Source: a virus
DNA length: 64,000 nucleotides
Direction: 5' to 3' (one strand)
Virus record (IMG/VR): IMGVR_UViG_3300020152_000022
Shown one piece after another: positions 1-64,000 of the stretch (the stretch's first letter is position 1; each line of letters starts with the position of its first letter). The notes beneath the pieces were generated by a model, which was not told the origin of the DNA, searched no databases, and saw nothing but the letters and a program-made list of their open reading frames with translations. The translations under genes and the position numbers were made by a program.

Positions 1-254
1 TTGGGGTCGGAGGGATGGACGCCATAACGTTTGACGAAGTCATTGCCCATGCCTTCCGGAAAGCCCGTGCCCTTGCCGCCGACCAGAAGCTGGTAAGGGC
101 CATAGGACGGTTCCTGAATACCATTCTTGCGATAGCCGGAACGCAGGGTCGGATTGGAAAGCCCGCCTTCCGAACGGGCAACGGCCACGGCAGTGTCGGG
201 ATTGATCCCGCGTGCGAGCGCTTGCTGTCGGATATAGGCTTCAATCTCGGTCAT
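1..254 (-). CDS. Partial ORF (runs off window): ejection/internal virion protein with N-terminal lysozyme-like (lytic transglycosylase) domain
   Basis: Manual translation MTEIEAYIRQQALARGINPDTAVAVARSEGGL...SYGPYQL; ATGA overlap with upstream ORF; SLT-like Glu and GxxQL motifs. Confidence 0.7.
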   Translation of the reverse strand, partial: MTEIEAYIRQQALARGINPDTAVAVARSEGGLSNPTLRSGYRKNGIQEPSYGPYQLLVGGKGTGFPEGMGNDFVKRYGVHPSDP

Positions 255-1033
255 CGGCGTCCCAGTCCAGCAATGCCCTGAGCAAATATCTTGCTCTTCT
301 CGCGAGGATCATGACCAACGGGGAGCGGCAGCGGGCCAGCCGAGACCATGCCTTCCTCTTCGAAGGGGCCAAGCGGGGTGCCCTTGTCCTTGGCGGCAGG
401 CACTTCCGTATAGGTGCCCTTCGGCAGTTCCCAGTCGATCATGCCACGCGCCAGTTGCCAGCCCTGCATGTCGGAGCGCATCAGGCCGCTGTTGAGCGAG
501 GGCATGGCGACACGGTTGCCATTGACCTCAACCACCGAGGGCTGCACCACCGGAACAGAGACCATCTTCTGATCGGGCTTTTCGACCTGACCGCCCTTGG
601 CGTAGGGACGCTGCGCCGGAGCCGACTGGCCGGGCACGAGAGACCCAAGCCCTGCCGGAGCCTGCGGCTGACCGGGGACGTTCGGCGGGTTGAGCGGGAA
701 GTAACCGCCGTTGGCCTTGGTCATCTGTTCCTGCATCAGGCTCGCCGCATATTGCGGGTTCATCTGCGCCTGCATCTGGGCGTAGAAAGGGTTGGCTCCC
801 GAGACCAGTCCGCCGCTGGAATAGCCGGGGACAGAGCCGATCCCCTGAAGAAGCTCTTCTTTCATCGATGTCTTGCTTTCCGGTTGCGAGGCCGATGCTC
901 TGAGCGCCTTACGGTCTTCGAGTTCGGCCATGACAAGATAGCCCGGCACCATGCCTGACGGCTGTTCAAGCTCTCGGGTGAGAGCTTCATCGGGCAGCGA
1001 CTTGACTTCCTGATAGGCGCGCGAGAGGTCCAT
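251..1033 (-). CDS. Putative DNA ejection/internal virion protein
   Basis: Position among ejection genes; Q/P/G-rich; repeated xGG motifs (SSGGLV, ANGGYF, YAKGGQV). Confidence 0.6.
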   Translation of the reverse strand: MDLSRAYQEVKSLPDEALTRELEQPSGMVPGYLVMAELEDRKALRASASQPESKTSMKEELLQGIGSVPGYSSGGLVSGANPFYAQMQAQMNPQYAASLMQEQMTKANGGYFPLNPPNVPGQPQAPAGLGSLVPGQSAPAQRPYAKGGQVEKPDQKMVSVPVVQPSVVEVNGNRVAMPSLNSGLMRSDMQGWQLARGMIDWELPKGTYTEVPAAKDKGTPLGPFEEEGMVSAGPLPLPVGHDPREKSKIFAQGIAGLGRR

Positions 1034-1073
1034 TAGAAAAATCCTGTCAGGATTTGGATGGGAGCGTTAGCGA

Positions 1074-2198
1074 TCATTGTTGACCCAATCCGTTAAGCGA
1101 GGCGAGACCGCCAAGGGAGCCGACTGCCCCAAGAAGGTTATTCTGGCTGGTGCCCGTGACGATTTCCCGGTTCGGCGAGATCGGCACACCCTGAAGGATC
1201 GAGGACAGGAACTGTAGGTTCTGCCGCTCACTGTCACGCTGGTTGACGAAGTCGGCATATCTCTGGTCGAGATTGCGCTGCCGGTAATCCTCACGGGTCT
1301 GGCCGACGCCGAGCATCGCTTGGATGCGCTGCTGGGTCATATCGTCTTGCTGCGCCAAGGCTCCGGCCTGATCGACATAAGCCGTGCGCGCCAGATCGAG
1401 ACCGCGCAAACGATAGTCCGAACCGAACTGGCGCGAGGTCTCGTTGAGATTGGCGGCGTTGAGGTTCGCCCCCTGATTGGCAATCTGGCTTTCAAGATCA
1501 AGCTGCTGGTTGCCCTGATTGAAACCAAGTGCGGTGTTCTGGTTCTGGGTCGCCGCCGCCAGTGCGCGCTCGCGGTCGGTGTTGAACTGGCTCTGGGCAT
1601 TTTCGTAGGCCGACTGCTGGCCGGTCACGAATATGTCGGTCAGGTTGTTGCTTAGCTGGTTCTGGGCAATGGCATTCTGCACCGCAGCGCGCGAGCCACC
1701 GAACGAGCCAGCACGCGCGGCCTGCAAGTTGCGGGTTGCCTGCTGCTGCTGGAACTGATCAACGGCGTTGGTCTGCGCCCGGTTGACCACCGCATCCATA
1801 TAGGGCGACATATACTTGTCGCGCGCTGTCGCATCGAAGTCCGAGGTCGAGACCTGATTGAGACCATTGGTGCCCCAGCCGAGTTGCGCGGCATTGGTCT
1901 GATCGGCCTGATAGTTGGACGGGTTGTAGCTCAGGTTGCCGGACTGCTGGGCAATGCCGCCGAGACCGCCCGTGACGCCGCCCATGCCCGTGCCTGATTT
2001 GGCATAGTCCTGTGCCATGCCGAGCGCGTTCTTGGTCTCGGGCCGCATGTCGGCGATGCGGTCTTTCTTGTACGGGATATACTTGCTCGTGCTTTCCTTC
2101 TGCGCACGCTGCATGAGATTGGTGAAATACGGCTCAGCGTATTCAGGCAGATTGCTCTGCGTCACCGTGCTCTGGGTCGATCCGCTACCGCCACCCAT
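1074..2198 (-). CDS. Putative DNA ejection/pilot protein
   Basis: Start MGGGSGSTQSTVTQ..LPEYAEPY; YMSPYMDAVV and AGSFGGSR motifs typical of podovirus pilot proteins; Q/N/G-rich. Confidence 0.7.
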   Translation of the reverse strand: MGGGSGSTQSTVTQSNLPEYAEPYFTNLMQRAQKESTSKYIPYKKDRIADMRPETKNALGMAQDYAKSGTGMGGVTGGLGGIAQQSGNLSYNPSNYQADQTNAAQLGWGTNGLNQVSTSDFDATARDKYMSPYMDAVVNRAQTNAVDQFQQQQATRNLQAARAGSFGGSRAAVQNAIAQNQLSNNLTDIFVTGQQSAYENAQSQFNTDRERALAAATQNQNTALGFNQGNQQLDLESQIANQGANLNAANLNETSRQFGSDYRLRGLDLARTAYVDQAGALAQQDDMTQQRIQAMLGVGQTREDYRQRNLDQRYADFVNQRDSERQNLQFLSSILQGVPISPNREIVTGTSQNNLLGAVGSLGGLASLNGLGQQ

Positions 2199-2199
2199 A

Positions 2200-2616
2200 T
2201 CAGTTCTCCAAATCCGTGCTATACATGCTGACGATCTTACAGCCGCGTTCCCGCGCGCGTGCACGCCAGCCATCCCGACCCCGAGCGTCTATCCCGGAGC
2301 ATCCCGTATCGCGTGCGTAATTCTTGAGGATTGACCAGCAATCGTCCTGCCAAATATCAAGACCATCGCCGCCGACGTGATGCACCAGCAATCGCCTGCA
2401 TAGAGGGAACTGTTGCACCATTGTAGTAAAGCACGCTATTGCATTTCCGTCATCATCAAGAACCGCCCAAAGTGTCTCTCTTTCATTGATGATGTTGTCG
2501 AGAACATCGACTGTCCGGTAGTAACCCGGTGCCGCCTCCAGAGCCTTGGCGATGAAAGGCTCGGCGATGGGCCAGAAAACATTGAGCGCTTCGTTGGGGA
2601 CGAGGGAGATGATCAT
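2200..2616 (-). CDS. GNAT-like (acetyltransferase-fold) virion-module protein
   Basis: W..AEPFI, LWAV, T.VQQFP, GGDGL..W, GCSGI..RGRDGW pattern, in the position usual for this gene. Confidence 0.6.
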   Translation of the reverse strand: MIISLVPNEALNVFWPIAEPFIAKALEAAPGYYRTVDVLDNIINERETLWAVLDDDGNAIACFTTMVQQFPLCRRLLVHHVGGDGLDIWQDDCWSILKNYARDTGCSGIDARGRDGWRARARERGCKIVSMYSTDLEN

Positions 2617-4109
2617 ACTGGCATCACATCAGAAGGGTTCATTGCTTCGGGTTGCTTGGAGCCATTCGAGGTGTGCTGACGAACCTTGCTCATCATGCCA
2701 TCCAACTGGCGGGCACCCGCTTCCGTCGAGCCATTGCCGAGACCGGAGACCACATCTGCCGGGATGACGAACTCGCCTTCGGAGAGCGATGCCAAGCCCT
2801 GAGACCCGTCCTTGCCGGTGACGGTGGCAGGAACGCTGTCGCTCATGCCATCCCCCATCGGATCGGGCTGGCCTTCACCGGATTGGTGAATGGCGCTCAT
2901 CAGGTCGGCCAGTGCCGTATGACCGAAGGTCGACAGGAACATCGCCACAAGCTGCTGGGCATCGGGCGACTGTTCGATCAGGGCCTGCTTGGTGGCTTGG
3001 ATCAGGTCCTTGTCGCTCATCTCACCGGACGAATTGTCCAGAGAGGCAAGCCCGCCCTCGGCGTAACCCTTGACCAGTCCGCCCATGGCGAATTTGCGCT
3101 TGGTCGCCTTGCTGCCCTTGTACTTGTCGTCGGGGAAGTAGTCGTGCTCGCCGTCGCCGCCCGAACCCTTGAAGCTCACTTTGCCCCGGTGATAGGTGGT
3201 CTTCTTCAGCTTCGGCGCTTCCTGCTCTTCCATCTCCGGCATATCCGATCCACCCATCATGGCCGCCAAGGGGGCGAGACCCTGCATCATGGTCGACATA
3301 TTCGAGCCGGAGAAGATGCCCGAGGTGGTCGATGCCGGTGCCGGACCCAGTAGCGTCGCGCCGGGTGTCGTGGCATTGATGCCGGGAATGGTCGAGGGCG
3401 GTGTCACTGCCGGAGTAATCGATGCTGGTGCCGAAGAGACAACAGACGAAGGCGAGGCCAAGGTTGAAGGCGTCACCGCATTGGTGAGCGCCGCATCCAT
3501 GGCAGGCTTGAACAGAGGCGCGCTTGCCGGGTTGGCCGCGACAGAAGGCAGCGAGGTTGCCGTTGTTGCTGCCGGATTTGCCAGCATCGACGGGGTCGTA
3601 GCGGCGAGCGTGTCGAGACCGCCAGAACCGAGAAGCGTCGGCGTTGCTGCGCTGAGCGTGCTTGTCGCAGAAGGAAGTGCCGCCGTTGCTGCGGGAAGCG
3701 CCGAGGTCGCAGCCGCAGGGATTGCAGCGGTGGCAGCAGGCAGCGCACTGGCTGCGGTGGTCGCGCCAAGTGTCGCCGCCTGCGCCGCAGGAAGCGCAGC
3801 CGTCCCGAGCGCGCCCCCTATCGTGGCAGCAGCAGGAATTGCCGATGCTGCCGTGGTTGCTGCGGTGGCTGCCGCAGGCAATGCCGCTGCGGCGGTGGCT
3901 GCACCAGCGCCGATTGAGCCGAGACCCGCCAAGAACGGCAGGAAGAAGAAGGCTTCCGGAAGCCCGGTCTCCGGATTGGTGGGGAGCTTGCCCTTGGGAT
4001 GAAGGGATGCCAGACCTTCAAGCTCCGTATCGGACACATGGAGCAGGCGGTTGTCGCCATAACGTCCAGCCTTGGCTGCCTTCTCAAGGGTTTTCTTCAT
4101 GTCAAGCAC
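2613..4109 (-). CDS. Putative ejection/internal virion protein with Ala/Thr/Pro low-complexity region
   Basis: N-term GRYGD..L.HVS...NPETGLPEAF; C-term GDGMSDSVPA..LSEGEFVIPADVVSGLGNGS; FAMGG and YAEGG motifs. Confidence 0.7.
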   Translation of the reverse strand: MLDMKKTLEKAAKAGRYGDNRLLHVSDTELEGLASLHPKGKLPTNPETGLPEAFFFLPFLAGLGSIGAGAATAAAALPAAATAATTAASAIPAAATIGGALGTAALPAAQAATLGATTAASALPAATAAIPAAATSALPAATAALPSATSTLSAATPTLLGSGGLDTLAATTPSMLANPAATTATSLPSVAANPASAPLFKPAMDAALTNAVTPSTLASPSSVVSSAPASITPAVTPPSTIPGINATTPGATLLGPAPASTTSGIFSGSNMSTMMQGLAPLAAMMGGSDMPEMEEQEAPKLKKTTYHRGKVSFKGSGGDGEHDYFPDDKYKGSKATKRKFAMGGLVKGYAEGGLASLDNSSGEMSDKDLIQATKQALIEQSPDAQQLVAMFLSTFGHTALADLMSAIHQSGEGQPDPMGDGMSDSVPATVTGKDGSQGLASLSEGEFVIPADVVSGLGNGSTEAGARQLDGMMSKVRQHTSNGSKQPEAMNPSDVMPV

Positions 4110-4404
4110 TCACCGTTTGGCCGCTGTCACAAGCGATCCAGTTTGATCCGTCGAAAAAGACGAGCACGCCTGTGCCGTCCCCAGCGCCTTCTCCATTTTT
4201 CCTGCCATCGCTGGCATAGGAAACGTCGCCCTCGCGTGCGCGTGTCGGCAATGTTGCCACTGTCAGCGCTTGCAAGTTGATGGTCGTCAATTCCGCGCTG
4301 CCTCTGGAGATCAGAGCGCGGAAGGTTTTCTCGATCAGGCCAGCAATCCGGTTCAGCGCGGGGTCGTCAGAGCCGAAGTTGGGGATCGGGAGATTGTCTT
4401 TCAT
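4102..4404 (-). CDS. Small virion/tail-associated protein
   Basis: ATGA-coupled to upstream gene; C-term GTGVLVFFDGSNW. Confidence 0.55.
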   Translation of the reverse strand: MKDNLPIPNFGSDDPALNRIAGLIEKTFRALISRGSAELTTINLQALTVATLPTRAREGDVSYASDGRKNGEGAGDGTGVLVFFDGSNWIACDSGQTVSA

Positions 4405-6284
4405 CGCTGGCCGTCCGTCCGGATATCGAAGCGCGGCATGCCGACACGCCACTGCGAGCCAAGGCTGTCGCTCTCCAGCCGCACCGTCAGCGAGCGGCCT
4501 CGAAGCCGGACATGCAGTTCGTCGGTGAACTCTTCCGGGCCGGTGATCACAAGGGTGTTCTGGCTGATATGGCCGGTGCCATCGGTCTTGAAGCCGCCAC
4601 CGGGCTTGTCCATCATCTTCAGCGTCATGGTCATTTGCGGCGTGTTGGTGCCGTCATAATCCATGAAGGTCACATCAGGCAGGACACGGCGGATGAACAT
4701 GAAGCGGTCGCCCTTGTCGAACGACCCTTCCGACGACAGTTCGAACGGCGCGCTTTCGACATAGGCATCCAGAGCGACAGGCGGGTCTTGGCTGCCGTCG
4801 TCATTGCCGGTCTCATGGTAGAGCATCTTGCCTTGGGCATTGGTGGCAAGCGGCATGTACTGGAAGTCCATGTCGATCCATGCCGTGCGGTCGAGTTCGC
4901 CAATCGTCCAGATGTTCTGCGCCACGTCATAGGCGACATACTTGTCGTTATCGGAAGATGCATTGGACTGGTAAAACCAGATGACTTCATTCTGCGAACG
5001 ATTGGTCGAGCAATAGACCTTGGCGATCTGGTTCATGTTGATGTCGTCTAGGAGATAGGTCCAGACGGTGCAGGGCATCTTGGTCACGCGACCATCATAC
5101 ATATAGAAACCGGATCGGCCCATCCAGAACACGTTGCCGCCGAAGGATCGGCCAGCATTTATCCCGGCAATATCGGTGCTGTCGGCGATGATTTCAGCGA
5201 CATAAACATCCGGTGCGCCAACGAACTGGAGCGAGTAGAGGGCGGCATCCGTCCAGACAAGGAATTCGCGGTTGGTCTGGACGACAGCGATAAAGCCAGA
5301 GCCGCGCGACAGCGGGATCGATCCGGCAGTGCCAGCAAGATCAGCTTCGTTCCAGTTATAGATATTCTCCTGAGAGCACCACCGGATGGTCATCGGCGCT
5401 TCTTCAGAGCCGCCGTACTCGTTGGAGACGCCGAAGGCCAAGAGATGCCTGTCTCGATGCGACACGGCAATGAAGCGTGCGAAGGTCGGGGCATTGCCAT
5501 CAGCGCCGGGAAGATCGCGAATATCGACCATGCGGTCAGCCGGGTTGTCGGCATCCCAGTAGAAGATCGGTCCATTATAAGCGCAGGCGACGAGGTCTTC
5601 GCCCCAGTTGGCCTGAGACCAGACGCCCATAGGACCGGTCGTGCCGATCAGCGCGCCACCCCATGGGTTCTCACCCCATCCCTCGTAACCCCATGAGCCG
5701 CCATCGGTCGTGTTTTCGGGACCGGCAAAATAGAGATAGTCGACCTCGATGGCCGCGCCGCCGCCTGTTGCCGTCGAGGTGGCCGGGTCTCCGGAGACCA
5801 CGAAGGCATAATTGTCGACGTCGATGAATTCCGTCACCGTATGCTCGGTGTTCAACTGGTCAGTGGACAATCCGCCCACTGCATCCGCCCCGGAGATTTC
5901 GATGAAGTTTCCCGGAACGGCACCATGGTTGGTGTCGGTGATGACCACGCGGTTCGATCCCGATGTGGTCGCAATGGTATTGTCGAGAGTGGCGCTGCGG
6001 CGGACGGGGGTGACGTCCGCCACATTCGTATCGGTGATGACGTAGAAGCGCGAGTTGGTCCCGGCAGAGAGATAGACATAACCATTGAGCAATGCCCAAC
6101 GGTTGAGGGAGCGGCACTTGCCGTCAAGCTCGATATCAGGCTTGTAGCGCGCCCAGCCTTTCCATCTTTCAGGGAACCCTTCACGGAAGCGCACGAGGTT
6201 GCTGTCAACCCACGTTCCTTGCGCTCCGTAACGGGTCACATCTTTGACGATGCCCGGTTGCAGGGCAACTCGCGTCCACGGCAT
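4401..6284 (-). CDS. Tail nozzle / head-closure protein (P22 gp10 / tubular protein B-like)
   Basis: 627 aa beta-rich; PGIVKD.T.Y..QG.WVD...VRFR, SHRDRHL.AFG, IRWCSQE motifs. Confidence 0.75.
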   Translation of the reverse strand: MPWTRVALQPGIVKDVTRYGAQGTWVDSNLVRFREGFPERWKGWARYKPDIELDGKCRSLNRWALLNGYVYLSAGTNSRFYVITDTNVADVTPVRRSATLDNTIATTSGSNRVVITDTNHGAVPGNFIEISGADAVGGLSTDQLNTEHTVTEFIDVDNYAFVVSGDPATSTATGGGAAIEVDYLYFAGPENTTDGGSWGYEGWGENPWGGALIGTTGPMGVWSQANWGEDLVACAYNGPIFYWDADNPADRMVDIRDLPGADGNAPTFARFIAVSHRDRHLLAFGVSNEYGGSEEAPMTIRWCSQENIYNWNEADLAGTAGSIPLSRGSGFIAVVQTNREFLVWTDAALYSLQFVGAPDVYVAEIIADSTDIAGINAGRSFGGNVFWMGRSGFYMYDGRVTKMPCTVWTYLLDDINMNQIAKVYCSTNRSQNEVIWFYQSNASSDNDKYVAYDVAQNIWTIGELDRTAWIDMDFQYMPLATNAQGKMLYHETGNDDGSQDPPVALDAYVESAPFELSSEGSFDKGDRFMFIRRVLPDVTFMDYDGTNTPQMTMTLKMMDKPGGGFKTDGTGHISQNTLVITGPEEFTDELHVRLRGRSLTVRLESDSLGSQWRVGMPRFDIRTDGQR

Positions 6285-6286
6285 GA

Positions 6287-6457
6287 TCAGGCCTTACGGT
6301 TAGCCGGAGCCAGATAGGTGGCGATGGCGGACAGAAGCATGGTGATCGCCGCGACCATGTCGGGCGAGTTCATCTCTGCGGGAAGGCCAAGCTTCGATAC
6401 GCCGATGCCAAGGACACCGCCGATGATCGAGCCGAAGAGCTTCGAATAGTTCGACAT
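6287..6457 (-). CDS. Holin (56 aa, two hydrophobic segments)
   Basis: Manual translation MSNYSKLFGSIIGGVLGIGVSKLG...AAITMLLSAIATYLAPANRKA, directly after the endolysin. Confidence 0.7.
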   Translation of the reverse strand: MSNYSKLFGSIIGGVLGIGVSKLGLPAEMNSPDMVAAITMLLSAIATYLAPANRKA

Positions 6458-6462
6458 GCTGG

Positions 6463-7224
6463 TTACTTTCTGAAGAGGCCAAGGAGCACGGAGACAAAGT
6501 TCAGGCAGGCATCAACCAGAGACGGGGCCGCTTCGGTTTCCGCCGCTGGAGGATTGGTAGGCTTGGGAGCCGCAATGTCGTGCGGTGGCGGGAAGCTCGG
6601 CGAGATCGTGCCGCCCGAGCGCAGTGCCACTTCGAACTTGGAGGCATAACCTGCGATCAGGCTTGCCTTGTCCATGCCATTGATGATCCGTCTGGCATTG
6701 ACGTAATCGGTCGCGCCGTCATGGATATAGTCGGCGAGCTTCTTGCCGGTGAACACACCCTTGACCATACCGATCATCATGATCTGGGTGGCGACATTCA
6801 TGTCCATCGCCTTGTTCGGGTTGGCAACGAGATCGATGCCGGTCTCTACCGACATCTTCTCATAGTTGTATTTATGGGTCAGTTGGACGAGGCCACGGCC
6901 CAGCCAGTATTGACCATTGGCATCTTTACGCCAGTAGGGTGTCTTGACCCATGGCAGTTTGCCCGCCTTCCATGCGCTTTCCAGTCGGCCCGCAGCAAGC
7001 GCGTCACTGGGGGCCAGCGTCTCGCGCACGGGCTGCATGGTGCCAGCGGTTTCATGAAAAGCCGTGGCGAGCATGTAGGCCAGCCAGCGCGGGTCGGCGA
7101 GCCCTGCCTGTTCGAAGGCGGTGATGATAGCCTCGGTGCCTTCGACCTCGCCCTGCGAGATCGTTTCGCCAAAGAGCCGAGACACGCGAATGTTAGCGAA
7201 GAATACTCCACGGTTCATATTCAT
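6463..7224 (-). CDS. Endolysin, glycoside hydrolase family 19 (chitinase-like)
   Basis: LAYMLATAFHET and GRGLVQLTHKYNY motifs; ARRIING. Confidence 0.85.
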   Translation of the reverse strand: MNMNRGVFFANIRVSRLFGETISQGEVEGTEAIITAFEQAGLADPRWLAYMLATAFHETAGTMQPVRETLAPSDALAAGRLESAWKAGKLPWVKTPYWRKDANGQYWLGRGLVQLTHKYNYEKMSVETGIDLVANPNKAMDMNVATQIMMIGMVKGVFTGKKLADYIHDGATDYVNARRIINGMDKASLIAGYASKFEVALRSGGTISPSFPPPHDIAAPKPTNPPAAETEAAPSLVDACLNFVSVLLGLFRK

Positions 7225-7236
7225 GCTCCTTGGTCG

Positions 7237-8709
7237 TTACGAGATGAGCGCCCTGATCCAGCCATAGGTGGGATCGTCGTCGGGCACGCGGAACTGCGTG
7301 GGGAAAGTGCGAACACCGTAGAGGATGCTCGTCAGGTCGCCTACGACATAAAATTTAGCCGCGTCTACACTGTCCACTATCGCGTTGCGCAACGTGATAC
7401 TTAGGCCGGTTATTGTCGGTGTCCATGTGATGCCGTCGTCGGAAATTATCGCCACGCCACTGTCGCCGACCGCAAGGAAGCCGTTGGCGGAGCCCACGAC
7501 AGACCTCAGTTCAGTCGATACGCCACTGGTGCGGGACGTCCATCCGGTGAGGTTGGTGGAGGTAAGGATCGTGCCGCCCGCACCGCAAACGACGTAGGTG
7601 CCTGCGGTGTAGCCAGCCGAATTTAGCGGGAGAATTGATCCACTCGTCCGGCTAGTCCACGTAATTCCGTCTGGGGATGTCAAAATGACGCCGTTGCGGC
7701 CAGTAACAATGAATATGCTGTTAACAAATTCAATTCCGTTTAGGATATTGGTGACGCCCGAGGTTCTTTCCGTCCATGTGGTCCCGTCTGGGGACGACCA
7801 AATGCCCCCGTGCGTGCCGTCTGCTTTTAGGCCAGCTCCCACAAACAAGCTAGCTCCGAACGCGAGGCCAACAAACCCGGCGTCCGGGTCTAGGGAAGTC
7901 GCCGCTCCCCAAGTGTCCCCGTCTGGAGAGGTCGAATAGTTGCCATTGCCATCCACTGCGACAAAAATGCCGTTCCCATAAGCAAGATGGGGGTTGGTAA
8001 ACCCTGTTATGGAAGCCCTGACATTCCACGCCCCCCCATCGATGGAAGCCGCGATGTTGGCGGTAGTGCCGTTAGCGTATGCTGCGGTCAGTCGACCTTC
8101 TGCCTCTACGATGGAATATCCTTGCGCTGTGGTGTTGGCAGCCTCCAAGTCCCACTCAACGCCGTCGTCAAGCGCGGGAAGGAGAGCGGCGAGGTCGGGA
8201 TAATCTGCGGAGTCATAAAGCGAGCCATCGCGACGAAGCCAGTCTGAAGACAGCGTGCGGGCGCTGCCGAAGAAGTCCCCGATCTCGAACGGATCAGGCG
8301 GGTCATTGTCGGCGCTGCCAACGATGGCGGCGGTGGTGCCATTGGAATAGACGACAGACGTGAAGCCACGCGTCACGGTGATGCCACTGCCGCCATCGGG
8401 CTTGACGGTGACAGTATAGTCGCCGGTCGTGCCATTCTTGATGAACCAGAAGCCCTTCTGGTCAGGCCTGAGAAGAATGCTGCGGTCGCCGGTCAGAGCG
8501 CCTGAGAGATTGAGGTAAAGCGATACATGCTGTTCCTCAGTGAGCGTCACGTCAGCGGTGGTCACGGAGATGGACGACTGGTCGGTCAGCGCGCTTTCAA
8601 GGATTGCGAGGTTCGCATTCGTCAGGTCGCCCCAATTGGTATATCCGTAGGCACCGCTCTCGCCATAGACGAGTTCCATGATCTCCAGATTGGTTGAAAG
8701 GCTGGCCAT
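7237..8709 (-). CDS. Tail fibre/spike with collar-like segment and beta-propeller repeats
   Basis: N-term STNLE..WG..TN.NL anchor; WLRRDGSLY..ADYPDL collar; repeated SPDG.TWT.RTSG. Confidence 0.75.
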   Translation of the reverse strand: MASLSTNLEIMELVYGESGAYGYTNWGDLTNANLAILESALTDQSSISVTTADVTLTEEQHVSLYLNLSGALTGDRSILLRPDQKGFWFIKNGTTGDYTVTVKPDGGSGITVTRGFTSVVYSNGTTAAIVGSADNDPPDPFEIGDFFGSARTLSSDWLRRDGSLYDSADYPDLAALLPALDDGVEWDLEAANTTAQGYSIVEAEGRLTAAYANGTTANIAASIDGGAWNVRASITGFTNPHLAYGNGIFVAVDGNGNYSTSPDGDTWGAATSLDPDAGFVGLAFGASLFVGAGLKADGTHGGIWSSPDGTTWTERTSGVTNILNGIEFVNSIFIVTGRNGVILTSPDGITWTSRTSGSILPLNSAGYTAGTYVVCGAGGTILTSTNLTGWTSRTSGVSTELRSVVGSANGFLAVGDSGVAIISDDGITWTPTITGLSITLRNAIVDSVDAAKFYVVGDLTSILYGVRTFPTQFRVPDDDPTYGWIRALIS

Positions 8710-8724
8710 TTACATAGTCCTCTA

Positions 8725-9027
8725 TTAAGGCAGCGTGATCGCGTCGAGTGGCGGGTTTGCCAGCATCTCGTTGATCATCTGGATGTTTTCGGCGACCACC
8801 GAACTGACCACGAAGCGGCGATTGCCGTTTTCGTCCAAGATGCTTTCATGGTCGAAATCCGCCATGATGGCGTTGGCCGGGAGGCTGGCGAAGGCAAGGA
8901 AGGGCTGGCCGACGCCGGGCATCTGCCTGACTGCTTGGGCCACCATGACGACATTGTTGACGGCAGTGGCGGTGCGCAATGTGCCGACTGGATATTCGCA
9001 TACGATCTTCATTTTATCCTCGCTCAT
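8725..9027 (-). CDS. Hypothetical tail-module protein
   Basis: Intact ORF in tail operon. Confidence 0.55.
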   Translation of the reverse strand: MSEDKMKIVCEYPVGTLRTATAVNNVVMVAQAVRQMPGVGQPFLAFASLPANAIMADFDHESILDENGNRRFVVSSVVAENIQMINEMLANPPLDAITLP

Positions 9028-9615
9028 TTAAGATGATCTCACGATGTTTATGGAGAACTCTGCTGGATCAACGGGAACGCCTCCATCATTTACGTTTATC
9101 TCCAGATAATCCGTCGACCTGCTGGTCACATTTATCTGTCCCGATGAACTGCTTACATATGCTGCATAGGATAGATCGGGCTGCGCCTCGGTGAAGAACA
9201 GCCAATACATGCCAACCCCCAGTGGGAATACCATCGCAATACCGGAGGCGGCACCAATGCTTTCGACTATGCCATCTGCGACCGAGAAAACCCCGGACGC
9301 GATCAGGCGCGGGACGGGTGAAACAGCATGGGCTTCCTGCCACTGCGCCACGTAAAGGTCTTGCTCGGCCTGCGTCGCGAAGGTTGGCTCAAGCTTCCAT
9401 TTCGTAAACCAGTGGTTGCCGACTTTTTCGACGCCAGCCGGTGCTGCATATTGCCAAGCCTCTCCAGAGGGTTGCGGCCCCTCATGCACCGGGTCGTAAC
9501 CGAAGTTATCGAGTAACGGCGGCGTCAACACCTTCGGGAAGCTGGTATTGGGGTGGGCATTGCGGAATTCGCGATCAGTGATCACGGCCCCGGTCGAGCG
9601 GCTGCGAACTTTCAT
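9028..9615 (-). CDS. Tail fibre assembly/chaperone-like protein
   Basis: HPNTSFP..L..LL..FGYDPV motif, directly after a fibre gene. Confidence 0.55.
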   Translation of the reverse strand: MKVRSRSTGAVITDREFRNAHPNTSFPKVLTPPLLDNFGYDPVHEGPQPSGEAWQYAAPAGVEKVGNHWFTKWKLEPTFATQAEQDLYVAQWQEAHAVSPVPRLIASGVFSVADGIVESIGAASGIAMVFPLGVGMYWLFFTEAQPDLSYAAYVSSSSGQINVTSRSTDYLEINVNDGGVPVDPAEFSINIVRSS

Positions 9616-9630
9616 GGCTGCTCCTAGTCT

Positions 9631-11541
9631 TTAAGCGAAGGCGACGTAGAGGAAGCTGCCGCCACTTGCATTGAGCGCGGCTGGAGCCGTCGAAGACAGT
9701 TCGAACCCTGCGGAATATGCGTCGACATAATCCGTCGACGTCACTTCGGCGGCTGTCGAATTCATCAAGAGATACGGATCATTGCCCGCGATGATGCCGC
9801 GCGTGCTGTCCCAGTAATACCAATCTCCGGTGCTATCGATGCGCTTGATCATCACGAAGCGAGCGCCAGCGGCAAAACCGCAGTTGATTTGGTTGACTGC
9901 GGCGTTTCCAGTGTAAGTTCCGATCTTCGACACACCGGGACAGGAGGCGAAGAGATAGGCGATGTAGGGAGAATTACTTCCGTTCACCGCAGTTTCGTTG
10001 TTTACGGTAAAGACCGCCTCGGTTGGAGTTACGTTATTCCAGTACATATTACTCAATATTGAGGCGGCAGTAGTGCTGAGATAAAGCGCTCTCGTGTTGT
10101 CTCCGTAATACACGGCCCAATTATCAGTGCTGACAAGTCTTTTTATAATCATTAAATCAGGCACGACGCCAAGATTGTGCGCTACGGCAGTAGCAGAACC
10201 CTGCCCGATGTAGCCCACAATATCTAGAAAGCCTTTTGCCTGCCTAAGGAAACAGTTGATATATGTGCTGCTTCCGGCATTTATAGTTGCATCAAGACCG
10301 AGTTGAACACCGTCCATATAAAAGGACTGAATTCTATCATTCTCAGTGGTTTCTGCCGCCGTGCTGGACGAACTCAATTGGGAAAGAGTTCCCCTAAGCG
10401 TGTCTTGCCAGTTCCACTCACTCGCAGCCGACCGCCTCTTGCTGATTGCAAGGTTTGGTTGGTTGGTAATCGACAGACCGGAAATAGTTGCGCTGCCTCC
10501 TGTCCCTGTTCTGGCATTGATCGCGAACACCTTCGTCGCATCCGTGGGCACGCGCATGTTGCCCTTGCGGATGGTCATGTAAACGTAGGTCGAACTACTC
10601 CCGTTAAATTCCGAGTTACTTGTCGTAAGATTAAATCCTGTGGCAGTTGGATTTATATACGCGCCTGTTGCGGGTTCCGCAGAACTTGTATTAGCAACCA
10701 GATAAGCATCGTTATTTAGCGTCATACCTCTCGCAGTATCAAATATATACCACGACCCGGTGCTGTTAGATCGCTTGATCAGAACGTATTGCGGTTCCCA
10801 GCCAAGATTAATAATTGGACCGGTCGCGCTGCCATTACCCGTGTAGGTTCCGCACTGAATAATCCCCTCGTCGCTATCGTCGTGGGCGAAGAGGTAGGCG
10901 ATGTAGGTGCCGCCGCTGGTGTTTACTGCTCCGCCCGTTCCGATTGAAAAGACGCTATCTGTTGCGCTTGTAGAGTTCCACCATGTTACACCTGCGGCTG
11001 CGGCAGCCGTCTCGTTCAAATTTAGATATTGCGCGTTTGATAATGAGCGATGATAGACCGCCCAATTATTGGTGTTGTCTACACGCTTGATCACTATCAT
11101 TCCCGGCACAACGCCAAGGCTATGCGGGATCGTTCGGTTGGCTCCGTTGCCCGTATAGGTCACGACGTCAAAGAAGCGCGGGGCCTTGCGGAAAGTCCAC
11201 GCCACATTGGTGGAGCCGCCTCCAGCGTTCAGATTGGAGCCTGAGCCAAGCGAGAAGCCATCCGAGTTAAAGGCGGTCAGCGTGGTTCCCAAAGTCCCTT
11301 GGGCGGAAGTAGCATCTGGGAGCAGATAGTTGGTTGCCCCTCGCTCCGTGTCGAGTAAGAGGGCGCTAATTGCGCCATTTCGGCGCTTGCCCCAAACGAG
11401 CCCGCCTTCGCCAGCGAGATCAATCCCGTTGACTATGTCGAGGTTCGCGCCTGTGCCCGTATAGGTATAGGCCGAGAAAACATCCTCGACATAAAGCGTT
11501 TCGTCAGAGGCTGTCAGGTGTTTGTCGATGACCGAGAACAT
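9631..11541 (-). CDS. Receptor-binding/tail fibre protein with tandem internal repeats
   Basis: Repeated YTG(N/T)G...G..P.(L/F)V.IKR....W...D..RG units; visibly AT-richer than flanks. Confidence 0.75.
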   Translation of the reverse strand: MFSVIDKHLTASDETLYVEDVFSAYTYTGTGANLDIVNGIDLAGEGGLVWGKRRNGAISALLLDTERGATNYLLPDATSAQGTLGTTLTAFNSDGFSLGSGSNLNAGGGSTNVAWTFRKAPRFFDVVTYTGNGANRTIPHSLGVVPGMIVIKRVDNTNNWAVYHRSLSNAQYLNLNETAAAAAGVTWWNSTSATDSVFSIGTGGAVNTSGGTYIAYLFAHDDSDEGIIQCGTYTGNGSATGPIINLGWEPQYVLIKRSNSTGSWYIFDTARGMTLNNDAYLVANTSSAEPATGAYINPTATGFNLTTSNSEFNGSSSTYVYMTIRKGNMRVPTDATKVFAINARTGTGGSATISGLSITNQPNLAISKRRSAASEWNWQDTLRGTLSQLSSSSTAAETTENDRIQSFYMDGVQLGLDATINAGSSTYINCFLRQAKGFLDIVGYIGQGSATAVAHNLGVVPDLMIIKRLVSTDNWAVYYGDNTRALYLSTTAASILSNMYWNNVTPTEAVFTVNNETAVNGSNSPYIAYLFASCPGVSKIGTYTGNAAVNQINCGFAAGARFVMIKRIDSTGDWYYWDSTRGIIAGNDPYLLMNSTAAEVTSTDYVDAYSAGFELSSTAPAALNASGGSFLYVAFA

Positions 11542-12779
11542 TAGAGATATACCTGACCGACAACGCGCGCGATCCAGTTCGTGCCGTCAGCGGTGAAGGC
11601 GAACATATCGGCCTTGCTCGCCGTGGCAGTCAGGGTCGGCGCAGTGGAGGACGGCCACTTGACTTCCGCAGGCCATGTCACGGTGCGTCCTCCCGTGCCG
11701 TCCTGAAGCTGGAGCAGGGTGAAGCTGCGGCCCACTGTTGCGGTCGGGAACGTGTAGGTGCAGTTGCCGGTCAGCGTCAGGATTTGCAGGCTTCCATTGG
11801 CGAGATCGATGGTCAGGGACGTTCCGGTATTGGCGGTGTAGGCTTCCTCGGTATAGCCATTGGTGAAGGTGCCAGCTTCGATGGTCTTGCCGGTCATGGT
11901 CAGGGTGTTGCTGGCGGTGGCCACCGTAACGCCTTCGATAGTCACCACTCCGGCGCTTGCGCGTGCGATGGTCGTATCGGAGGCATGGCCAAGATTGATG
12001 GCGGTAAATTGCGGGCTGTCGCCCGTGCCCAGTCCCAGCGACGTCCGGGCCGTGGCTCCGGTCTCGGCCACCCAAGTCGTGCCATTGCCGACAATGATGT
12101 TGCTGTCAGTCACTGACAAGGCGGCGATATCGGTCAGTCTGGCGCTATAGGCCTGAACGCTGGTGCCGATACCGGAGGCGAGAAGGACATTGCTGCCCTC
12201 GACAGCGATGACACCGGCAGAGACGCGGGTGATCGTGGTATCGGTGGCATGACCGAGATTGATCGCCGTGAACTGCGGGCTGTCGCCGGTTCCAAGGCCC
12301 AGCGAGGTCCGTGCGGTCGCGCCACTCTCGGCTACCCAAGTCGTGCCGTCGCCAACGATGATGTTACCATCGGTGACGGCAAGGCCTGCCAGCGTGTCGA
12401 GCCGGGCATTCCATGCCTGCACATCGGTGCCGATGACCAGATTGGCATTGGTCCGGAACTGGGCGTAGCTGATCTCCTTCGCCAGCTTGCCGGTCGTGCC
12501 ATCGAAGACCACAGGGTTATTGTCGGTCGCCGAGGATGGGCCGGTGATCTTGGCTGCCACATCGGCAGCGGAAGACACGCTGAGAAGCGTTCTGGCGGCG
12601 GCGGGGGTAAGTTCCTCCACTGCGCCCGTACTGGAAGAAGAGCGTCCGAGAATATATCCGGATGCCATGGTGATCGCTGAGCCGAGGTTCCAGCGCGATG
12701 GCGTGACCTTGCCAGCGGCGAGCGCCGCCGCATTGTCAGGAAGCGAGGATGTGAACTTGGGCGTGATCGTGATCGTCAT
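11541..12779 (-). CDS. Tail fibre protein with ~87 aa tandem duplication
   Basis: Two near-identical VQA..ARL...GTTWVAE.GATARTSLGLGTGDSPQFTAINLGHA repeats; C-term WP..VKW...TAP.LT. Confidence 0.8.
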   Translation of the reverse strand: MTITITPKFTSSLPDNAAALAAGKVTPSRWNLGSAITMASGYILGRSSSSTGAVEELTPAAARTLLSVSSAADVAAKITGPSSATDNNPVVFDGTTGKLAKEISYAQFRTNANLVIGTDVQAWNARLDTLAGLAVTDGNIIVGDGTTWVAESGATARTSLGLGTGDSPQFTAINLGHATDTTITRVSAGVIAVEGSNVLLASGIGTSVQAYSARLTDIAALSVTDSNIIVGNGTTWVAETGATARTSLGLGTGDSPQFTAINLGHASDTTIARASAGVVTIEGVTVATASNTLTMTGKTIEAGTFTNGYTEEAYTANTGTSLTIDLANGSLQILTLTGNCTYTFPTATVGRSFTLLQLQDGTGGRTVTWPAEVKWPSSTAPTLTATASKADMFAFTADGTNWIARVVGQVYL

Positions 12780-12952
12780 GCGGTCAGCGGCGTCCAGACA
12801 ATGGAAGTTGGTTCTTCTTCGTTCAGCCAGACATCAGTCTGGAAAGCGTCTTCCTGAAAGGCATCTTTCTGGAAAGCGCCGATATATGTGTCTTCGGCGT
12901 TATAGGGTGTCCATGTGATCGATGATGGGACCGGGAGCGGGGTCCAAGGCAT
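12776..12952 (-). CDS. Small virion-module peptide with AFQxD repeats (58 aa, not in ORF track)
   Basis: Manual translation MPWTPLPVPSSITWTPYNAEDTYIGAFQKDAFQEDAFQTDVWLNEEEPTSIVWTPLTA; start and stop overlap both neighbours. Confidence 0.7.
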   Translation of the reverse strand: MPWTPLPVPSSITWTPYNAEDTYIGAFQKDAFQEDAFQTDVWLNEEEPTSIVWTPLTA

Positions 12953-13380
12953 CAGGAAATCCTCATGATTGCGCTATCGGCGCTTGCTTGCGGGAAGACG
13001 ATGGTGAAGGGAGCCGCCGCCACCGTGCGGTCGGAGCCGAAATCCAGCACCATCACTGCCCGGTTTGCATTGGTTGAATTGTAGATCAGGGCACCGCGCG
13101 CGGTGAACGATGCATCGGCCCAACTGACATCGGCAAAATCGACAATGGCTGTCGAGCCCGAGAGCACCGGAGAGACGCAAGTCAGGGTCGCACCACCTGC
13201 CGTATAGCCGCTGCCGCTGACTTCATTGGCCGCCGAATAAGCGGTGGTCGATGCGCCCAGCGTGGCCGACGACGTATAAAGCGCGATCTTGAACGCGTCG
13301 CCAGTGCTCGCGTCGAAGTTGTGCAGTCCCGACGCCAGTTCCGCCTTGAACGATGCGCAGAGCGCTTGCGTGATCGCCAT
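12952..13380 (-). CDS. Conserved virion/tail-associated protein
   Basis: MAITQALCASFKAEL..G.HNF...FKIALYTSSATL..TTAYS..NEVSG.GYTAGG. Confidence 0.7.
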   Translation of the reverse strand: MAITQALCASFKAELASGLHNFDASTGDAFKIALYTSSATLGASTTAYSAANEVSGSGYTAGGATLTCVSPVLSGSTAIVDFADVSWADASFTARGALIYNSTNANRAVMVLDFGSDRTVAAAPFTIVFPQASADSAIMRIS

Positions 13381-13604
13381 CAGAAATCCTGTCTCATCTG
13401 CTCACGAAGCCGGTTGCGTTCGGCGAGTTGGATGGCAAGCACGCTTTCGGTGATCGTCTGGCGGATACCATCGGGGATATCGATGCCGCAGCTATCGGCG
13501 ATCTTCTTGACCCGCTTCATGATGTTTTCGACATAGTCCTCTGCGGTCTGGTCGAGGATGTTGGTGGTGATCACAGAGACATTGCCGATCTTGATCTCTG
13601 TCAT
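13380..13604 (-). CDS. Hypothetical protein
   Basis: Coupled ORF in structural operon. Confidence 0.55.
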   Translation of the reverse strand: MTEIKIGNVSVITTNILDQTAEDYVENIMKRVKKIADSCGIDIPDGIRQTITESVLAIQLAERNRLREQMRQDF

Positions 13605-14239
13605 GTCGGTATCCTCCGGTCAGCCTGACGATAGACGTCCTTCCGGTTGCGTCCTTCGGCGAGTATCTTGAGCGCGGCCAAGGCTGTCTGATACTGTTCC
13701 TTATACTGGGCGAACACATCCTGATCGCCCTTGGAATAGATGTAGCCCTGAAGCAGGGTGCCGAAGAGAAGAGCATTCTCGGCATTGGTGGAGAGCCATG
13801 TCGTACCGCTGTCCGCTCCGGCTGTGATCGATGCAGGCTCGTAGAAGTAGTTTAGCTCGACCTGATAATTGCTGTCCGGGGTCGGGGCGAGAATGATGTT
13901 GGCATCGTTATAGATGGCGTAAAAGCGGGGAACGCCGCCATCGGTCACGACCGGATAGGCCTCGCGGATGAAGCTATGGTCCTTTGACATCAGCATCTGC
14001 ATCTCGCCGCCGAGCACCACGCCCAGCGAATAGGGCGACAGGAAATCGGTCGGCATCGGCAGGAACTGGTCGTTCGTGACGCAGTTGGCTGTAGCGGTCT
14101 GCATCAGGTCGGGAAGCTGGACCTGACGAAAGATATCTTCCTCGGCAGCGCGGATCATTGTGGGCAAATTGTCCACAAAGCTCGTTTCCGAGTTCTCCAG
14201 ATATTGCTGCGCCAGCGTCTTCAGGGTGCCATAGTTCAT
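13601..14239 (-). CDS. Head-tail adaptor / tail tubular protein A-like
   Basis: MNY..LK...QQY.EN..F...P..I..AE..I; G.PRFYA; LAPTPD.NY.VEL.Y.Y.P.S. Confidence 0.7.
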   Translation of the reverse strand: MNYGTLKTLAQQYLENSETSFVDNLPTMIRAAEEDIFRQVQLPDLMQTATANCVTNDQFLPMPTDFLSPYSLGVVLGGEMQMLMSKDHSFIREAYPVVTDGGVPRFYAIYNDANIILAPTPDSNYQVELNYFYEPASITAGADSGTTWLSTNAENALLFGTLLQGYIYSKGDQDVFAQYKEQYQTALAALKILAEGRNRKDVYRQADRRIPT

Positions 14240-14550
14240 GTCGTCGTTACCGTTACCCGGCCAATCTCAACAGAAGCCGTGGATGTGAGGGGCGTGCCGA
14301 CCGGGTTCCAAGCGAACATCGCGCGCGAGGCTGCGAGTTCTGCGAGATCGGATCGGCTATTGGGGACGCTTTGCTTGTCGTCGGTCCTGACCCCGCGCGT
14401 ATCAAGCTGGGGATGGGCCGGGTCCAAGCATTTCGGGCAAACGCGAAGGCCGGTGGAGCGGCCCAGCAGGAACTCGAACTTGAGCTTATTGAGGGGGTAG
14501 CGCTGCGCGCAGCGGTCGCAGATGCCGGGAACGGGTTTGATGTAGGCCAT
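14236..14550 (-). CDS. Small Cys-motif protein of head-tail module
   Basis: CDRC and CPKC pairs, DP.HPQL. Confidence 0.65.
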   Translation of the reverse strand: MAYIKPVPGICDRCAQRYPLNKLKFEFLLGRSTGLRVCPKCLDPAHPQLDTRGVRTDDKQSVPNSRSDLAELAASRAMFAWNPVGTPLTSTASVEIGRVTVTTT

Positions 14551-15224
14551 CAGTACCTCGTCAGATCGGGCACCATCTTGAACGGGGCGCGTTCACGGTC
14601 TTCTTCCTCGGCCAGCGTGAACTGGCGGTCATATTCGCCCTTGAGGAAGGCTGCCTTCTGTTCGGCTCCCGGTGTCTTCAATGCCAAGTGATAGGCAAGG
14701 CCGGAGGTGAGCGCGGGCAGGAAGCGGGTCGGGATATCCATCGTGTTGCCATAGACACCAGCATCCTCGATTGCGCGCAGGCCGTAGAAGACGAAGGTTC
14801 CGGCATCGACGGGGATCGGCCAGATATAGGCGACAGGGGCAATCAGGCGCTGGACCCAGAACTGGGTTGGCTGGCCGGTCTGGTTCTTGTTGGCCATCTG
14901 CGCATAGTCAACCATGGAGATGCGCGTCATGATCAGGTCGGTCTGGCTGATGCCCGTGCCGGTGCGCCACATCGCATCAAGCACATCGATGCAGTCAGTG
15001 GGCAAAGTGACCGTTGCCGAGCCTGCCGTCACCGCGATCTGGCTTTCCCGGATCGTCCAGAAATTGATGCCGCGATTACCCCATTCCCGCATCATCAAAT
15101 TGAGCGAGCGGCGCGCGGTCTTCATCTCATAGCCGGATCGCATCTCGATGCCGACCATCTCGTAGGCTTCCTCGATCACATCATAGAGGTCGAGGTTGAA
15201 GGCAGTGGTGCCGGATGAAGCCAT
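14550..15224 (-). CDS. Head-tail connector/adaptor protein
   Basis: MASSGTTAFNLD..DVIEEAYE..G...RSGY...TARRSLNL...EW.NRG.N.W. Confidence 0.75.
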   Translation of the reverse strand: MASSGTTAFNLDLYDVIEEAYEMVGIEMRSGYEMKTARRSLNLMMREWGNRGINFWTIRESQIAVTAGSATVTLPTDCIDVLDAMWRTGTGISQTDLIMTRISMVDYAQMANKNQTGQPTQFWVQRLIAPVAYIWPIPVDAGTFVFYGLRAIEDAGVYGNTMDIPTRFLPALTSGLAYHLALKTPGAEQKAAFLKGEYDRQFTLAEEEDRERAPFKMVPDLTRY

Positions 15225-15520
15225 CAGAAAGCCCTCGGCGGAATGAAAATGCAGAACACCTTGGCACCATCGACCCCGCCTTCGGTGCAGAGGTGATACT
15301 TGCCATCAAGGCTGTCCTTGGCCTTGTAGCTCTTGTAGGAGATCATCTCCTGTGACTTCTCGACATAATAGCCGCCCGGCACTTCCCTGATCTCGCTCTC
15401 CTTGACCTCGCGGCAATCGATCGATGAGCAGCATTCCGGTGGATAGGTCCAGCCGGAAGGCGCGTCATGGGCGAATGCAGACGATGCCAGAAGCGTGAGG
15501 GGAAGTGCGAGGCGGACCAT
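15224..15520 (-). CDS. Secreted Cys-rich protein with signal peptide
   Basis: Hydrophobic N-term ending AFA-HD; CC..DC, H.C and C motifs. Confidence 0.65.
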   Translation of the reverse strand: MVRLALPLTLLASSAFAHDAPSGWTYPPECCSSIDCREVKESEIREVPGGYYVEKSQEMISYKSYKAKDSLDGKYHLCTEGGVDGAKVFCIFIPPRAF

Positions 15521-15772
15521 TTAGTAGAGCGCCACGATATCGTCAGCCGTGGTGCCGGTGGCGTTCACACGCACCGGACCCGTCTTGAGATAGCCGACTG
15601 GCACTGACGAGAAGGTCACTGCCGTTCCATCGGCACCAACCAGAGACAGGTCGCCCGTGGTCCCGATATAGAGACCACGGCAACCCGCAGGGAGATTGTC
15701 ATCGTCGGATGGCGTAACCGCCACCCACATGCGTGCAGGCGCATTTTGCGCTGCGTAATGACCACCAGCCAT
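15521..15772 (-). CDS. Head spike base protein (RcGTA Rcc01079-like)
   Basis: AVTPSD..L...RGLYIG..GDL.L....G..VTF..V..G......RV.ATGTTA..IVAL. Confidence 0.7.
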   Translation of the reverse strand: MAGGHYAAQNAPARMWVAVTPSDDDNLPAGCRGLYIGTTGDLSLVGADGTAVTFSSVPVGYLKTGPVRVNATGTTADDIVALY

Positions 15773-15784
15773 CTTGGCCTCCTA

Positions 15785-16267
15785 TTATGCGTAAACCGTG
15801 TAGGCCTCGGCACCGGAGGTGACGTTGGTGAGGCGGAAGATCAGGCGCTTGGACGTGTTCTGACCGAATGCCGTGGTGACATTGGTGTTGCCAGCCGTGC
15901 CGCCCGTACCGGCAGCCAGCGTGATGGTCTCGGCGGCATCAGCCGTGTTGACGATCAGCGTTTCGAAGCTCAGGCCCACAAACGCCTTGCCGTCCTTGGC
16001 CGTCGCCGAAGGGCCACCAAGGGCAGCGACCAGAAGGGCTGCGGTGGGGAGCGTGTCGGTGCGGTTGGAGCCAGCGGGGTCGCGCGCGAGAATGCCATTG
16101 AGAAGCATGGCAGAGGTGATCGTGAGGTTGCCTGCGGTCGCGTCCGTGGTCGGAGCGGGACGGGCGGTGAGCATCACCTGATTGGAAGCGCCCGTGCTGT
16201 CGACTGCGCCAATGAAGCCATTGGTCGAAACAACGGGACCGGAGAAATGCGTAGCGGCCATGATCAT
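15785..16267 (-). CDS. Capsid decoration/minor head protein
   Basis: THFSGPVVS.NGF N-terminus, directly downstream of major capsid gene. Confidence 0.55.
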   Translation of the reverse strand: MIMAATHFSGPVVSTNGFIGAVDSTGASNQVMLTARPAPTTDATAGNLTITSAMLLNGILARDPAGSNRTDTLPTAALLVAALGGPSATAKDGKAFVGLSFETLIVNTADAAETITLAAGTGGTAGNTNVTTAFGQNTSKRLIFRLTNVTSGAEAYTVYA

Positions 16268-16320
16268 TCACCTTTCAGGATTTTACCGTGGCTCGAAGCC
16301 TGCGGCGATCAGTGGATAAG

Positions 16321-16346
16321 AAGAAAGGGGCCGGTTTCCCGGCCCC
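16321..16346 (-). terminator. Intrinsic terminator after major capsid gene
   Basis: GGGGCCGG/CCGGCCCC stem followed by TTTCTT on minus strand. Confidence 0.7.
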
Positions 16347-16354
16347 CGTATGGG

Positions 16355-17263
16355 TTAGGCACCTGCCGAACCGTAGATCGCCAGCGGGTCGGACCAGCCG
16401 AACGAATAACGTTCGCGGCTCTTGTAGCGGGCGTTGCCGGTGTCGAAGTCGGTGTCCATCGCGGTCTTGAGCGGAGCACGAACGAAGTGCTTCAGACCGT
16501 TGGGAACGTCCGTCATCAGGAACCACGCATCCGGGTCGGTGAGCCAGTGGTTGACAGTGTAACCACCAGACAGCGAGCCCATGCTCTTCATCGCGTTGAT
16601 ATCGTTGTCCGCCGTACCAACACGCTTTTCAGTCATGAGGATACGGGTCGCTTCGAACTCAAGGTTGCGAGGAATGAGCAGTTTGCTCGGGCGTGCCGCG
16701 ATCAGGAGGCCACGGTCATCCGTCCAGCCGCCGATATCGATGATCGCGTTTTCAAGCGCGGTCTCATTGAGATCGGATGCCACCGAAGGGATGTTGGAGT
16801 TGGTGCCGCCGCCGACCAAGGGGTGGGCGTTCGAGCAGAGCGCAACACCGTCACCGCCCAGATACGAGCCGGAGAAAGCGTTGTTGATGATCGAAGCTGC
16901 CTTGACCTGCTTGGTGTAGGCCATCGCACGGGCCAGCGCCTTGGTGTAGCGAGCCGAAAGCTGATCGTAGAGATTGTCTTCGATTGCTTCTTCGGTGATC
17001 GCGAAACCCATGGCAATGGTTTCGTGCGTATAGCGGGAGGTGAAGCTTTCCTGCGCAGTGTCGTAGGAAATCGCCTGACCTTCCAGCTTGGTCGGGGCTG
17101 CGCCGAAACCGCTGATCTTCTGCTCTTCTTCGAACGAACGGTCGGAGGTCTCCGTGGAGAAGATCGCCGAGTGCTCTTCCGGATAGCGAGCATATTCCAG
17201 ACCGAACAGCTTGTTCAGACCGGGCAGCAGTTCCTTGAAGAGTTGGGCTCTTGAAATAGCCAT
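16355..17263 (-). CDS. Major capsid protein
   Basis: MAISRAQL.KELLPGLN.LFG.EY; HETIAMGFAITEEA.EDNLY; DFDTGNARYK.RERYSFGWSDP. Confidence 0.9.
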   Translation of the reverse strand: MAISRAQLFKELLPGLNKLFGLEYARYPEEHSAIFSTETSDRSFEEEQKISGFGAAPTKLEGQAISYDTAQESFTSRYTHETIAMGFAITEEAIEDNLYDQLSARYTKALARAMAYTKQVKAASIINNAFSGSYLGGDGVALCSNAHPLVGGGTNSNIPSVASDLNETALENAIIDIGGWTDDRGLLIAARPSKLLIPRNLEFEATRILMTEKRVGTADNDINAMKSMGSLSGGYTVNHWLTDPDAWFLMTDVPNGLKHFVRAPLKTAMDTDFDTGNARYKSRERYSFGWSDPLAIYGSAGA

Positions 17264-17277
17264 CTAAAAGCCCCCTA

Positions 17278-17859
17278 TCAGGATGCCGCGTTACCGGTGG
17301 TCGACCGGCTAACGTGGGTGTTGAAGCGAACAAGCACATCCGTGTAGGCATCGCCCATCACCGAGAAGCCGGGGATGTTGATGAAGCCGACGATGCGAAC
17401 CGGCAGGGTTGCCGTTGCAGCGATGGTGCCTGCGTTGAGGGATACACCCGAACGACCCAAGGTCAGGCTGCCCGAACCCTGAACCAGAGCAGCGTTGGTG
17501 TTCAACGCATTCTGGCCGAGAGTGCCGTTTGCCTGAATTTGGAAGATCGCGTCCGGATCATCCAGAACATAGCCCATGGCGTCCGACGCTACGGTCGAAG
17601 CGGCCCACTGAGCCTTGTTGACGAAACCGAAAGAACCGTCGGTATAGGCACAGCCCATAAAGACGCCAATCGGGGTGCAGGCCGTCGTGCCAGTGTCCTT
17701 TTCAAGGGTGCCACCAACAGCCAGCTTCACGACGTCTCCAACCTTGAGATCGGTGGCATAGCCAGACGCGATCTTGTACTGATTGAAGCCGTGACGCTGA
17801 TTGGTTTCACCAAGGCGCTTGGCAAGACGAAGGCCATATGGCGTCGCAGTAGATGCCAT
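17278..17859 (-). CDS. Capsid cement/decoration protein
   Basis: PYGLR..; IASGYAT....GDVV; DDPDAIFQIQ, upstream of capsid gene. Confidence 0.65.
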   Translation of the reverse strand: MASTATPYGLRLAKRLGETNQRHGFNQYKIASGYATDLKVGDVVKLAVGGTLEKDTGTTACTPIGVFMGCAYTDGSFGFVNKAQWAASTVASDAMGYVLDDPDAIFQIQANGTLGQNALNTNAALVQGSGSLTLGRSGVSLNAGTIAATATLPVRIVGFINIPGFSVMGDAYTDVLVRFNTHVSRSTTGNAAS

Positions 17860-17894
17860 CTTAGTCTCCGAAATTTGGGGGAAGGGAAGAGAGG

Positions 17895-18332
17895 TTATTC
17901 CTCTCCGAAGGATGTGCGCGTGCGACGCTCAGGCTTGAGCTTCGGCATGCGATGGTCACTCTCGCGCATGTAGTCTTGATCTACTGCGTTCATCTGCGTT
18001 TGCGCCACGCCCTCATAATGGGCCTGACGTTGTTTGACCGTTTCGGTATCATTGCGGCAAAGCAAGAGACCACCGATCTCAACCCCGTCCGAGAAACGGG
18101 AGCCAATATCAGACTGGGCATGAAGCTCAGGATGATCCTTGGCATTGACTGGAACCCAGCCCTCGCGGAAGCGCTTGGACACATTCTGGGTATCGGCGTT
18201 GCCGCGCGAACCCACCCTGATCCAGCGATAGGAGACCCCGTCCTGCTTGTCCGGGGTCGGAAGGAGAGACGCGGGTTTCCAAGCTGTCTTGCGCTTGTTC
18301 GCATCGCGTGTTTCGAGGTTACGATTTACCAT
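17895..18332 (-). CDS. Conserved head-module protein
   Basis: W.P.S.LP.P....G..YRWIR; N.SKRFREGW.PV; IGGLLLC; RBS GGAG before MVNRN. Confidence 0.7.
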   Translation of the reverse strand: MVNRNLETRDANKRKTAWKPASLLPTPDKQDGVSYRWIRVGSRGNADTQNVSKRFREGWVPVNAKDHPELHAQSDIGSRFSDGVEIGGLLLCRNDTETVKQRQAHYEGVAQTQMNAVDQDYMRESDHRMPKLKPERRTRTSFGEE

Positions 18333-19347
18333 GGACCCACTCTCCTTGCGTACGGCTCTCAGCCGCAACTTGGCTTGCGTACTGTTCGGGCGTCAGTCCC
18401 AGACGTCGGGCGAGTTTCACCTGACTTTCCGAGAGCACCACGCGAGTACGGGAACCTCCACCATTGACACTCTGGCGTGACGGCGGAGCGACGACACTTT
18501 CCCTGCGGCGCGCTGTCTGCTGCTGCTGCTGGGAATTCTGGAACTTCTCAGGGAAGCGCTTGCGCACCTCACTGTCGATCTGGTTGTAGTAGTCGTCCGA
18601 CTGCGGATCGACACCTTCTGCAACCAGCTTCTTATGCGTTGCCATTGCGACATAGGTCATGACCTCGTCACGCTGGAACCACGGATTGCGCTCTGTCCAT
18701 TCGAGCGCACGCGGATCAGGCGCAGGAGCCGAGGGCGGCGGACGGTAGAGCCGTTCGACCTCTTCCTCGTTCATGCGCGGCAGGGGCCGGGCCTGATGGG
18801 CTTCGGCCTGTACCAGCTTGGCATTGGCCTTGGAGATCAGGTCCTGCGCGGCCAGCACGCCGTTGACGTCACCGGCCTCATGCGCTTCACGATAGGCGGC
18901 TTTTGCCTTCTCGATCTCGCCCTGAAGCCGACCGGTATGTTCCGAAATCAGAACCTTCTCGCCGCCCTCAACCATCTCTTTAAGCTGGTTGTTCTCGCGG
19001 ACCAGAGCTTTGAGCCGTTCGGCAGCTTCGTTAAGCTGGCGTTCGCGGTCTTCCTTGGCCCGGCGCTCCGCATGGAAGCGCGCGGTTTCCTTCTTGATGC
19101 GTTCCTGCACCCGCTTGGAGTAGGAGGTCGCTTCGTCATCCGCGCCGGGGTCGGCGTCAGTGGGCAAATCGTCCGCTGTCGGACGGCCACGGTCTGCCGG
19201 AGGGGCGTCAGGCTGGACGACGATTTCGATCTCGTCTTCCTTGGGGCCATCTTTGAGAGCCTGCGGCGGATCGGGAAGATCAGCGCCTAGTCCCAGTCCC
19301 TCGACCACCTCGCCATCATCAAAGTCGCTATCGATCAACGTGCTCAT
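18319..19347 (-). CDS. Capsid scaffolding protein
   Basis: Coiled coil, YSKRVQ.RI, W.ERNPWF..D..MT, C-term LA.RLG.T.EQYA. Confidence 0.8.
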   Translation of the reverse strand: MSTLIDSDFDDGEVVEGLGLGADLPDPPQALKDGPKEDEIEIVVQPDAPPADRGRPTADDLPTDADPGADDEATSYSKRVQERIKKETARFHAERRAKEDRERQLNEAAERLKALVRENNQLKEMVEGGEKVLISEHTGRLQGEIEKAKAAYREAHEAGDVNGVLAAQDLISKANAKLVQAEAHQARPLPRMNEEEVERLYRPPPSAPAPDPRALEWTERNPWFQRDEVMTYVAMATHKKLVAEGVDPQSDDYYNQIDSEVRKRFPEKFQNSQQQQQTARRRESVVAPPSRQSVNGGGSRTRVVLSESQVKLARRLGLTPEQYASQVAAESRTQGEWVHGKS

Positions 19348-19700
19348 CAGGCCCTCACGATTTTGCGGGGATCATCGACAACACCTTCCACGGTATCGTC
19401 ATTGATCAGCCGGAATTCTTGGCCGTCGATCTTGATGCGCGTGCCGGAATAAGCACGAAAGACGACCCAGTCGCCCACCGTGCACCATGGCCCGGAGGGA
19501 TACTTGTCTTGATCCAGATAGGCATCGGGACCGAGACGCATGACGCAACCAACGATGGATGCGGTCTGCTCCTTGTCCTTCAGACTGTCTGGCAGATAGA
19601 TGCTGCCGATCTTGTCATCCCGAGGCGGGATGGCGATCAGGATGCGGTAGCCTGCCGGAACGGGCAGGGCCTCTTCGTTCACGTCTACGGGTAGGGACAT
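19347..19700 (-). CDS. groES: GroES-like co-chaperonin
   Basis: P.GYRILI, G.V..LGPDAY, PWC.VGDWV.F..YSG.RI..DG.E.RL.NDD.V.GVV. Confidence 0.85.
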   Translation of the reverse strand: MSLPVDVNEEALPVPAGYRILIAIPPRDDKIGSIYLPDSLKDKEQTASIVGCVMRLGPDAYLDQDKYPSGPWCTVGDWVVFRAYSGTRIKIDGQEFRLINDDTVEGVVDDPRKIVRA

Positions 19701-19718
19701 TCGTAGCTCTCTATAAGC

Positions 19719-19747
19719 AAAAACCCCGCGCGTTGCCGTGCGGGGTT
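19719..19747 (-). terminator. Intrinsic terminator/attenuator upstream of groES-capsid operon
   Basis: AACCCCGC/GCGGGGTT stem plus T5 on minus strand. Confidence 0.7.
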
Positions 19748-19787
19748 GATGAGTTTAACGATCTCGGGACGAATAACCGTTGATGGT

Positions 19788-19817
19788 AATATAGTTGGCC
19801 TATTGACTATCCGTCAA
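19788..19817 (-). promoter_or_regulatory. Sigma70-type promoter for head operon
   Basis: TTGACG-18 nt-TATATT; TTGAC-N5-GTCAA inverted repeat over -35. Confidence 0.6.
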
Positions 19818-19818
19818 A

Positions 19819-20007
19819 TCAGGTCCCGTCCTCTTCGTCCGGGTCGAGAATTTTATCAAGTTCATCAATAATTTCCCGGTATGCGTAGTACATGCCGCGA
19901 ATGCGACTGTACTCTTCCATGTTACTTATCCGCCCCTCCAGAAGGTGGCTGGCGTGACTGTCTCTGGTTACGCGCAATTTCGAGATCACGCTCTCGATCC
20001 TTGTCAT
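19819..20007 (-). CDS. Small conserved protein following portal
   Basis: GAGG RBS; L.EG...EEY..I.G.Y.AY..I..EL pattern; overlaps portal 3' end by 86 nt. Confidence 0.65.
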   Translation of the reverse strand: MTRIESVISKLRVTRDSHASHLLEGRISNMEEYSRIRGMYYAYREIIDELDKILDPDEEDGT

Positions 20008-22471
20008 TTTCTATCGCCTCATAGTACATGCGTTCACGTTCCAAGGCTTCCTCCCGGAGACCTCCAGTAATCTCCTTGAAATCAGCCCGCATATCTTCCT
20101 GTATTTTGTTGCCAAGGTCGATACCCTGCTGGCGTTCTTCCGCTTCCAATTGAGCGCCGAAGGTCACGAGGTCGGCACCGATCTTGGCGGCGGCGCGGGC
20201 TTCCTCGCTCTCGATACGGCGCAGGTCCAACTGTTCCTTGGACAAGGTCTGGCCGATCTTGATGATATCGGCGGTTGCGTCCTTCGCCTTCTGATGAACG
20301 AGTTGGGCTTCCTTGAGCGCGACCTCGCGTTCGCGAAGCTGGAAGACCGGGTCCTTGGCGATCTCTTCGGCCTGCTTGGCTTGGGCTTCGGCGATATGCT
20401 GGTCCTTGAGACGCTGCGATGCTTCGGCCACCATGCGCGACAGGCGGTTTTCGATCTCGGGCGGAAGCTCTTCGCCCAGCGGCGGAAGCTCGACACCCAT
20501 GGTCTTTTGGATTTCCTGCCGGTACTTGTGCGCCATATGCTCGGCCATATGGGCTTCCATCTGGCTCTGGAGCTTGATCGCATTCGGCGACTGCCCAACC
20601 ATCTCCATGATCGACGGATCGGTCATCGCGGAAAAGTGCGACTTGATGTGGGCATCGTGATCTTGATCCGGGTAGACCTTGATCGGCTGTTGCGTGAGCA
20701 CCCGCATGTTTTCTTGGACGGGGTCCAGTCGCGGCGGTTCTTCATCCAGCGGAAGAATGCGTTCATCATTTTTGATATTGATCGCCTGTAGGGCTGCGCG
20801 ATGCAGTTCCTTCATGTTGTAGAGTTCGGGGGCTTGGGATGCGAGTTGCATCACGGCCTGCATCTGGACGATACGCTGGGCCTGCGTGGCCGCGTTCGGA
20901 TCGGATACCGGGATGATATCGACACGGGCATCGAAGTCGGCGCGACGGTCGAACTCTTGCTTGTCATCCCAGTCATATTGCGGCGGCATATAGTCGGCGA
21001 TGACCTTGGAGATCAGCTTGAGTTCCTTCTTCAAGGCGGCATGCAGGCGCGCATGCACCGCGCTCATCACCTTGAGCGAACGCTCCATCACCGCAAGCGT
21101 GGTGCCGACAGGGGTGTTCTCGCCACCTGAACCGATATCGACATCGGCAATCGAACCGATCCGGCGACCTTCATCGATGAGGTTCTGGAGCAGGCCCGAC
21201 AGAACCGCAGACGGTTCCTTATACGGCAGCGGCATGATGTTCTCTTGCAGCTTGCCCGAGGGCACATCGACGTCGCGCCACTCGCCCGGCGCAATCGGGT
21301 CTTCGCCACCCTTGGCGCGCATGCCTCTGGTTTTCAGACCACCGGGAAGATTGGAGAGCGTGCCCGCATCGATCAACTGGCGAAGGATCGAGGTCGAGGC
21401 CTTGGCAATCGCGCCCATCAGATGGATGAGGCCAATGCCATAGAAACCAAAGCCCGGCATATACTGGTAATGGACGAAGTAGGAGAGCGCCTTGCGGTTG
21501 ACGCCATCCTCTTCAGCCCAGTTGCGGCGAATGCCGAGAACCTGCTGGGAGCCCTTCTCAATGGTGATGACATAGGGATCGGCAATGCCATGCTCGTCGG
21601 CGAAGATGCCCGGAAGATTGTAGCTCACATGGAATTCGATGACCGTATGCGGGATGGATTTGGCGGTATAGGTCGGCTCGGTGCCGGAGAGTTCATCTTC
21701 CTTCTGGCGTCCCTCCCCCTCGGACTGGGTCGGCTCGGTCAGGGTGGCATCCCGGTAAAGACCGGCGCGGATCATCTTCTTGAGCTTGTTGGTCGACCAC
21801 TTGTTGACATGGGCGATGCGCTCGGCGCACTCGATATTGGTGGCGTGATAGTTGACCACCAAATCCTCCGCCGTGACCATGCAGGACGAGGGCCGTTCGC
21901 AGAGGCTGTCGTAATAGACCTTCTTGAATACCGATCCGGCGAGCGGCAGGCGGAACAGAAGCTGCTCCATCTCGGGCCGGAACTCCGGCATATTTTCCGT
22001 CAACTGGTAGTTGAGTTCTTCTTTGACGCGGATGGACTGCTTGACCTTGTCCGGACTCTCGGCACCCATGATCTTGGTGAGTACCGGGCCGGATGCGGGG
22101 AAGATTTCCATGATGGCATTGGACTGGAAGCGGACCACCGCTTCGGTCAGCACCGGATGGAAGACGCCGGATGCGCCCTTGAAGGGCTGCTGGCGTTCCT
22201 CGGTCTTGAAGCCGAGATAATCGAGGCCATCGGTATATTGCCTGAGCCATTCCGACCGCGAGCCCACGTCTTCTTCGAATTGCGCGAGAAGATCGGTGGC
22301 AATCGTGGCAAGCTCACCGTCTTCCAAGAACTCTGCCAGATTGTCGAAATGGGTCGGCTGCTGGGGCGGGGGCGCTGGCACGTCTTCGACCAACGGCTCT
22401 TCGCCGAACTCGACCTCGATCACATTGTCGTCGGCAAGCTCGGGAGCTTCCAGCATCGGTTCGATTGCCAT
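19922..22471 (-). CDS. Portal protein
   Basis: 849 aa after terminase; HFDNLAE, PF.GASGV.HPVL.EA.V.FQ, GSVFKKVYYD, GFGFYG.GL.H, PLPYKEPS; long coiled-coil tail. Confidence 0.9.
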   Translation of the reverse strand: MAIEPMLEAPELADDNVIEVEFGEEPLVEDVPAPPPQQPTHFDNLAEFLEDGELATIATDLLAQFEEDVGSRSEWLRQYTDGLDYLGFKTEERQQPFKGASGVFHPVLTEAVVRFQSNAIMEIFPASGPVLTKIMGAESPDKVKQSIRVKEELNYQLTENMPEFRPEMEQLLFRLPLAGSVFKKVYYDSLCERPSSCMVTAEDLVVNYHATNIECAERIAHVNKWSTNKLKKMIRAGLYRDATLTEPTQSEGEGRQKEDELSGTEPTYTAKSIPHTVIEFHVSYNLPGIFADEHGIADPYVITIEKGSQQVLGIRRNWAEEDGVNRKALSYFVHYQYMPGFGFYGIGLIHLMGAIAKASTSILRQLIDAGTLSNLPGGLKTRGMRAKGGEDPIAPGEWRDVDVPSGKLQENIMPLPYKEPSAVLSGLLQNLIDEGRRIGSIADVDIGSGGENTPVGTTLAVMERSLKVMSAVHARLHAALKKELKLISKVIADYMPPQYDWDDKQEFDRRADFDARVDIIPVSDPNAATQAQRIVQMQAVMQLASQAPELYNMKELHRAALQAINIKNDERILPLDEEPPRLDPVQENMRVLTQQPIKVYPDQDHDAHIKSHFSAMTDPSIMEMVGQSPNAIKLQSQMEAHMAEHMAHKYRQEIQKTMGVELPPLGEELPPEIENRLSRMVAEASQRLKDQHIAEAQAKQAEEIAKDPVFQLREREVALKEAQLVHQKAKDATADIIKIGQTLSKEQLDLRRIESEEARAAAKIGADLVTFGAQLEAEERQQGIDLGNKIQEDMRADFKEITGGLREEALERERMYYEAIENDKDRERDLEIARNQRQSRQPPSGGADK

Positions 22472-22479
22472 GTCTGTCC

Positions 22480-24021
22480 TCAGTAATAAGCCATCTTTTT
22501 GCGATGATGCTCAATGTCATCATCCCACGCATCATTGTCGTTGAGCAGCCAGCCGCCTTGGCGGAACCGGCTCATTGCCATCACCACGGTATCGACATAG
22601 TCGTCGTTCTCACCGGCAGGGAAAGCTGCGCATTCCTCGATCACTTCCTGCGCCCAGCGCTTGGCCTTGGGGGCGAAGACGTTCTGGGACGCAAAGACGT
22701 CGGTGACGGAGTTGACGCGGGATATCTTGTCGTTCGATTGCCCCGGTGAACCGCGCCCGACCGTGACCTCCTGCACCGGCAGCCCCATGGCGCGCAGTTC
22801 GTAGATCAGCGGCTGGCCTGCGGCGCGGCCTTCGATCAGGCAGATATCGGGCTGATGCTTCTCGTAGAGTTCCTTGGCCCGGCGCTTCAATCCGGGGAAC
22901 TCCCATTTGCCACGCTCGGCATCGATCAGGATGATCGCGTTCTTGTCGGTCTCTTCGTTCTTGAAGATGCCCCATGTGGTACAAGCCGAATAGTCGGCGC
23001 GCGTGCCTGTCGTGAACGCGGTGTCCCATGATTGCACGATGACGTCGCATTTCGGCGGCCTGATCTTGCCGTCCGGGCCTGTCTTGTCCCAGTCCTGCCA
23101 GTATTCCCGCTTGATCAGGGCACCCTCTTCCGAGGTGGGCTGCTGCATATACTGCGCATTCCACTTCGAGATCGGGATGGAGTTCTTGGTTCTGGTCAAT
23201 TCGTCCAGAGACCAGAATTCCGGCCATAGCGCGTTGCCCGAAGGCATGATCGCGGGCAGTTCGATCACGTCCCATGTGTCGCCATTGGACGAGTTCAACT
23301 GCTTCTTCACCAACTGGCCGGTGAGATCACGCAGCGACCAGCGGGTCATGACGATGATGATGGAGCCACCCGGCTGGAGACGCTGGCGGGGACCGCCCTC
23401 GTACCATTCCATTACCTTCTGGTAGACTTCCGGGTTGTATTCACCGATGATCGCATCCTGTTCCGAATGAGGGTCATCAATAATACAAAGGTCTGCACCC
23501 TTACCAGCCAGAGCGCCGCCAACACCAATAGCAAAATACTCACCTCCACGGGACGTCGCCCAGCGGCCAGCCGCCTTACTATCAGCAGACAGACGTACTC
23601 CCGGAAATAGACCTTGGAAGTCTTTTCGGTCCACCAGTCCACGCACCTTACGACCGAAGCCCACGGCGAGTTCGGACGTATGCGATGCCATAATGACCTT
23701 CTTCTCGGGGTATCGTCCGAGGAAGTAGGCGGGCAGGTGGATCGAGGCAAATTCCGACTTGGTGTGACGCGGCGCGATGTTGATGATCACCCGCTTTTTC
23801 CGCCCCTCCACCACGTCATCGAAGAGCCGGGCCATGATCTTGTGATGCGACCCCTCGATGAAGGAGGGCCACATATATTTGACGAAGCCCATGAACGTGT
23901 TGGTGGCCTGCTGCTTTTTCTGCGCAGACTGAAGACGTTCAGCGATTTCGAGAAGTTCTTTTTGTTTCTCAAATGGCAAATGTGCGATCTGAGAAAGATA
24001 CGGCGTCAGGTCATCAAACAT
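22480..24021 (-). CDS. terL: Terminase large subunit
   Basis: NIAPRHTKSE Walker A region, IIDDPHSEQ Walker B, MTRW, SWDTAF..ADYSAC, FP.GE.DD.VD nuclease motif. Confidence 0.95.
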   Translation of the reverse strand: MFDDLTPYLSQIAHLPFEKQKELLEIAERLQSAQKKQQATNTFMGFVKYMWPSFIEGSHHKIMARLFDDVVEGRKKRVIINIAPRHTKSEFASIHLPAYFLGRYPEKKVIMASHTSELAVGFGRKVRGLVDRKDFQGLFPGVRLSADSKAAGRWATSRGGEYFAIGVGGALAGKGADLCIIDDPHSEQDAIIGEYNPEVYQKVMEWYEGGPRQRLQPGGSIIIVMTRWSLRDLTGQLVKKQLNSSNGDTWDVIELPAIMPSGNALWPEFWSLDELTRTKNSIPISKWNAQYMQQPTSEEGALIKREYWQDWDKTGPDGKIRPPKCDVIVQSWDTAFTTGTRADYSACTTWGIFKNEETDKNAIILIDAERGKWEFPGLKRRAKELYEKHQPDICLIEGRAAGQPLIYELRAMGLPVQEVTVGRGSPGQSNDKISRVNSVTDVFASQNVFAPKAKRWAQEVIEECAAFPAGENDDYVDTVVMAMSRFRQGGWLLNDNDAWDDDIEHHRKKMAYY

Positions 24022-24039
24022 CAGAGCCTAGCGGACACG

Positions 24040-24064
24040 AAAAACCCCGCCGTGTGGCGGGGTT
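24040..24064 (-). terminator. Intrinsic terminator/attenuator upstream of terL
   Basis: AACCCCGCC/GGCGGGGTT stem plus T5 on minus strand. Confidence 0.7.
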
Positions 24065-24087
24065 CAATTAGACTGGGGACAGTCTAC

Positions 24088-24116
24088 AATGTACGTGTGG
24101 TTGACTTAACCGTCAA
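24088..24116 (-). promoter_or_regulatory. Sigma70-type promoter for terL-portal
   Basis: TTGACG-17 nt-TACATT; TTGAC-N6-GTCAA inverted repeat. Confidence 0.6.
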
Positions 24117-24138
24117 ATCTAGGCGGCTTTGCCGTTCG

Positions 24139-24336
24139 TTAATCGCGCCAGCGGAAGCCGATCCGGGGCTTCTTGGCCTTAGCCATGATCTTGTTGCCCT
24201 GCGCGTCGAGGACGCCGATATCGATGACTTCCTCTTCCTCGTAGACCGTCCGGGGCGCGAAGTCACGAACGAACGTGTCGTCATAGTATTCCATGAAGTC
24301 GTCGCCCGTAGGCCTCGCGAAATACTGCCGTTTCAT
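24139..24336 (-). CDS. Hypothetical protein
   Basis: Intact ORF; TVYEEEE..DIGVLDAQG.KI.....K..IGF. Confidence 0.6.
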   Translation of the reverse strand: MKRQYFARPTGDDFMEYYDDTFVRDFAPRTVYEEEEVIDIGVLDAQGNKIMAKAKKPRIGFRWRD

Positions 24337-24339
24337 ACC

Positions 24340-24585
24340 CTATCCCGTTATATGCTTGACCGCGCGATAGACTGCATCTTCCATGTGACGCAGGGAAAGT
24401 GTCAAGTTGGCGCTGCCCATGCGGTCGCCGGTCGGGTCGGTGCCGCCGATGGAATGCAGGAGATTGACGAAGTCCATCCCCAAATCCTTGACCATCTTCA
24501 TCTGCACCTTCTCGTCTTCGGTGAGCGTGCGATATTCATGGCGCATGACGTTATTCTTGGTGCGTTCGTCCGATGTGCTGTCCAC
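24340..24585 (-). CDS. Acb2/Tad1-hairpin-like putative nucleotide-signal sponge (anti-defence)
   Basis: RHEYRTLTEDEK.QMK.VKDLG and LTLSLRHMEDAVYRAVK resemble Acb2/T4 Vs.4 N- and C-terminal helices. Confidence 0.6.
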   Translation of the reverse strand: MDSTSDERTKNNVMRHEYRTLTEDEKVQMKMVKDLGMDFVNLLHSIGGTDPTGDRMGSANLTLSLRHMEDAVYRAVKHITG

Positions 24586-24586
24586 T

Positions 24587-24808
24587 TTAGTTCACCCTGA
24601 TCCCGTTGATCTTGTCTTGGTTGTTGTCGAGCCAGTCCTTCATTTCCCTCTCGAAACGCGGCTCGTGGTTGCGTCTGATCAGGCATGTCATCACGAAGGC
24701 CTTGGTCGCCGTCAGGCCTTCGTCGTCGCCCTCCTTGGGCTTGGGAGACGCGCAGCCCTCGGGGCCAACGCGGTAGAGGATGACGTCGTCAATTGGGATG
24801 GATTGCAT
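24587..24808 (-). CDS. Hypothetical protein
   Basis: Intact ORF with AAAGGG RBS. Confidence 0.5.
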   Translation of the reverse strand: MQSIPIDDVILYRVGPEGCASPKPKEGDDEGLTATKAFVMTCLIRRNHEPRFEREMKDWLDNNQDKINGIRVN

Positions 24809-25379
24809 TACCCTTTTCCTCTCGGAGGTATTTCAGCCATGCCATGTTCTTGGTCTGGTAGGGCATGGCATTCACAATGTCTTTTACCGCACGCCGCGAC
24901 AGCGTGAGGTAGCGTCGACGCTCCCTCCATTGCGGCTCGTTCACGGGGATACGCGCCGCTTGCCTGATGACCTCAAGCTTCTTGAGATCACCCAAAGTCA
25001 TCTTCGTCACCGCCATCGTCAAACCCGGTGGGGTGATCAAGTCCTGCCAATAGGACAAATTGTCCACAATCTTGCCCACGCGCTCAAGTTCGCGGAAGGT
25101 CTGGACCGGATGGGCCTTGCGCCCGAATGTCCGAATAAACCAGCGGAACGCCGCATAACGGATGGTGCCGCGCTTGTTATTGCAGAGTTCGCAAGCCGCC
25201 ACTGTGTTTGCCATCTCATCGCCACCCCCATGCGCGACAGGGGTGACGTGGTCGATGGTGCACATACGATCACTCGGACGTTCCCCCAGACGGGGGACAG
25301 CGAGTGTCATTCGGCATTCACAATAATGGCATTTGCCCTTCTGCGCCCAATAGAGAAATTCCCTACGGCTGTTGGCCAT
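24789..25379 (-). CDS. HNH endonuclease
   Basis: CHYC..TIDHVTP..HGG.D..AN.VAAC..CN..RG. Confidence 0.85.
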   Translation of the reverse strand: MANSRREFLYWAQKGKCHYCECRMTLAVPRLGERPSDRMCTIDHVTPVAHGGGDEMANTVAACELCNNKRGTIRYAAFRWFIRTFGRKAHPVQTFRELERVGKIVDNLSYWQDLITPPGLTMAVTKMTLGDLKKLEVIRQAARIPVNEPQWRERRRYLTLSRRAVKDIVNAMPYQTKNMAWLKYLREEKGNAIHPN

Positions 25380-25387
25380 GTTGCTCC

Positions 25388-25753
25388 TTATTCTTGTGCC
25401 GCTGCCATTGCCTCGTCGTGCTTGCGCTCCACGTCCTCGTCATCGTAGGTCTTGGCGGGGAAGTCGGAGAACTGCATGTTGGCGCGACGGTCAGCCTCGG
25501 CAGCGTTATGAAGCATCTCGCGCATGGATGTGGGCTCAGGCATTTCTGCCGGAGCCAGTTCTGTCTGGGGTATGCCAGAGCCGAGGGTGGAGAGCGAGCG
25601 CTTGAGCGCGAGGATCACGCGGGTCGCATCTTCGATCTGGAGCGCCACTTCGCGCTCGACGTCGAGAAGTTTGATGTAGCGGGCTTCTTCCTTTTTCAGG
25701 TTTTCGGTCAGAATATCGTAGACCTCTTTGGTGTGCTTATAGGCCGTCGTCAT
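25388..25753 (-). CDS. Hypothetical coiled-coil protein
   Basis: Intact ORF, ATGA-coupled to upstream HTH gene. Confidence 0.55.
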   Translation of the reverse strand: MTTAYKHTKEVYDILTENLKKEEARYIKLLDVEREVALQIEDATRVILALKRSLSTLGSGIPQTELAPAEMPEPTSMREMLHNAAEADRRANMQFSDFPAKTYDDEDVERKHDEAMAAAQE

Positions 25754-25968
25754 GTTCGCTTCCTTTCGCTTCGAATACCCCACCGGTTCAACCAGTGGTA
25801 CACTTTAAGTTTAGACCATCGGGATCGCCCGACAGTCGTATGCCGTTTCGGGAACTTGCCTTGATACGTCAGGGTAAGAATATACCGTGGCGTCAGACCG
25901 ACGATCTTGGAGACTTCCTCAATCGTCAGCAGCGTTGCCTTTTTCTGGCGAGGGACCTTGAACGACAT
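25750..25968 (-). CDS. AlpA/excisionase-like helix-turn-helix protein
   Basis: LLTIEEVSKIVGLT..YI..L...GKFPK....GRS.W...V..W. Confidence 0.75.
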   Translation of the reverse strand: MSFKVPRQKKATLLTIEEVSKIVGLTPRYILTLTYQGKFPKRHTTVGRSRWSKLKVYHWLNRWGIRSERKRT

Positions 25969-26218
25969 GCTCGATCCTACGATAGCCGCTGCGGATCATC
26001 AAGAGATCGAGCCTTGCATCCGCTGTCTTCCAAGGCTTCCTGTTGATCGCGACCGCGAGCACCTCCTTGACGCCAAGGTTATAACCGAGCCGGTGCACGG
26101 GCGCGACCTCATCGCGCACCGTGCTCCATTTCTTGCGCCTTGTGGTGATGAAGCGAATTTTGCCACTCGGCAGATGCTCGATCTTCATGATGTGCAGCCA
26201 TTTCTTGCGTGGGGTCAT
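25919..26218 (-). CDS. RKxW-family small protein (three motifs)
   Basis: RKKW, RKKW, RKPW. Confidence 0.7.
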   Translation of the reverse strand: MTPRKKWLHIMKIEHLPSGKIRFITTRRKKWSTVRDEVAPVHRLGYNLGVKEVLAVAINRKPWKTADARLDLLMIRSGYRRIEHVVQGPSPEKGNAADD

Positions 26219-26436
26219 CTGTAACCCCTGAGATTATAGGTCCGGATGCGCGCCACCTTGCTCTTCCAGAATTTCCGGTGGAGATAAAGCCAGAACTGCT
26301 GGCTATGCTCGTATCTACCCACGCGATGGACAGGCTGGACCTCTCCCGTGCGCGACCATGGTTTGCGCGGCATCTGCCCCTCTGCGGGATGGCGAAGACT
26401 GATCATGATCCACGCTACCATTCTGTTGCCATCCAT
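26215..26436 (-). CDS. RKxW-family small protein (start uncertain)
   Basis: RKPW...RKFW. Confidence 0.65.
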   Translation of the reverse strand: MDGNRMVAWIMISLRHPAEGQMPRKPWSRTGEVQPVHRVGRYEHSQQFWLYLHRKFWKSKVARIRTYNLRGYR

Positions 26437-26627
26437 GGCTTGCGGCGCGGGGTCATGTAGCGGCTTATCCACTTCCCCGGCTTGATGGGATGAGCCCAGC
26501 ACTGACGAAGGCAGCCAATCCTGCGGGTCCGCCATGGCTTGCGCGCCTCGTGGTATTCCCCATTCTCCCACCTTACAAACCAGAGGTAGTAATAGGCTTG
26601 ATAAGCCTTCAATGTCTTGGGCTTCAT
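26415..26627 (-). CDS. RKxW-family small protein
   Basis: MKPKT...RKPW...RKPW. Confidence 0.7.
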   Translation of the reverse strand: MKPKTLKAYQAYYYLWFVRWENGEYHEARKPWRTRRIGCLRQCWAHPIKPGKWISRYMTPRRKPWMATEW

Positions 26628-26857
26628 CGCGCTCGTCTCCCGATTGCCCACATCCTGAGCCGGATGGATTGGGAACGATTTGCCGACCACGCCTTGCGCC
26701 GGGTGACATAGCGGTCCTGATCATGGCCGTAGAGTATCCATGCATTGGTGCCGAAGAAGTTGTTCCGTGGCATCGGGGTCTGCCAGCCAGTATTGCTGGT
26801 GCGCCATCTCTTGCGCTCTCGGAACAGGATGAAATAAGCGGCAGCATCCTTTGGCAT
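26624..26857 (-). CDS. RKxW-family small protein
   Basis: RKRW...FFGTNAW...RKAW. Confidence 0.75.
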   Translation of the reverse strand: MPKDAAAYFILFRERKRWRTSNTGWQTPMPRNNFFGTNAWILYGHDQDRYVTRRKAWSANRSQSIRLRMWAIGRRAR

Positions 26858-27069
26858 CACACGTTCCTTGCCCATCTTGCGGCTCTCCTTGCCGAGTTCC
26901 ATCCCTTGCGCATGATCAGGCATTCCGGAAAGGAAACCGCATTGTTGCGAACCCAGAGGTTGGTGCCATAGACCGATGGGCGGCGATAAAAGCCGATGCC
27001 ATTCGAACCCACCGTCACCCATCGCCAGACGCGCTTCCATTCCTTACGATCGTCCATGGTACTCATCAT
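26857..27069 (-). CDS. RKxW-family small protein (start uncertain)
   Basis: RKEW...VYGTNLW...RKGW. Confidence 0.7.
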   Translation of the reverse strand: MMSTMDDRKEWKRVWRWVTVGSNGIGFYRRPSVYGTNLWVRNNAVSFPECLIMRKGWNSARRAARWARNV

Positions 27070-27274
27070 CCTTGAGATCAAGCCAGTGCAGGTTCCATGG
27101 CTTGCGTCTTTCCAAGAGGTTATGGGTCGCCGCTTCGGCACGACTGCCCATAGTCTCGCGTATCCACCAGAGCGAGCCGAAGGGCGCAATATCACGATGG
27201 AAGCACAGCACGGTCGGCAGGCGTAAAATTGGCTCACGCTTCCAGAACTTGCGTTGATAGACATGCTCAACCAT
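27044..27274 (-). CDS. RKxW-family small protein
   Basis: RKFW...APFGSLWW...RKPW. Confidence 0.75.
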   Translation of the reverse strand: MVEHVYQRKFWKREPILRLPTVLCFHRDIAPFGSLWWIRETMGSRAEAATHNLLERRKPWNLHWLDLKDDEYHGRS

Positions 27275-27482
27275 TCAAGCGGCTCCATCTCCAGCCAACG
27301 TTCCAGCGCTTGCGTTTGAACAGGACATTCGCTGACGGCCAGTTGCCATCCCTGATCCAGCCATAGCTGCCGAACATCGCGGGACTGGGCCTCTTTTTAA
27401 AGAGCGTGTGCCGTGGCCTGTTCTGCCATGGCTTGCGGTCAAAGACCGTTTCCCACCTCTCCGTGATGCACCACAGGCTCAT
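27267..27482 (-). CDS. RKxW-family small protein
   Basis: RKPW...MFGSYGW...RKRW. Confidence 0.75.
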   Translation of the reverse strand: MSLWCITERWETVFDRKPWQNRPRHTLFKKRPSPAMFGSYGWIRDGNWPSANVLFKRKRWNVGWRWSRLNG

Positions 27483-27715
27483 AGCTTCTTCCTCTTTCCT
27501 ATTCGGCGAATACGGGACACATGCCCCCATTCCTTGCGGAGATCGAGCAAGAGCCACCAACCCTGAGGCGCTGACGTTTTGATCTCGGCCAGCGTCCCGA
27601 AGGTTATCGGTTTGATCGTCGGGTGCATGTAAGTAAAGACCTCCCGATGCCATGGCTTTCTGAAAGTAAAATGCGATCCGCCAGCAATAGAACGGACAAC
27701 TGGACAGTTGCTCAT
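27479..27715 (-). CDS. RKxW-family small protein
   Basis: RKPW...ITFGT...RKEW. Confidence 0.75.
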   Translation of the reverse strand: MSNCPVVRSIAGGSHFTFRKPWHREVFTYMHPTIKPITFGTLAEIKTSAPQGWWLLLDLRKEWGHVSRIRRIGKRKKL

Positions 27716-27927
27716 ATCCAAACCCTCTTCCAGCGCCAATCGCGGTTCCACGGCTTGCGGCTATGGATGAAATCGTTGGCGTTGACTAGGGCCATGACTG
27801 AATGTCGGCGCGTCCGTATCCAGTAGCTGCCGAAGTCCGATATCGCGCCATATCTGGGATTGCCGCGCTTCCAGCGCTTACGCCCCCAAATCAGATTGTC
27901 ATTGGCTGCCCAGAAGGTGATACCCAT
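27712..27927 (-). CDS. RKxW-family small protein
   Basis: RKRW...DFGSYW...RKPW. Confidence 0.75.
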   Translation of the reverse strand: MGITFWAANDNLIWGRKRWKRGNPRYGAISDFGSYWIRTRRHSVMALVNANDFIHSRKPWNRDWRWKRVWI

Positions 27928-28184
27928 CAGTTGCTCCACCTGTCTGTTTCTCTTTCATTTCGGCTCACGGTAGCCCAGTGTTTGCGGTCGTGCATGAAGG
28001 CATCGAACTCAACGAAGGTGTGCCCGCCATCGAACTCCGTCTCGATCCACCAATAGGAGCCGAACATCACGCCACCCTTCCAGCCGGAGCCGCGCACCTT
28101 CATGCGGATATGGAGCCTGTTCTTTCTGCTCCGCCATATCTTGCGCAGCCTGAACATGGTGAAATAGCTTTCGAACTCATCCAC
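27927..28184 (-). CDS. RKxW-family small protein
   Basis: RKIW...MFGSYWW...RKHW. Confidence 0.75.
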   Translation of the reverse strand: MDEFESYFTMFRLRKIWRSRKNRLHIRMKVRGSGWKGGVMFGSYWWIETEFDGGHTFVEFDAFMHDRKHWATVSRNERETDRWSN

Positions 28185-28386
28185 GGCTCAGCCTCCCGAC
28201 CCAGTAGGGTATCGCCCATTTCTTCCGGAAGTTCACCGGGAAGGGATCGAGGCCAAGCCCATTTATCCAGCCATGCATACCGAAGGGCGCGTTCGGGGTT
28301 GTGGTTACGTAGGCACCAAACATGCGGTCATGCCGTCGCCATTCCTTGCGCCCTACCCAGAGATTTGCGTAGAGAAAATTACTCAT
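28177..28386 (-). CDS. RKxW-family small protein
   Basis: RKEW...APFGMHGW...RKKW. Confidence 0.75.
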   Translation of the reverse strand: MSNFLYANLWVGRKEWRRHDRMFGAYVTTTPNAPFGMHGWINGLGLDPFPVNFRKKWAIPYWVGRLSRG

Positions 28387-28616
28387 GGCGCTCCCCTTTC
28401 ATAGCGCTCTACTCTTCTCGCCCTGCCCCATATCTTGCGCAGCCAAAGAAAAGGCCCGGTAAGGTGTAGGCCTTCATCGATGACCCAAGAATAGGTGCCG
28501 AAGGGTGTAGGGCGCGCGGATGGATACCAGTCAAGACCGCCGATCCTGTTGCGGTGAAACTTCCGCAGCGCCCAGAGGGTCATGTAGTCATCCTGCCAAG
28601 GCGTGGTCTTAACCAT
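28383..28616 (-). CDS. RKxW-family small protein
   Basis: RKFH...PTPFGTYSW...RKIW. Confidence 0.75.
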   Translation of the reverse strand: MVKTTPWQDDYMTLWALRKFHRNRIGGLDWYPSARPTPFGTYSWVIDEGLHLTGPFLWLRKIWGRARRVERYERGAP

Positions 28617-28833
28617 CGTCGTATTCCATTCTGGTCATCCATTTATGGTGGTGGTAATCAACCGCCCAATCCTTGCGCTCCTGCCATTCCCTGAAGGTGA
28701 CTTTATCGTTGGTGGCATAGAGAAGGTGCCCGAAGGTCACGGGGCGGACAGAGCCGGTCCAGTTGGGATAGCCACCCCGACTGCGGAAGGACTTACGATA
28801 GGCCCAGAGATACGGCATGTACTCACCCGTCAT
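28609..28833 (-). CDS. RKxW-family small protein
   Basis: RKSF...VTFGH...RKDW. Confidence 0.75.
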   Translation of the reverse strand: MTGEYMPYLWAYRKSFRSRGGYPNWTGSVRPVTFGHLLYATNDKVTFREWQERKDWAVDYHHHKWMTRMEYDDG

Positions 28834-29050
28834 TGTTCAAATTTTTCCAGAGGCCCACCCGCCAGTCATAGTTCCACGTCTTGCGGTCATTGAGAAAGCC
28901 ACCGGTATAGCCCACCTCAAGGTTCCTGATCCAAGCATAGGTGCCGAAGGGAACGCGCATGGTGGAGCCCGGCCCTATCACGAGAAGGCCTCTGCGCCTG
29001 CGCCAATCCTTGCGGGTCTTGGTGTGGAGGGTCCAGCTAAACATCGTCAT
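28823..29050 (-). CDS. RKxW-family small protein
   Basis: RKDW...PFGTYAW...RKTW. Confidence 0.75.
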   Translation of the reverse strand: MTMFSWTLHTKTRKDWRRRRGLLVIGPGSTMRVPFGTYAWIRNLEVGYTGGFLNDRKTWNYDWRVGLWKNLNNDG

Positions 29051-29279
29051 CCAATCTCTTCATGTGCCGCATTACTCGGCTGCCATAATTCCAGTCCTTC
29101 CGCTCTTCGAGGAATGGCCCGGTATAGGGGAGGTCGAGGTTCATGACCCAAGCATAGGTGCCGAAAGGTGCTGGGTTGGGCGATTTCCAGACCTCATCTA
29201 GTGGATAGACCTCCCACTCCTTGCGGTCGAAAGAGCTGATCGTTTCATCATCGTTGGTGCTGAAAAAAACAGTGCTCAT
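29037..29279 (-). CDS. RKxW-family small protein
   Basis: RKEW...PAPFGTYAW...RKDW. Confidence 0.75.
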   Translation of the reverse strand: MSTVFFSTNDDETISSFDRKEWEVYPLDEVWKSPNPAPFGTYAWVMNLDLPYTGPFLEERKDWNYGSRVMRHMKRLDDDV

Positions 29280-29518
29280 TTCTTCCGCACCTCCGACCAT
29301 TTCCTGCCATAATATTCTGCGGCCCATGGCTTGCGCTCGATCAGGGGAGCAGGCCAATAGAGGGCGTCGATCAGGCTCTCCCCATAAAAGCCGAAGGGCA
29401 CGGGCGTGATGTTGGTGGTGTGACGCCATAAGCTGTTACCGTTCACGCTTCGCTGCCGCCATACCTTCCTTGGGTGCCAGTAGAAATCATGAGGCGGTTT
29501 AAAAATTGAATAGGTCAT
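29276..29518 (-). CDS. RKxW-family small protein
   Basis: RKVW...PVPFGFY...RKPW. Confidence 0.75.
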   Translation of the reverse strand: MTYSIFKPPHDFYWHPRKVWRQRSVNGNSLWRHTTNITPVPFGFYGESLIDALYWPAPLIERKPWAAEYYGRKWSEVRKK

Positions 29519-29791
29519 TTCTTGCTCGCCCAGTATAATTCAGTATCCCTCTCGCGCCGCCGTTTAACGGCCCAGTATTTCCGGTCAGAAAGCAGGCCCC
29601 CGGTCGCACTGAGGGACAAGCTGATCGGCGGCTCGTTTGCCTTCTCCTGCACGTTCACCCACCAATATGTCCCGAAGGGACCCCGATTTTTTTCGAGCCT
29701 GTCGGGTCCGGTAATAATACGACAGGTCTGAAGCCAGCCTGCGTCGCCACCGCTTGCGGGACGTGAACAGTGGATATGCATCTCCATTCAT
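29515..29791 (-). pseudogene. RKxW-family member split by a frameshift at an A7 tract
   Basis: RKRW in the frame starting at 29791; PFGTYWW...RKYW in another frame; removing one A at 29687-29693 joins them. Confidence 0.7.
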
Positions 29792-30042
29792 CTGGCATCC
29801 CTCCGCCATGTTCCCTTCGGGCTCCAGCCGAGCGCACACCGCTTGCGATAGATCATCCAAAGGGGCCGGGGCTGCTTGTCCGCCTCTTGGTCCGCGAGGC
29901 AACGGGCAAAATGTCCGAAGGGCTTTGGGTTCGGGGGCCATGGGGTAGAGACGTGCTCAGGGACACGATAGGACGGCGGGTAAAACGACCATCTTTTCCT
30001 CACGACCATGCACTGTATGTATCCTCCGGACATGCTAGGCAT
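29788..30042 (-). CDS. RKxW-family small protein (start uncertain)
   Basis: RKRW...PKPFGH...RKRC. Confidence 0.7.
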   Translation of the reverse strand: MPSMSGGYIQCMVVRKRWSFYPPSYRVPEHVSTPWPPNPKPFGHFARCLADQEADKQPRPLWMIYRKRCALGWSPKGTWRRDAR

Positions 30043-30274
30043 TGTATCGCTTCCATCTGATGTACCTGTCATGGGCACGATCCAGCGCCCATGTCTTTCT
30101 CTGGTGGTTGGGGCTATAGATGAATGCGCCATGCTGCGAGTTCGCATAGAGATGCGTGCCGAACATCCGTGGGGTCGGGTTGCCGTTAGGGAAGTAGTGG
30201 ACTTTCCATGCCCTCGTCTTGTGCCAGCGCTCCCGCCATGGTTTGCGCATATGGTAAAAGCTGCTCCAGTTCAT
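30035..30274 (-). CDS. RKxW-family small protein
   Basis: RKPW...MFGTHLY...RKTW. Confidence 0.75.
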   Translation of the reverse strand: MNWSSFYHMRKPWRERWHKTRAWKVHYFPNGNPTPRMFGTHLYANSQHGAFIYSPNHQRKTWALDRAHDRYIRWKRYNA

Positions 30275-30525
30275 GGCTCTTCCTCCTGACTATCGGCCCA
30301 GCGCCAGTAGCGACGCACCACACGATCAGAGGCCCATTCCTTGCGCTTGGTGAGTACATCCCAGCCATCTTCGGTGGTGGTGACATAGAGCAGGGAGCCG
30401 AAGGGGTCGGGCCGGAAACGCGGTTCACTGCCACGCCACAGGATATAGGTCGAGCCGTTGAAGGTGCGGAGCCGCCATTCCTTGCGGTCGCTCCAATAGA
30501 GATCACTGTCCGCATAGTCCATCAT
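30271..30525 (-). CDS. RKxW-family small protein
   Basis: RKEW...PDPFGSLLY...RKEW. Confidence 0.75.
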   Translation of the reverse strand: MMDYADSDLYWSDRKEWRLRTFNGSTYILWRGSEPRFRPDPFGSLLYVTTTEDGWDVLTKRKEWASDRVVRRYWRWADSQEEEP

Positions 30526-30791
30526 GGCTGGCTGTCGCTCCATTTGGCGTATCGCTTATCGACCGCAGGTCTTGACCAAGTCTTGCGATATACCCGTTGG
30601 TTATGGATGAACACGAACTGGTCCGAGGTCGCAAAATAATGCGAGCCGAACGCGGTGAGGCCGGGGAACTCAATCTCTTGGGCGACGTAGCCACGAGAGT
30701 GGCTTGACGAGAAGCACCGTATTCGCCAGACCTTGCGTACCGCATAGAGGCCGACATAGGCATGGACATGCCGCAGGAGGGGGTCTTTCAT
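30522..30791 (-). CDS. RKxW-family small protein
   Basis: RKVW...AFGSHY...RKTW. Confidence 0.75.
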   Translation of the reverse strand: MKDPLLRHVHAYVGLYAVRKVWRIRCFSSSHSRGYVAQEIEFPGLTAFGSHYFATSDQFVFIHNQRVYRKTWSRPAVDKRYAKWSDSQP

Positions 30792-31042
30792 CTGGCCCTC
30801 CGCGCCATTTTGCGATGATGGTAAACCCAAGCCCAGTTCTTGCGCTGCCATTTCGGGCCTCTGGTGTAGGAATATTGATCAAACAGATACGCATAGGAGC
30901 CAAACGGTTTCAGGCCGGGAAACTCCTTGACCATGGCGATATAGGCCCGGTCGGCGAGGTCGTTGAAGCGCCGCCTGCGCCATGGCTTCCGCTTAGTGTA
31001 AAGCTCGACATAGTAATGGACTGTCCTGTGCCCCATGCTCAT
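30788..31042 (-). CDS. RKxW-family small protein
   Basis: RKPWRRRRF...PFGSYAY...RKNW. Confidence 0.75.
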   Translation of the reverse strand: MSMGHRTVHYYVELYTKRKPWRRRRFNDLADRAYIAMVKEFPGLKPFGSYAYLFDQYSYTRGPKWQRKNWAWVYHHRKMARRAR

Positions 31043-31278
31043 CGCAGTCCTCGCAGTTCTTTCATGATCTTGTTATGGTATTCCCAAGCCCACAATGCCT
31101 TGCGGCTGCTCTTCGGCCCCTCGCTATAGACCTCATGGTCGGTATGGTAGGCATGCGAGCCGAAGGGGGTCGGGGTTCTCGTGACCATGCGGTCGGACAC
31201 ATAAGGGCCACCACTGAAACGGCGGCGTCGCCATGGCTTGCGGTAGAAGAACAGTTCATAAGTCTGCATTGATATCAT
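31039..31278 (-). CDS. RKxW-family small protein
   Basis: RKPWRRRRF...PTPFGSHAY...RKALW. Confidence 0.75.
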   Translation of the reverse strand: MISMQTYELFFYRKPWRRRRFSGGPYVSDRMVTRTPTPFGSHAYHTDHEVYSEGPKSSRKALWAWEYHNKIMKELRGLR

Positions 31279-31502
31279 CGGTACTGCCTCCGGTGGGTAC
31301 GCGCCCGATGGTATTCAAAGGCCCAATCCTTGCGGTGGAGGGATATCGTGGAATTCCAAGGGAGAAGGATTGCCTGATAATGATAGGAGCCGAATGGGGC
31401 GACCTTATCGACCGTGATCGCGCGCTCCAGCACGTAGTAATATCCAAGACGGCGTCGCCACCGCTTGCGGGAGTAGAGCAGGTTGTAGGTCTCTTGCCAC
31501 AT
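31275..31502 (-). CDS. RKxW-family small protein (first of left array)
   Basis: RKRW...APFGSYHY...RKDW. Confidence 0.75.
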   Translation of the reverse strand: MWQETYNLLYSRKRWRRRLGYYYVLERAITVDKVAPFGSYHYQAILLPWNSTISLHRKDWAFEYHRARTHRRQYR

Positions 31503-31504
31503 GG

Positions 31505-31687
31505 CTACTTCCCCGGTCGGCCAAGCGGGCGGATTTCGATATCGTCCGCAACTTCCCTCGGCAGCCATCCCATCATGACCGCATATTCAGTCAAGGCCTC
31601 GCGCGCCAAACGCGACAGCTTGCCATGCTTGCCGGAGTAAACCTCCGCCAGTTCATCGGGGATCATAAAGGATATCTTGACTGCCAT
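31505..31687 (-). CDS. Ribbon-helix-helix DNA-binding protein
   Basis: MAVKISFMIPDELAE...KLSRLAREAL.EY; GGAG RBS. Confidence 0.7.
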   Translation of the reverse strand: MAVKISFMIPDELAEVYSGKHGKLSRLAREALTEYAVMMGWLPREVADDIEIRPLGRPGK

Positions 31688-31734
31688 CGCACCACTCCAT
31701 CGAAGGGGGAGTATGCGACGGCGACGCTTTGTCG

Positions 31735-32082
31735 TCAACGGCCAGATTGTCCATTGCCGCGAACATAGTCCAAGAGTACGCGCGAGATGCGTCCCTGCCA
31801 GCCGGGGCCATCCTTCTTGAAATGCTCAACCACCTCATCGGGGAAGCGGATCGAGATCGGAGGCTTCCGCTTGATCTTGCGCCGCTGCTCATTCCGGACA
31901 TAGCGCTTAGGCAGGTACATGCCCCCGAGCGCTTCCAGTTCTTCCTCCGGCGTCGGGTCATAGCAGATCGCACCGGGCGGGATATTTTCGCACGGCTTCT
32001 TCTGGAAGGAGCTAAAACCGCACCAGTAGTCGCGCTGACACTGGGCGCAAGGCTCGGCTAACTTATAGGAGAGAACAGGCAT
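31735..32082 (-). CDS. BrnA-antitoxin-like (DUF4415) C-terminal domain protein
   Basis: K.PISIRFPDEVVEHFKKDGPGWQGRISRVL; Cys-rich N-terminus. Confidence 0.7.
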   Translation of the reverse strand: MPVLSYKLAEPCAQCQRDYWCGFSSFQKKPCENIPPGAICYDPTPEEELEALGGMYLPKRYVRNEQRRKIKRKPPISIRFPDEVVEHFKKDGPGWQGRISRVLLDYVRGNGQSGR

Positions 32083-32084
32083 GA

Positions 32085-32925
32085 TGGTAGCTACCTTTAG
32101 CGCTATTTGGGCTGTTAACGGGCTATGGTAGCTACGTTAACAAAACGCTTGTAGCTACGTCAAGCGAGCGGATTTTTTGGCGCAGAAAATTTTTGGGCTG
32201 CGCAATTTTTTGATGCCAGAGAGAAAGCGCTCGGAGAGGTGGGCGGGGTGCGAGATGGGGGTCGGGGATTTTTTTTGGGGGGGCGTTTGAGCATCATTGT
32301 ATGTAGCGCGTGCAGGTGCCCGCCCGCATGCGCGGGGGTGGGGGTGGGTGGGTAAGCCCGTACGCCCCCGCAGGCGCGAGGGGTAGGTACTTCAAGCACT
32401 TAGCTATAGCTACGCAGTGTCAGCACAGCGCCGTCACTTGCACTGAGAACGCAACGATATCAATGCGATAGCCACTGCCTTGCGCACGCGAGAGCATGCG
32501 ATGCGTGAGGTGTGCGCGTGATGTGAGGTCACAGATTGCTATGCAATCCACCCCATCTAATCCCTCTAATCCCCCACTATCCCATCACTATAGCGTAGCT
32601 ATTGCCCAGCCCACTGCCCATCCCATAGCTATGCTATGCCCCATCCAACCCAAGGCAGCTATGCTGTCCGACTGGCACTGCACCAACCCAGCCCACTGCC
32701 ATCCGTCCTATCATAACCCAATAGGTTATGTGCTCAGCCCATTGGTCTATGGCATCAACACTATGGCTAACGTAGTTAGGACGGGCTCTTGTCTATGGTG
32801 ACAGCGAAGCTGGATGGCTCGGCTTCTCGCCTTCCTCTTCCTCAATGCATAGCATTGCATCATCGTCAGGACTGCGATGCCAATGATGCCACCGCTATCC
32901 CTCCGGGATGGATGCCAGATGATAG
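32085..32925. other. Non-coding candidate packaging/terminus region with TAGCTA palindromes and G-tracts
   Basis: GTAGCTAC at 32087, 32128, 32151; further TAGCTA copies at 32401, 32407, 32596, 32626; long G runs then C-rich segment; next to terS. Confidence 0.5.
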
Positions 32926-32929
32926 CAGG

Positions 32930-33475
32930 TCAGTCTTTGACTGGCGGCGCAATCCCGGTTAGCTCAGCCAGCGCTTTACGCAGCTTGTCCTTCAGGACAA
33001 CCGGATCGTCCTCTTCGCGCTTGGCCTCTTTCGTTTCCTTGAAGATACCAATGACATCAACCTTGCCCAGCAAACCAAGGGCCGAGATGCGTGCGCTTGC
33101 CGGACTTTCCATATCCATACTCTCTTCCAAGAGACGGTCCATGATGTGACGACGAACCCTGACTACATCAATAAGATGCTTCTCATTAGCGGCATCAACC
33201 AATGCCTTTACCCTAGTGGCCACGCGAGGGTTGTCTATCAACTTGCTTGCTTCAGTATGGCACGAACTCTCCGCCATATTCGAACAATCATAGTTGGCAC
33301 GATAAGCCCCGACTAACGTTGAACCTTTTGCCACATCACGCGCAAACCCTTCTTGCTTCTCCGTCAATCCCCATTCATTGGCGCGCGTCACACCGATGGA
33401 GCCACTTGGCTCCCGAACCTCGGCATCGATTGCCCTTTGCGTATCCTTTCTTCGAAAGCCCACTTTGCCAGCCAT
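32930..33475 (-). CDS. terS: Terminase small subunit
   Basis: LTEKQE.FA..VA.G.T...AYR..Y......EAS.L..NPRV..RV; ARI.ALGLLGK. Confidence 0.8.
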   Translation of the reverse strand: MAGKVGFRRKDTQRAIDAEVREPSGSIGVTRANEWGLTEKQEGFARDVAKGSTLVGAYRANYDCSNMAESSCHTEASKLIDNPRVATRVKALVDAANEKHLIDVVRVRRHIMDRLLEESMDMESPASARISALGLLGKVDVIGIFKETKEAKREEDDPVVLKDKLRKALAELTGIAPPVKD

Positions 33476-33607
33476 TGCTATCCAACCGTTCAACAAAAAA
33501 ATCTTCCCGTAGGGAATATCACCGAAATCACCCCAAACCGTCAATTTTTTATAGCGTAGCTATAGCGGTACTCGGCCAGCCAGCCCTCCAACCAACCCCT
33601 AAAGGGG

Positions 33608-33636
33608 TTGACCAAGCGACAATTTGTCGTTAGCTT
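33608..33636 (+). promoter_or_regulatory. Early promoter with palindromic operator in spacer
   Basis: TTGACC-17 nt-TAGCTT; CGACAATTTGTCG at 33617-33629. Confidence 0.65.
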
Positions 33637-33854
33637 GATGATCGTCGGCCACCGAGATGGTCTCCCGACAACCCCCTTCGGGGGGACTGTTTCACAGTGT
33701 TCTTTGACATCGTTAGCACTCAAGTTTCCCCCTTTCAGCACCGATAGGTGCAGTGGGGAGGGCCATACGGAAGTATCGCCGCTCTCTACTGGACATATCG
33801 TCCGAATGGTCAGACCCGCCATTGCTATGGGTCGAATGTGAAAGGGAAACTCAA

Positions 33855-34553
33855 ATGACCAAGATCAACGCTCGTAATGCTGCCCGTACCGCTGTTGCCA
33901 AGGCTCAGGCCAACACCGCAACCAACAAGGCCGGTCAGCAGGGTCGTATCCTTGAGGATACCAAGGCAAAGGCTGCCGCTGAAAAGCGGGAAAACAAGCC
34001 TGCCAAGGCATCGAAGATGACCGATGAGCAACGCATTGAGGCCGCTCAGGCTCTCATTGGCTATCGTTGCGAGGTCGTATCCGGCAGGAAGTTCAAGGAC
34101 GAAGTCCTCGACGTCTTCCATGTTTCGGCAAAGCCCAACCGTTTTGGCGTCATCTATGCGATGTGCCACCTCGACGGCGAAGCCGATCCGATCTTCATTG
34201 ATGCGAAGCATCTTGAGGCCACGGATACCAAGATGGACGCCAAGCTTCTTGCGAAGCTCCAAAAGGCCCGCAAGGAAGCTGCCGAAGAGACGCTTTTCGT
34301 CTCTTGCCCGGTGGACGTCTACACCGACCGCAAGACTGGCGAAGTGTCATCCATCCGGGTTCGGGGTCAGGGCTGGTTTGCCCCGATCTCGATGAAGCCC
34401 GAATGGGTCACGAATACCGACGTAGTCGACCCGGATAATAACGAGGTCATCTACGAAGTGCCCGTCTGGATTGTCCAGAAGCGTGCCGGTGGCGTCGCTG
34501 TCGAAGCCCTCCGGGCCAAGCAGGATAGGCTTGAAAAGCTGGTCAATGGCTAA
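33855..34553 (+). CDS. Hypothetical early protein
   Basis: GAAAGGGAAAC RBS; strongly biased, highly-expressed-like codon usage. Confidence 0.7.
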   Translation: MTKINARNAARTAVAKAQANTATNKAGQQGRILEDTKAKAAAEKRENKPAKASKMTDEQRIEAAQALIGYRCEVVSGRKFKDEVLDVFHVSAKPNRFGVIYAMCHLDGEADPIFIDAKHLEATDTKMDAKLLAKLQKARKEAAEETLFVSCPVDVYTDRKTGEVSSIRVRGQGWFAPISMKPEWVTNTDVVDPDNNEVIYEVPVWIVQKRAGGVAVEALRAKQDRLEKLVNG

Positions 34554-34631
34554 GCCATAGGCTCTAGTGTCCAGCCGTCGAAAGGCGGCTGGCATCTAGA
34601 ACTTATGTTCTAACATGAAAGGGAAACGAAA

Positions 34632-34874
34632 ATGCCAGTCATTAGACTGAATGACACAACCATGCGTGTTATCGTCGGCGATCTCGTCGCCGAGTACAGC
34701 ACGGCGTCACAGTATGTGACAGTGTTCCGTGACGGTCAGCCCGCTGGCTCTTTGAGCCGTCGTCGGGTCATCGATCACAAGGCCTGCGAATGGTCTATCT
34801 TCGATAGGTCAGGCCGCAAGCTTGGCGAACATAACATGGTTTCGCCTCTCCTGCATAAGCTGCGCAATGCATAA
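34632..34874 (+). CDS. Hypothetical protein
   Basis: GAAAGGGAAAC RBS; flanked by GAAA and TTCG tetraloop hairpins. Confidence 0.6.
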   Translation: MPVIRLNDTTMRVIVGDLVAEYSTASQYVTVFRDGQPAGSLSRRRVIDHKACEWSIFDRSGRKLGEHNMVSPLLHKLRNA

Positions 34875-34926
34875 GGCAAGGCCCTTCGGGGCCTTATCTT
34901 ATACATTCCAAAAAAGGGAAACGACT

Positions 34927-35268
34927 ATGTGGGAAAGTATAATCGAGCGTATATACGCCAATTGTGCGTATGACGCCGAGACCGGCTGCCGACTATGGCA
35001 GGGCCAGACTGACGGCAAGCAAGACCCTTACGGTCGTGTCACAGTGCGAGGCCAGACAATGCAGCCTCATGTGGCTGTCATGAAAGCCGCTTTGCAGCGT
35101 AAAGGCAAGAAATTGGCCAAAGGCCGTCAGGTTGACCATAAGTGCAATCGACGCCTATGCTGCGAAGAAAATCACTTGCAGCCCGTTACAGGGCTCAAAA
35201 ACCAACGGCTCCGCGTCAAGCGGGCCAAATACAAGGGCGACGCATTGCGCTGCCTAGAAGTAAGATGA
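34927..35268 (+). CDS. His-Me finger/HNH endonuclease
   Basis: C.LWQG...YGR...H...QVDHKCNRRLCC...HL.PVT..N. Confidence 0.75.
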   Translation: MWESIIERIYANCAYDAETGCRLWQGQTDGKQDPYGRVTVRGQTMQPHVAVMKAALQRKGKKLAKGRQVDHKCNRRLCCEENHLQPVTGLKNQRLRVKRAKYKGDALRCLEVR

Positions 35269-35281
35269 AAGGGAAACTTGG

Positions 35282-35650
35282 GTGTTACCGATAGAGTGCT
35301 ATTTCTGCCACGAGCAGATCACAACGGACATTTCGTCCACAATGGTGGGCGGTGTCACGCTCTATATGTATAAGCAGGTGCTCATAGCGTATGCGTTGCC
35401 AGACAAGGCACAGTTGTACGCAGTGGCGCTGCCTCTCACCGGCCAGATGTATATGCGGGGCATTGAAATCCCCTATCCATTATGCGCTGGCGAGATCGAT
35501 GCCCGTCATATCAAGGAATGTCTGCGTGCCGCCAAGTATCCGGGCGACAAGCTCAAATACCTCCCTCATGCACAATTGTGCGAAGGGGCGATGATGGCGA
35601 TCATGCGGGATATGTATCAGTTCAATACCGACAAGAAAGCAGCAGCATAA
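35282..35650 (+). CDS. Hypothetical protein
   Basis: GAAAGGGAAAC RBS, GTG start. Confidence 0.55.
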   Translation: MLPIECYFCHEQITTDISSTMVGGVTLYMYKQVLIAYALPDKAQLYAVALPLTGQMYMRGIEIPYPLCAGEIDARHIKECLRAAKYPGDKLKYLPHAQLCEGAMMAIMRDMYQFNTDKKAAA

Positions 35651-35675
35651 AGGCCCCTCACGGGGCCTTTTTTTT
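35650..35675 (+). terminator. Intrinsic terminator between convergent genes
   Basis: AAGGCCCC/GGGGCCTT stem plus T run. Confidence 0.8.
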
Positions 35676-44049: not shown

Positions 44050-45276
44050 GTGGATATAGACAAAGCAGCACTCGATAAGCTCACAGCCGCGAAATATGCG
44101 ATGGTGCAGAGGCACCCGTTCTATGCAGGCATTGCCCTGACATTGCCGTTCGTGGAGTGCCCCTACCTCAACCCGCCGACCATGGCGACCGATATGCAGG
44201 TGATCTACTATCACCCCAAATTCGTCATGGAATGCTCCAAGCAGGAACTGATGGGCGTCATTGCCCATGAGGTGCTGCATGTCGCCTTCTTCCATGGCAC
44301 ACGCCGCAAGGAGCGCGACCCTAGACTGTGGAACTTCGCTTGCGATTATGCGATCAACCCGATCCTGATCAATGGCGGCATGCGGCTCCCCGGCTTCGGC
44401 CTCTATAACGAGAAGTATCTCAACTGGTCCGCCCAGAAGATTTACGACGACCTGATCAAAAATCAGGACAAGATCGATGAACTGCTCTCCAAGATGCCCG
44501 GCTTCTCTATTGAGCCCGGCGACGGTGAGAGCGATGGCGAGGGCGGTGGCAAAGACACTATCCATGGCGGCATCATCGACTTGAAAGACTTCAAGGATGC
44601 CGATGGCAACCCGATTTCCGTCTCCGAGATCGAACACAATATCCGCCTGAAAGTGGCAAGCGCTGCCCAAGTGGCGAAAGCGCGTGGCCTTCTGCCGGGC
44701 GGTCTGGAAGGCCTGATCAAGGCGCATGGCGCTGCCATCGTCAACTGGCATGACTATATCCAGAACTGGGTCAAGGGCCATGCTCCCGACGACTATACAT
44801 GGCGCAAACCCAACCGCACCATGCTCGCCAATCACCGGGTCTATATGCCGTCTCCGGAACTGAAAGGTGCCGGTACTGGTGTGCTCTCCATCGATACGTC
44901 AGGCTCGGTGTCGGATCAGGAACTGGTCAAGTATATCACCGAGATTGTCGGCGTCATCGAAATGTGCCGTCCGGAGAAGCTGATCATCATCCAGCATGAT
45001 GCCGTGATCCAGAAGATCGATGAATGGGAGCCGACCGACAGCTTCGAAAGCTTGAAGGTCAAGGGCCGGGGCGGCACCTGCATCCAACCGACCTTCAAAT
45101 ATCTCGACCAGATCGATGACCATATCGACTGGATGATCTGCTTCACCGATATGGGCATCTGCGACTATCCGCCCGCATCCCAAGCCCCGCCCTTCCCGGT
45201 TCTCTGGGCAGCGACCGGGCCGATGAATGCGCCCTTCGGCCAGTATATCCCGCTCAAGGAAGCCATGGACGGGTAA
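44050..45276 (+). CDS. DUF2201-type protein: N-terminal HExxH metallopeptidase-like domain plus VWA-like domain
   Basis: TMATD, HEVLH..F.H..R, WNFACDYAIN; SIDTSGSVS MIDAS, GRGGT, FTD. Confidence 0.85.
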   Translation: MDIDKAALDKLTAAKYAMVQRHPFYAGIALTLPFVECPYLNPPTMATDMQVIYYHPKFVMECSKQELMGVIAHEVLHVAFFHGTRRKERDPRLWNFACDYAINPILINGGMRLPGFGLYNEKYLNWSAQKIYDDLIKNQDKIDELLSKMPGFSIEPGDGESDGEGGGKDTIHGGIIDLKDFKDADGNPISVSEIEHNIRLKVASAAQVAKARGLLPGGLEGLIKAHGAAIVNWHDYIQNWVKGHAPDDYTWRKPNRTMLANHRVYMPSPELKGAGTGVLSIDTSGSVSDQELVKYITEIVGVIEMCRPEKLIIIQHDAVIQKIDEWEPTDSFESLKVKGRGGTCIQPTFKYLDQIDDHIDWMICFTDMGICDYPPASQAPPFPVLWAATGPMNAPFGQYIPLKEAMDG

Positions 45277-45319
45277 CGAGAAATAATCCGTCAGGATTAT
45301 GTATGGGAGCGAAGCGATC

Positions 45320-45991
45320 ATGGATAAGACCGTCAGAGACGAGGCCGTTCAGAGGCACAGGAGGATCGCCTTCCTGAGCGATATCCTGCGCCTCAAGCAT
45401 AAGCATGCGGCCTATTTCTCTGGCCCGTCGATGCAGTTCGATAACACGGTGCAGAAGATCGGCGAACTCGAAAACTCGATCAAGTCGGCGCGCAATGTTA
45501 GCAGCAGCGTCTATAGGGAGAAGCGCCGGGATGCCGAGAAGCGGGAAGCAAGGATACGCATCCAGACGCTGATGCAGAAGGCCACTGGCCGGGAGAGCGC
45601 GCCCTATATCGATTTCCGCATGGGGCCGGTGAGGGCCGAGCGCTACAAGGAGCATCGGACGATATCCTACAGGATCACGGTCGGCTGGATGTGGAACCAC
45701 AGGGTCTGGGACCAACTCTATGAGGGCTGCAACACCGACTATGGTCATCACCTGATCCTGCGCGCCGAGAGGGTCAGGGTCAACCAGCGTTGGATCGAAC
45801 TCTTCGACGTACTGGTCTATCACCCGTCATCCGACACGGTCAGGAATGGCTATGTCGCAAGAACAAAAACGCCGAACAGAAACACGGCTTTCCACCAGAA
45901 TGCATCAGCGGCTGTGACAAGGGCACAGGCGATGATGGTCAAAGAGATGAACCTCGCAGGAGAACAAAATGCAGGAAGCGAAGACGACTAA
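45320..45991 (+). CDS. Hypothetical protein
   Basis: Intact ORF, basic. Confidence 0.6.
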   Translation: MDKTVRDEAVQRHRRIAFLSDILRLKHKHAAYFSGPSMQFDNTVQKIGELENSIKSARNVSSSVYREKRRDAEKREARIRIQTLMQKATGRESAPYIDFRMGPVRAERYKEHRTISYRITVGWMWNHRVWDQLYEGCNTDYGHHLILRAERVRVNQRWIELFDVLVYHPSSDTVRNGYVARTKTPNRNTAFHQNASAAVTRAQAMMVKEMNLAGEQNAGSEDD

Positions 45992-47183
45992 GTCCCCCGA
46001 TGCCAAGGCAATTGCCGCTCACCTTGCGGCTGACGTGAAAGGGAAGAGCATGGATACCAAGACCGAAGGGACCAAGACCATTGCGATCAAGGTCATTCCT
46101 GAACTCCGCGACTTTCTGGACATTTTGTCCGAAGAGGAACGCAAGGGTCTGGAAGCCGATATCATTGAACACGGCGGGGCGCGTGAGCCGATCCTGATCT
46201 GGAAGGAAGAGGGTGCCATTGTCGACGGTCATAACCGCCATGCGATCTGCACCGCGCATAACCTTCCCTTCAAGACCGAAGAGAAGTCGTTCAAGGATAT
46301 CGAAGCGGTCAAGCAATGGATGCTGCGCAACCAGCTAAACCGCCGCAACCTGTCGCCGGTTCGCCTGACCTATTTCCGGGGCATGCTTTACAATCAGATG
46401 AAGCAGGACCCCAAGCAGGCCCGCACGCCGACCGGTGGCAAGACCACTGCCGAGACGCTGGGCGAGCAGTTTGGCGTCAATGAGAAAACCATCCGCCGTG
46501 ACGGTGCCGTGGCCTCTGCCATCGAAGCCGTGGGCCGGGTGCACAAGCTGACCTCCGTCAAGGAGAAGCTGGAGAAGATCACCGCCAAGAACGGCGAGGG
46601 CTTCAAGAAGGAAGAGCTTGAAGAGATCGGCAAGGTCGCCGACCCACAAGTGCAGGAAGAGGCCGTCAAGGAATTGACAAAGATCAAGGCTGCCGAGGTT
46701 GCCAAGAAGGTTCAGGCCAAGGTGCAGGCCCAGCCGATCAAGGAAAAGGCCAAGGAGGTCGAGAAGAAAGCGCCCTTCGGCGTCGTCTTCTGCAAGCCTG
46801 CCTTCGATGCGCTGAGCTTCGACGTGAAGACCGAGGTCCGCCCGCCCATGGCCGAGAATGCCGTGTGCTATATGGCGGTGCCTGACGAGGAACTGTCCAA
46901 GGGCATGGCTCTGGTTTCCCGTTGGGGCCTCGAATATCAGGGCTCCATCGTCGTCACCATGGATGACGCCTATGAGGGCGTGTTTGCCGACGTAAAGCAT
47001 GTCTTCATGATCGTCGCAACCCGTGGGACCAAGGTGTTCAAGGGCAAGGCCGTGGGATCGATCATCCCGAAGAACGGCAATCCCGAAGAGCAGATGATCA
47101 AGGTGATCGAGGCCTATCACCCCTCGGAGAAGCGTCTCGATATGCGCCGGGATCGCACGGCAAAGGGCTGGGAAAAGCTGTGA
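45969..47183 (+). CDS. ParB/Srx-like N-terminal domain fused to degenerate MT-A70-like methyltransferase domain
   Basis: REPIL.W...IVDGHNR..IC; NQLNRRNL; C-term ENAVCYM, WGLEY, MIVATRG, GWE, with DPPW replaced by KPAF. Confidence 0.7.
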   Translation: MQEAKTTKSPDAKAIAAHLAADVKGKSMDTKTEGTKTIAIKVIPELRDFLDILSEEERKGLEADIIEHGGAREPILIWKEEGAIVDGHNRHAICTAHNLPFKTEEKSFKDIEAVKQWMLRNQLNRRNLSPVRLTYFRGMLYNQMKQDPKQARTPTGGKTTAETLGEQFGVNEKTIRRDGAVASAIEAVGRVHKLTSVKEKLEKITAKNGEGFKKEELEEIGKVADPQVQEEAVKELTKIKAAEVAKKVQAKVQAQPIKEKAKEVEKKAPFGVVFCKPAFDALSFDVKTEVRPPMAENAVCYMAVPDEELSKGMALVSRWGLEYQGSIVVTMDDAYEGVFADVKHVFMIVATRGTKVFKGKAVGSIIPKNGNPEEQMIKVIEAYHPSEKRLDMRRDRTAKGWEKL

Positions 47184-47644
47184 AAAGACGCTTCGCTTTC
47201 TTCACCACCTCTAAATTTAAGATGGATGGCGTTGGCGATACTCTTTATCGCCACGTCTATCATCTATGGCTCCGCCCGGAGGCGTGGCCTATCCTTGCGA
47301 AGGATGGCACGACCCATGTCCTGCTCAACAGGATATCTCACATCATTGGCATGATCCCGTCAAAATCGGGTCGGCCAATCTCAGTCGTTCCCAAGAACCC
47401 GCGCATCTACCAGCGGCCCTCGCAATACTACGATCAGGTCGCCGCGATGGTGGAGCGCGAGTTTCCCGCGCTCGCCCCTCATGTGGTCAGGAAGCGCGCC
47501 AACCATGTGATCAGGTATAAGGACATAGAGGCAGCAGGCTTCCCGCCCCCGGAAAACTTGATTGGCCATGTTCAGGTTATCAGTCTGCGGAAGCCCTTCA
47601 AGTATAATGAATGGTACTTCATGAAACATGGAGTTCGAATGTGA
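47180..47644 (+). CDS. Hypothetical protein, possible distant RKxW relative
   Basis: GFP..P..IGH..VISLRKPFKY. Confidence 0.6.
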   Translation: MKRRFAFFTTSKFKMDGVGDTLYRHVYHLWLRPEAWPILAKDGTTHVLLNRISHIIGMIPSKSGRPISVVPKNPRIYQRPSQYYDQVAAMVEREFPALAPHVVRKRANHVIRYKDIEAAGFPPPENLIGHVQVISLRKPFKYNEWYFMKHGVRM

Positions 47645-48114
47645 TATACATATATCAACTTGGGTTTATGGGCGGACGTTACATGGATAGGCTTGTTGTC
47701 GCCAAGTTACGACAGGCCAGCAGCCCCACCGTCTCTTCGGCTGTAGGCTTTCTACGTAATATCCTCAGAGAGGACGGGCCGCTGAGCATACACGTCTCAG
47801 TAACGAAATATCTGCTATTTGACGAGCAGCCGATCTACCGTGCGTTAACGATCCATCCGGATTACGATAGCATCACGGAGCAATTGGCAGAAAGGCTCCC
47901 TAGTGTACGCAATTCTCTTGTCCGGCTCGGATACCCCGCTCTGCCTCTACAAGACGGCGCATTATCCTTTGGCCATGCAAACCTTCTCGCTGCTCGAAAA
48001 GCATTCAAGTACCGTAAGCTCCCTGTATGGTACGGGAGCGGGCGCGTTATCGGTATCGAACGACGAGGCGTTGATCCAATCGTTACCCCGATTAGATACG
48101 CGAGAGATGATTGA
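47641..48114 (+). CDS. Hypothetical protein paralogous to upstream ORF
   Basis: GYP..P..SFGH..LLAARKAFKY; GTGA overlap. Confidence 0.55.
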   Translation: MIYIYQLGFMGGRYMDRLVVAKLRQASSPTVSSAVGFLRNILREDGPLSIHVSVTKYLLFDEQPIYRALTIHPDYDSITEQLAERLPSVRNSLVRLGYPALPLQDGALSFGHANLLAARKAFKYRKLPVWYGSGRVIGIERRGVDPIVTPIRYARDD

Positions 48115-48163
48115 GAGCCTGCGCCAGCACGAGCGCCTGCCCAAGCCGGTCTTCGATATCACC

Positions 48164-48643
48164 CTAGCGTCTTGCGAGTACGTCGTCCAACGCCCGGATG
48201 CAGAAGTGCAGGTCTTCGATCTGGTGCCGTAGGCTGCCCCACGGCGCGTCCTGTAGCGCGAGATTGACCAGCTTCTTGCGCTTGTAAGAGCCAATCGTTT
48301 CGTCCAGCCTGCGGAAGAGCTTGACCGCGCCACGCAGCGCTTCTGCCTTCTTGTCCGAGACAATGGACGCATCCGCACTGACCTTCGGCTCGAAGCTCGG
48401 CGACTTCAACGACAGCATGCCAAAGCTCACCAGCTTCTGGGCGAAGAGATTGAGCGTCGAGTGCTGGGTGATGTTGATCAGGTCCTCCAGCAGCAGCTTG
48501 TCGATCTCCGTGCCGTCGAGAACGCGGATCGCCTTGGTGTTGTTATCGATCATTTTCGGTACGCAGGTAAACTGACGCGCCATCTCTGGCGTGCCGGGGT
48601 CCATCGCCTCCCGTACCGTCTCATATTTGCGACGTCTGGCCAT
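48164..48643 (-). CDS. Hypothetical protein
   Basis: Intact ORF downstream of helicase. Confidence 0.6.
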   Translation of the reverse strand: MARRRKYETVREAMDPGTPEMARQFTCVPKMIDNNTKAIRVLDGTEIDKLLLEDLINITQHSTLNLFAQKLVSFGMLSLKSPSFEPKVSADASIVSDKKAEALRGAVKLFRRLDETIGSYKRKKLVNLALQDAPWGSLRHQIEDLHFCIRALDDVLARR

Positions 48644-48833
48644 TGATCGTCTCCTTCTCCTGTAAGCTCTGCTTTACAGCCTCCACCCAGTAGCGCATGA
48701 CCGCGCTCTGGACGAAATGGACATGCTTCATATCCACCCCATAAGCGACAGGCGGTATGGGGTAGTCGCCGAAGCAGCGCTTGTATTCCTCATTCCAATA
48801 GGTGGCATCATGCTCAAGCGGTCCATCGATCAT
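48621..48833 (-). CDS. Hypothetical protein
   Basis: Start MIDGP right after helicase stop, GGAG RBS. Confidence 0.55.
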   Translation of the reverse strand: MIDGPLEHDATYWNEEYKRCFGDYPIPPVAYGVDMKHVHFVQSAVMRYWVEAVKQSLQEKETINGQTSQI

Positions 48834-48834
48834 C

Positions 48835-50565
48835 TCAGTCTCCCCATGGAGTGCCAAAGTCATCGGATTGGTACTGATGAGCGATTGCATCATAGACGAC
48901 AGTCGCTTCACCCACCTTGCCCAGCCAGTCATAGCGCGTCTTCCAGTTGACGATCTTCACTGTATTCGAATTTGGCACGCGATGCACGGTGATGCCGAAA
49001 TCAGGTTTGGAAAACCATGCGCTGGAGCCTGAGATCGAATAGCCCTTCGGCACTTGGTAGTTGCCCTCGCTATCCATCGGCATCTTGGTTGGATGGGCGA
49101 CGAAGAAGATATGGATTTTATAGAGCGACGCCACGAGACGAAGCTCCGTCAGGAGGTCGTCAATGAACTGCGTCTCGCTCTCTGCCTTTTCCGGCCTCGC
49201 AATATAGTTATAGGGATCGATGACGACGATCTGCACGCCCCAGCGGAACACTGCCGTCTTGATGCGTTCGATGATCGATTGCACCGTGACCTTGCGGCCA
49301 TCCTCGGCCTGCATGAATTTGAAATGCCGGTGAATGAAGGGCTTGGCTTCCTCCACCTGCTTGCGCGTCATGCGCTCGCCCATTTCCTCGGTCGGGAAGA
49401 AGTGCAGGTTATAGAGCATCTGCATCAGCTTGCCGATATGGACGGCAGGCGGGTTCTCGAACGAGCAGATGGCGGAGACATATTCCTTCTGGCGCGCGAG
49501 GTTGACCATGATCTGGTCGACAAAGGTCGACTTGCCGTTGCCGGGAATGCCGGTGACGACGGTCAGCAGGCCGGGACTGACCGAGAAAATCTGGTCAACC
49601 GCAACCATGCCGGTGGTAATCTTCTCGGCAAAACCACGGTCGAAGAGTTCATCGAGTTCGGGGAAATACTTCTCCGCTTCGAACAGGCCATCGATGGGAA
49701 ACGGAGCGGCATTGTCATAGACCGCCTTGAGCGCGTCAGCCCCGAGCTTCATCAACACGTCATTGGCATCCTTGCACCCCTCGGGGTAGCTCACCAGCCA
49801 GCAACGATGGCGACCAATGCGTCTGGACAATTCGTCCGCCAGCTTCTCGCCGGGTTCGTCCGCGTCCGTTGCAATGATGACCCGCTTGGCCTTGTCGATG
49901 AGTTCCCGCGCCTCCCAGAGAAACGACAGTTGCTCGCGCAAGGTTCCGTCAGAATTGGTTTTGGTGAAGGATGATGATCCGTTGGGCACGGAGGTCGCGT
50001 TGAGGACGCCCGCCTCATAGAAGGAGAGAGGATCAAGCTCGCCTTCGCAGATGACAATGTCAGGGCTTTCGGTCAGGTCAATTTGCTCTTGACCGAAAAG
50101 AGAGTTCAGCGGCTGGTCGCAGACAAACGCCTTCTCCTTGACGCACTTATACTTGTGCCCCTTGAGATAGGGGAAAGCGACCGCTTCCTCTTCGCGCTTG
50201 AGTTCGGGGAAGAAGGCCTTGGCCGAGACGAGATTGAAGGCGAGTGCGGTCTTTTCCGAGATGGAGCGCGATGACAGATAGAACAGACCGCCTTCGGTCA
50301 GCGCCTTGTCGATGCGCTTGATTGCACCTTTCCGGAACGTCTCCACCTTGGGCGGCACGAAGAGGTCGAGCTTGCCAGCCCCCTTGCGTTCGCAGTGATG
50401 GCAGCAGGCTGTCCAGTGATCGTGATCGACGGTGATGGAAAGGCACTGCGCCTTGGAGTTCTTGCGCTCCGGGCTGCAAGCCGGGCAGATGCGGCGATGC
50501 GAACCCTTGCGTTGAGACGCTGACCAAATACGCAGCGCCTCTTTCTCTTCCGATGAGAAGTCCAT
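48835..50565 (-). CDS. Primase-helicase (T7 gp4/Twinkle-like)
   Basis: Zn finger CPAC..CHHC; TOPRIM ICEGELD, ATDADEPG; TGIPGNGKST Walker A; VIDPYNY; FFVAHPTK. Confidence 0.9.
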   Translation of the reverse strand: MDFSSEEKEALRIWSASQRKGSHRRICPACSPERKNSKAQCLSITVDHDHWTACCHHCERKGAGKLDLFVPPKVETFRKGAIKRIDKALTEGGLFYLSSRSISEKTALAFNLVSAKAFFPELKREEEAVAFPYLKGHKYKCVKEKAFVCDQPLNSLFGQEQIDLTESPDIVICEGELDPLSFYEAGVLNATSVPNGSSSFTKTNSDGTLREQLSFLWEARELIDKAKRVIIATDADEPGEKLADELSRRIGRHRCWLVSYPEGCKDANDVLMKLGADALKAVYDNAAPFPIDGLFEAEKYFPELDELFDRGFAEKITTGMVAVDQIFSVSPGLLTVVTGIPGNGKSTFVDQIMVNLARQKEYVSAICSFENPPAVHIGKLMQMLYNLHFFPTEEMGERMTRKQVEEAKPFIHRHFKFMQAEDGRKVTVQSIIERIKTAVFRWGVQIVVIDPYNYIARPEKAESETQFIDDLLTELRLVASLYKIHIFFVAHPTKMPMDSEGNYQVPKGYSISGSSAWFSKPDFGITVHRVPNSNTVKIVNWKTRYDWLGKVGEATVVYDAIAHQYQSDDFGTPWGD

Positions 50566-50627
50566 TCATTTCCCCGGCAATTGATGAAGCTCCGTCCCTG
50601 AAGCTTCACCAATGTACCATGAGGGCG

Positions 50628-51905
50628 TCAGGACGCCAAAGCCAAGGCCTTGCTCTCGGAAAAGATTTTCTTGAAGTCCTCGACCTTGCCATCGAAGCCC
50701 TTGATCAGGCTTTCCATGTGCTTGTCTTCGGTTTCCAAGTTCTTGATCAACTGCTCATAGCGGTCGATCTGGGCGGCGATTTCCTTGTTGAGCGCCACCA
50801 GCTTGTCATCGAGCGCCTGCATCTGCTCCATCTTCTTGTCGATCAGGAGGATGCGTTGCTCGACCTCTTCGGCCATCTTGGTGATGCTCTCCTGCGCCTG
50901 CTGACGCATGACCGGGTTGATCTCGGGACCGAAGGAACGATCCCGCACCAGCGTCACCCAGTCCACCGGCACGCCGAGTTCCGTTGCCAGCTTGGCGTCG
51001 GTCCAGTCGTCCTTATAGCCGGAGCGCTCATCGACATAGACGTCCATCAGCTTGAGATAGATGATCTGGTCGTCAGACCGCGTCATCGCTCGGTCGGCGG
51101 CGGCAGGCACTGCCGGGGGCACGGGTGTTGGGGCGGCGGGTGTAGACACAAGAGCCGGCTTAGGCGGGTCAATGGGCAATTCGCCCGTAACCTTGAACGA
51201 CGGCACGAAGGGCTTGGCTTCCTCCGCCTTGGCAGGTGTGACCGTGGGCATGGGGTCTCCCTTGAGTGGAACGCCGAGCTTCACGGCCTCAAGCCCCTTG
51301 GGCTCAACCTGCACGGCCTGAATGCCAGTGGAGGCTTTGGGTTTTGCATTCATCTTGGCGATATCGTCCGGGCACATATCCATGCCCTTGGTCTTGCCGA
51401 CGAACCATCCCAAACGGATAAACTCTTTTTCGAGATAGGCGGGGTTCACCGATCCGCCATGCTTGTAGTAGGTTTCCTGCTTGCCGCATTTGCAGCAGGT
51501 GATCCGCGCTCCGATCAGCGTCTTGCCACCTTCGAACTTCCTGACTTCCTCGAATTCCCTGAACCGCGCCATGGGGATATCCTCAAATCTCTTGACCACC
51601 TTTTTCTCGGACTTGCGCTTCGCCTCATACTCTTTGGGCGAGGGCTGCGGACGGGGCGAGAATGTGTAGGTGCCCTCCCTGAGGGAGCGCTGTCCTTTGG
51701 CGAGATTGAAGTCATTCTGTGTCGGCCTGAGCCGATGCATCAAGAGGTAAGCTTGCCAGTTTGCCGTGGCGATCTGGCTTACCCGACTTTGGCTGACGCC
51801 GTATTTGTCAGCAATCTGGGCAATCGACATGCCCGCTTCTTTGTCCTTCCTCGCTTCGTCGTGCCAAGAAGGATATTCCATCACAAGGGGTGTTCCCATG
51901 TTCAA
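50628..51905 (-). CDS. Multidomain protein: N-terminal HTH, Cys motif, Pro-rich linker, second HTH-like segment, coiled coil
   Basis: GMSIAQIADKYGVSQSRVSQI; CCKC..MC; WTDAKLATELGVP..WV..VR..FGP. Confidence 0.6.
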   Translation of the reverse strand: MNMGTPLVMEYPSWHDEARKDKEAGMSIAQIADKYGVSQSRVSQIATANWQAYLLMHRLRPTQNDFNLAKGQRSLREGTYTFSPRPQPSPKEYEAKRKSEKKVVKRFEDIPMARFREFEEVRKFEGGKTLIGARITCCKCGKQETYYKHGGSVNPAYLEKEFIRLGWFVGKTKGMDMCPDDIAKMNAKPKASTGIQAVQVEPKGLEAVKLGVPLKGDPMPTVTPAKAEEAKPFVPSFKVTGELPIDPPKPALVSTPAAPTPVPPAVPAAADRAMTRSDDQIIYLKLMDVYVDERSGYKDDWTDAKLATELGVPVDWVTLVRDRSFGPEINPVMRQQAQESITKMAEEVEQRILLIDKKMEQMQALDDKLVALNKEIAAQIDRYEQLIKNLETEDKHMESLIKGFDGKVEDFKKIFSESKALALAS

Positions 51906-52234
51906 TTCTCCCGTTGAAGGATATATTCGCTGTAATCCAGTGGGATGCCCGCACGATAGGACGCCAGTTGCAGGGCAGCCAGCATATGGGTCGGGATGAC
52001 GCCACGCTCTTTCTGCTTCTGCAAGGTCCGGACATTGACCTTGATGCCAGCATCGCTCAGCAGCTTGCCCACGGAGGCAACGCCACCGTAACGGCTGAAG
52101 ATCGCACCGGCATCATAACTGAAATCGTTAACGCTTTTCACGCCATTCTCCACTGGTTGCGTCGCAACCTTACGACGCTTGGTCGTCAGAACGCAAGAGG
52201 GGCCAGCGTTAGCCAGCCCCCTTATTTTTGGCAT
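51902..52234 (-). CDS. Cro-like HTH regulator
   Basis: IFSRYGGVASV.KLL...G..V..RTLQK.KERG.IP. Confidence 0.6.
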   Translation of the reverse strand: MPKIRGLANAGPSCVLTTKRRKVATQPVENGVKSVNDFSYDAGAIFSRYGGVASVGKLLSDAGIKVNVRTLQKQKERGVIPTHMLAALQLASYRAGIPLDYSEYILQREN

Positions 52235-52394
52235 AGAGATATCCGCTCACGGCACCGATCCCGAAGATGCCTGCGGAGATGATGATATCGCCGACCAGAC
52301 CGGCAATCATGAATTGCACGGCGATCAATGCGCCTGCAACGATAACAGGCGTGGTGATGACACCTGTCTTGACCAGAGCTTTACTGTCGCTCAA
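52209..52394 (-). CDS. Small membrane protein
   Basis: Two hydrophobic segments. Confidence 0.6.
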   Translation of the reverse strand: MSDSKALVKTGVITTPVIVAGALIAVQFMIAGLVGDIIISAGIFGIGAVSGYLYAKNKGAG

Positions 52395-52764
52395 CTTTTT
52401 GCGCCTTTTGTTCGGCGGTCAGGTATGTATAGACGATGGAGAAACATACATCGACCGCGCAGAGAAAGATGTTGAAGGGTGACGGGCTGAGGATAGCCAG
52501 CGTGAAGATCAGGTAGGAGAAGCACCACCAGTAGCCGACATAATACCATGACAGGCTATGATCCCCCGCCCTGATGCGCACTGTGCAAGCCATCACGCAC
52601 TGGACAAGAGCAAGGTAGGCAACCACCTCTCCCATGACCACGCTCCAGACCACGATATCGCGGTCATGCGCCCGCAGCAGATCGACGGGGATGGCCAACA
52701 TGCCCATCAGCATGACGAACCACATGATCCATAGTTCGAATGTGTCTACCCTACGCATCGTCAC
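52381..52764 (-). CDS. Multi-pass membrane protein
   Basis: About four hydrophobic helices. Confidence 0.6.
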   Translation of the reverse strand: MTMRRVDTFELWIMWFVMLMGMLAIPVDLLRAHDRDIVVWSVVMGEVVAYLALVQCVMACTVRIRAGDHSLSWYYVGYWWCFSYLIFTLAILSPSPFNIFLCAVDVCFSIVYTYLTAEQKAQKVERQ

Positions 52765-52836
52765 TCTCCATTGGTTGCCGGGCAGCCATCGCGGTAGCGA
52801 AGTCCTGCGCCGCCCGGCCTGCGTCAGGCACGCAGT

Positions 52837-53283
52837 TTAAGCCGCCAGCTTGTCGTAGTTGACGTTGCAGATGGTCGCAATGTCCTTCATGATGGCAACT
52901 TCCTGATCGGAAATGCCGCCCTGATCGGCCACGTCGAGCGCTGCAAGAACGATGGCCTGCCCCATCTGGCCCGACTTGTCACGAGCGATGACCTGACGGA
53001 TTTCTTCCTTGAGTTCCGCCTTGCCGGAGCGGGTCTTGGTCTTCGGTGCCATCTTGCCGAAGATGCTTTCGATTTCACCGGTGCCGAACGCCGCTGAGAT
53101 AGCGGTGTTGGACTTGATGACGTCGAGCGCGCTGTCATATTCGCTGTCATCGATGGAGCCATCGGCGGCAGCGGTGAGAGCGCAAGCAGCGCACAGGCCT
53201 TCAAGGAAATCTTTATTTCCACTGAATTGATTTATGGCTTCCTTTGCCTTGGAGCCAAAGAGCTTACCAAATACCATTGTCAC
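52837..53283 (-). CDS. terB: TerB-family (tellurite resistance) protein
   Basis: FLEG.CAACAL.AAADGSID.SE; IVLAALDVAD.GGI..QE......IA. Confidence 0.8.
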   Translation of the reverse strand: MTMVFGKLFGSKAKEAINQFSGNKDFLEGLCAACALTAAADGSIDDSEYDSALDVIKSNTAISAAFGTGEIESIFGKMAPKTKTRSGKAELKEEIRQVIARDKSGQMGQAIVLAALDVADQGGISDQEVAIMKDIATICNVNYDKLAA

Positions 53284-53366
53284 TTCCCTTCTATATGGGC
53301 GACATGCCCGATGATCCCCGCCCGGCCAGCGGGGATCGCCGTGAACGTCGCAGCTATTGCTGTCGA

Positions 53367-53774
53367 CTAGACCTCAGTCGGCCCAGTCCACGGCTCATAG
53401 TCCACGGCCTCGACCCAGAACATCGTGATGGTTTCATCATCGACGTAGGTGGCGACGCGGATTTCGTTGCGCCTGCCATTGCGCATCGAGCCATTCCCAT
53501 CCTGCAAGAAGACAGGTTCGGCGTTGGGGTTGACCTCGACCACGAGATGCGGCAGGCCCGCGCCCTTGGTGCCGGTGTTCGGCTTCGGCGTGATATACTG
53601 GCCGACCTGAAAGCGCTGACGATAGCCACGAGCGAACTCGGCAAGCTCCATGGCCTGCACTTCCTTGTCGATTGTGACCCTGTAGTCTTCGCTCTTGATC
53701 CGGCCACCGGCCACGACCACGGGCTTGGCACCGCCACCGATGATCTCGGCCATAATGTCATCCAGACTTGGCAT
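53367..53774 (-). CDS. Hypothetical protein
   Basis: GGAG RBS; F.VGQYITPK. Confidence 0.6.
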   Translation of the reverse strand: MPSLDDIMAEIIGGGAKPVVVAGGRIKSEDYRVTIDKEVQAMELAEFARGYRQRFQVGQYITPKPNTGTKGAGLPHLVVEVNPNAEPVFLQDGNGSMRNGRRNEIRVATYVDDETITMFWVEAVDYEPWTGPTEV

Positions 53775-53918
53775 TTCACTTGCTCCTTTGCTGCTCCATT
53801 TCATGTTACCGGACAGGGAACCTGCCGGGGGAGTGGGCGCTGCCGAAAGGGAGCCAAAGGCAGCGCCCCTGCCGAGAGGGGATGGCATGGGAGGGGAGCA
53901 ACCACCCCCTCCCGACGA

Positions 53919-55367
53919 TTACTTCGGAGCGAACAGGCGGGGATGGAGATCGCCGTTGAAGGTGTCCTTCACGGTCTTCGCCACAACCTGCTTGACCAAG
54001 TCGGCCAAGAGTTCGTCCACAGTCGGGTCAGACTGACCTTCCTTGGCATCCTTGAGGATCGCAAGATGGTTCATCATGCTTTCCGCCGCCGCCGCCAGAT
54101 CGTCCGTCGAAATCGCCCCGGCATTGCGCTGGATCATGCCGAGCTTGGCACGCTCCACCACCTCACGGATGGTCGCCGGGATATTGCCGGAGAGCTTGGC
54201 TGCCGTTTCGGTCAGGCTGGCCGTCTCCGCCAGAAGCTTGCCGGAATAGTGGCGGATCAGTCGTTCGACCGCCTCTTCATCCGGTGCCCTCAGAGAGATC
54301 ACCGCGTCGAGACGACCGGGGCGCAGCATCGCCTTGTCGATCTTCTCGACAAAGTTGGTGGTCAGCACCGTGATGATCTCGGCATTCTTGCCGATGACGC
54401 CGTCGATCTCGTTGATCAGATCGTTGGCACCCTCATTGCGGGAGCCGACGAGCCGGTCGATATCCTCGGCGAAAAGGACGCAAGGCTGGTACATCTTGGC
54501 GAACGCCAAGGCATAGCTGATCGCCTTGACGTTGTTGACGAGGACGAAGGTCCAGCCATTCTCAGATGCAACCCTCGCTGCCTGCCGAGCAGTGAGCGAT
54601 TTACCGGTGCCGTAAGGACCTTCAAGCAGGACGCCCCGCTTCAAGGGGACCTTGTGCTGCCTGCAAACGTCGGCATTGGCAATCGGCGTCAGCAGTGCAG
54701 TTTCGATCAGGCGCTCCGTCACCGCATTGAAGATCGGGATTTCGGTGCCAGAGAAGGGATCGAAATATTCGAGCGGCGAAGAGAAGTCGACACCGTTGCT
54801 TTCGTCACGTTCGAGCTTGACGCAGCGGCCCTTGTAGATCGAGTTCGTCTCGGCGTATTTGCGGGTTTCGAGCACAAGCTCCATGATGATCTTGCGTTCC
54901 TTGGCCCGGACATTGCCGACGATAGCCAACTGCGGAATGCCCTTGACCACGTCATACTTGGTCTCGATCACGGCATCGACGCCCGGCAGCTTGAACTGGC
55001 CGAACGGAACCTGAAGGAAATCTTCAGGCTTGGGGCCGACCTTGATATGGAGAAGCTGCGGCGGGATTTCGCCGAACCACGTCTGCTTTCCCTGCGTTCC
55101 CACATAGCCGTACTTCTCCTTCATGACGGCGAAGAGAGCGACGCAGCCGTCGAAGAAGTGGACGGGGATATGCTCGTGGATAGAATACTGCTGCATCGCG
55201 TCCTTGTGGGCACGCTTGAGGGTTTCCGCACCCTCCAACAGGCCCATGTCGCCCGGATCAGCAGGCAGCACAATCGCGGTGCCCTGATGCTTGATATCCA
55301 CGGTACGCGCCGCCCAATCGACGGTCGACTTTTCCGTTTCAAGCTGCTTTGCTGTTTGAGTAGACAT
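53919..55367 (-). CDS. AAA+ ATPase (FtsH/Cdc48-type core)
   Basis: GVLLEGPYGTGKS, LFAEDID, LTTN, DKAMLRPGRLD (second region of homology). Confidence 0.9.
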   Translation of the reverse strand: MSTQTAKQLETEKSTVDWAARTVDIKHQGTAIVLPADPGDMGLLEGAETLKRAHKDAMQQYSIHEHIPVHFFDGCVALFAVMKEKYGYVGTQGKQTWFGEIPPQLLHIKVGPKPEDFLQVPFGQFKLPGVDAVIETKYDVVKGIPQLAIVGNVRAKERKIIMELVLETRKYAETNSIYKGRCVKLERDESNGVDFSSPLEYFDPFSGTEIPIFNAVTERLIETALLTPIANADVCRQHKVPLKRGVLLEGPYGTGKSLTARQAARVASENGWTFVLVNNVKAISYALAFAKMYQPCVLFAEDIDRLVGSRNEGANDLINEIDGVIGKNAEIITVLTTNFVEKIDKAMLRPGRLDAVISLRAPDEEAVERLIRHYSGKLLAETASLTETAAKLSGNIPATIREVVERAKLGMIQRNAGAISTDDLAAAAESMMNHLAILKDAKEGQSDPTVDELLADLVKQVVAKTVKDTFNGDLHPRLFAPK

Positions 55368-55785
55368 GCATTTTCCCTTTCGTTTGGCGGTGGTCCGCCC
55401 TGATTTCCCCAAGTATTAGAGGTGCCGGATGCGCCCTTGGGGTATGACGCATCCGGCTATACGCTTGGCAATCCTTGACCATTAACCAAGCGATCAAAGG
55501 GGGAGGGGAACTGTACTCGGAACTGTAGATGGTCCCATAGACATTGTCGGGCTTGTATCCTGCTCACCGCATCCGAATAGCTCAACGCTACCCAATGCCT
55601 TTAGTGGTGTCCGTTTCCACGACCTAGTCAGTCCACCATCGCAACCGTGCAGACTTCCCCTCACTCGTTATGCTCAACACATAACGCCCACTCGGACCCA
55701 GCCAAAGCTGGGAAACTGGCGTCGGCGAAGCTCTCAAGACTGAACAAACCGAGGTTAAATGAGATCAACCCCGCCGACTGTTTCG

Positions 55786-55814
55786 ACCCTAGCCGACGGA
55801 TCGTCGCCGGTCAA
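55786..55814 (-). promoter_or_regulatory. Promoter with operator sites driving AAA/TerB operon
   Basis: TTGACC-17 nt-TAGGGT; CGACGGATCGTCG in spacer; second copy at 55816; GGACAATTTGTCC at 55864. Confidence 0.6.
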
Positions 55815-55881
55815 GGGACGGATCGTCGCCCCGATCCTTTAGGTAGTAACTCAGTACCACGATGGACAATTTGTCCGCTGT

Positions 55882-55965
55882 TCAGACCCCGCCGTAGAAC
55901 AGGTAAGCTGCCAACAGCAGGCATATCACGCCCAGCCAGAAGCATCCTTCCTGTTCCGTGTTCAT
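55882..55965 (-). CDS. 27 aa membrane micropeptide
   Basis: MNTEQEGCFWLGVICLLLAAYLFYGGV; ATGA-coupled. Confidence 0.55.
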   Translation of the reverse strand: MNTEQEGCFWLGVICLLLAAYLFYGGV

Positions 55966-56060
55966 GGCGACGTCATCCAGATGAAGATGAGAGCGCCAAT
56001 GGCGTGGCCTATGGCGAGGCCGAGAAGAAGAGAGACAAGCTTATCCATCATATCGTTCAT
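55962..56060 (-). CDS. 32 aa membrane micropeptide
   Basis: MNDMMDKLVSLLLGLAIGHAIGALIFIWMTSP; ATGA-coupled on both sides. Confidence 0.55.
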   Translation of the reverse strand: MNDMMDKLVSLLLGLAIGHAIGALIFIWMTSP

Positions 56061-56425
56061 ATCTCCCACTCCTTCGAATAAAAGCAGTTCGGCGGCAGTG
56101 GCTCGAACAGCGGCTTGATCTGCTCTTGGTTATAGCCTGCAAGGCCGCAGCCGACAGGGGTCACTTCGAAGCTGACGCCGGGACGCTTTGCGGCGAAGTC
56201 CTTGAAGCGGTCGATGCTGGCCTTGATGGCAGACAAGGGCCGCACGATCAGCCGCTTGTCCTTGGTGGGTATGGCATAGGAATTCCCGGTCAGCCCCTCA
56301 CCGACCCCGGTCTGCGCCCCACGGTAGCGCCGGGCAAACTCGGCAGCGCCCTTGCCATGGCGTCCGGCCTCATTGGAGCCGAACACAAATACAGGTTGCG
56401 GTACGTGCTTGGGATCGGACCTCAT
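56057..56425 (-). CDS. A1S_2505-family-like phage non-structural protein
   Basis: VFVFGSN.AGRHGKGAA..A....GA..G.GEG..GNSYAIPT. Confidence 0.7.
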   Translation of the reverse strand: MRSDPKHVPQPVFVFGSNEAGRHGKGAAEFARRYRGAQTGVGEGLTGNSYAIPTKDKRLIVRPLSAIKASIDRFKDFAAKRPGVSFEVTPVGCGLAGYNQEQIKPLFEPLPPNCFYSKEWEI

Positions 56426-56928
56426 CGTGCCTTCACCCTTTCGCGTGGCTTGTCTTCGAGCATGTCGAGGAAATATTCCGGCCCGGTCCAGCGGCCAAGC
56501 GTTGGGTTATCCCACTTATTCAATGCCGCCCTGACGGCTCGCTCTGCACTATCCCGCGTCACGTAGTCAGACTTTTTCGGAAGAGACGCGAGGAAGGTTT
56601 TGGCGACCTCCTGCGCCGAATATCGCTTGCCGTCGATTATGATTCTGGCAAAGCTTCCATTATCAAATCCGTCCCCCTTTACCTCGTGCCATTCATTGGG
56701 AACGGTCTTGCCGATGCCGCGCTGCGGGGATGCCTGAAGAAGACAGGCACCATCATGGCGATCCTTGATGAAGGCCATCCAGCGATTGCTGACGATCTTG
56801 TCGTCCTTGAAGAGTTCTGTCTCAGGCACCCCGAAATGCTTGAGCGCCAAGCGCATGGCTTGGTGATAGTTGTCTGAGGCGGTCGACCAATGGTGCATAC
56901 CGCCTGCCCATAGGACCCATTTGTCCAT
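56422..56928 (-). CDS. Hypothetical protein
   Basis: GGAGGA RBS before MDKW. Confidence 0.6.
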   Translation of the reverse strand: MDKWVLWAGGMHHWSTASDNYHQAMRLALKHFGVPETELFKDDKIVSNRWMAFIKDRHDGACLLQASPQRGIGKTVPNEWHEVKGDGFDNGSFARIIIDGKRYSAQEVAKTFLASLPKKSDYVTRDSAERAVRAALNKWDNPTLGRWTGPEYFLDMLEDKPRERVKAR

Positions 56929-56930
56929 GG

Positions 56931-57104
56931 TTATTCCTCCGGATCGGCACCCAGTAAAATGAGTGCCACGATGATGATGACGATCACGACACCGGCCAGC
57001 GTCATGCTCTTCCAGAAAAGGGAGAAGTTGCGGGCCGCGTCCATGTAGAAGTAGACGAGAACAAGGGCGGCGAACGCCCATGTCCCCCCGATCACGCGGC
57101 TCAA
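56931..57104 (-). CDS. Small two-helix membrane protein (57 aa)
   Basis: Manual translation from TTG overlapping upstream stop: ..WAFAALVLVYFY...LAGVVIVIIVALILLG. Confidence 0.55.
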   Translation of the reverse strand: MSRVIGGTWAFAALVLVYFYMDAARNFSLFWKSMTLAGVVIVIIIVALILLGADPEE

Positions 57105-57421
57105 TGCATTCGGACGTTCAGGGGTACGATATTATCCCCGCCAGTCCCCTCCGGCTGCTTCTCGTTCAGGCGCTCCATCGCCTCGTCATAGACCTCGTCA
57201 ATCCCTATGAGGGAAAGGCGCTTGATCTCATCGAGCATTTCTAACCGCGCTTCACGCGGGATCGTGTCTCCGCCCAGCGCCGCCACCCCGAAGAGAGATT
57301 GCACCGCCATCATCACCATCTTGCGGGCCGCATTCGGCAGGTCAGAGTCCTGATGCTCCAACTGCGCCATCATGGAGCTTGCCATCAGATACTTCCCACG
57401 CTTCTCGCACATTTCGCACAT
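57101..57421 (-). CDS. Hypothetical protein
   Basis: GAAAGGGAAAC RBS; CEMC N-terminus. Confidence 0.6.
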   Translation of the reverse strand: MCEMCEKRGKYLMASSMMAQLEHQDSDLPNAARKMVMMAVQSLFGVAALGGDTIPREARLEMLDEIKRLSLIGIDEVYDEAMERLNEKQPEGTGGDNIVPLNVRMH

Positions 57422-57445
57422 ATCGTTTCCCTTTCTCGGCTGGTT

Positions 57446-57670
57446 TCACCGTTCGGCATTCGTCGCCGATCCGGGATCATGCGACGGTTTGTCGTCGGCG
57501 TCAACCGGGTTCGTCTGGTAGGGGATGCCATGAAGAATAAGGTGAGTTCGCCAGCCGGGCGGTGGAGGCCAAGGCACGCCCCATGACTGCAATGTCTCGC
57601 GCGTCCATGCGCCGTTCACGCTCGCGGCGTTGATGCGTTCGCGCCGTGCGACGGCTTCGTCATTTCCCAT
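57446..57670 (-). CDS. WGVPWPPP-motif protein
   Basis: GAWTRETLQSWGVPWPPPPGWR..LI..GIPY. Confidence 0.65.
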   Translation of the reverse strand: MGNDEAVARRERINAASVNGAWTRETLQSWGVPWPPPPGWRTHLILHGIPYQTNPVDADDKPSHDPGSATNAER

Positions 57671-57950
57671 TGGATGGAACCTTGTAAGGAATACCGTACT
57701 TTATAAGGGTGTTCTTCCAGTCCTTCGGCGGAGGCCAAGGTACGCCCCATGCTTCGAGTGTCTTTTTTGAATAACCACCCCGAGGCGTCATCGCCTGTTC
57801 AATGGATCGTTGGGTCATCTTCCTCCGAGCCTCCAGCGCCGCAATGGCACGGTCTGCCGCGTCATATGCATCCGATTGAGCGTCATGCGTGCCCTGACGG
57901 CGAGCCATGCCCTCATGCCGAGCCCGGTTCCAATTCATGCGATGGGCCAT
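57660..57950 (-). CDS. WGVPWPPP-motif protein (paralog)
   Basis: GGYSKKTLEAWGVPWPPPKDWK..LI..GIPY. Confidence 0.65.
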   Translation of the reverse strand: MAHRMNWNRARHEGMARRQGTHDAQSDAYDAADRAIAALEARRKMTQRSIEQAMTPRGGYSKKTLEAWGVPWPPPKDWKNTLIKYGIPYKVPSNGK

Positions 57951-58455
57951 GCTTGCGTCTCCTTTGCGCAATAGGATCATCTAGACGGTGAATGGGGTAG
58001 AGACCCGCATCCGCCGAAATAAAAAAACAATACCCGTCCACGAGGCGTAGCACTTCATCGACCGCGCTGATGCCGCATGCCTGCGGCGGCTCTCTGAGGG
58101 GCGCTCCGCCTCGGGGTAGATTTTCAAAAAGAAAATCCTGAGTTCCCATTATATTCGTCGTTTACGCACGCGCATGGGTTGCGCAATGCGAGGCCGTCTA
58201 GAAGCCCGTGCTATTCCTTGTTGGCACTACCCTACATTGTTTGGCCCGGTTTATCGTGGCATCCCAATGCGTTGTCACGCATGAATTGGAAGCGCATGCG
58301 CGCGCTGACGTCGGGCCTGAATGCCAAACGCACGTAGGCCCCACGAGGAAACCGCGCGTTTGCTGCGAATAGGCGGATCAGGGAGTTGCACGTCAGTGGT
58401 CAATCCGATACAATCGGAGACACTGAATGGCACGTCGATACCGTCCATTCATTCC

Positions 58456-58496
58456 AAGGCCCCGCCGCTTCCATGCCGGTGGGGCCTTAACTTTTT
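58456..58496 (+). terminator. Intrinsic terminator-like hairpin
   Basis: AAGGCCCCGCCG/CGGTGGGGCCTT stem then AACTTTTT. Confidence 0.55.
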
Positions 58497-59067
58497 CAGG
58501 ATGCTACCGCGCTCCTGATTTCGTCAAGAGCCAAGAGATCGGATCGGACGAACTTTCTCAACCCCCTATTATTGACACTTCAAATCTAAGGGTACACTGT
58601 GGACAAACTGTCCGGCGATGGCCTCGTAAACACTCTCGTTTGGCAGTACCCTTATTCGCAAACTGTTGACACCATCTCTCCCAGCGCTCGTGGTTGGGGG
58701 CTGATAATACGGGGGCCGGGCTTGATCACCCGGCCCTTGTGTTTTTCGGCGACCGGCAGTAGGGTCGGTCCCGGAATTGGCGATGCCACTGACCGTTTCG
58801 TTTCCCAGACCAACGTTAACGGCATCGTTAGTTCCACCTATGGGAACGGGCATCGCCCCTCAGCGCATTGTCCCACACATCGTTAACCGGCGCTGTCCGT
58901 TCCCGCCAATCCGGAAAGATCGCCTCGGCGACTTCCGGGTGATCCCCGGAGTGTTGCGGCCCGCCCGAGATCGAGGCCGAGAGAATTTTCCCCCACTCCC
59001 CCGTTGCTCTGAGTTGCAAACCATGGGCGCAGTCGCAATGGATAATGGCTCGGCAGGGGATCGCCAC

Positions 59068-59142
59068 TGGTCCGTAGCTCAATGGTAGAGCACCTGACTG
59101 TTAATCAGGTTGTTGCTGGTTCGAGCCCAGCCGGATCAGCCA
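59068..59142 (+). tRNA. trnN: tRNA-Asn (GTT), encoded CCA
   Basis: Full cloverleaf: TGGTCCG/CGGATCA acceptor, GCTC/GAGC D-arm, CCTGA-CTGTTAA-TCAGG anticodon arm, GCTGG-TTCGAGC-CCAGC T-arm, G73, CCA. Confidence 0.95.
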
Positions 59143-59163
59143 ACCCCTCTGGACAATTTGCCC

Positions 59164-59382
59164 ATGACGCTTTCAGAACTTATCGAGAAGTATGATGCCA
59201 TGATGGAAGTCATTGGCGGCTGCGGCGATGGCAATTGCGTCGTCGTGCGCCCCAAGGGCATGCATACCAATGGTGGATGCCGCTGTTATGACGACCGCAT
59301 GAAGGCGATGCGCGTCATGTCACGCGCACGCTGGTTCGCTGAAGAGGTCCGTAAGCTTAGTTATGATAAACCCCGCGCATGA
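59164..59382 (+). CDS. Small Cys-motif phage protein
   Basis: GCGDGNC...GMHTNGGCRC. Confidence 0.6.
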   Translation: MTLSELIEKYDAMMEVIGGCGDGNCVVVRPKGMHTNGGCRCYDDRMKAMRVMSRARWFAEEVRKLSYDKPRA

Positions 59383-59731
59383 TCTCTTCGCGCAGGATAT
59401 TGCCGTATTTGCGCGCCAGCATGGTGGGCATGGTTGCCAATGACGTCATCTGCTCCAGCATATTCTCTGGCTCGACGTCGGCATATTCGGTGACGACAAT
59501 GAAGTCCTTGCTGCCCAGCCACGCTATGGTTTCTTCACGATCTTCTGGCACCGAAGAATAGAGATCGCGGATGGCTTGGGCCAATACACTGCGCCAGAGC
59601 AGTTGGACCGGGGTAAGATAATTACCGTGCGTCGCTTTCCGCGAGCGGAGTAATTCGTATTTCAACTCTCGGGTTGTCTGGGTCGAGCCCCCAACTGACG
59701 ACTTTCCTTCGCACGCATCTGTCATTGTCAT
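59357..59731 (-). CDS. Hypothetical protein (start uncertain)
   Basis: LWRSVLAQAIRD...E...W..S.DF..V...A helical pattern. Confidence 0.55.
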   Translation of the reverse strand: MTMTDACEGKSSVGGSTQTTRELKYELLRSRKATHGNYLTPVQLLWRSVLAQAIRDLYSSVPEDREETIAWLGSKDFIVVTEYADVEPENMLEQMTSLATMPTMLARKYGNILREEIMRGVYHN

Positions 59732-60023
59732 AGCATTTCCCCTGAAGTGCATCGAGAACGACACTCTCATCCAGATCAGGACGACGGCTGGCATAGTACA
59801 TGACCAGTTCAACGCTCACGTCCCCCGTGAACATTGGATCAAGTGTCGGACATTGCTTTTGAAAATCGGCGAGGTAACGCCGGGCTTTGTCGCTCTTGAT
59901 GATCAGTGGTCTCCCCCCGACTGTCACCAATTTGCGGCTGTTGGCCTTGGACGCAGCCTCACCATAAATCACGCGCTCCCATGGGGACGTGCGACCAGAT
60001 GACGTTGTCTTCTTTCGAGCCAT
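59622..60023 (-). CDS. rusA: RusA-like Holliday junction resolvase
   Basis: SKANSRK; RRPDLD...LDALQG..Y.ND..V; PRVEI.I. Confidence 0.85.
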   Translation of the reverse strand: MARKKTTSSGRTSPWERVIYGEAASKANSRKLVTVGGRPLIIKSDKARRYLADFQKQCPTLDPMFTGDVSVELVMYYASRRPDLDESVVLDALQGKCYDNDRCVRRKVVSWGLDPDNPRVEIRITPLAESDAR

Positions 60024-60067
60024 GAGTTAGTCTTATCTTATAATTCGGGGAACAAATCCATAGGAAT

Positions 60068-60982
60068 TTGAATTTGCGTTATACCAATAGTGCGGGCATC
60101 CCCGAGACGATCCGGCGAGCGCTCATCAAACGCAACGATCAGTACAATGCAGGCAAGGTCGACACCTCTGTCACCCAACTGATCCAGCCGCCGCAGATCA
60201 CCCTTCTGCGCAAGCAGCATTTCCGCGAGATGATCAAGGAAGCGCATGAGGACTTCTGGGCCTTGCTCGGTTCCGGCGTGCATTCCATTTTAGAACTTGG
60301 TGCCAGTGAGAACATGATCGTGGAGGAACGCCTCTTCGCCACCGTCGATGGCTGGCGGATATCAGGCGCGCTCGACGTGCAGGAATTCTTCGGCGACGAG
60401 GTCGATATCTCAGACTACAAGACGACTTCGGTTTACTCTGTAAACGGAGATGAACCCAAGAAAGAATGGGTCGAACAACTTAACATCTATGCTTTTCTAC
60501 TTGAACTGAACAAGCCGCAGTTCAGGGTCCGCAGCCTCAACATCATTGCCATCCTGCGCGACTGGTCCGGGGCCAAAGCCAAGGCCGATCCGCTCTATCC
60601 GCAGTTCCCGATCATGCCGGTCGTGCTTCCCTTGTGGTCGAAGAAGAAGCAGCTATCATTCATCCGTGAACGTATCGCCCACCACCGGGATGCGCGCTTC
60701 GCCCATGAGATGGGAGACACGCTGCCCGAATGCACGCCGGAGGAACGATGGGAAAAGGATAGCAAGTGGGCCGTCTTCAAGGACGGCAACAAGAGGGCGC
60801 TCAAGGTCTGCTCTACCGAAGAAGAGGCGTTGGATTTAGTTAAGGAGAAAGGCGATAACCATTATGTCGAACATCGACCGGGATCGTCAGTTCGGTGCCA
60901 GTATTGCGGATGCAACCCATGGTGCGAGCAATATAAGCGCATCGCCAGCGACGGAAACGTGGAAGGAGATACCGGAGTATGA
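60068..60982 (+). CDS. Cas4-like PD-(D/E)XK exonuclease
   Basis: SVTQL, G.GVH, ISGALD, DYKTT, QLNIYA; C-terminal Cys cluster. Confidence 0.85.
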   Translation: MNLRYTNSAGIPETIRRALIKRNDQYNAGKVDTSVTQLIQPPQITLLRKQHFREMIKEAHEDFWALLGSGVHSILELGASENMIVEERLFATVDGWRISGALDVQEFFGDEVDISDYKTTSVYSVNGDEPKKEWVEQLNIYAFLLELNKPQFRVRSLNIIAILRDWSGAKAKADPLYPQFPIMPVVLPLWSKKKQLSFIRERIAHHRDARFAHEMGDTLPECTPEERWEKDSKWAVFKDGNKRALKVCSTEEEALDLVKEKGDNHYVEHRPGSSVRCQYCGCNPWCEQYKRIASDGNVEGDTGV

Positions 60983-61457
60983 AGGCATCTATGAGGTAAG
61001 CAGCGAAGGCAGGATTTACTCTCTCCTGTCTAAGCGCCTTCTTAAACCATACGTTTCGGTGAGGAAGGGGATAAGGCGCTACTCCATCAAGTTGACGAAA
61101 GACGGTGCTGTTACGCAGCATTACGTTCATAGGCTTGTAGCCTTAGCTTTTATCGGCCCTTCCGAGCTTATGGTTCTGCACGGGAAAGAGGGTCCAGAAG
61201 TAAATGCGTTGAGGAATATTCGTTACGGAACTAACGCTGAGAATATGGCGGATATGAAGGAGTTCGGAAATCCAAACTATACAGGCAGACCATCCCATAT
61301 AAGCGATGAGGTCGTTCAAGACCTTCGCAGAATGCGAGAGGCGGGTTATTCTTATAAGGACATTTCCAATCGGCTGGGCGTAAAGCTTTCTTTCGTTGGG
61401 GATGTTCTTGTTGGCCGGAGGCGGTCAGCCTCCAGAAAGGTGGAAACCCATGTCTGA
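60864..61457 (+). CDS. NUMOD4-HNH homing endonuclease with C-terminal HTH
   Basis: WKEIPEYEG.YEVSSEGR, VHRLVALAF, H...N..N..Y.T..EN; start uncertain. Confidence 0.8.
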   Translation: MSNIDRDRQFGASIADATHGASNISASPATETWKEIPEYEGIYEVSSEGRIYSLLSKRLLKPYVSVRKGIRRYSIKLTKDGAVTQHYVHRLVALAFIGPSELMVLHGKEGPEVNALRNIRYGTNAENMADMKEFGNPNYTGRPSHISDEVVQDLRRMREAGYSYKDISNRLGVKLSFVGDVLVGRRRSASRKVETHV

Positions 61458-61701
61458 AGTAATCTCTTTTCCGAACAAGCAGCCGATTGAGGAAGAAACC
61501 AGCGAGCGCTCTCCCTTGGAGATGCTGAAATACATTGCTGGCATGATCGAGGAAGGCGAGACGGAAGCTGACCAGATGATCGTCGGCTGGGTTCATCGCA
61601 CTGATAACCAGCTACAGCTACGCTACATGCTGGCTGGTGAGCCAAGCGTCAATGGTGCCATCGGCATGCTTGAGATGGTCAAGATCGATCTCGCGACATA
61701 A
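61450..61701 (+). CDS. Hypothetical protein
   Basis: Intact ORF; V..FP N-terminus, GMLE..K C-terminus. Confidence 0.6.
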   Translation: MSEVISFPNKQPIEEETSERSPLEMLKYIAGMIEEGETEADQMIVGWVHRTDNQLQLRYMLAGEPSVNGAIGMLEMVKIDLAT

Positions 61702-61727
61702 AAAAAGGGCCGGTGTTTACCCGGCCC
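61700..61727 (-). terminator. Terminator-like hairpin with A-run on 5' side
   Basis: A7 then GGGCCGG/CCGGCCC. Confidence 0.45.
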
Positions 61728-61807
61728 AAGGAAGCGAATGATGTGAAAGGGAAAATAACACATCGACAAGAACAATAGGATCACCGCTGATCAAAAGCAA
61801 GGAGCGA

Positions 61808-62536
61808 ATGATGGATATCAAATCTGCAATGAAGAAGGCCAAGGAGATGGCCGAGAGCCAAGGCCTAGATTACAACGACCGCAAGTATCTCCCGGTCAAG
61901 GATCGACTGACGATTTTCCGTGAAGAGTTCGGTATCAGCTTCGGCATCAATACCGACGTCCATTGGCAGGACGACCGTGTTTTCGCGGCGGCCAAGATCA
62001 CCAATGCCGAAGGAACCGTTCTGGCATCGGGCCATGCCATGGTCGATACCACGCGCGACAGCCACACCGCCCCGGTCGAAAGTGCTGAGACATTCGCCAT
62101 TGGCCGCGCGCTTGCCTGCTTCGGACTGGCCGGGACGGAATACGCTTCCTCCAATGAAATGGAGCGGGTCAAGCAGCCCGAAAGACCGCAGCGTCCGCAG
62201 CCGGAATTCCGTGATGACACCCCGCCGAGGGTTGCAAAAACCCGCGTCATGGCGCATGGTTCTGACGACGGATTGTCTGGCGATCAGCGTCAGTTCAAGC
62301 GCGATGTCGAGACTGCTTTCCCCGCTGTCGAGGATAGCCATGGCTTCTTCATCCCAACTGACAACTCTCCCGACAGTCTCAATGGCATCTACGATCAGGT
62401 CGACCGGATTGCTGACCGGAACGAACTGAGCCGTTACTACAATCTTGTGGCTCATGAACTCGAATGGATGGAGCCAGAGGATAAGCAGGAAATCTCGGCA
62501 GCCTTCCGGGCACGTCGCGACCAACTCAAGGGATAA
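61808..62536 (+). CDS. Rad52/Sak-like single-strand annealing protein
   Basis: Y.PVKDRL..FR; A.GHA; E.AET.AIGRALA..G. Confidence 0.75.
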   Translation: MMDIKSAMKKAKEMAESQGLDYNDRKYLPVKDRLTIFREEFGISFGINTDVHWQDDRVFAAAKITNAEGTVLASGHAMVDTTRDSHTAPVESAETFAIGRALACFGLAGTEYASSNEMERVKQPERPQRPQPEFRDDTPPRVAKTRVMAHGSDDGLSGDQRQFKRDVETAFPAVEDSHGFFIPTDNSPDSLNGIYDQVDRIADRNELSRYYNLVAHELEWMEPEDKQEISAAFRARRDQLKG

Positions 62537-62539
62537 GCA

Positions 62540-63037
62540 ATGAACAAATACCCAAACACCGGCGCAATCTTCCCGCGCCAGAAGCGCAATCCGAAGGCAG
62601 CCGACTTCGGCGGTGACGTCACACTGGAAGGTGATGTGGTCGATTACATCATTCGCTGCGCCGAGCGTGGCGAGGAAGTGAAGATCGATATCTCGGCATG
62701 GAAGCGCCAGACCAATTCCGGTGGCACCATGCTGTCTCTGAAAGTCGAGCTTCCGTTCTCCGAGCGGCAGGGCGGACAGAACTATGGTGGCCGTCAGCAG
62801 CAGGGCGGTCGTCCGCCGATCCGCACCTCCAATGGTCCCTATCGTGGTGGCGGTCAGCGTGAAGATTACCAGCCACGCGAGGATTATGGCCGGGGCAACC
62901 AGCGCCATGACACCCAGATGGGCGGCTCCTATCGCAGCGGTGGCGGGCAGCAGCGCCGTGGCTATGATGACCGCAATCCCCCGCCGCAGCGCGACTTCGG
63001 CTATGACGATATGAACGATCCCTTGGATAATCTATGA
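62540..63037 (+). CDS. Phage single-stranded DNA-binding protein
   Basis: NTGAIF, ADFGGDV, SAWKR, LSL.V; G/Q/R-rich linker and acidic DDMNDPL tail. Confidence 0.7.
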   Translation: MNKYPNTGAIFPRQKRNPKAADFGGDVTLEGDVVDYIIRCAERGEEVKIDISAWKRQTNSGGTMLSLKVELPFSERQGGQNYGGRQQQGGRPPIRTSNGPYRGGGQREDYQPREDYGRGNQRHDTQMGGSYRSGGGQQRRGYDDRNPPPQRDFGYDDMNDPLDNL

Positions 63038-63336
63038 GACAATATCCTGAGCGCATCCGTTCTCAGAAGTATCTCTCCCATATCCGAACCAAACCCTGCC
63101 TGATCTGCGGCGCTCAGGCAGAGGCCCATCACCTGACATTCGCCCAACCGAGGGCTATGAGTTCGAAGACGGGGGACCAGTACACGGTTCCCCTCTGCCA
63201 TCACCATCACATGGAGATGCACAACTCATTTCTGGGCGAGCGAGGGTGGTGGGCCGTCCATGGTATCCGGCCCGAACTCTGGGCCGAGACTGCATATGCC
63301 AAATGGATGAAGGATCAGCAGGATGGCACTCTATAG
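63034..63336 (+). CDS. DUF968-like Zn/HNH-type nuclease
   Basis: YL..IR..PC.ICG...EAHH...KT.DQYTVPLC..HH...H. Confidence 0.75.
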   Translation: MRQYPERIRSQKYLSHIRTKPCLICGAQAEAHHLTFAQPRAMSSKTGDQYTVPLCHHHHMEMHNSFLGERGWWAVHGIRPELWAETAYAKWMKDQQDGTL

Positions 63337-64000
63337 CAGCAAAACATCTATCGCCCCACCGAACAAGGCTTGGGCGCAGCAGCAATTGCTGAACCAGCAG
63401 AACGTCTTCTCAGCCCAGACATATCCCGGCAGCGGTGTCTCCGGTGGGCCAGCTTATAATCCGCCGCAACTCTTTGAGGGCGAGGGGCATAATGCCGAGA
63501 TCGAGAAGAGGCTCCGCTCTCTCATCCCCGACAAGCCCATCATCACCGACTTTGTATCGGCATCCGCTGATGACGTGATCCAAGTGCTGGGCGATACCGA
63601 CCCGATGTTCGGTCGCTCTCTCACCTCTCTGGCAGAGGCGCTGCTCAGTTGCGCGCCTGACCCGCGCAGTGGCTATCATTACCAACTGACATGGACCGGG
63701 CTGTTCTTCCAGATGCCGAAGGTCTTTGCCATGCCGGATCGTATCGGCACATCTTATGTCGGTCTTGCTCTACTCGATCACTGGGCCGCCAAGGACAAGC
63801 GCTTCGCCCCTTATGTCGATGCCTATATCGATGAGGAAGTGCGCAAGCGGATCGCCGCCGACTGCTTTGCCTTTGGCATGGGCCATATGCCGAAATGGAT
63901 CAAGGATGCCATTGCCCATGGCGAGAAGCTGCGTCGTCGCTGGGAGCAGAAGGAAGCGCAACGCCAAGCGGTAGAGATGGAGCGTCGGCGTCAGGAAGAG
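63323..64000 (+). CDS. Partial hypothetical protein (runs off window)
   Basis: Manual translation MALYSSKTSIAPP... open to window end. Confidence 0.55.
   Translation, partial: MALYSSKTSIAPPNKAWAQQQLLNQQNVFSAQTYPGSGVSGGPAYNPPQLFEGEGHNAEIEKRLRSLIPDKPIITDFVSASADDVIQVLGDTDPMFGRSLTSLAEALLSCAPDPRSGYHYQLTWTGLFFQMPKVFAMPDRIGTSYVGLALLDHWAAKDKRFAPYVDAYIDEEVRKRIAADCFAFGMGHMPKWIKDAIAHGEKLRRRWEQKEAQRQAVEMERRRQEE

Follow-up and report, generated by a model that had tools for sequence, protein, structure and literature searches.

A tandem array of 24 diverged genes for small basic, tryptophan-rich proteins behind a BrnA-type ribbon-helix-helix gene in a tailed phage

The window analysed here is a 64-kb stretch of viral DNA (64,000 nucleotides, IMG/VR record IMGVR_UViG_3300020152_000022). 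Its minus strand is tiled from 31502 to 25919 by 24 genes of about 69-99 aa each, with no intergenic DNA (Table 1), so that ORF tiling confirmed the unbroken 24-member run described in the initial annotation, provided that two overlapping ORFs (29585-29791 and 29515-29787) are counted as one frameshifted member, m08. ATGA overlaps (-4 nt) are found at 14 of the 23 array junctions, and the others range from -8 to -26 nt or are +1 nt; the junction between RHH2 and m01 (+2 nt) lies outside these 23. The gene m08 is intact in two near-identical metagenome contigs, L001 (92 aa) and L002 (91 aa), and its frame is broken at an indel hot spot (CCGGAC/CCGAC) near 29705, with +2 nt in L001 and -1 nt in L002. 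An A7 run was rejected as the cause of the frameshift, as it is identical in the window, L001 and L002. A six-frame search for [RK]KxW yielded 46 matches on the minus strand at 26-32 kb, compared to 0-2 per 2 kb elsewhere, the exception being a second cluster on the plus strand at 36-44 kb. With roughly 15 further family members, the 24 genes of this left array occupy near 14% of the genome, an unusual scale for a tailed phage of roughly 70 kb.

Table 1. Features of the array and its surroundings (positions in the window).
Feature	Position	Strand	Remark
Three GTAGCTAC palindromes around TTGACG promoter-like hexamer	32087..32158	-	putative operator/promoter of array operon
RHH1, 115 aa, BrnA_antitoxin-family ribbon-helix-helix, first gene of unit	31735..32082	-	PF14384 E 1.6e-11; phrog_4692 7.9e-11
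"RHH2", 60 aa, RHH-like by eye only	31505..31687	-	no Pfam match
m01, 75 aa	31275..31502	-	family HMM E 1.7e-18
m02, 79 aa, ATGA-coupled	31039..31278	-	orthologue c02 in L043
m03, 84 aa, 44% identity with m02	30788..31042	-	sister of m04
m04, 89 aa	30522..30791	-	sister of m03
m05, 84 aa, acidic (pI 5.1)	30271..30525	-	orthologue c03 in L043, support 100/97
m06, 79 aa	30035..30274	-	orthologue c04
m07, 81 aa, second motif RKRC	29788..30033	-	orthologue c06
m08, frameshifted in window, two overlapping ORFs	29515..29791	-	intact in L001 and L002
m09, 80 aa	29276..29518	-	orthologue c08
m10, 80 aa, acidic (pI 4.5), paralogue of m11	29037..29279	-	clade with m11 and c09
m11, 75 aa	28823..29050	-	query of structure model
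m12, 74 aa, first motif RKSF	28609..28833	-	no counterpart in L043
m13, 77 aa	28383..28616	-	orthologue c10
m14, 69 aa	28177..28386	-	orthologue c11, support 100/99
m15, 85 aa, GTG start	27927..28184	-	orthologue b07 in L041
m16, 71-75 aa	27712..27939	-	very divergent allele in L002
m17, 78 aa	27479..27715	-	divergent allele in L002; orthologue b12
m18, 71 aa	27267..27482	-	
m19, 76 aa	27044..27274	-	
m20, 66-70 aa (P0005)	26857..27069	-	
m21, 78-83 aa (P0006)	26624..26860	-	orthologue b16
m22, 70 aa, divergent type without PFG	26415..26627	-	window allele unlike L001, L002, L003
m23, 68-73 aa, divergent type, window-specific allele	26215..26436	-	orthologue b17
m24, 99 aa, last and most divergent member	25919..26218	-	HMM E 5.5e-8; groups with b18
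HTH_17 (excisionase/MerR-type), 72 aa, overlaps m24 end	25750..25968	-	Pfam E 1.5e-5, just under cut-off; phrog_66 2.6e-6
HNH endonuclease	24789..25379	-	Pfam HNH E 5e-8
Acb2/Tad1 hairpin-domain protein, 81 aa, cyclic-nucleotide sponge family	24340..24585	-	PF24729 E 4.9e-9, 36.7 bits, cut-off 27

The members share the motif [aromatic]-RKxW(RRR)...PFG[ST]Y.W...RKxW, and R12, K13, G38, R57, K58 and W60 are invariant in an alignment of 23 sequences. The spacing between the two RK pairs, initially given as 33-45 aa, was measured as 30-53 aa and is hence somewhat wider, while the similarities quoted between members are real for m10/m11, for m02/m03 and for the RKDWA..YH tail that m01 shares with m12. 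Trp makes up 6.6% and Arg 12.6% of the residues, and the pI is 10 or more in 20 of the 24; m05 and m10 are acidic. The short motif recurs inside each protein (hhalign, 13 columns, probability 76%). An AF2 model of m11, based on an 81-sequence alignment, has four helices with the RKxW motifs at helix ends, and is of medium confidence (pLDDT 77.7, pTM 0.50); the array proteins are predicted to be helical, with a fixed scaffold of RKxW, FG and RKxW and with variable loops and tails. The Trp and Arg content, the high pI and the helical model with motifs at helix ends were counted in favour of a binder chemistry. No match to the family was found in Pfam, PHROG, PDB or by fold comparison. The family is rare, with about 40 representatives other than the phage's own among 1.84 billion proteins, and recurs in at least six independent metagenome lineages, always in tandem arrays. 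These small basic Trp-rich proteins are one previously undescribed family.

The array lies in an accessory region, where the gene order is three copies of GTAGCTAC, the BrnA-type RHH gene, the array, HTH_17, HNH, the Acb2/Tad1-like sponge gene and terL. In the 64 kb, GTAGCTAC occurs only three times, all directly upstream of the BrnA-like gene. The PF14384 match of the latter passes the Pfam cut-off, and with the adjoining triplet it supports a tightly coupled unit behind a regulator. Similar genes head the arrays of two relatives, L041 and L260, where the triplet is present and degenerate, respectively; it is absent from the soil relative L043, in which the BrnA-like gene is replaced. The initial annotation placed two RHH-type regulators at the head of the operon; for the second of them (RHH2) there were no Pfam matches even at E 10. 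In L043, RHH2 is far better conserved than the array (88% aa identity; dS 0.17 versus 1.13 for the array genes). Its membership of the BrnA_antitoxin RHH family links the first gene to BrnT/BrnA type II toxin-antitoxin systems, but here the gene heads a 24-gene array and no toxin resembling BrnT was found; recruitment as a repressor is the best reading.

An HTH_17 gene also follows the array in L041, and L003, L260 and L261 keep HNH downstream of their arrays. The Acb2/Tad1-family gene belongs to the leftward gene string that also contains the array, and L261 has a gene of this family at the same place; both were counted on the side of counter-defence. The proposed location between terS and terL is weakly supported: terS itself is a weak call (Terminase_2 E 1.2e-3, under the Pfam cut-off; phrog_51 2.9e-9), and six further genes separate the array from terL. 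In phage DSL-LC04 the terS-terL interval is likewise a cargo site, with 7 hypothetical genes.

If the array grew by stepwise tandem duplication and divergence, as initially proposed, neighbours should be more alike. Similarity indeed declines as members lie farther apart (Spearman -0.29, permutation p 2e-4), and neighbours are 29.0% identical versus 24.5% overall. The tree contains the lineage-specific clades m03/m04, m10/m11 (grouping with c09) and b01-b04, with collinear 1:1 orthologues in L043 and partial collinearity with L041; b18, the tree partner of m24, is likewise the last array member in L041. One gene of L043 is a hybrid with an m10-like N-terminus and an m11-like tail. The copy number also varies (24 in the window, 18 in L041, 13 in L262 and 11 in L260), and relatives with terL 84-88% identical carry 11-13 members and share almost no collinear array orthologues. 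Duplication with divergence is thus supported, but the term "accordion-like" does not fit. The closest pair, m02/m03, is only 44% identical at the aa level (m10/m11, 40%), the best DNA repeat in the array, between m10 and m11, is 74% over 85 nt, the array contains neither recent copies nor repeat termini, and L001-L003, 96.6-99.6% identical overall with long stretches at 100%, agree in gene content and gene order over the array parts that they cover.

These genomes differ instead by replaced cassettes. L002 is 100% identical to the window for kilobases, yet only 54-76% identical across m15-m17. The portion of m15 beyond the first RKxW is replaced, m16 shows 54-57% nt identity within an otherwise identical genome, and the m17 allele differs at 15.2 of 53 synonymous (sd) and 23.8 of 181 non-synonymous (nd) sites. 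In m22-m23 alone, the window has alleles unlike those of L001-L003. No donor for the replaced blocks was found inside the genome. The left array is a genuine, old and fast-evolving tandem multigene family that changes far faster than the remaining genome, a pattern expected of genes in a phage-host arms race. It evolves by birth and death: neighbours undergo unequal crossing-over, members are lost, and single cassettes are replaced by very divergent alleles through recombination between phages.

Several known systems resemble parts of this picture. Diverged immunity paralogues in tandem have been considered alternatives under selection for diversity (Zhang, Iyer and Aravind 2011, PMC3113570). 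As in these SUKH poly-immunity arrays, strongly diverged paralogues of small proteins are adjacent, and their number and identity vary between genomes; unlike them, the phage array has no linked toxin gene and no sequence or fold relation to SUKH/Imm, is situated on a lytic-type backbone, and comprises 24 members in one run rather than up to 6. Phage gene accordions also multiply small accessory genes in tandem, with endonuclease genes nearby: T4 tifA, a small counter-defence gene, gets amplified (PMC9391042), its product being a small RNA-binding protein (PMC10853763), and the homing endonuclease SegB is reported to drive amplification of phage loci (PMC13096335). Those accordions are recent, near-identical and unstable, whereas here even the closest pair is 44% identical and the gene set is stable in L001-L003, diversity arising by divergence and cassette replacement. 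Placed between an RHH gene and an HTH gene, the small accessory genes recall anti-defence operons with a linked autoregulator (acr-aca type), and a bona fide member of the Acb2/Tad1 sponges is present in the gene string; however, the known loci consist of a few unrelated genes, while the 24 paralogues have no match to Acr, Acb, Tad or other anti-defence families. The poxvirus ankyrin/K3L accordions and the ASFV MGFs are terminal or accessory paralogue arrays which evolve by birth and death and are tied to host range, although they belong to a different virus realm and have different protein folds.

The reading we tentatively prefer, with somewhat less than an even chance of being right, is that of a birth-and-death array in a repressor-headed unit, whose members are diversified ligand-binding proteins for counter-defence or host interaction. 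The position of the small genes between RHH and HTH regulators, similar to the layout of anti-defence operons, was counted in its favour. Since no member matches known anti-defence, immunity or nucleic-acid-binding families or folds, we infer this function from gene context and the evolutionary pattern only. The members would be stand-alone ligand binders, co-expressed under the control of the RHH protein. With their invariant Arg/Lys and Trp residues they would contact a shared chemical feature, most likely either the phosphate and base of nucleic acids or nucleotides or a surface that stays conserved in an otherwise polymorphic host protein, and the variable parts would set the specificity. 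The array could then work like a poly-immunity locus, offering many alternative inhibitors or decoys for use against host defence or exclusion factors that vary. The strong conservation of the two RKxW motifs and FG could equally reflect one common, non-polymorphic partner, and related members interleaved with J-domain, MoxR and VWA genes on the other arm hint at a role in the programme of the phage itself and not in evading defences.

Such a role could be in the phage's own nucleic-acid transactions, the proteins being small basic DNA- or RNA-binding factors, co-packaged or injected, which condense, coat or protect the genome, or sequence-specific regulators, with sub-functionalised paralogues. 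We consider this rather unlikely. The proteins are extremely basic and aromatic, repeat the motif internally and are encoded on both genome arms, and the array lies in the packaging region near the terS-like, HNH and terL genes. However, nucleic-acid binders with housekeeping roles are as a rule conserved and present in one copy, whereas this array has hypervariable alleles between genomes that match at 100% elsewhere in the region, a copy number from 11 to 24 and two acidic members. Moreover, the family is absent from phages with terL identity of 73% or less and is therefore dispensable for the virion type.

It is improbable that the array serves one machine, its members being clients, adaptors or many alternative subunits that assemble with one another or are handled by the phage's J-domain, MoxR AAA+ and VWA proteins. 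Relatives in the right arm are ATGA-coupled to the J-domain gene and interleaved with the MoxR and VWA genes, and tight translational coupling is typical of complex subunits; this alternative is also named for paralogue arrays in PMC3113570. However, the left array is 5-10 kb away from that module on the opposite strand, and the members vary widely in number and identity between related phages, unlike fixed stoichiometric subunits; PMC3113570 argues on this same ground against the alternative for the SUKH arrays.

A still slimmer chance remains for a selfish small-gene family spreading by recombination at the motif DNA or by homing endonucleases, as with SegB, with little benefit to the phage. 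Members are present at several separate sites between conserved genes, endonuclease genes of the HNH or HNH_3/NUMOD4 type border the arrays of the window, L043 and L262, and the motif Arg is encoded by CGC in 33 of 47 cases versus 46% in large genes. Against it, the pooled dN/dS of the array against L043 orthologues (0.38) and residues invariant over deep divergence indicate selection on the proteins, collinear orthologues are kept between lineages while recent copies and repeat termini are absent, and by our own estimate the boundaries of replaced blocks fall near RKxW no more often than expected. The dN/dS values show relaxed purifying selection; positive selection is not demonstrated.

Finally, an artefact, in which the ORFs arose by chance or the "motif" is a DNA element of a non-coding repeat, is practically out of the question: the CGCAAG..TGG word does recur and the Arg codon is biased, but this reading is already contradicted by motifs that also use CGG, CGT, AGG and AGA for Arg and AAA for Lys, by gap-free tiling in changing frames, by gene-like codon-position GC and by a protein HMM that recovers diverged homologues whose DNA no longer aligns. 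Since GC3 of the array genes is 0.70 versus 0.74 in large genes, the motif uses several synonymous codons and the pooled dN/dS against L043 is 0.38, the array members are genes rather than chance ORFs.

The window is a part of a 69,982-bp phage contig, not of a cell genome. In a six-frame search for the [RK]KxW motif we observed 46 matches on the minus strand at 26-32 kb, against 0-2 per 2 kb in other regions, and a second cluster on the plus strand at 36-44 kb. The minus-strand interval is tiled by 24 genes encoding products of 69-99 aa (ORF analysis; members m01-m24 in the order of transcription). At 14 of the 23 junctions, neighbouring genes share an ATGA overlap; at the remaining ones they overlap by 8-26 nt or are spaced by 1 nt, and m01 is separated by 2 nt from the preceding 60-aa gene, RHH2. 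The initial annotation, which described an unbroken minus-strand run of 24 genes, is accurate in this respect, and the run is mostly ATGA-coupled.

The mean identity in the alignment of the array members is only 23%, with six invariant positions (R12, K13, G38, R57, K58 and W60). The consensus opens with an aromatic N-terminus and RKxW(RRR). A variable linker then leads to PFG[ST]Y.W, and another variable part to the second RKxW, which is followed by a basic tail. The proteins are rich in Trp (6.6%) and Arg (12.6%); the pI is at least 10 in 20 of the 24 members, with m05 and m10 being acidic. The third-position GC content is 0.70 in the array and 0.74 in large genes, the RKxW motifs are written with several synonymous codons, and the pooled dN/dS relative to orthologues from the soil contig L043 is 0.38. 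Thus, the array ORFs are genes and not chance open reading frames. The Arg codon of the motif is CGC in 33 of the 47 RKxW motifs, compared with 46% CGC in large genes and approximately 27% at the other Arg positions of the array, which could reflect codon choice at conserved sites or a constraint at the DNA level; the Lys codon is AAG in 41 of the 47 motifs, near the genome norm.

The AlphaFold2 model based on an alignment of 81 sequences (pLDDT 77.7, pTM 0.50) contains four predicted helices (3-13, 36-42, 47-56 and 58-73). Helix 1 ends with the first RKxW, helix 2 begins with FG, and helices 3 and 4 have the second RKxW between them. A usable model was obtained only with the 81 sequences, the alignment of 23 paralogues producing a poor one (pLDDT 62). 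Fold searches with the predicted model yielded no matches in PDB (Foldseek), E > 3 in BFVD, E > 5 in AFDB, Z <= 3.0 with VIA-align and TM <= 0.36 in the Atlas, none of these values pointing to a meaningful match. We also considered an internal duplication of the protein and rejected it, as the two halves share only a 13-column match around RKxW.

The family is real, selected, rare and unannotated, and its members form a regulator-headed, translationally coupled array. For ten members there was no Pfam or PHROG match with E < 0.25, no Pfam family recurred among 81 members scanned singly, the family profile had no matches among PDB sequences, and the ESM Atlas contained nothing usable for the array members. 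Neither DNA nor tblastn searches produced a match among the isolated phages of INPHARED. A profile search of 1.84 billion representatives resulted in 65 matches at E <= 1e-3, comprising about 23 of the window's own members, four unrelated repeat proteins and about 40 small proteins with the family signature. Members were found in none of the 36 IMG/VR and 62 metagenome loci selected via terL (26-73% identity), and a three-orthologue profile retrieved nothing from metagenome contigs. The DNA pattern RKxW..FG..RKxW occurred at 30 viral and 120 genome loci in IMG/VR and GTDB genomes, all of them attributed to chance by the family HMM.

In every context retrieved, the members are arranged in tandem. 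Three metagenome contigs (L001-L003) are near-identical relatives of the window (96.6-99.6% overall). Among the more distant ones, L043 carries at least 11 members up to the contig end, and in L041, 18 members stand between a BrnA-like gene and an HTH_17 gene. The contig L260, with terL 84% identical, contains a terS-like gene, BrnA, 11 members, HNH, terL, portal and GroES; L261 and L262, with terL 88% identical, contain 13 members, HNH, an Acb2/Tad1 gene and terL. Four short contigs (L040, L042, L045 and L046) contain 2-5 members apiece. Relatives are present in the datasets SRR7003763, SRR22868753, SRR27946936, SRR27947196, SRR21686404, SRR22868763, SRR24140713, ERZ924747, ERZ27257317, and JGI 3300020131 and 3300065475. 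In L260, the array is interrupted by a 151-aa gene without the family signature.

According to the initial annotation, the array is accordion-like and has grown by stepwise tandem duplication. The latter part is supported, since similarity falls with the distance along the array: adjacent pairs are 29.0% identical, compared with 24.5% overall, and the Spearman correlation of identity with distance is -0.29 (p = 2e-4 in both permutation tests). In the tree of 53 members from the window (m), L041 (b) and L043 (c), we observe clades that are lineage-specific, namely m03/m04, m10/m11/c09, and b01-b04 with b13. Moreover, c09 has an m10-like N-terminus and an m11-like tail, a hybrid structure left by unequal crossing-over between neighbours. 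In the same tree, m02, m05, m06, m07, m08, m09, m13 and m14 have one-to-one collinear orthologues in L043, and collinearity with L041 is partial (m15-b07, m17-b12, m21-b16, m23-b17 and m24-b18). There are also losses, as the window has no orthologue of c05/b05, and L043 has none of m12. The reciprocal best matches between the window and L260 or L262 are weak and non-collinear.

The accordion part does not hold, as there are no near-identical tandem copies: the closest pair of paralogues has 44% amino acid identity, and the best DNA repeat in the array (m10/m11) is 74% identical over 85 nt. Transient phage accordions are known from T4 and T6 (PMC9391042, PMC13096335), and the array differs from them. 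Copy number varies among the related phages, with 24 members in the window, 18 in L041, 13 in L262 and 11 in L260. In L001-L003, the genes and their order are the same wherever the array is covered, and these contigs differ by replaced alleles and a single indel. Distance decay, lineage-specific duplicates and losses, and copy number varying among related genomes are those of birth-and-death evolution, and an old birth-and-death family with cassette exchange is the better term. Being tandem diverged paralogues of variable number, the members also resemble poly-immunity arrays in this respect; the evolutionary pattern is the same as that described for tandem immunity-gene arrays (PMC3113570).

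Duplication, loss and the replacement of cassettes shape the array, which evolves much faster than the backbone of the phage. Over more than 5 kb, the near-identical contig L002 matches the window at 100% identity, but identity falls to only 54-76% across m15 (past the first motif), m16 and m17; the only part in which the window differs from all of L001, L002 and L003 is m22-m23. We rejected gene conversion within the genome as the origin of these blocks, since the window genome contains no paralogous donor. Thus, the blocks either came in from other phages or are old maintained alleles. Between the window and L043, dS is 0.17 for the 60-aa head gene (88% amino acid identity) and 1.13 for the pooled array (35-62% amino acid identity), hence the histories of the cassettes are much deeper than those of their flanks. 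We also considered the RKxW motifs as recombination breakpoints. Three of the four edges of the blocks are a few tens of nucleotides or less from a motif, but with one motif per approximately 117 nt we estimate that chance suffices.

The member m08 is split into two overlapping ORFs in the window and unbroken in L001 (92 aa) and L002 (91 aa). The three sequences differ solely at CCGGAC[-/GA/C]CCGAC, which has three different lengths, being 2 nt longer in L001 and 1 nt shorter in L002 than in the window. The A7 run was rejected as the cause of the frameshift, because this run is the same in the intact copies, and a phase switch there is not supported. Given the three lengths and the unchanged A7, either the m08 of the window is a pseudogene or its break is an assembly error at an indel hot spot; the site itself is either a local indel hot spot or a recurrent assembly problem.

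Features of the array region and of its relatives (empty cells, not given)
Feature	Sequence	Position	Strand	Remark
terS-like gene	window	33544-32930	-	Terminase_2 E 1.2e-3, below the Pfam cut-off; phrog_51 2.9e-9
Gene-free stretch, ~850 bp	window			between terS-like gene and palindromes
Non-coding segment	window	32270-32426		upstream of the putative operon
Three GTAGCTAC palindromes around a TTGACG hexamer	window	32087-32158	-	sole copies in 64 kb, all within 72 bp
BrnA_antitoxin-family RHH gene (BrnA-like)	window	31735-32082	-	after palindromes; Pfam 1.6e-11
60-aa gene (RHH2)	window	31505-31687	-	between BrnA-like gene and m01; no family match
Array, m01-m24	window	31502-25919	-	24 genes
m08 ORFs	window	29585-29791; 29515-29787	-	frameshifted
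m08 indel site	window	29700-29710		near 29705
HTH_17 gene, then 131-aa gene, HNH, 73-aa gene	window		-	after the 24 members
Acb2/Tad1 hairpin-domain gene, then 65-aa gene	window	24340-24585 (Acb2/Tad1)	-	E 4.9e-9, above the Pfam cut-off
Promoter-like site	window	24116		then terL
RKxW genes of the other arm	window	36662-39331; 40933-41600; 42462-43716	+
tRNA-Asn (GTT)	window	59068-59142		single Rfam/ARAGORN hit in the window; possible aid to host assignment
151-aa gene	L260	3459-3914		within the array
Acb2/Tad1 hairpin-domain gene	L261	4830-5087		between HNH and terL
HNH_3 (and NUMOD4) homing-endonuclease gene	L043	248-700		heads the array region
HNH_3 (and NUMOD4) homing-endonuclease gene	L262	1219-1623		heads the array region

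The terL assignment is clear (54% identity to an annotated terL). The upstream terS call is weak, Terminase_2 being sub-threshold. In L260, the terS-like gene is likewise followed by BrnA, the array, HNH and terL. In phage DSL-LC04 (terL 54% identical), terS and terL are also separated by approximately 4.8 kb of hypothetical genes, which suggests that the group uses this interval as a cargo site.

In L041, too, the GTAGCTAC triplet precedes the BrnA-like gene; in L260, the copies preceding this gene are degenerate (GTANCTAC), and the triplet is absent from L043, itself devoid of a BrnA-like gene. Recurrence in L041 despite only 67% DNA identity supports an operator role. Judging from sequence, the triplet is likely the RHH operator set, to which the RHH protein would bind, and the putative array operon and its regulation are plausible. 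The layout resembles that of anti-defence operons of the acr-aca type, with small accessory genes beside a BrnA-family RHH gene with candidate operators and an HTH_17 gene after the array. A BrnT/BrnA pair was not observed, as no BrnT (RelE-like) toxin was found among the scanned neighbours or members, and the Pfam and PHROG scans revealed no toxin gene in the array neighbourhood. Among the flanking and cargo genes of the array, only the Acb2/Tad1-like gene has the support of an anti-defence family.

Given such a neighbour, the regulators on both sides and the way in which the array evolves, the members may be stand-alone binders on a common scaffold acting on variable host factors, a reading that we hold tentatively and place a little short of probable. 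A bolder and rather doubtful proposal is that the RKxW family constitutes a new type of binder library, carried by phages, diversified combinatorially and aimed at bacterial defences. Under it, two Arg-Lys-x-Trp clamps on a fixed helical scaffold would hold a nucleotide or nucleic acid, or else a polymorphic host immune protein, and specificity cassettes would be exchanged between co-circulating phages, so that the family would be the viral equivalent of a variable repertoire of immune receptors. It is unlikely that these proteins serve the phage's own nucleic-acid handling, and improbable that they are subunits or clients of a J-domain/MoxR/VWA module. Of these three rivals, a selfish gene family is the least credible.

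In big eukaryotic viruses, large families of diverged paralogues are typical of the arms race with the host; to our knowledge, tailed phages of similar size to this one rarely have them. Here, a phage lineage spends a large share of its genome on one unannotated small-protein family (the 24 array genes and about 15 on the other arm make up near 14% of the genome), which combines cassette-level hypervariability between otherwise identical genomes with two-fold differences in copy number between close lineages. If the members are counter-defence or host-takeover binders, they would provide dozens of natural variants on one scaffold, ready for mapping specificity determinants and finding bacterial targets. 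Whatever its function, the family merits a profile in phage protein databases, since at present it is invisible to annotation.

Two of the plus-strand genes, those at 40933-41600, are clear family members, and the remaining ones form a longer subfamily with weak matches (HMM E from 5e-4 to 0.5); genes for J-domain, MoxR AAA+ and VWA/metallopeptidase-like proteins lie in between. The non-coding segment upstream of the putative operon is 90.5% identical to L043, the neighbouring coding DNA being 70-80% identical or unalignable; it has no Rfam match and could be a regulatory or packaging element. The Acb2/Tad1 gene, whose product belongs to the cyclic-nucleotide sponge family and exceeds the Pfam cut-off, is situated between HNH and terL in two lineages, represented by the window and L261. 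Homing-endonuclease genes head the array region in L043 and L262, and in L043 such a gene occupies the position of the BrnA-like gene.
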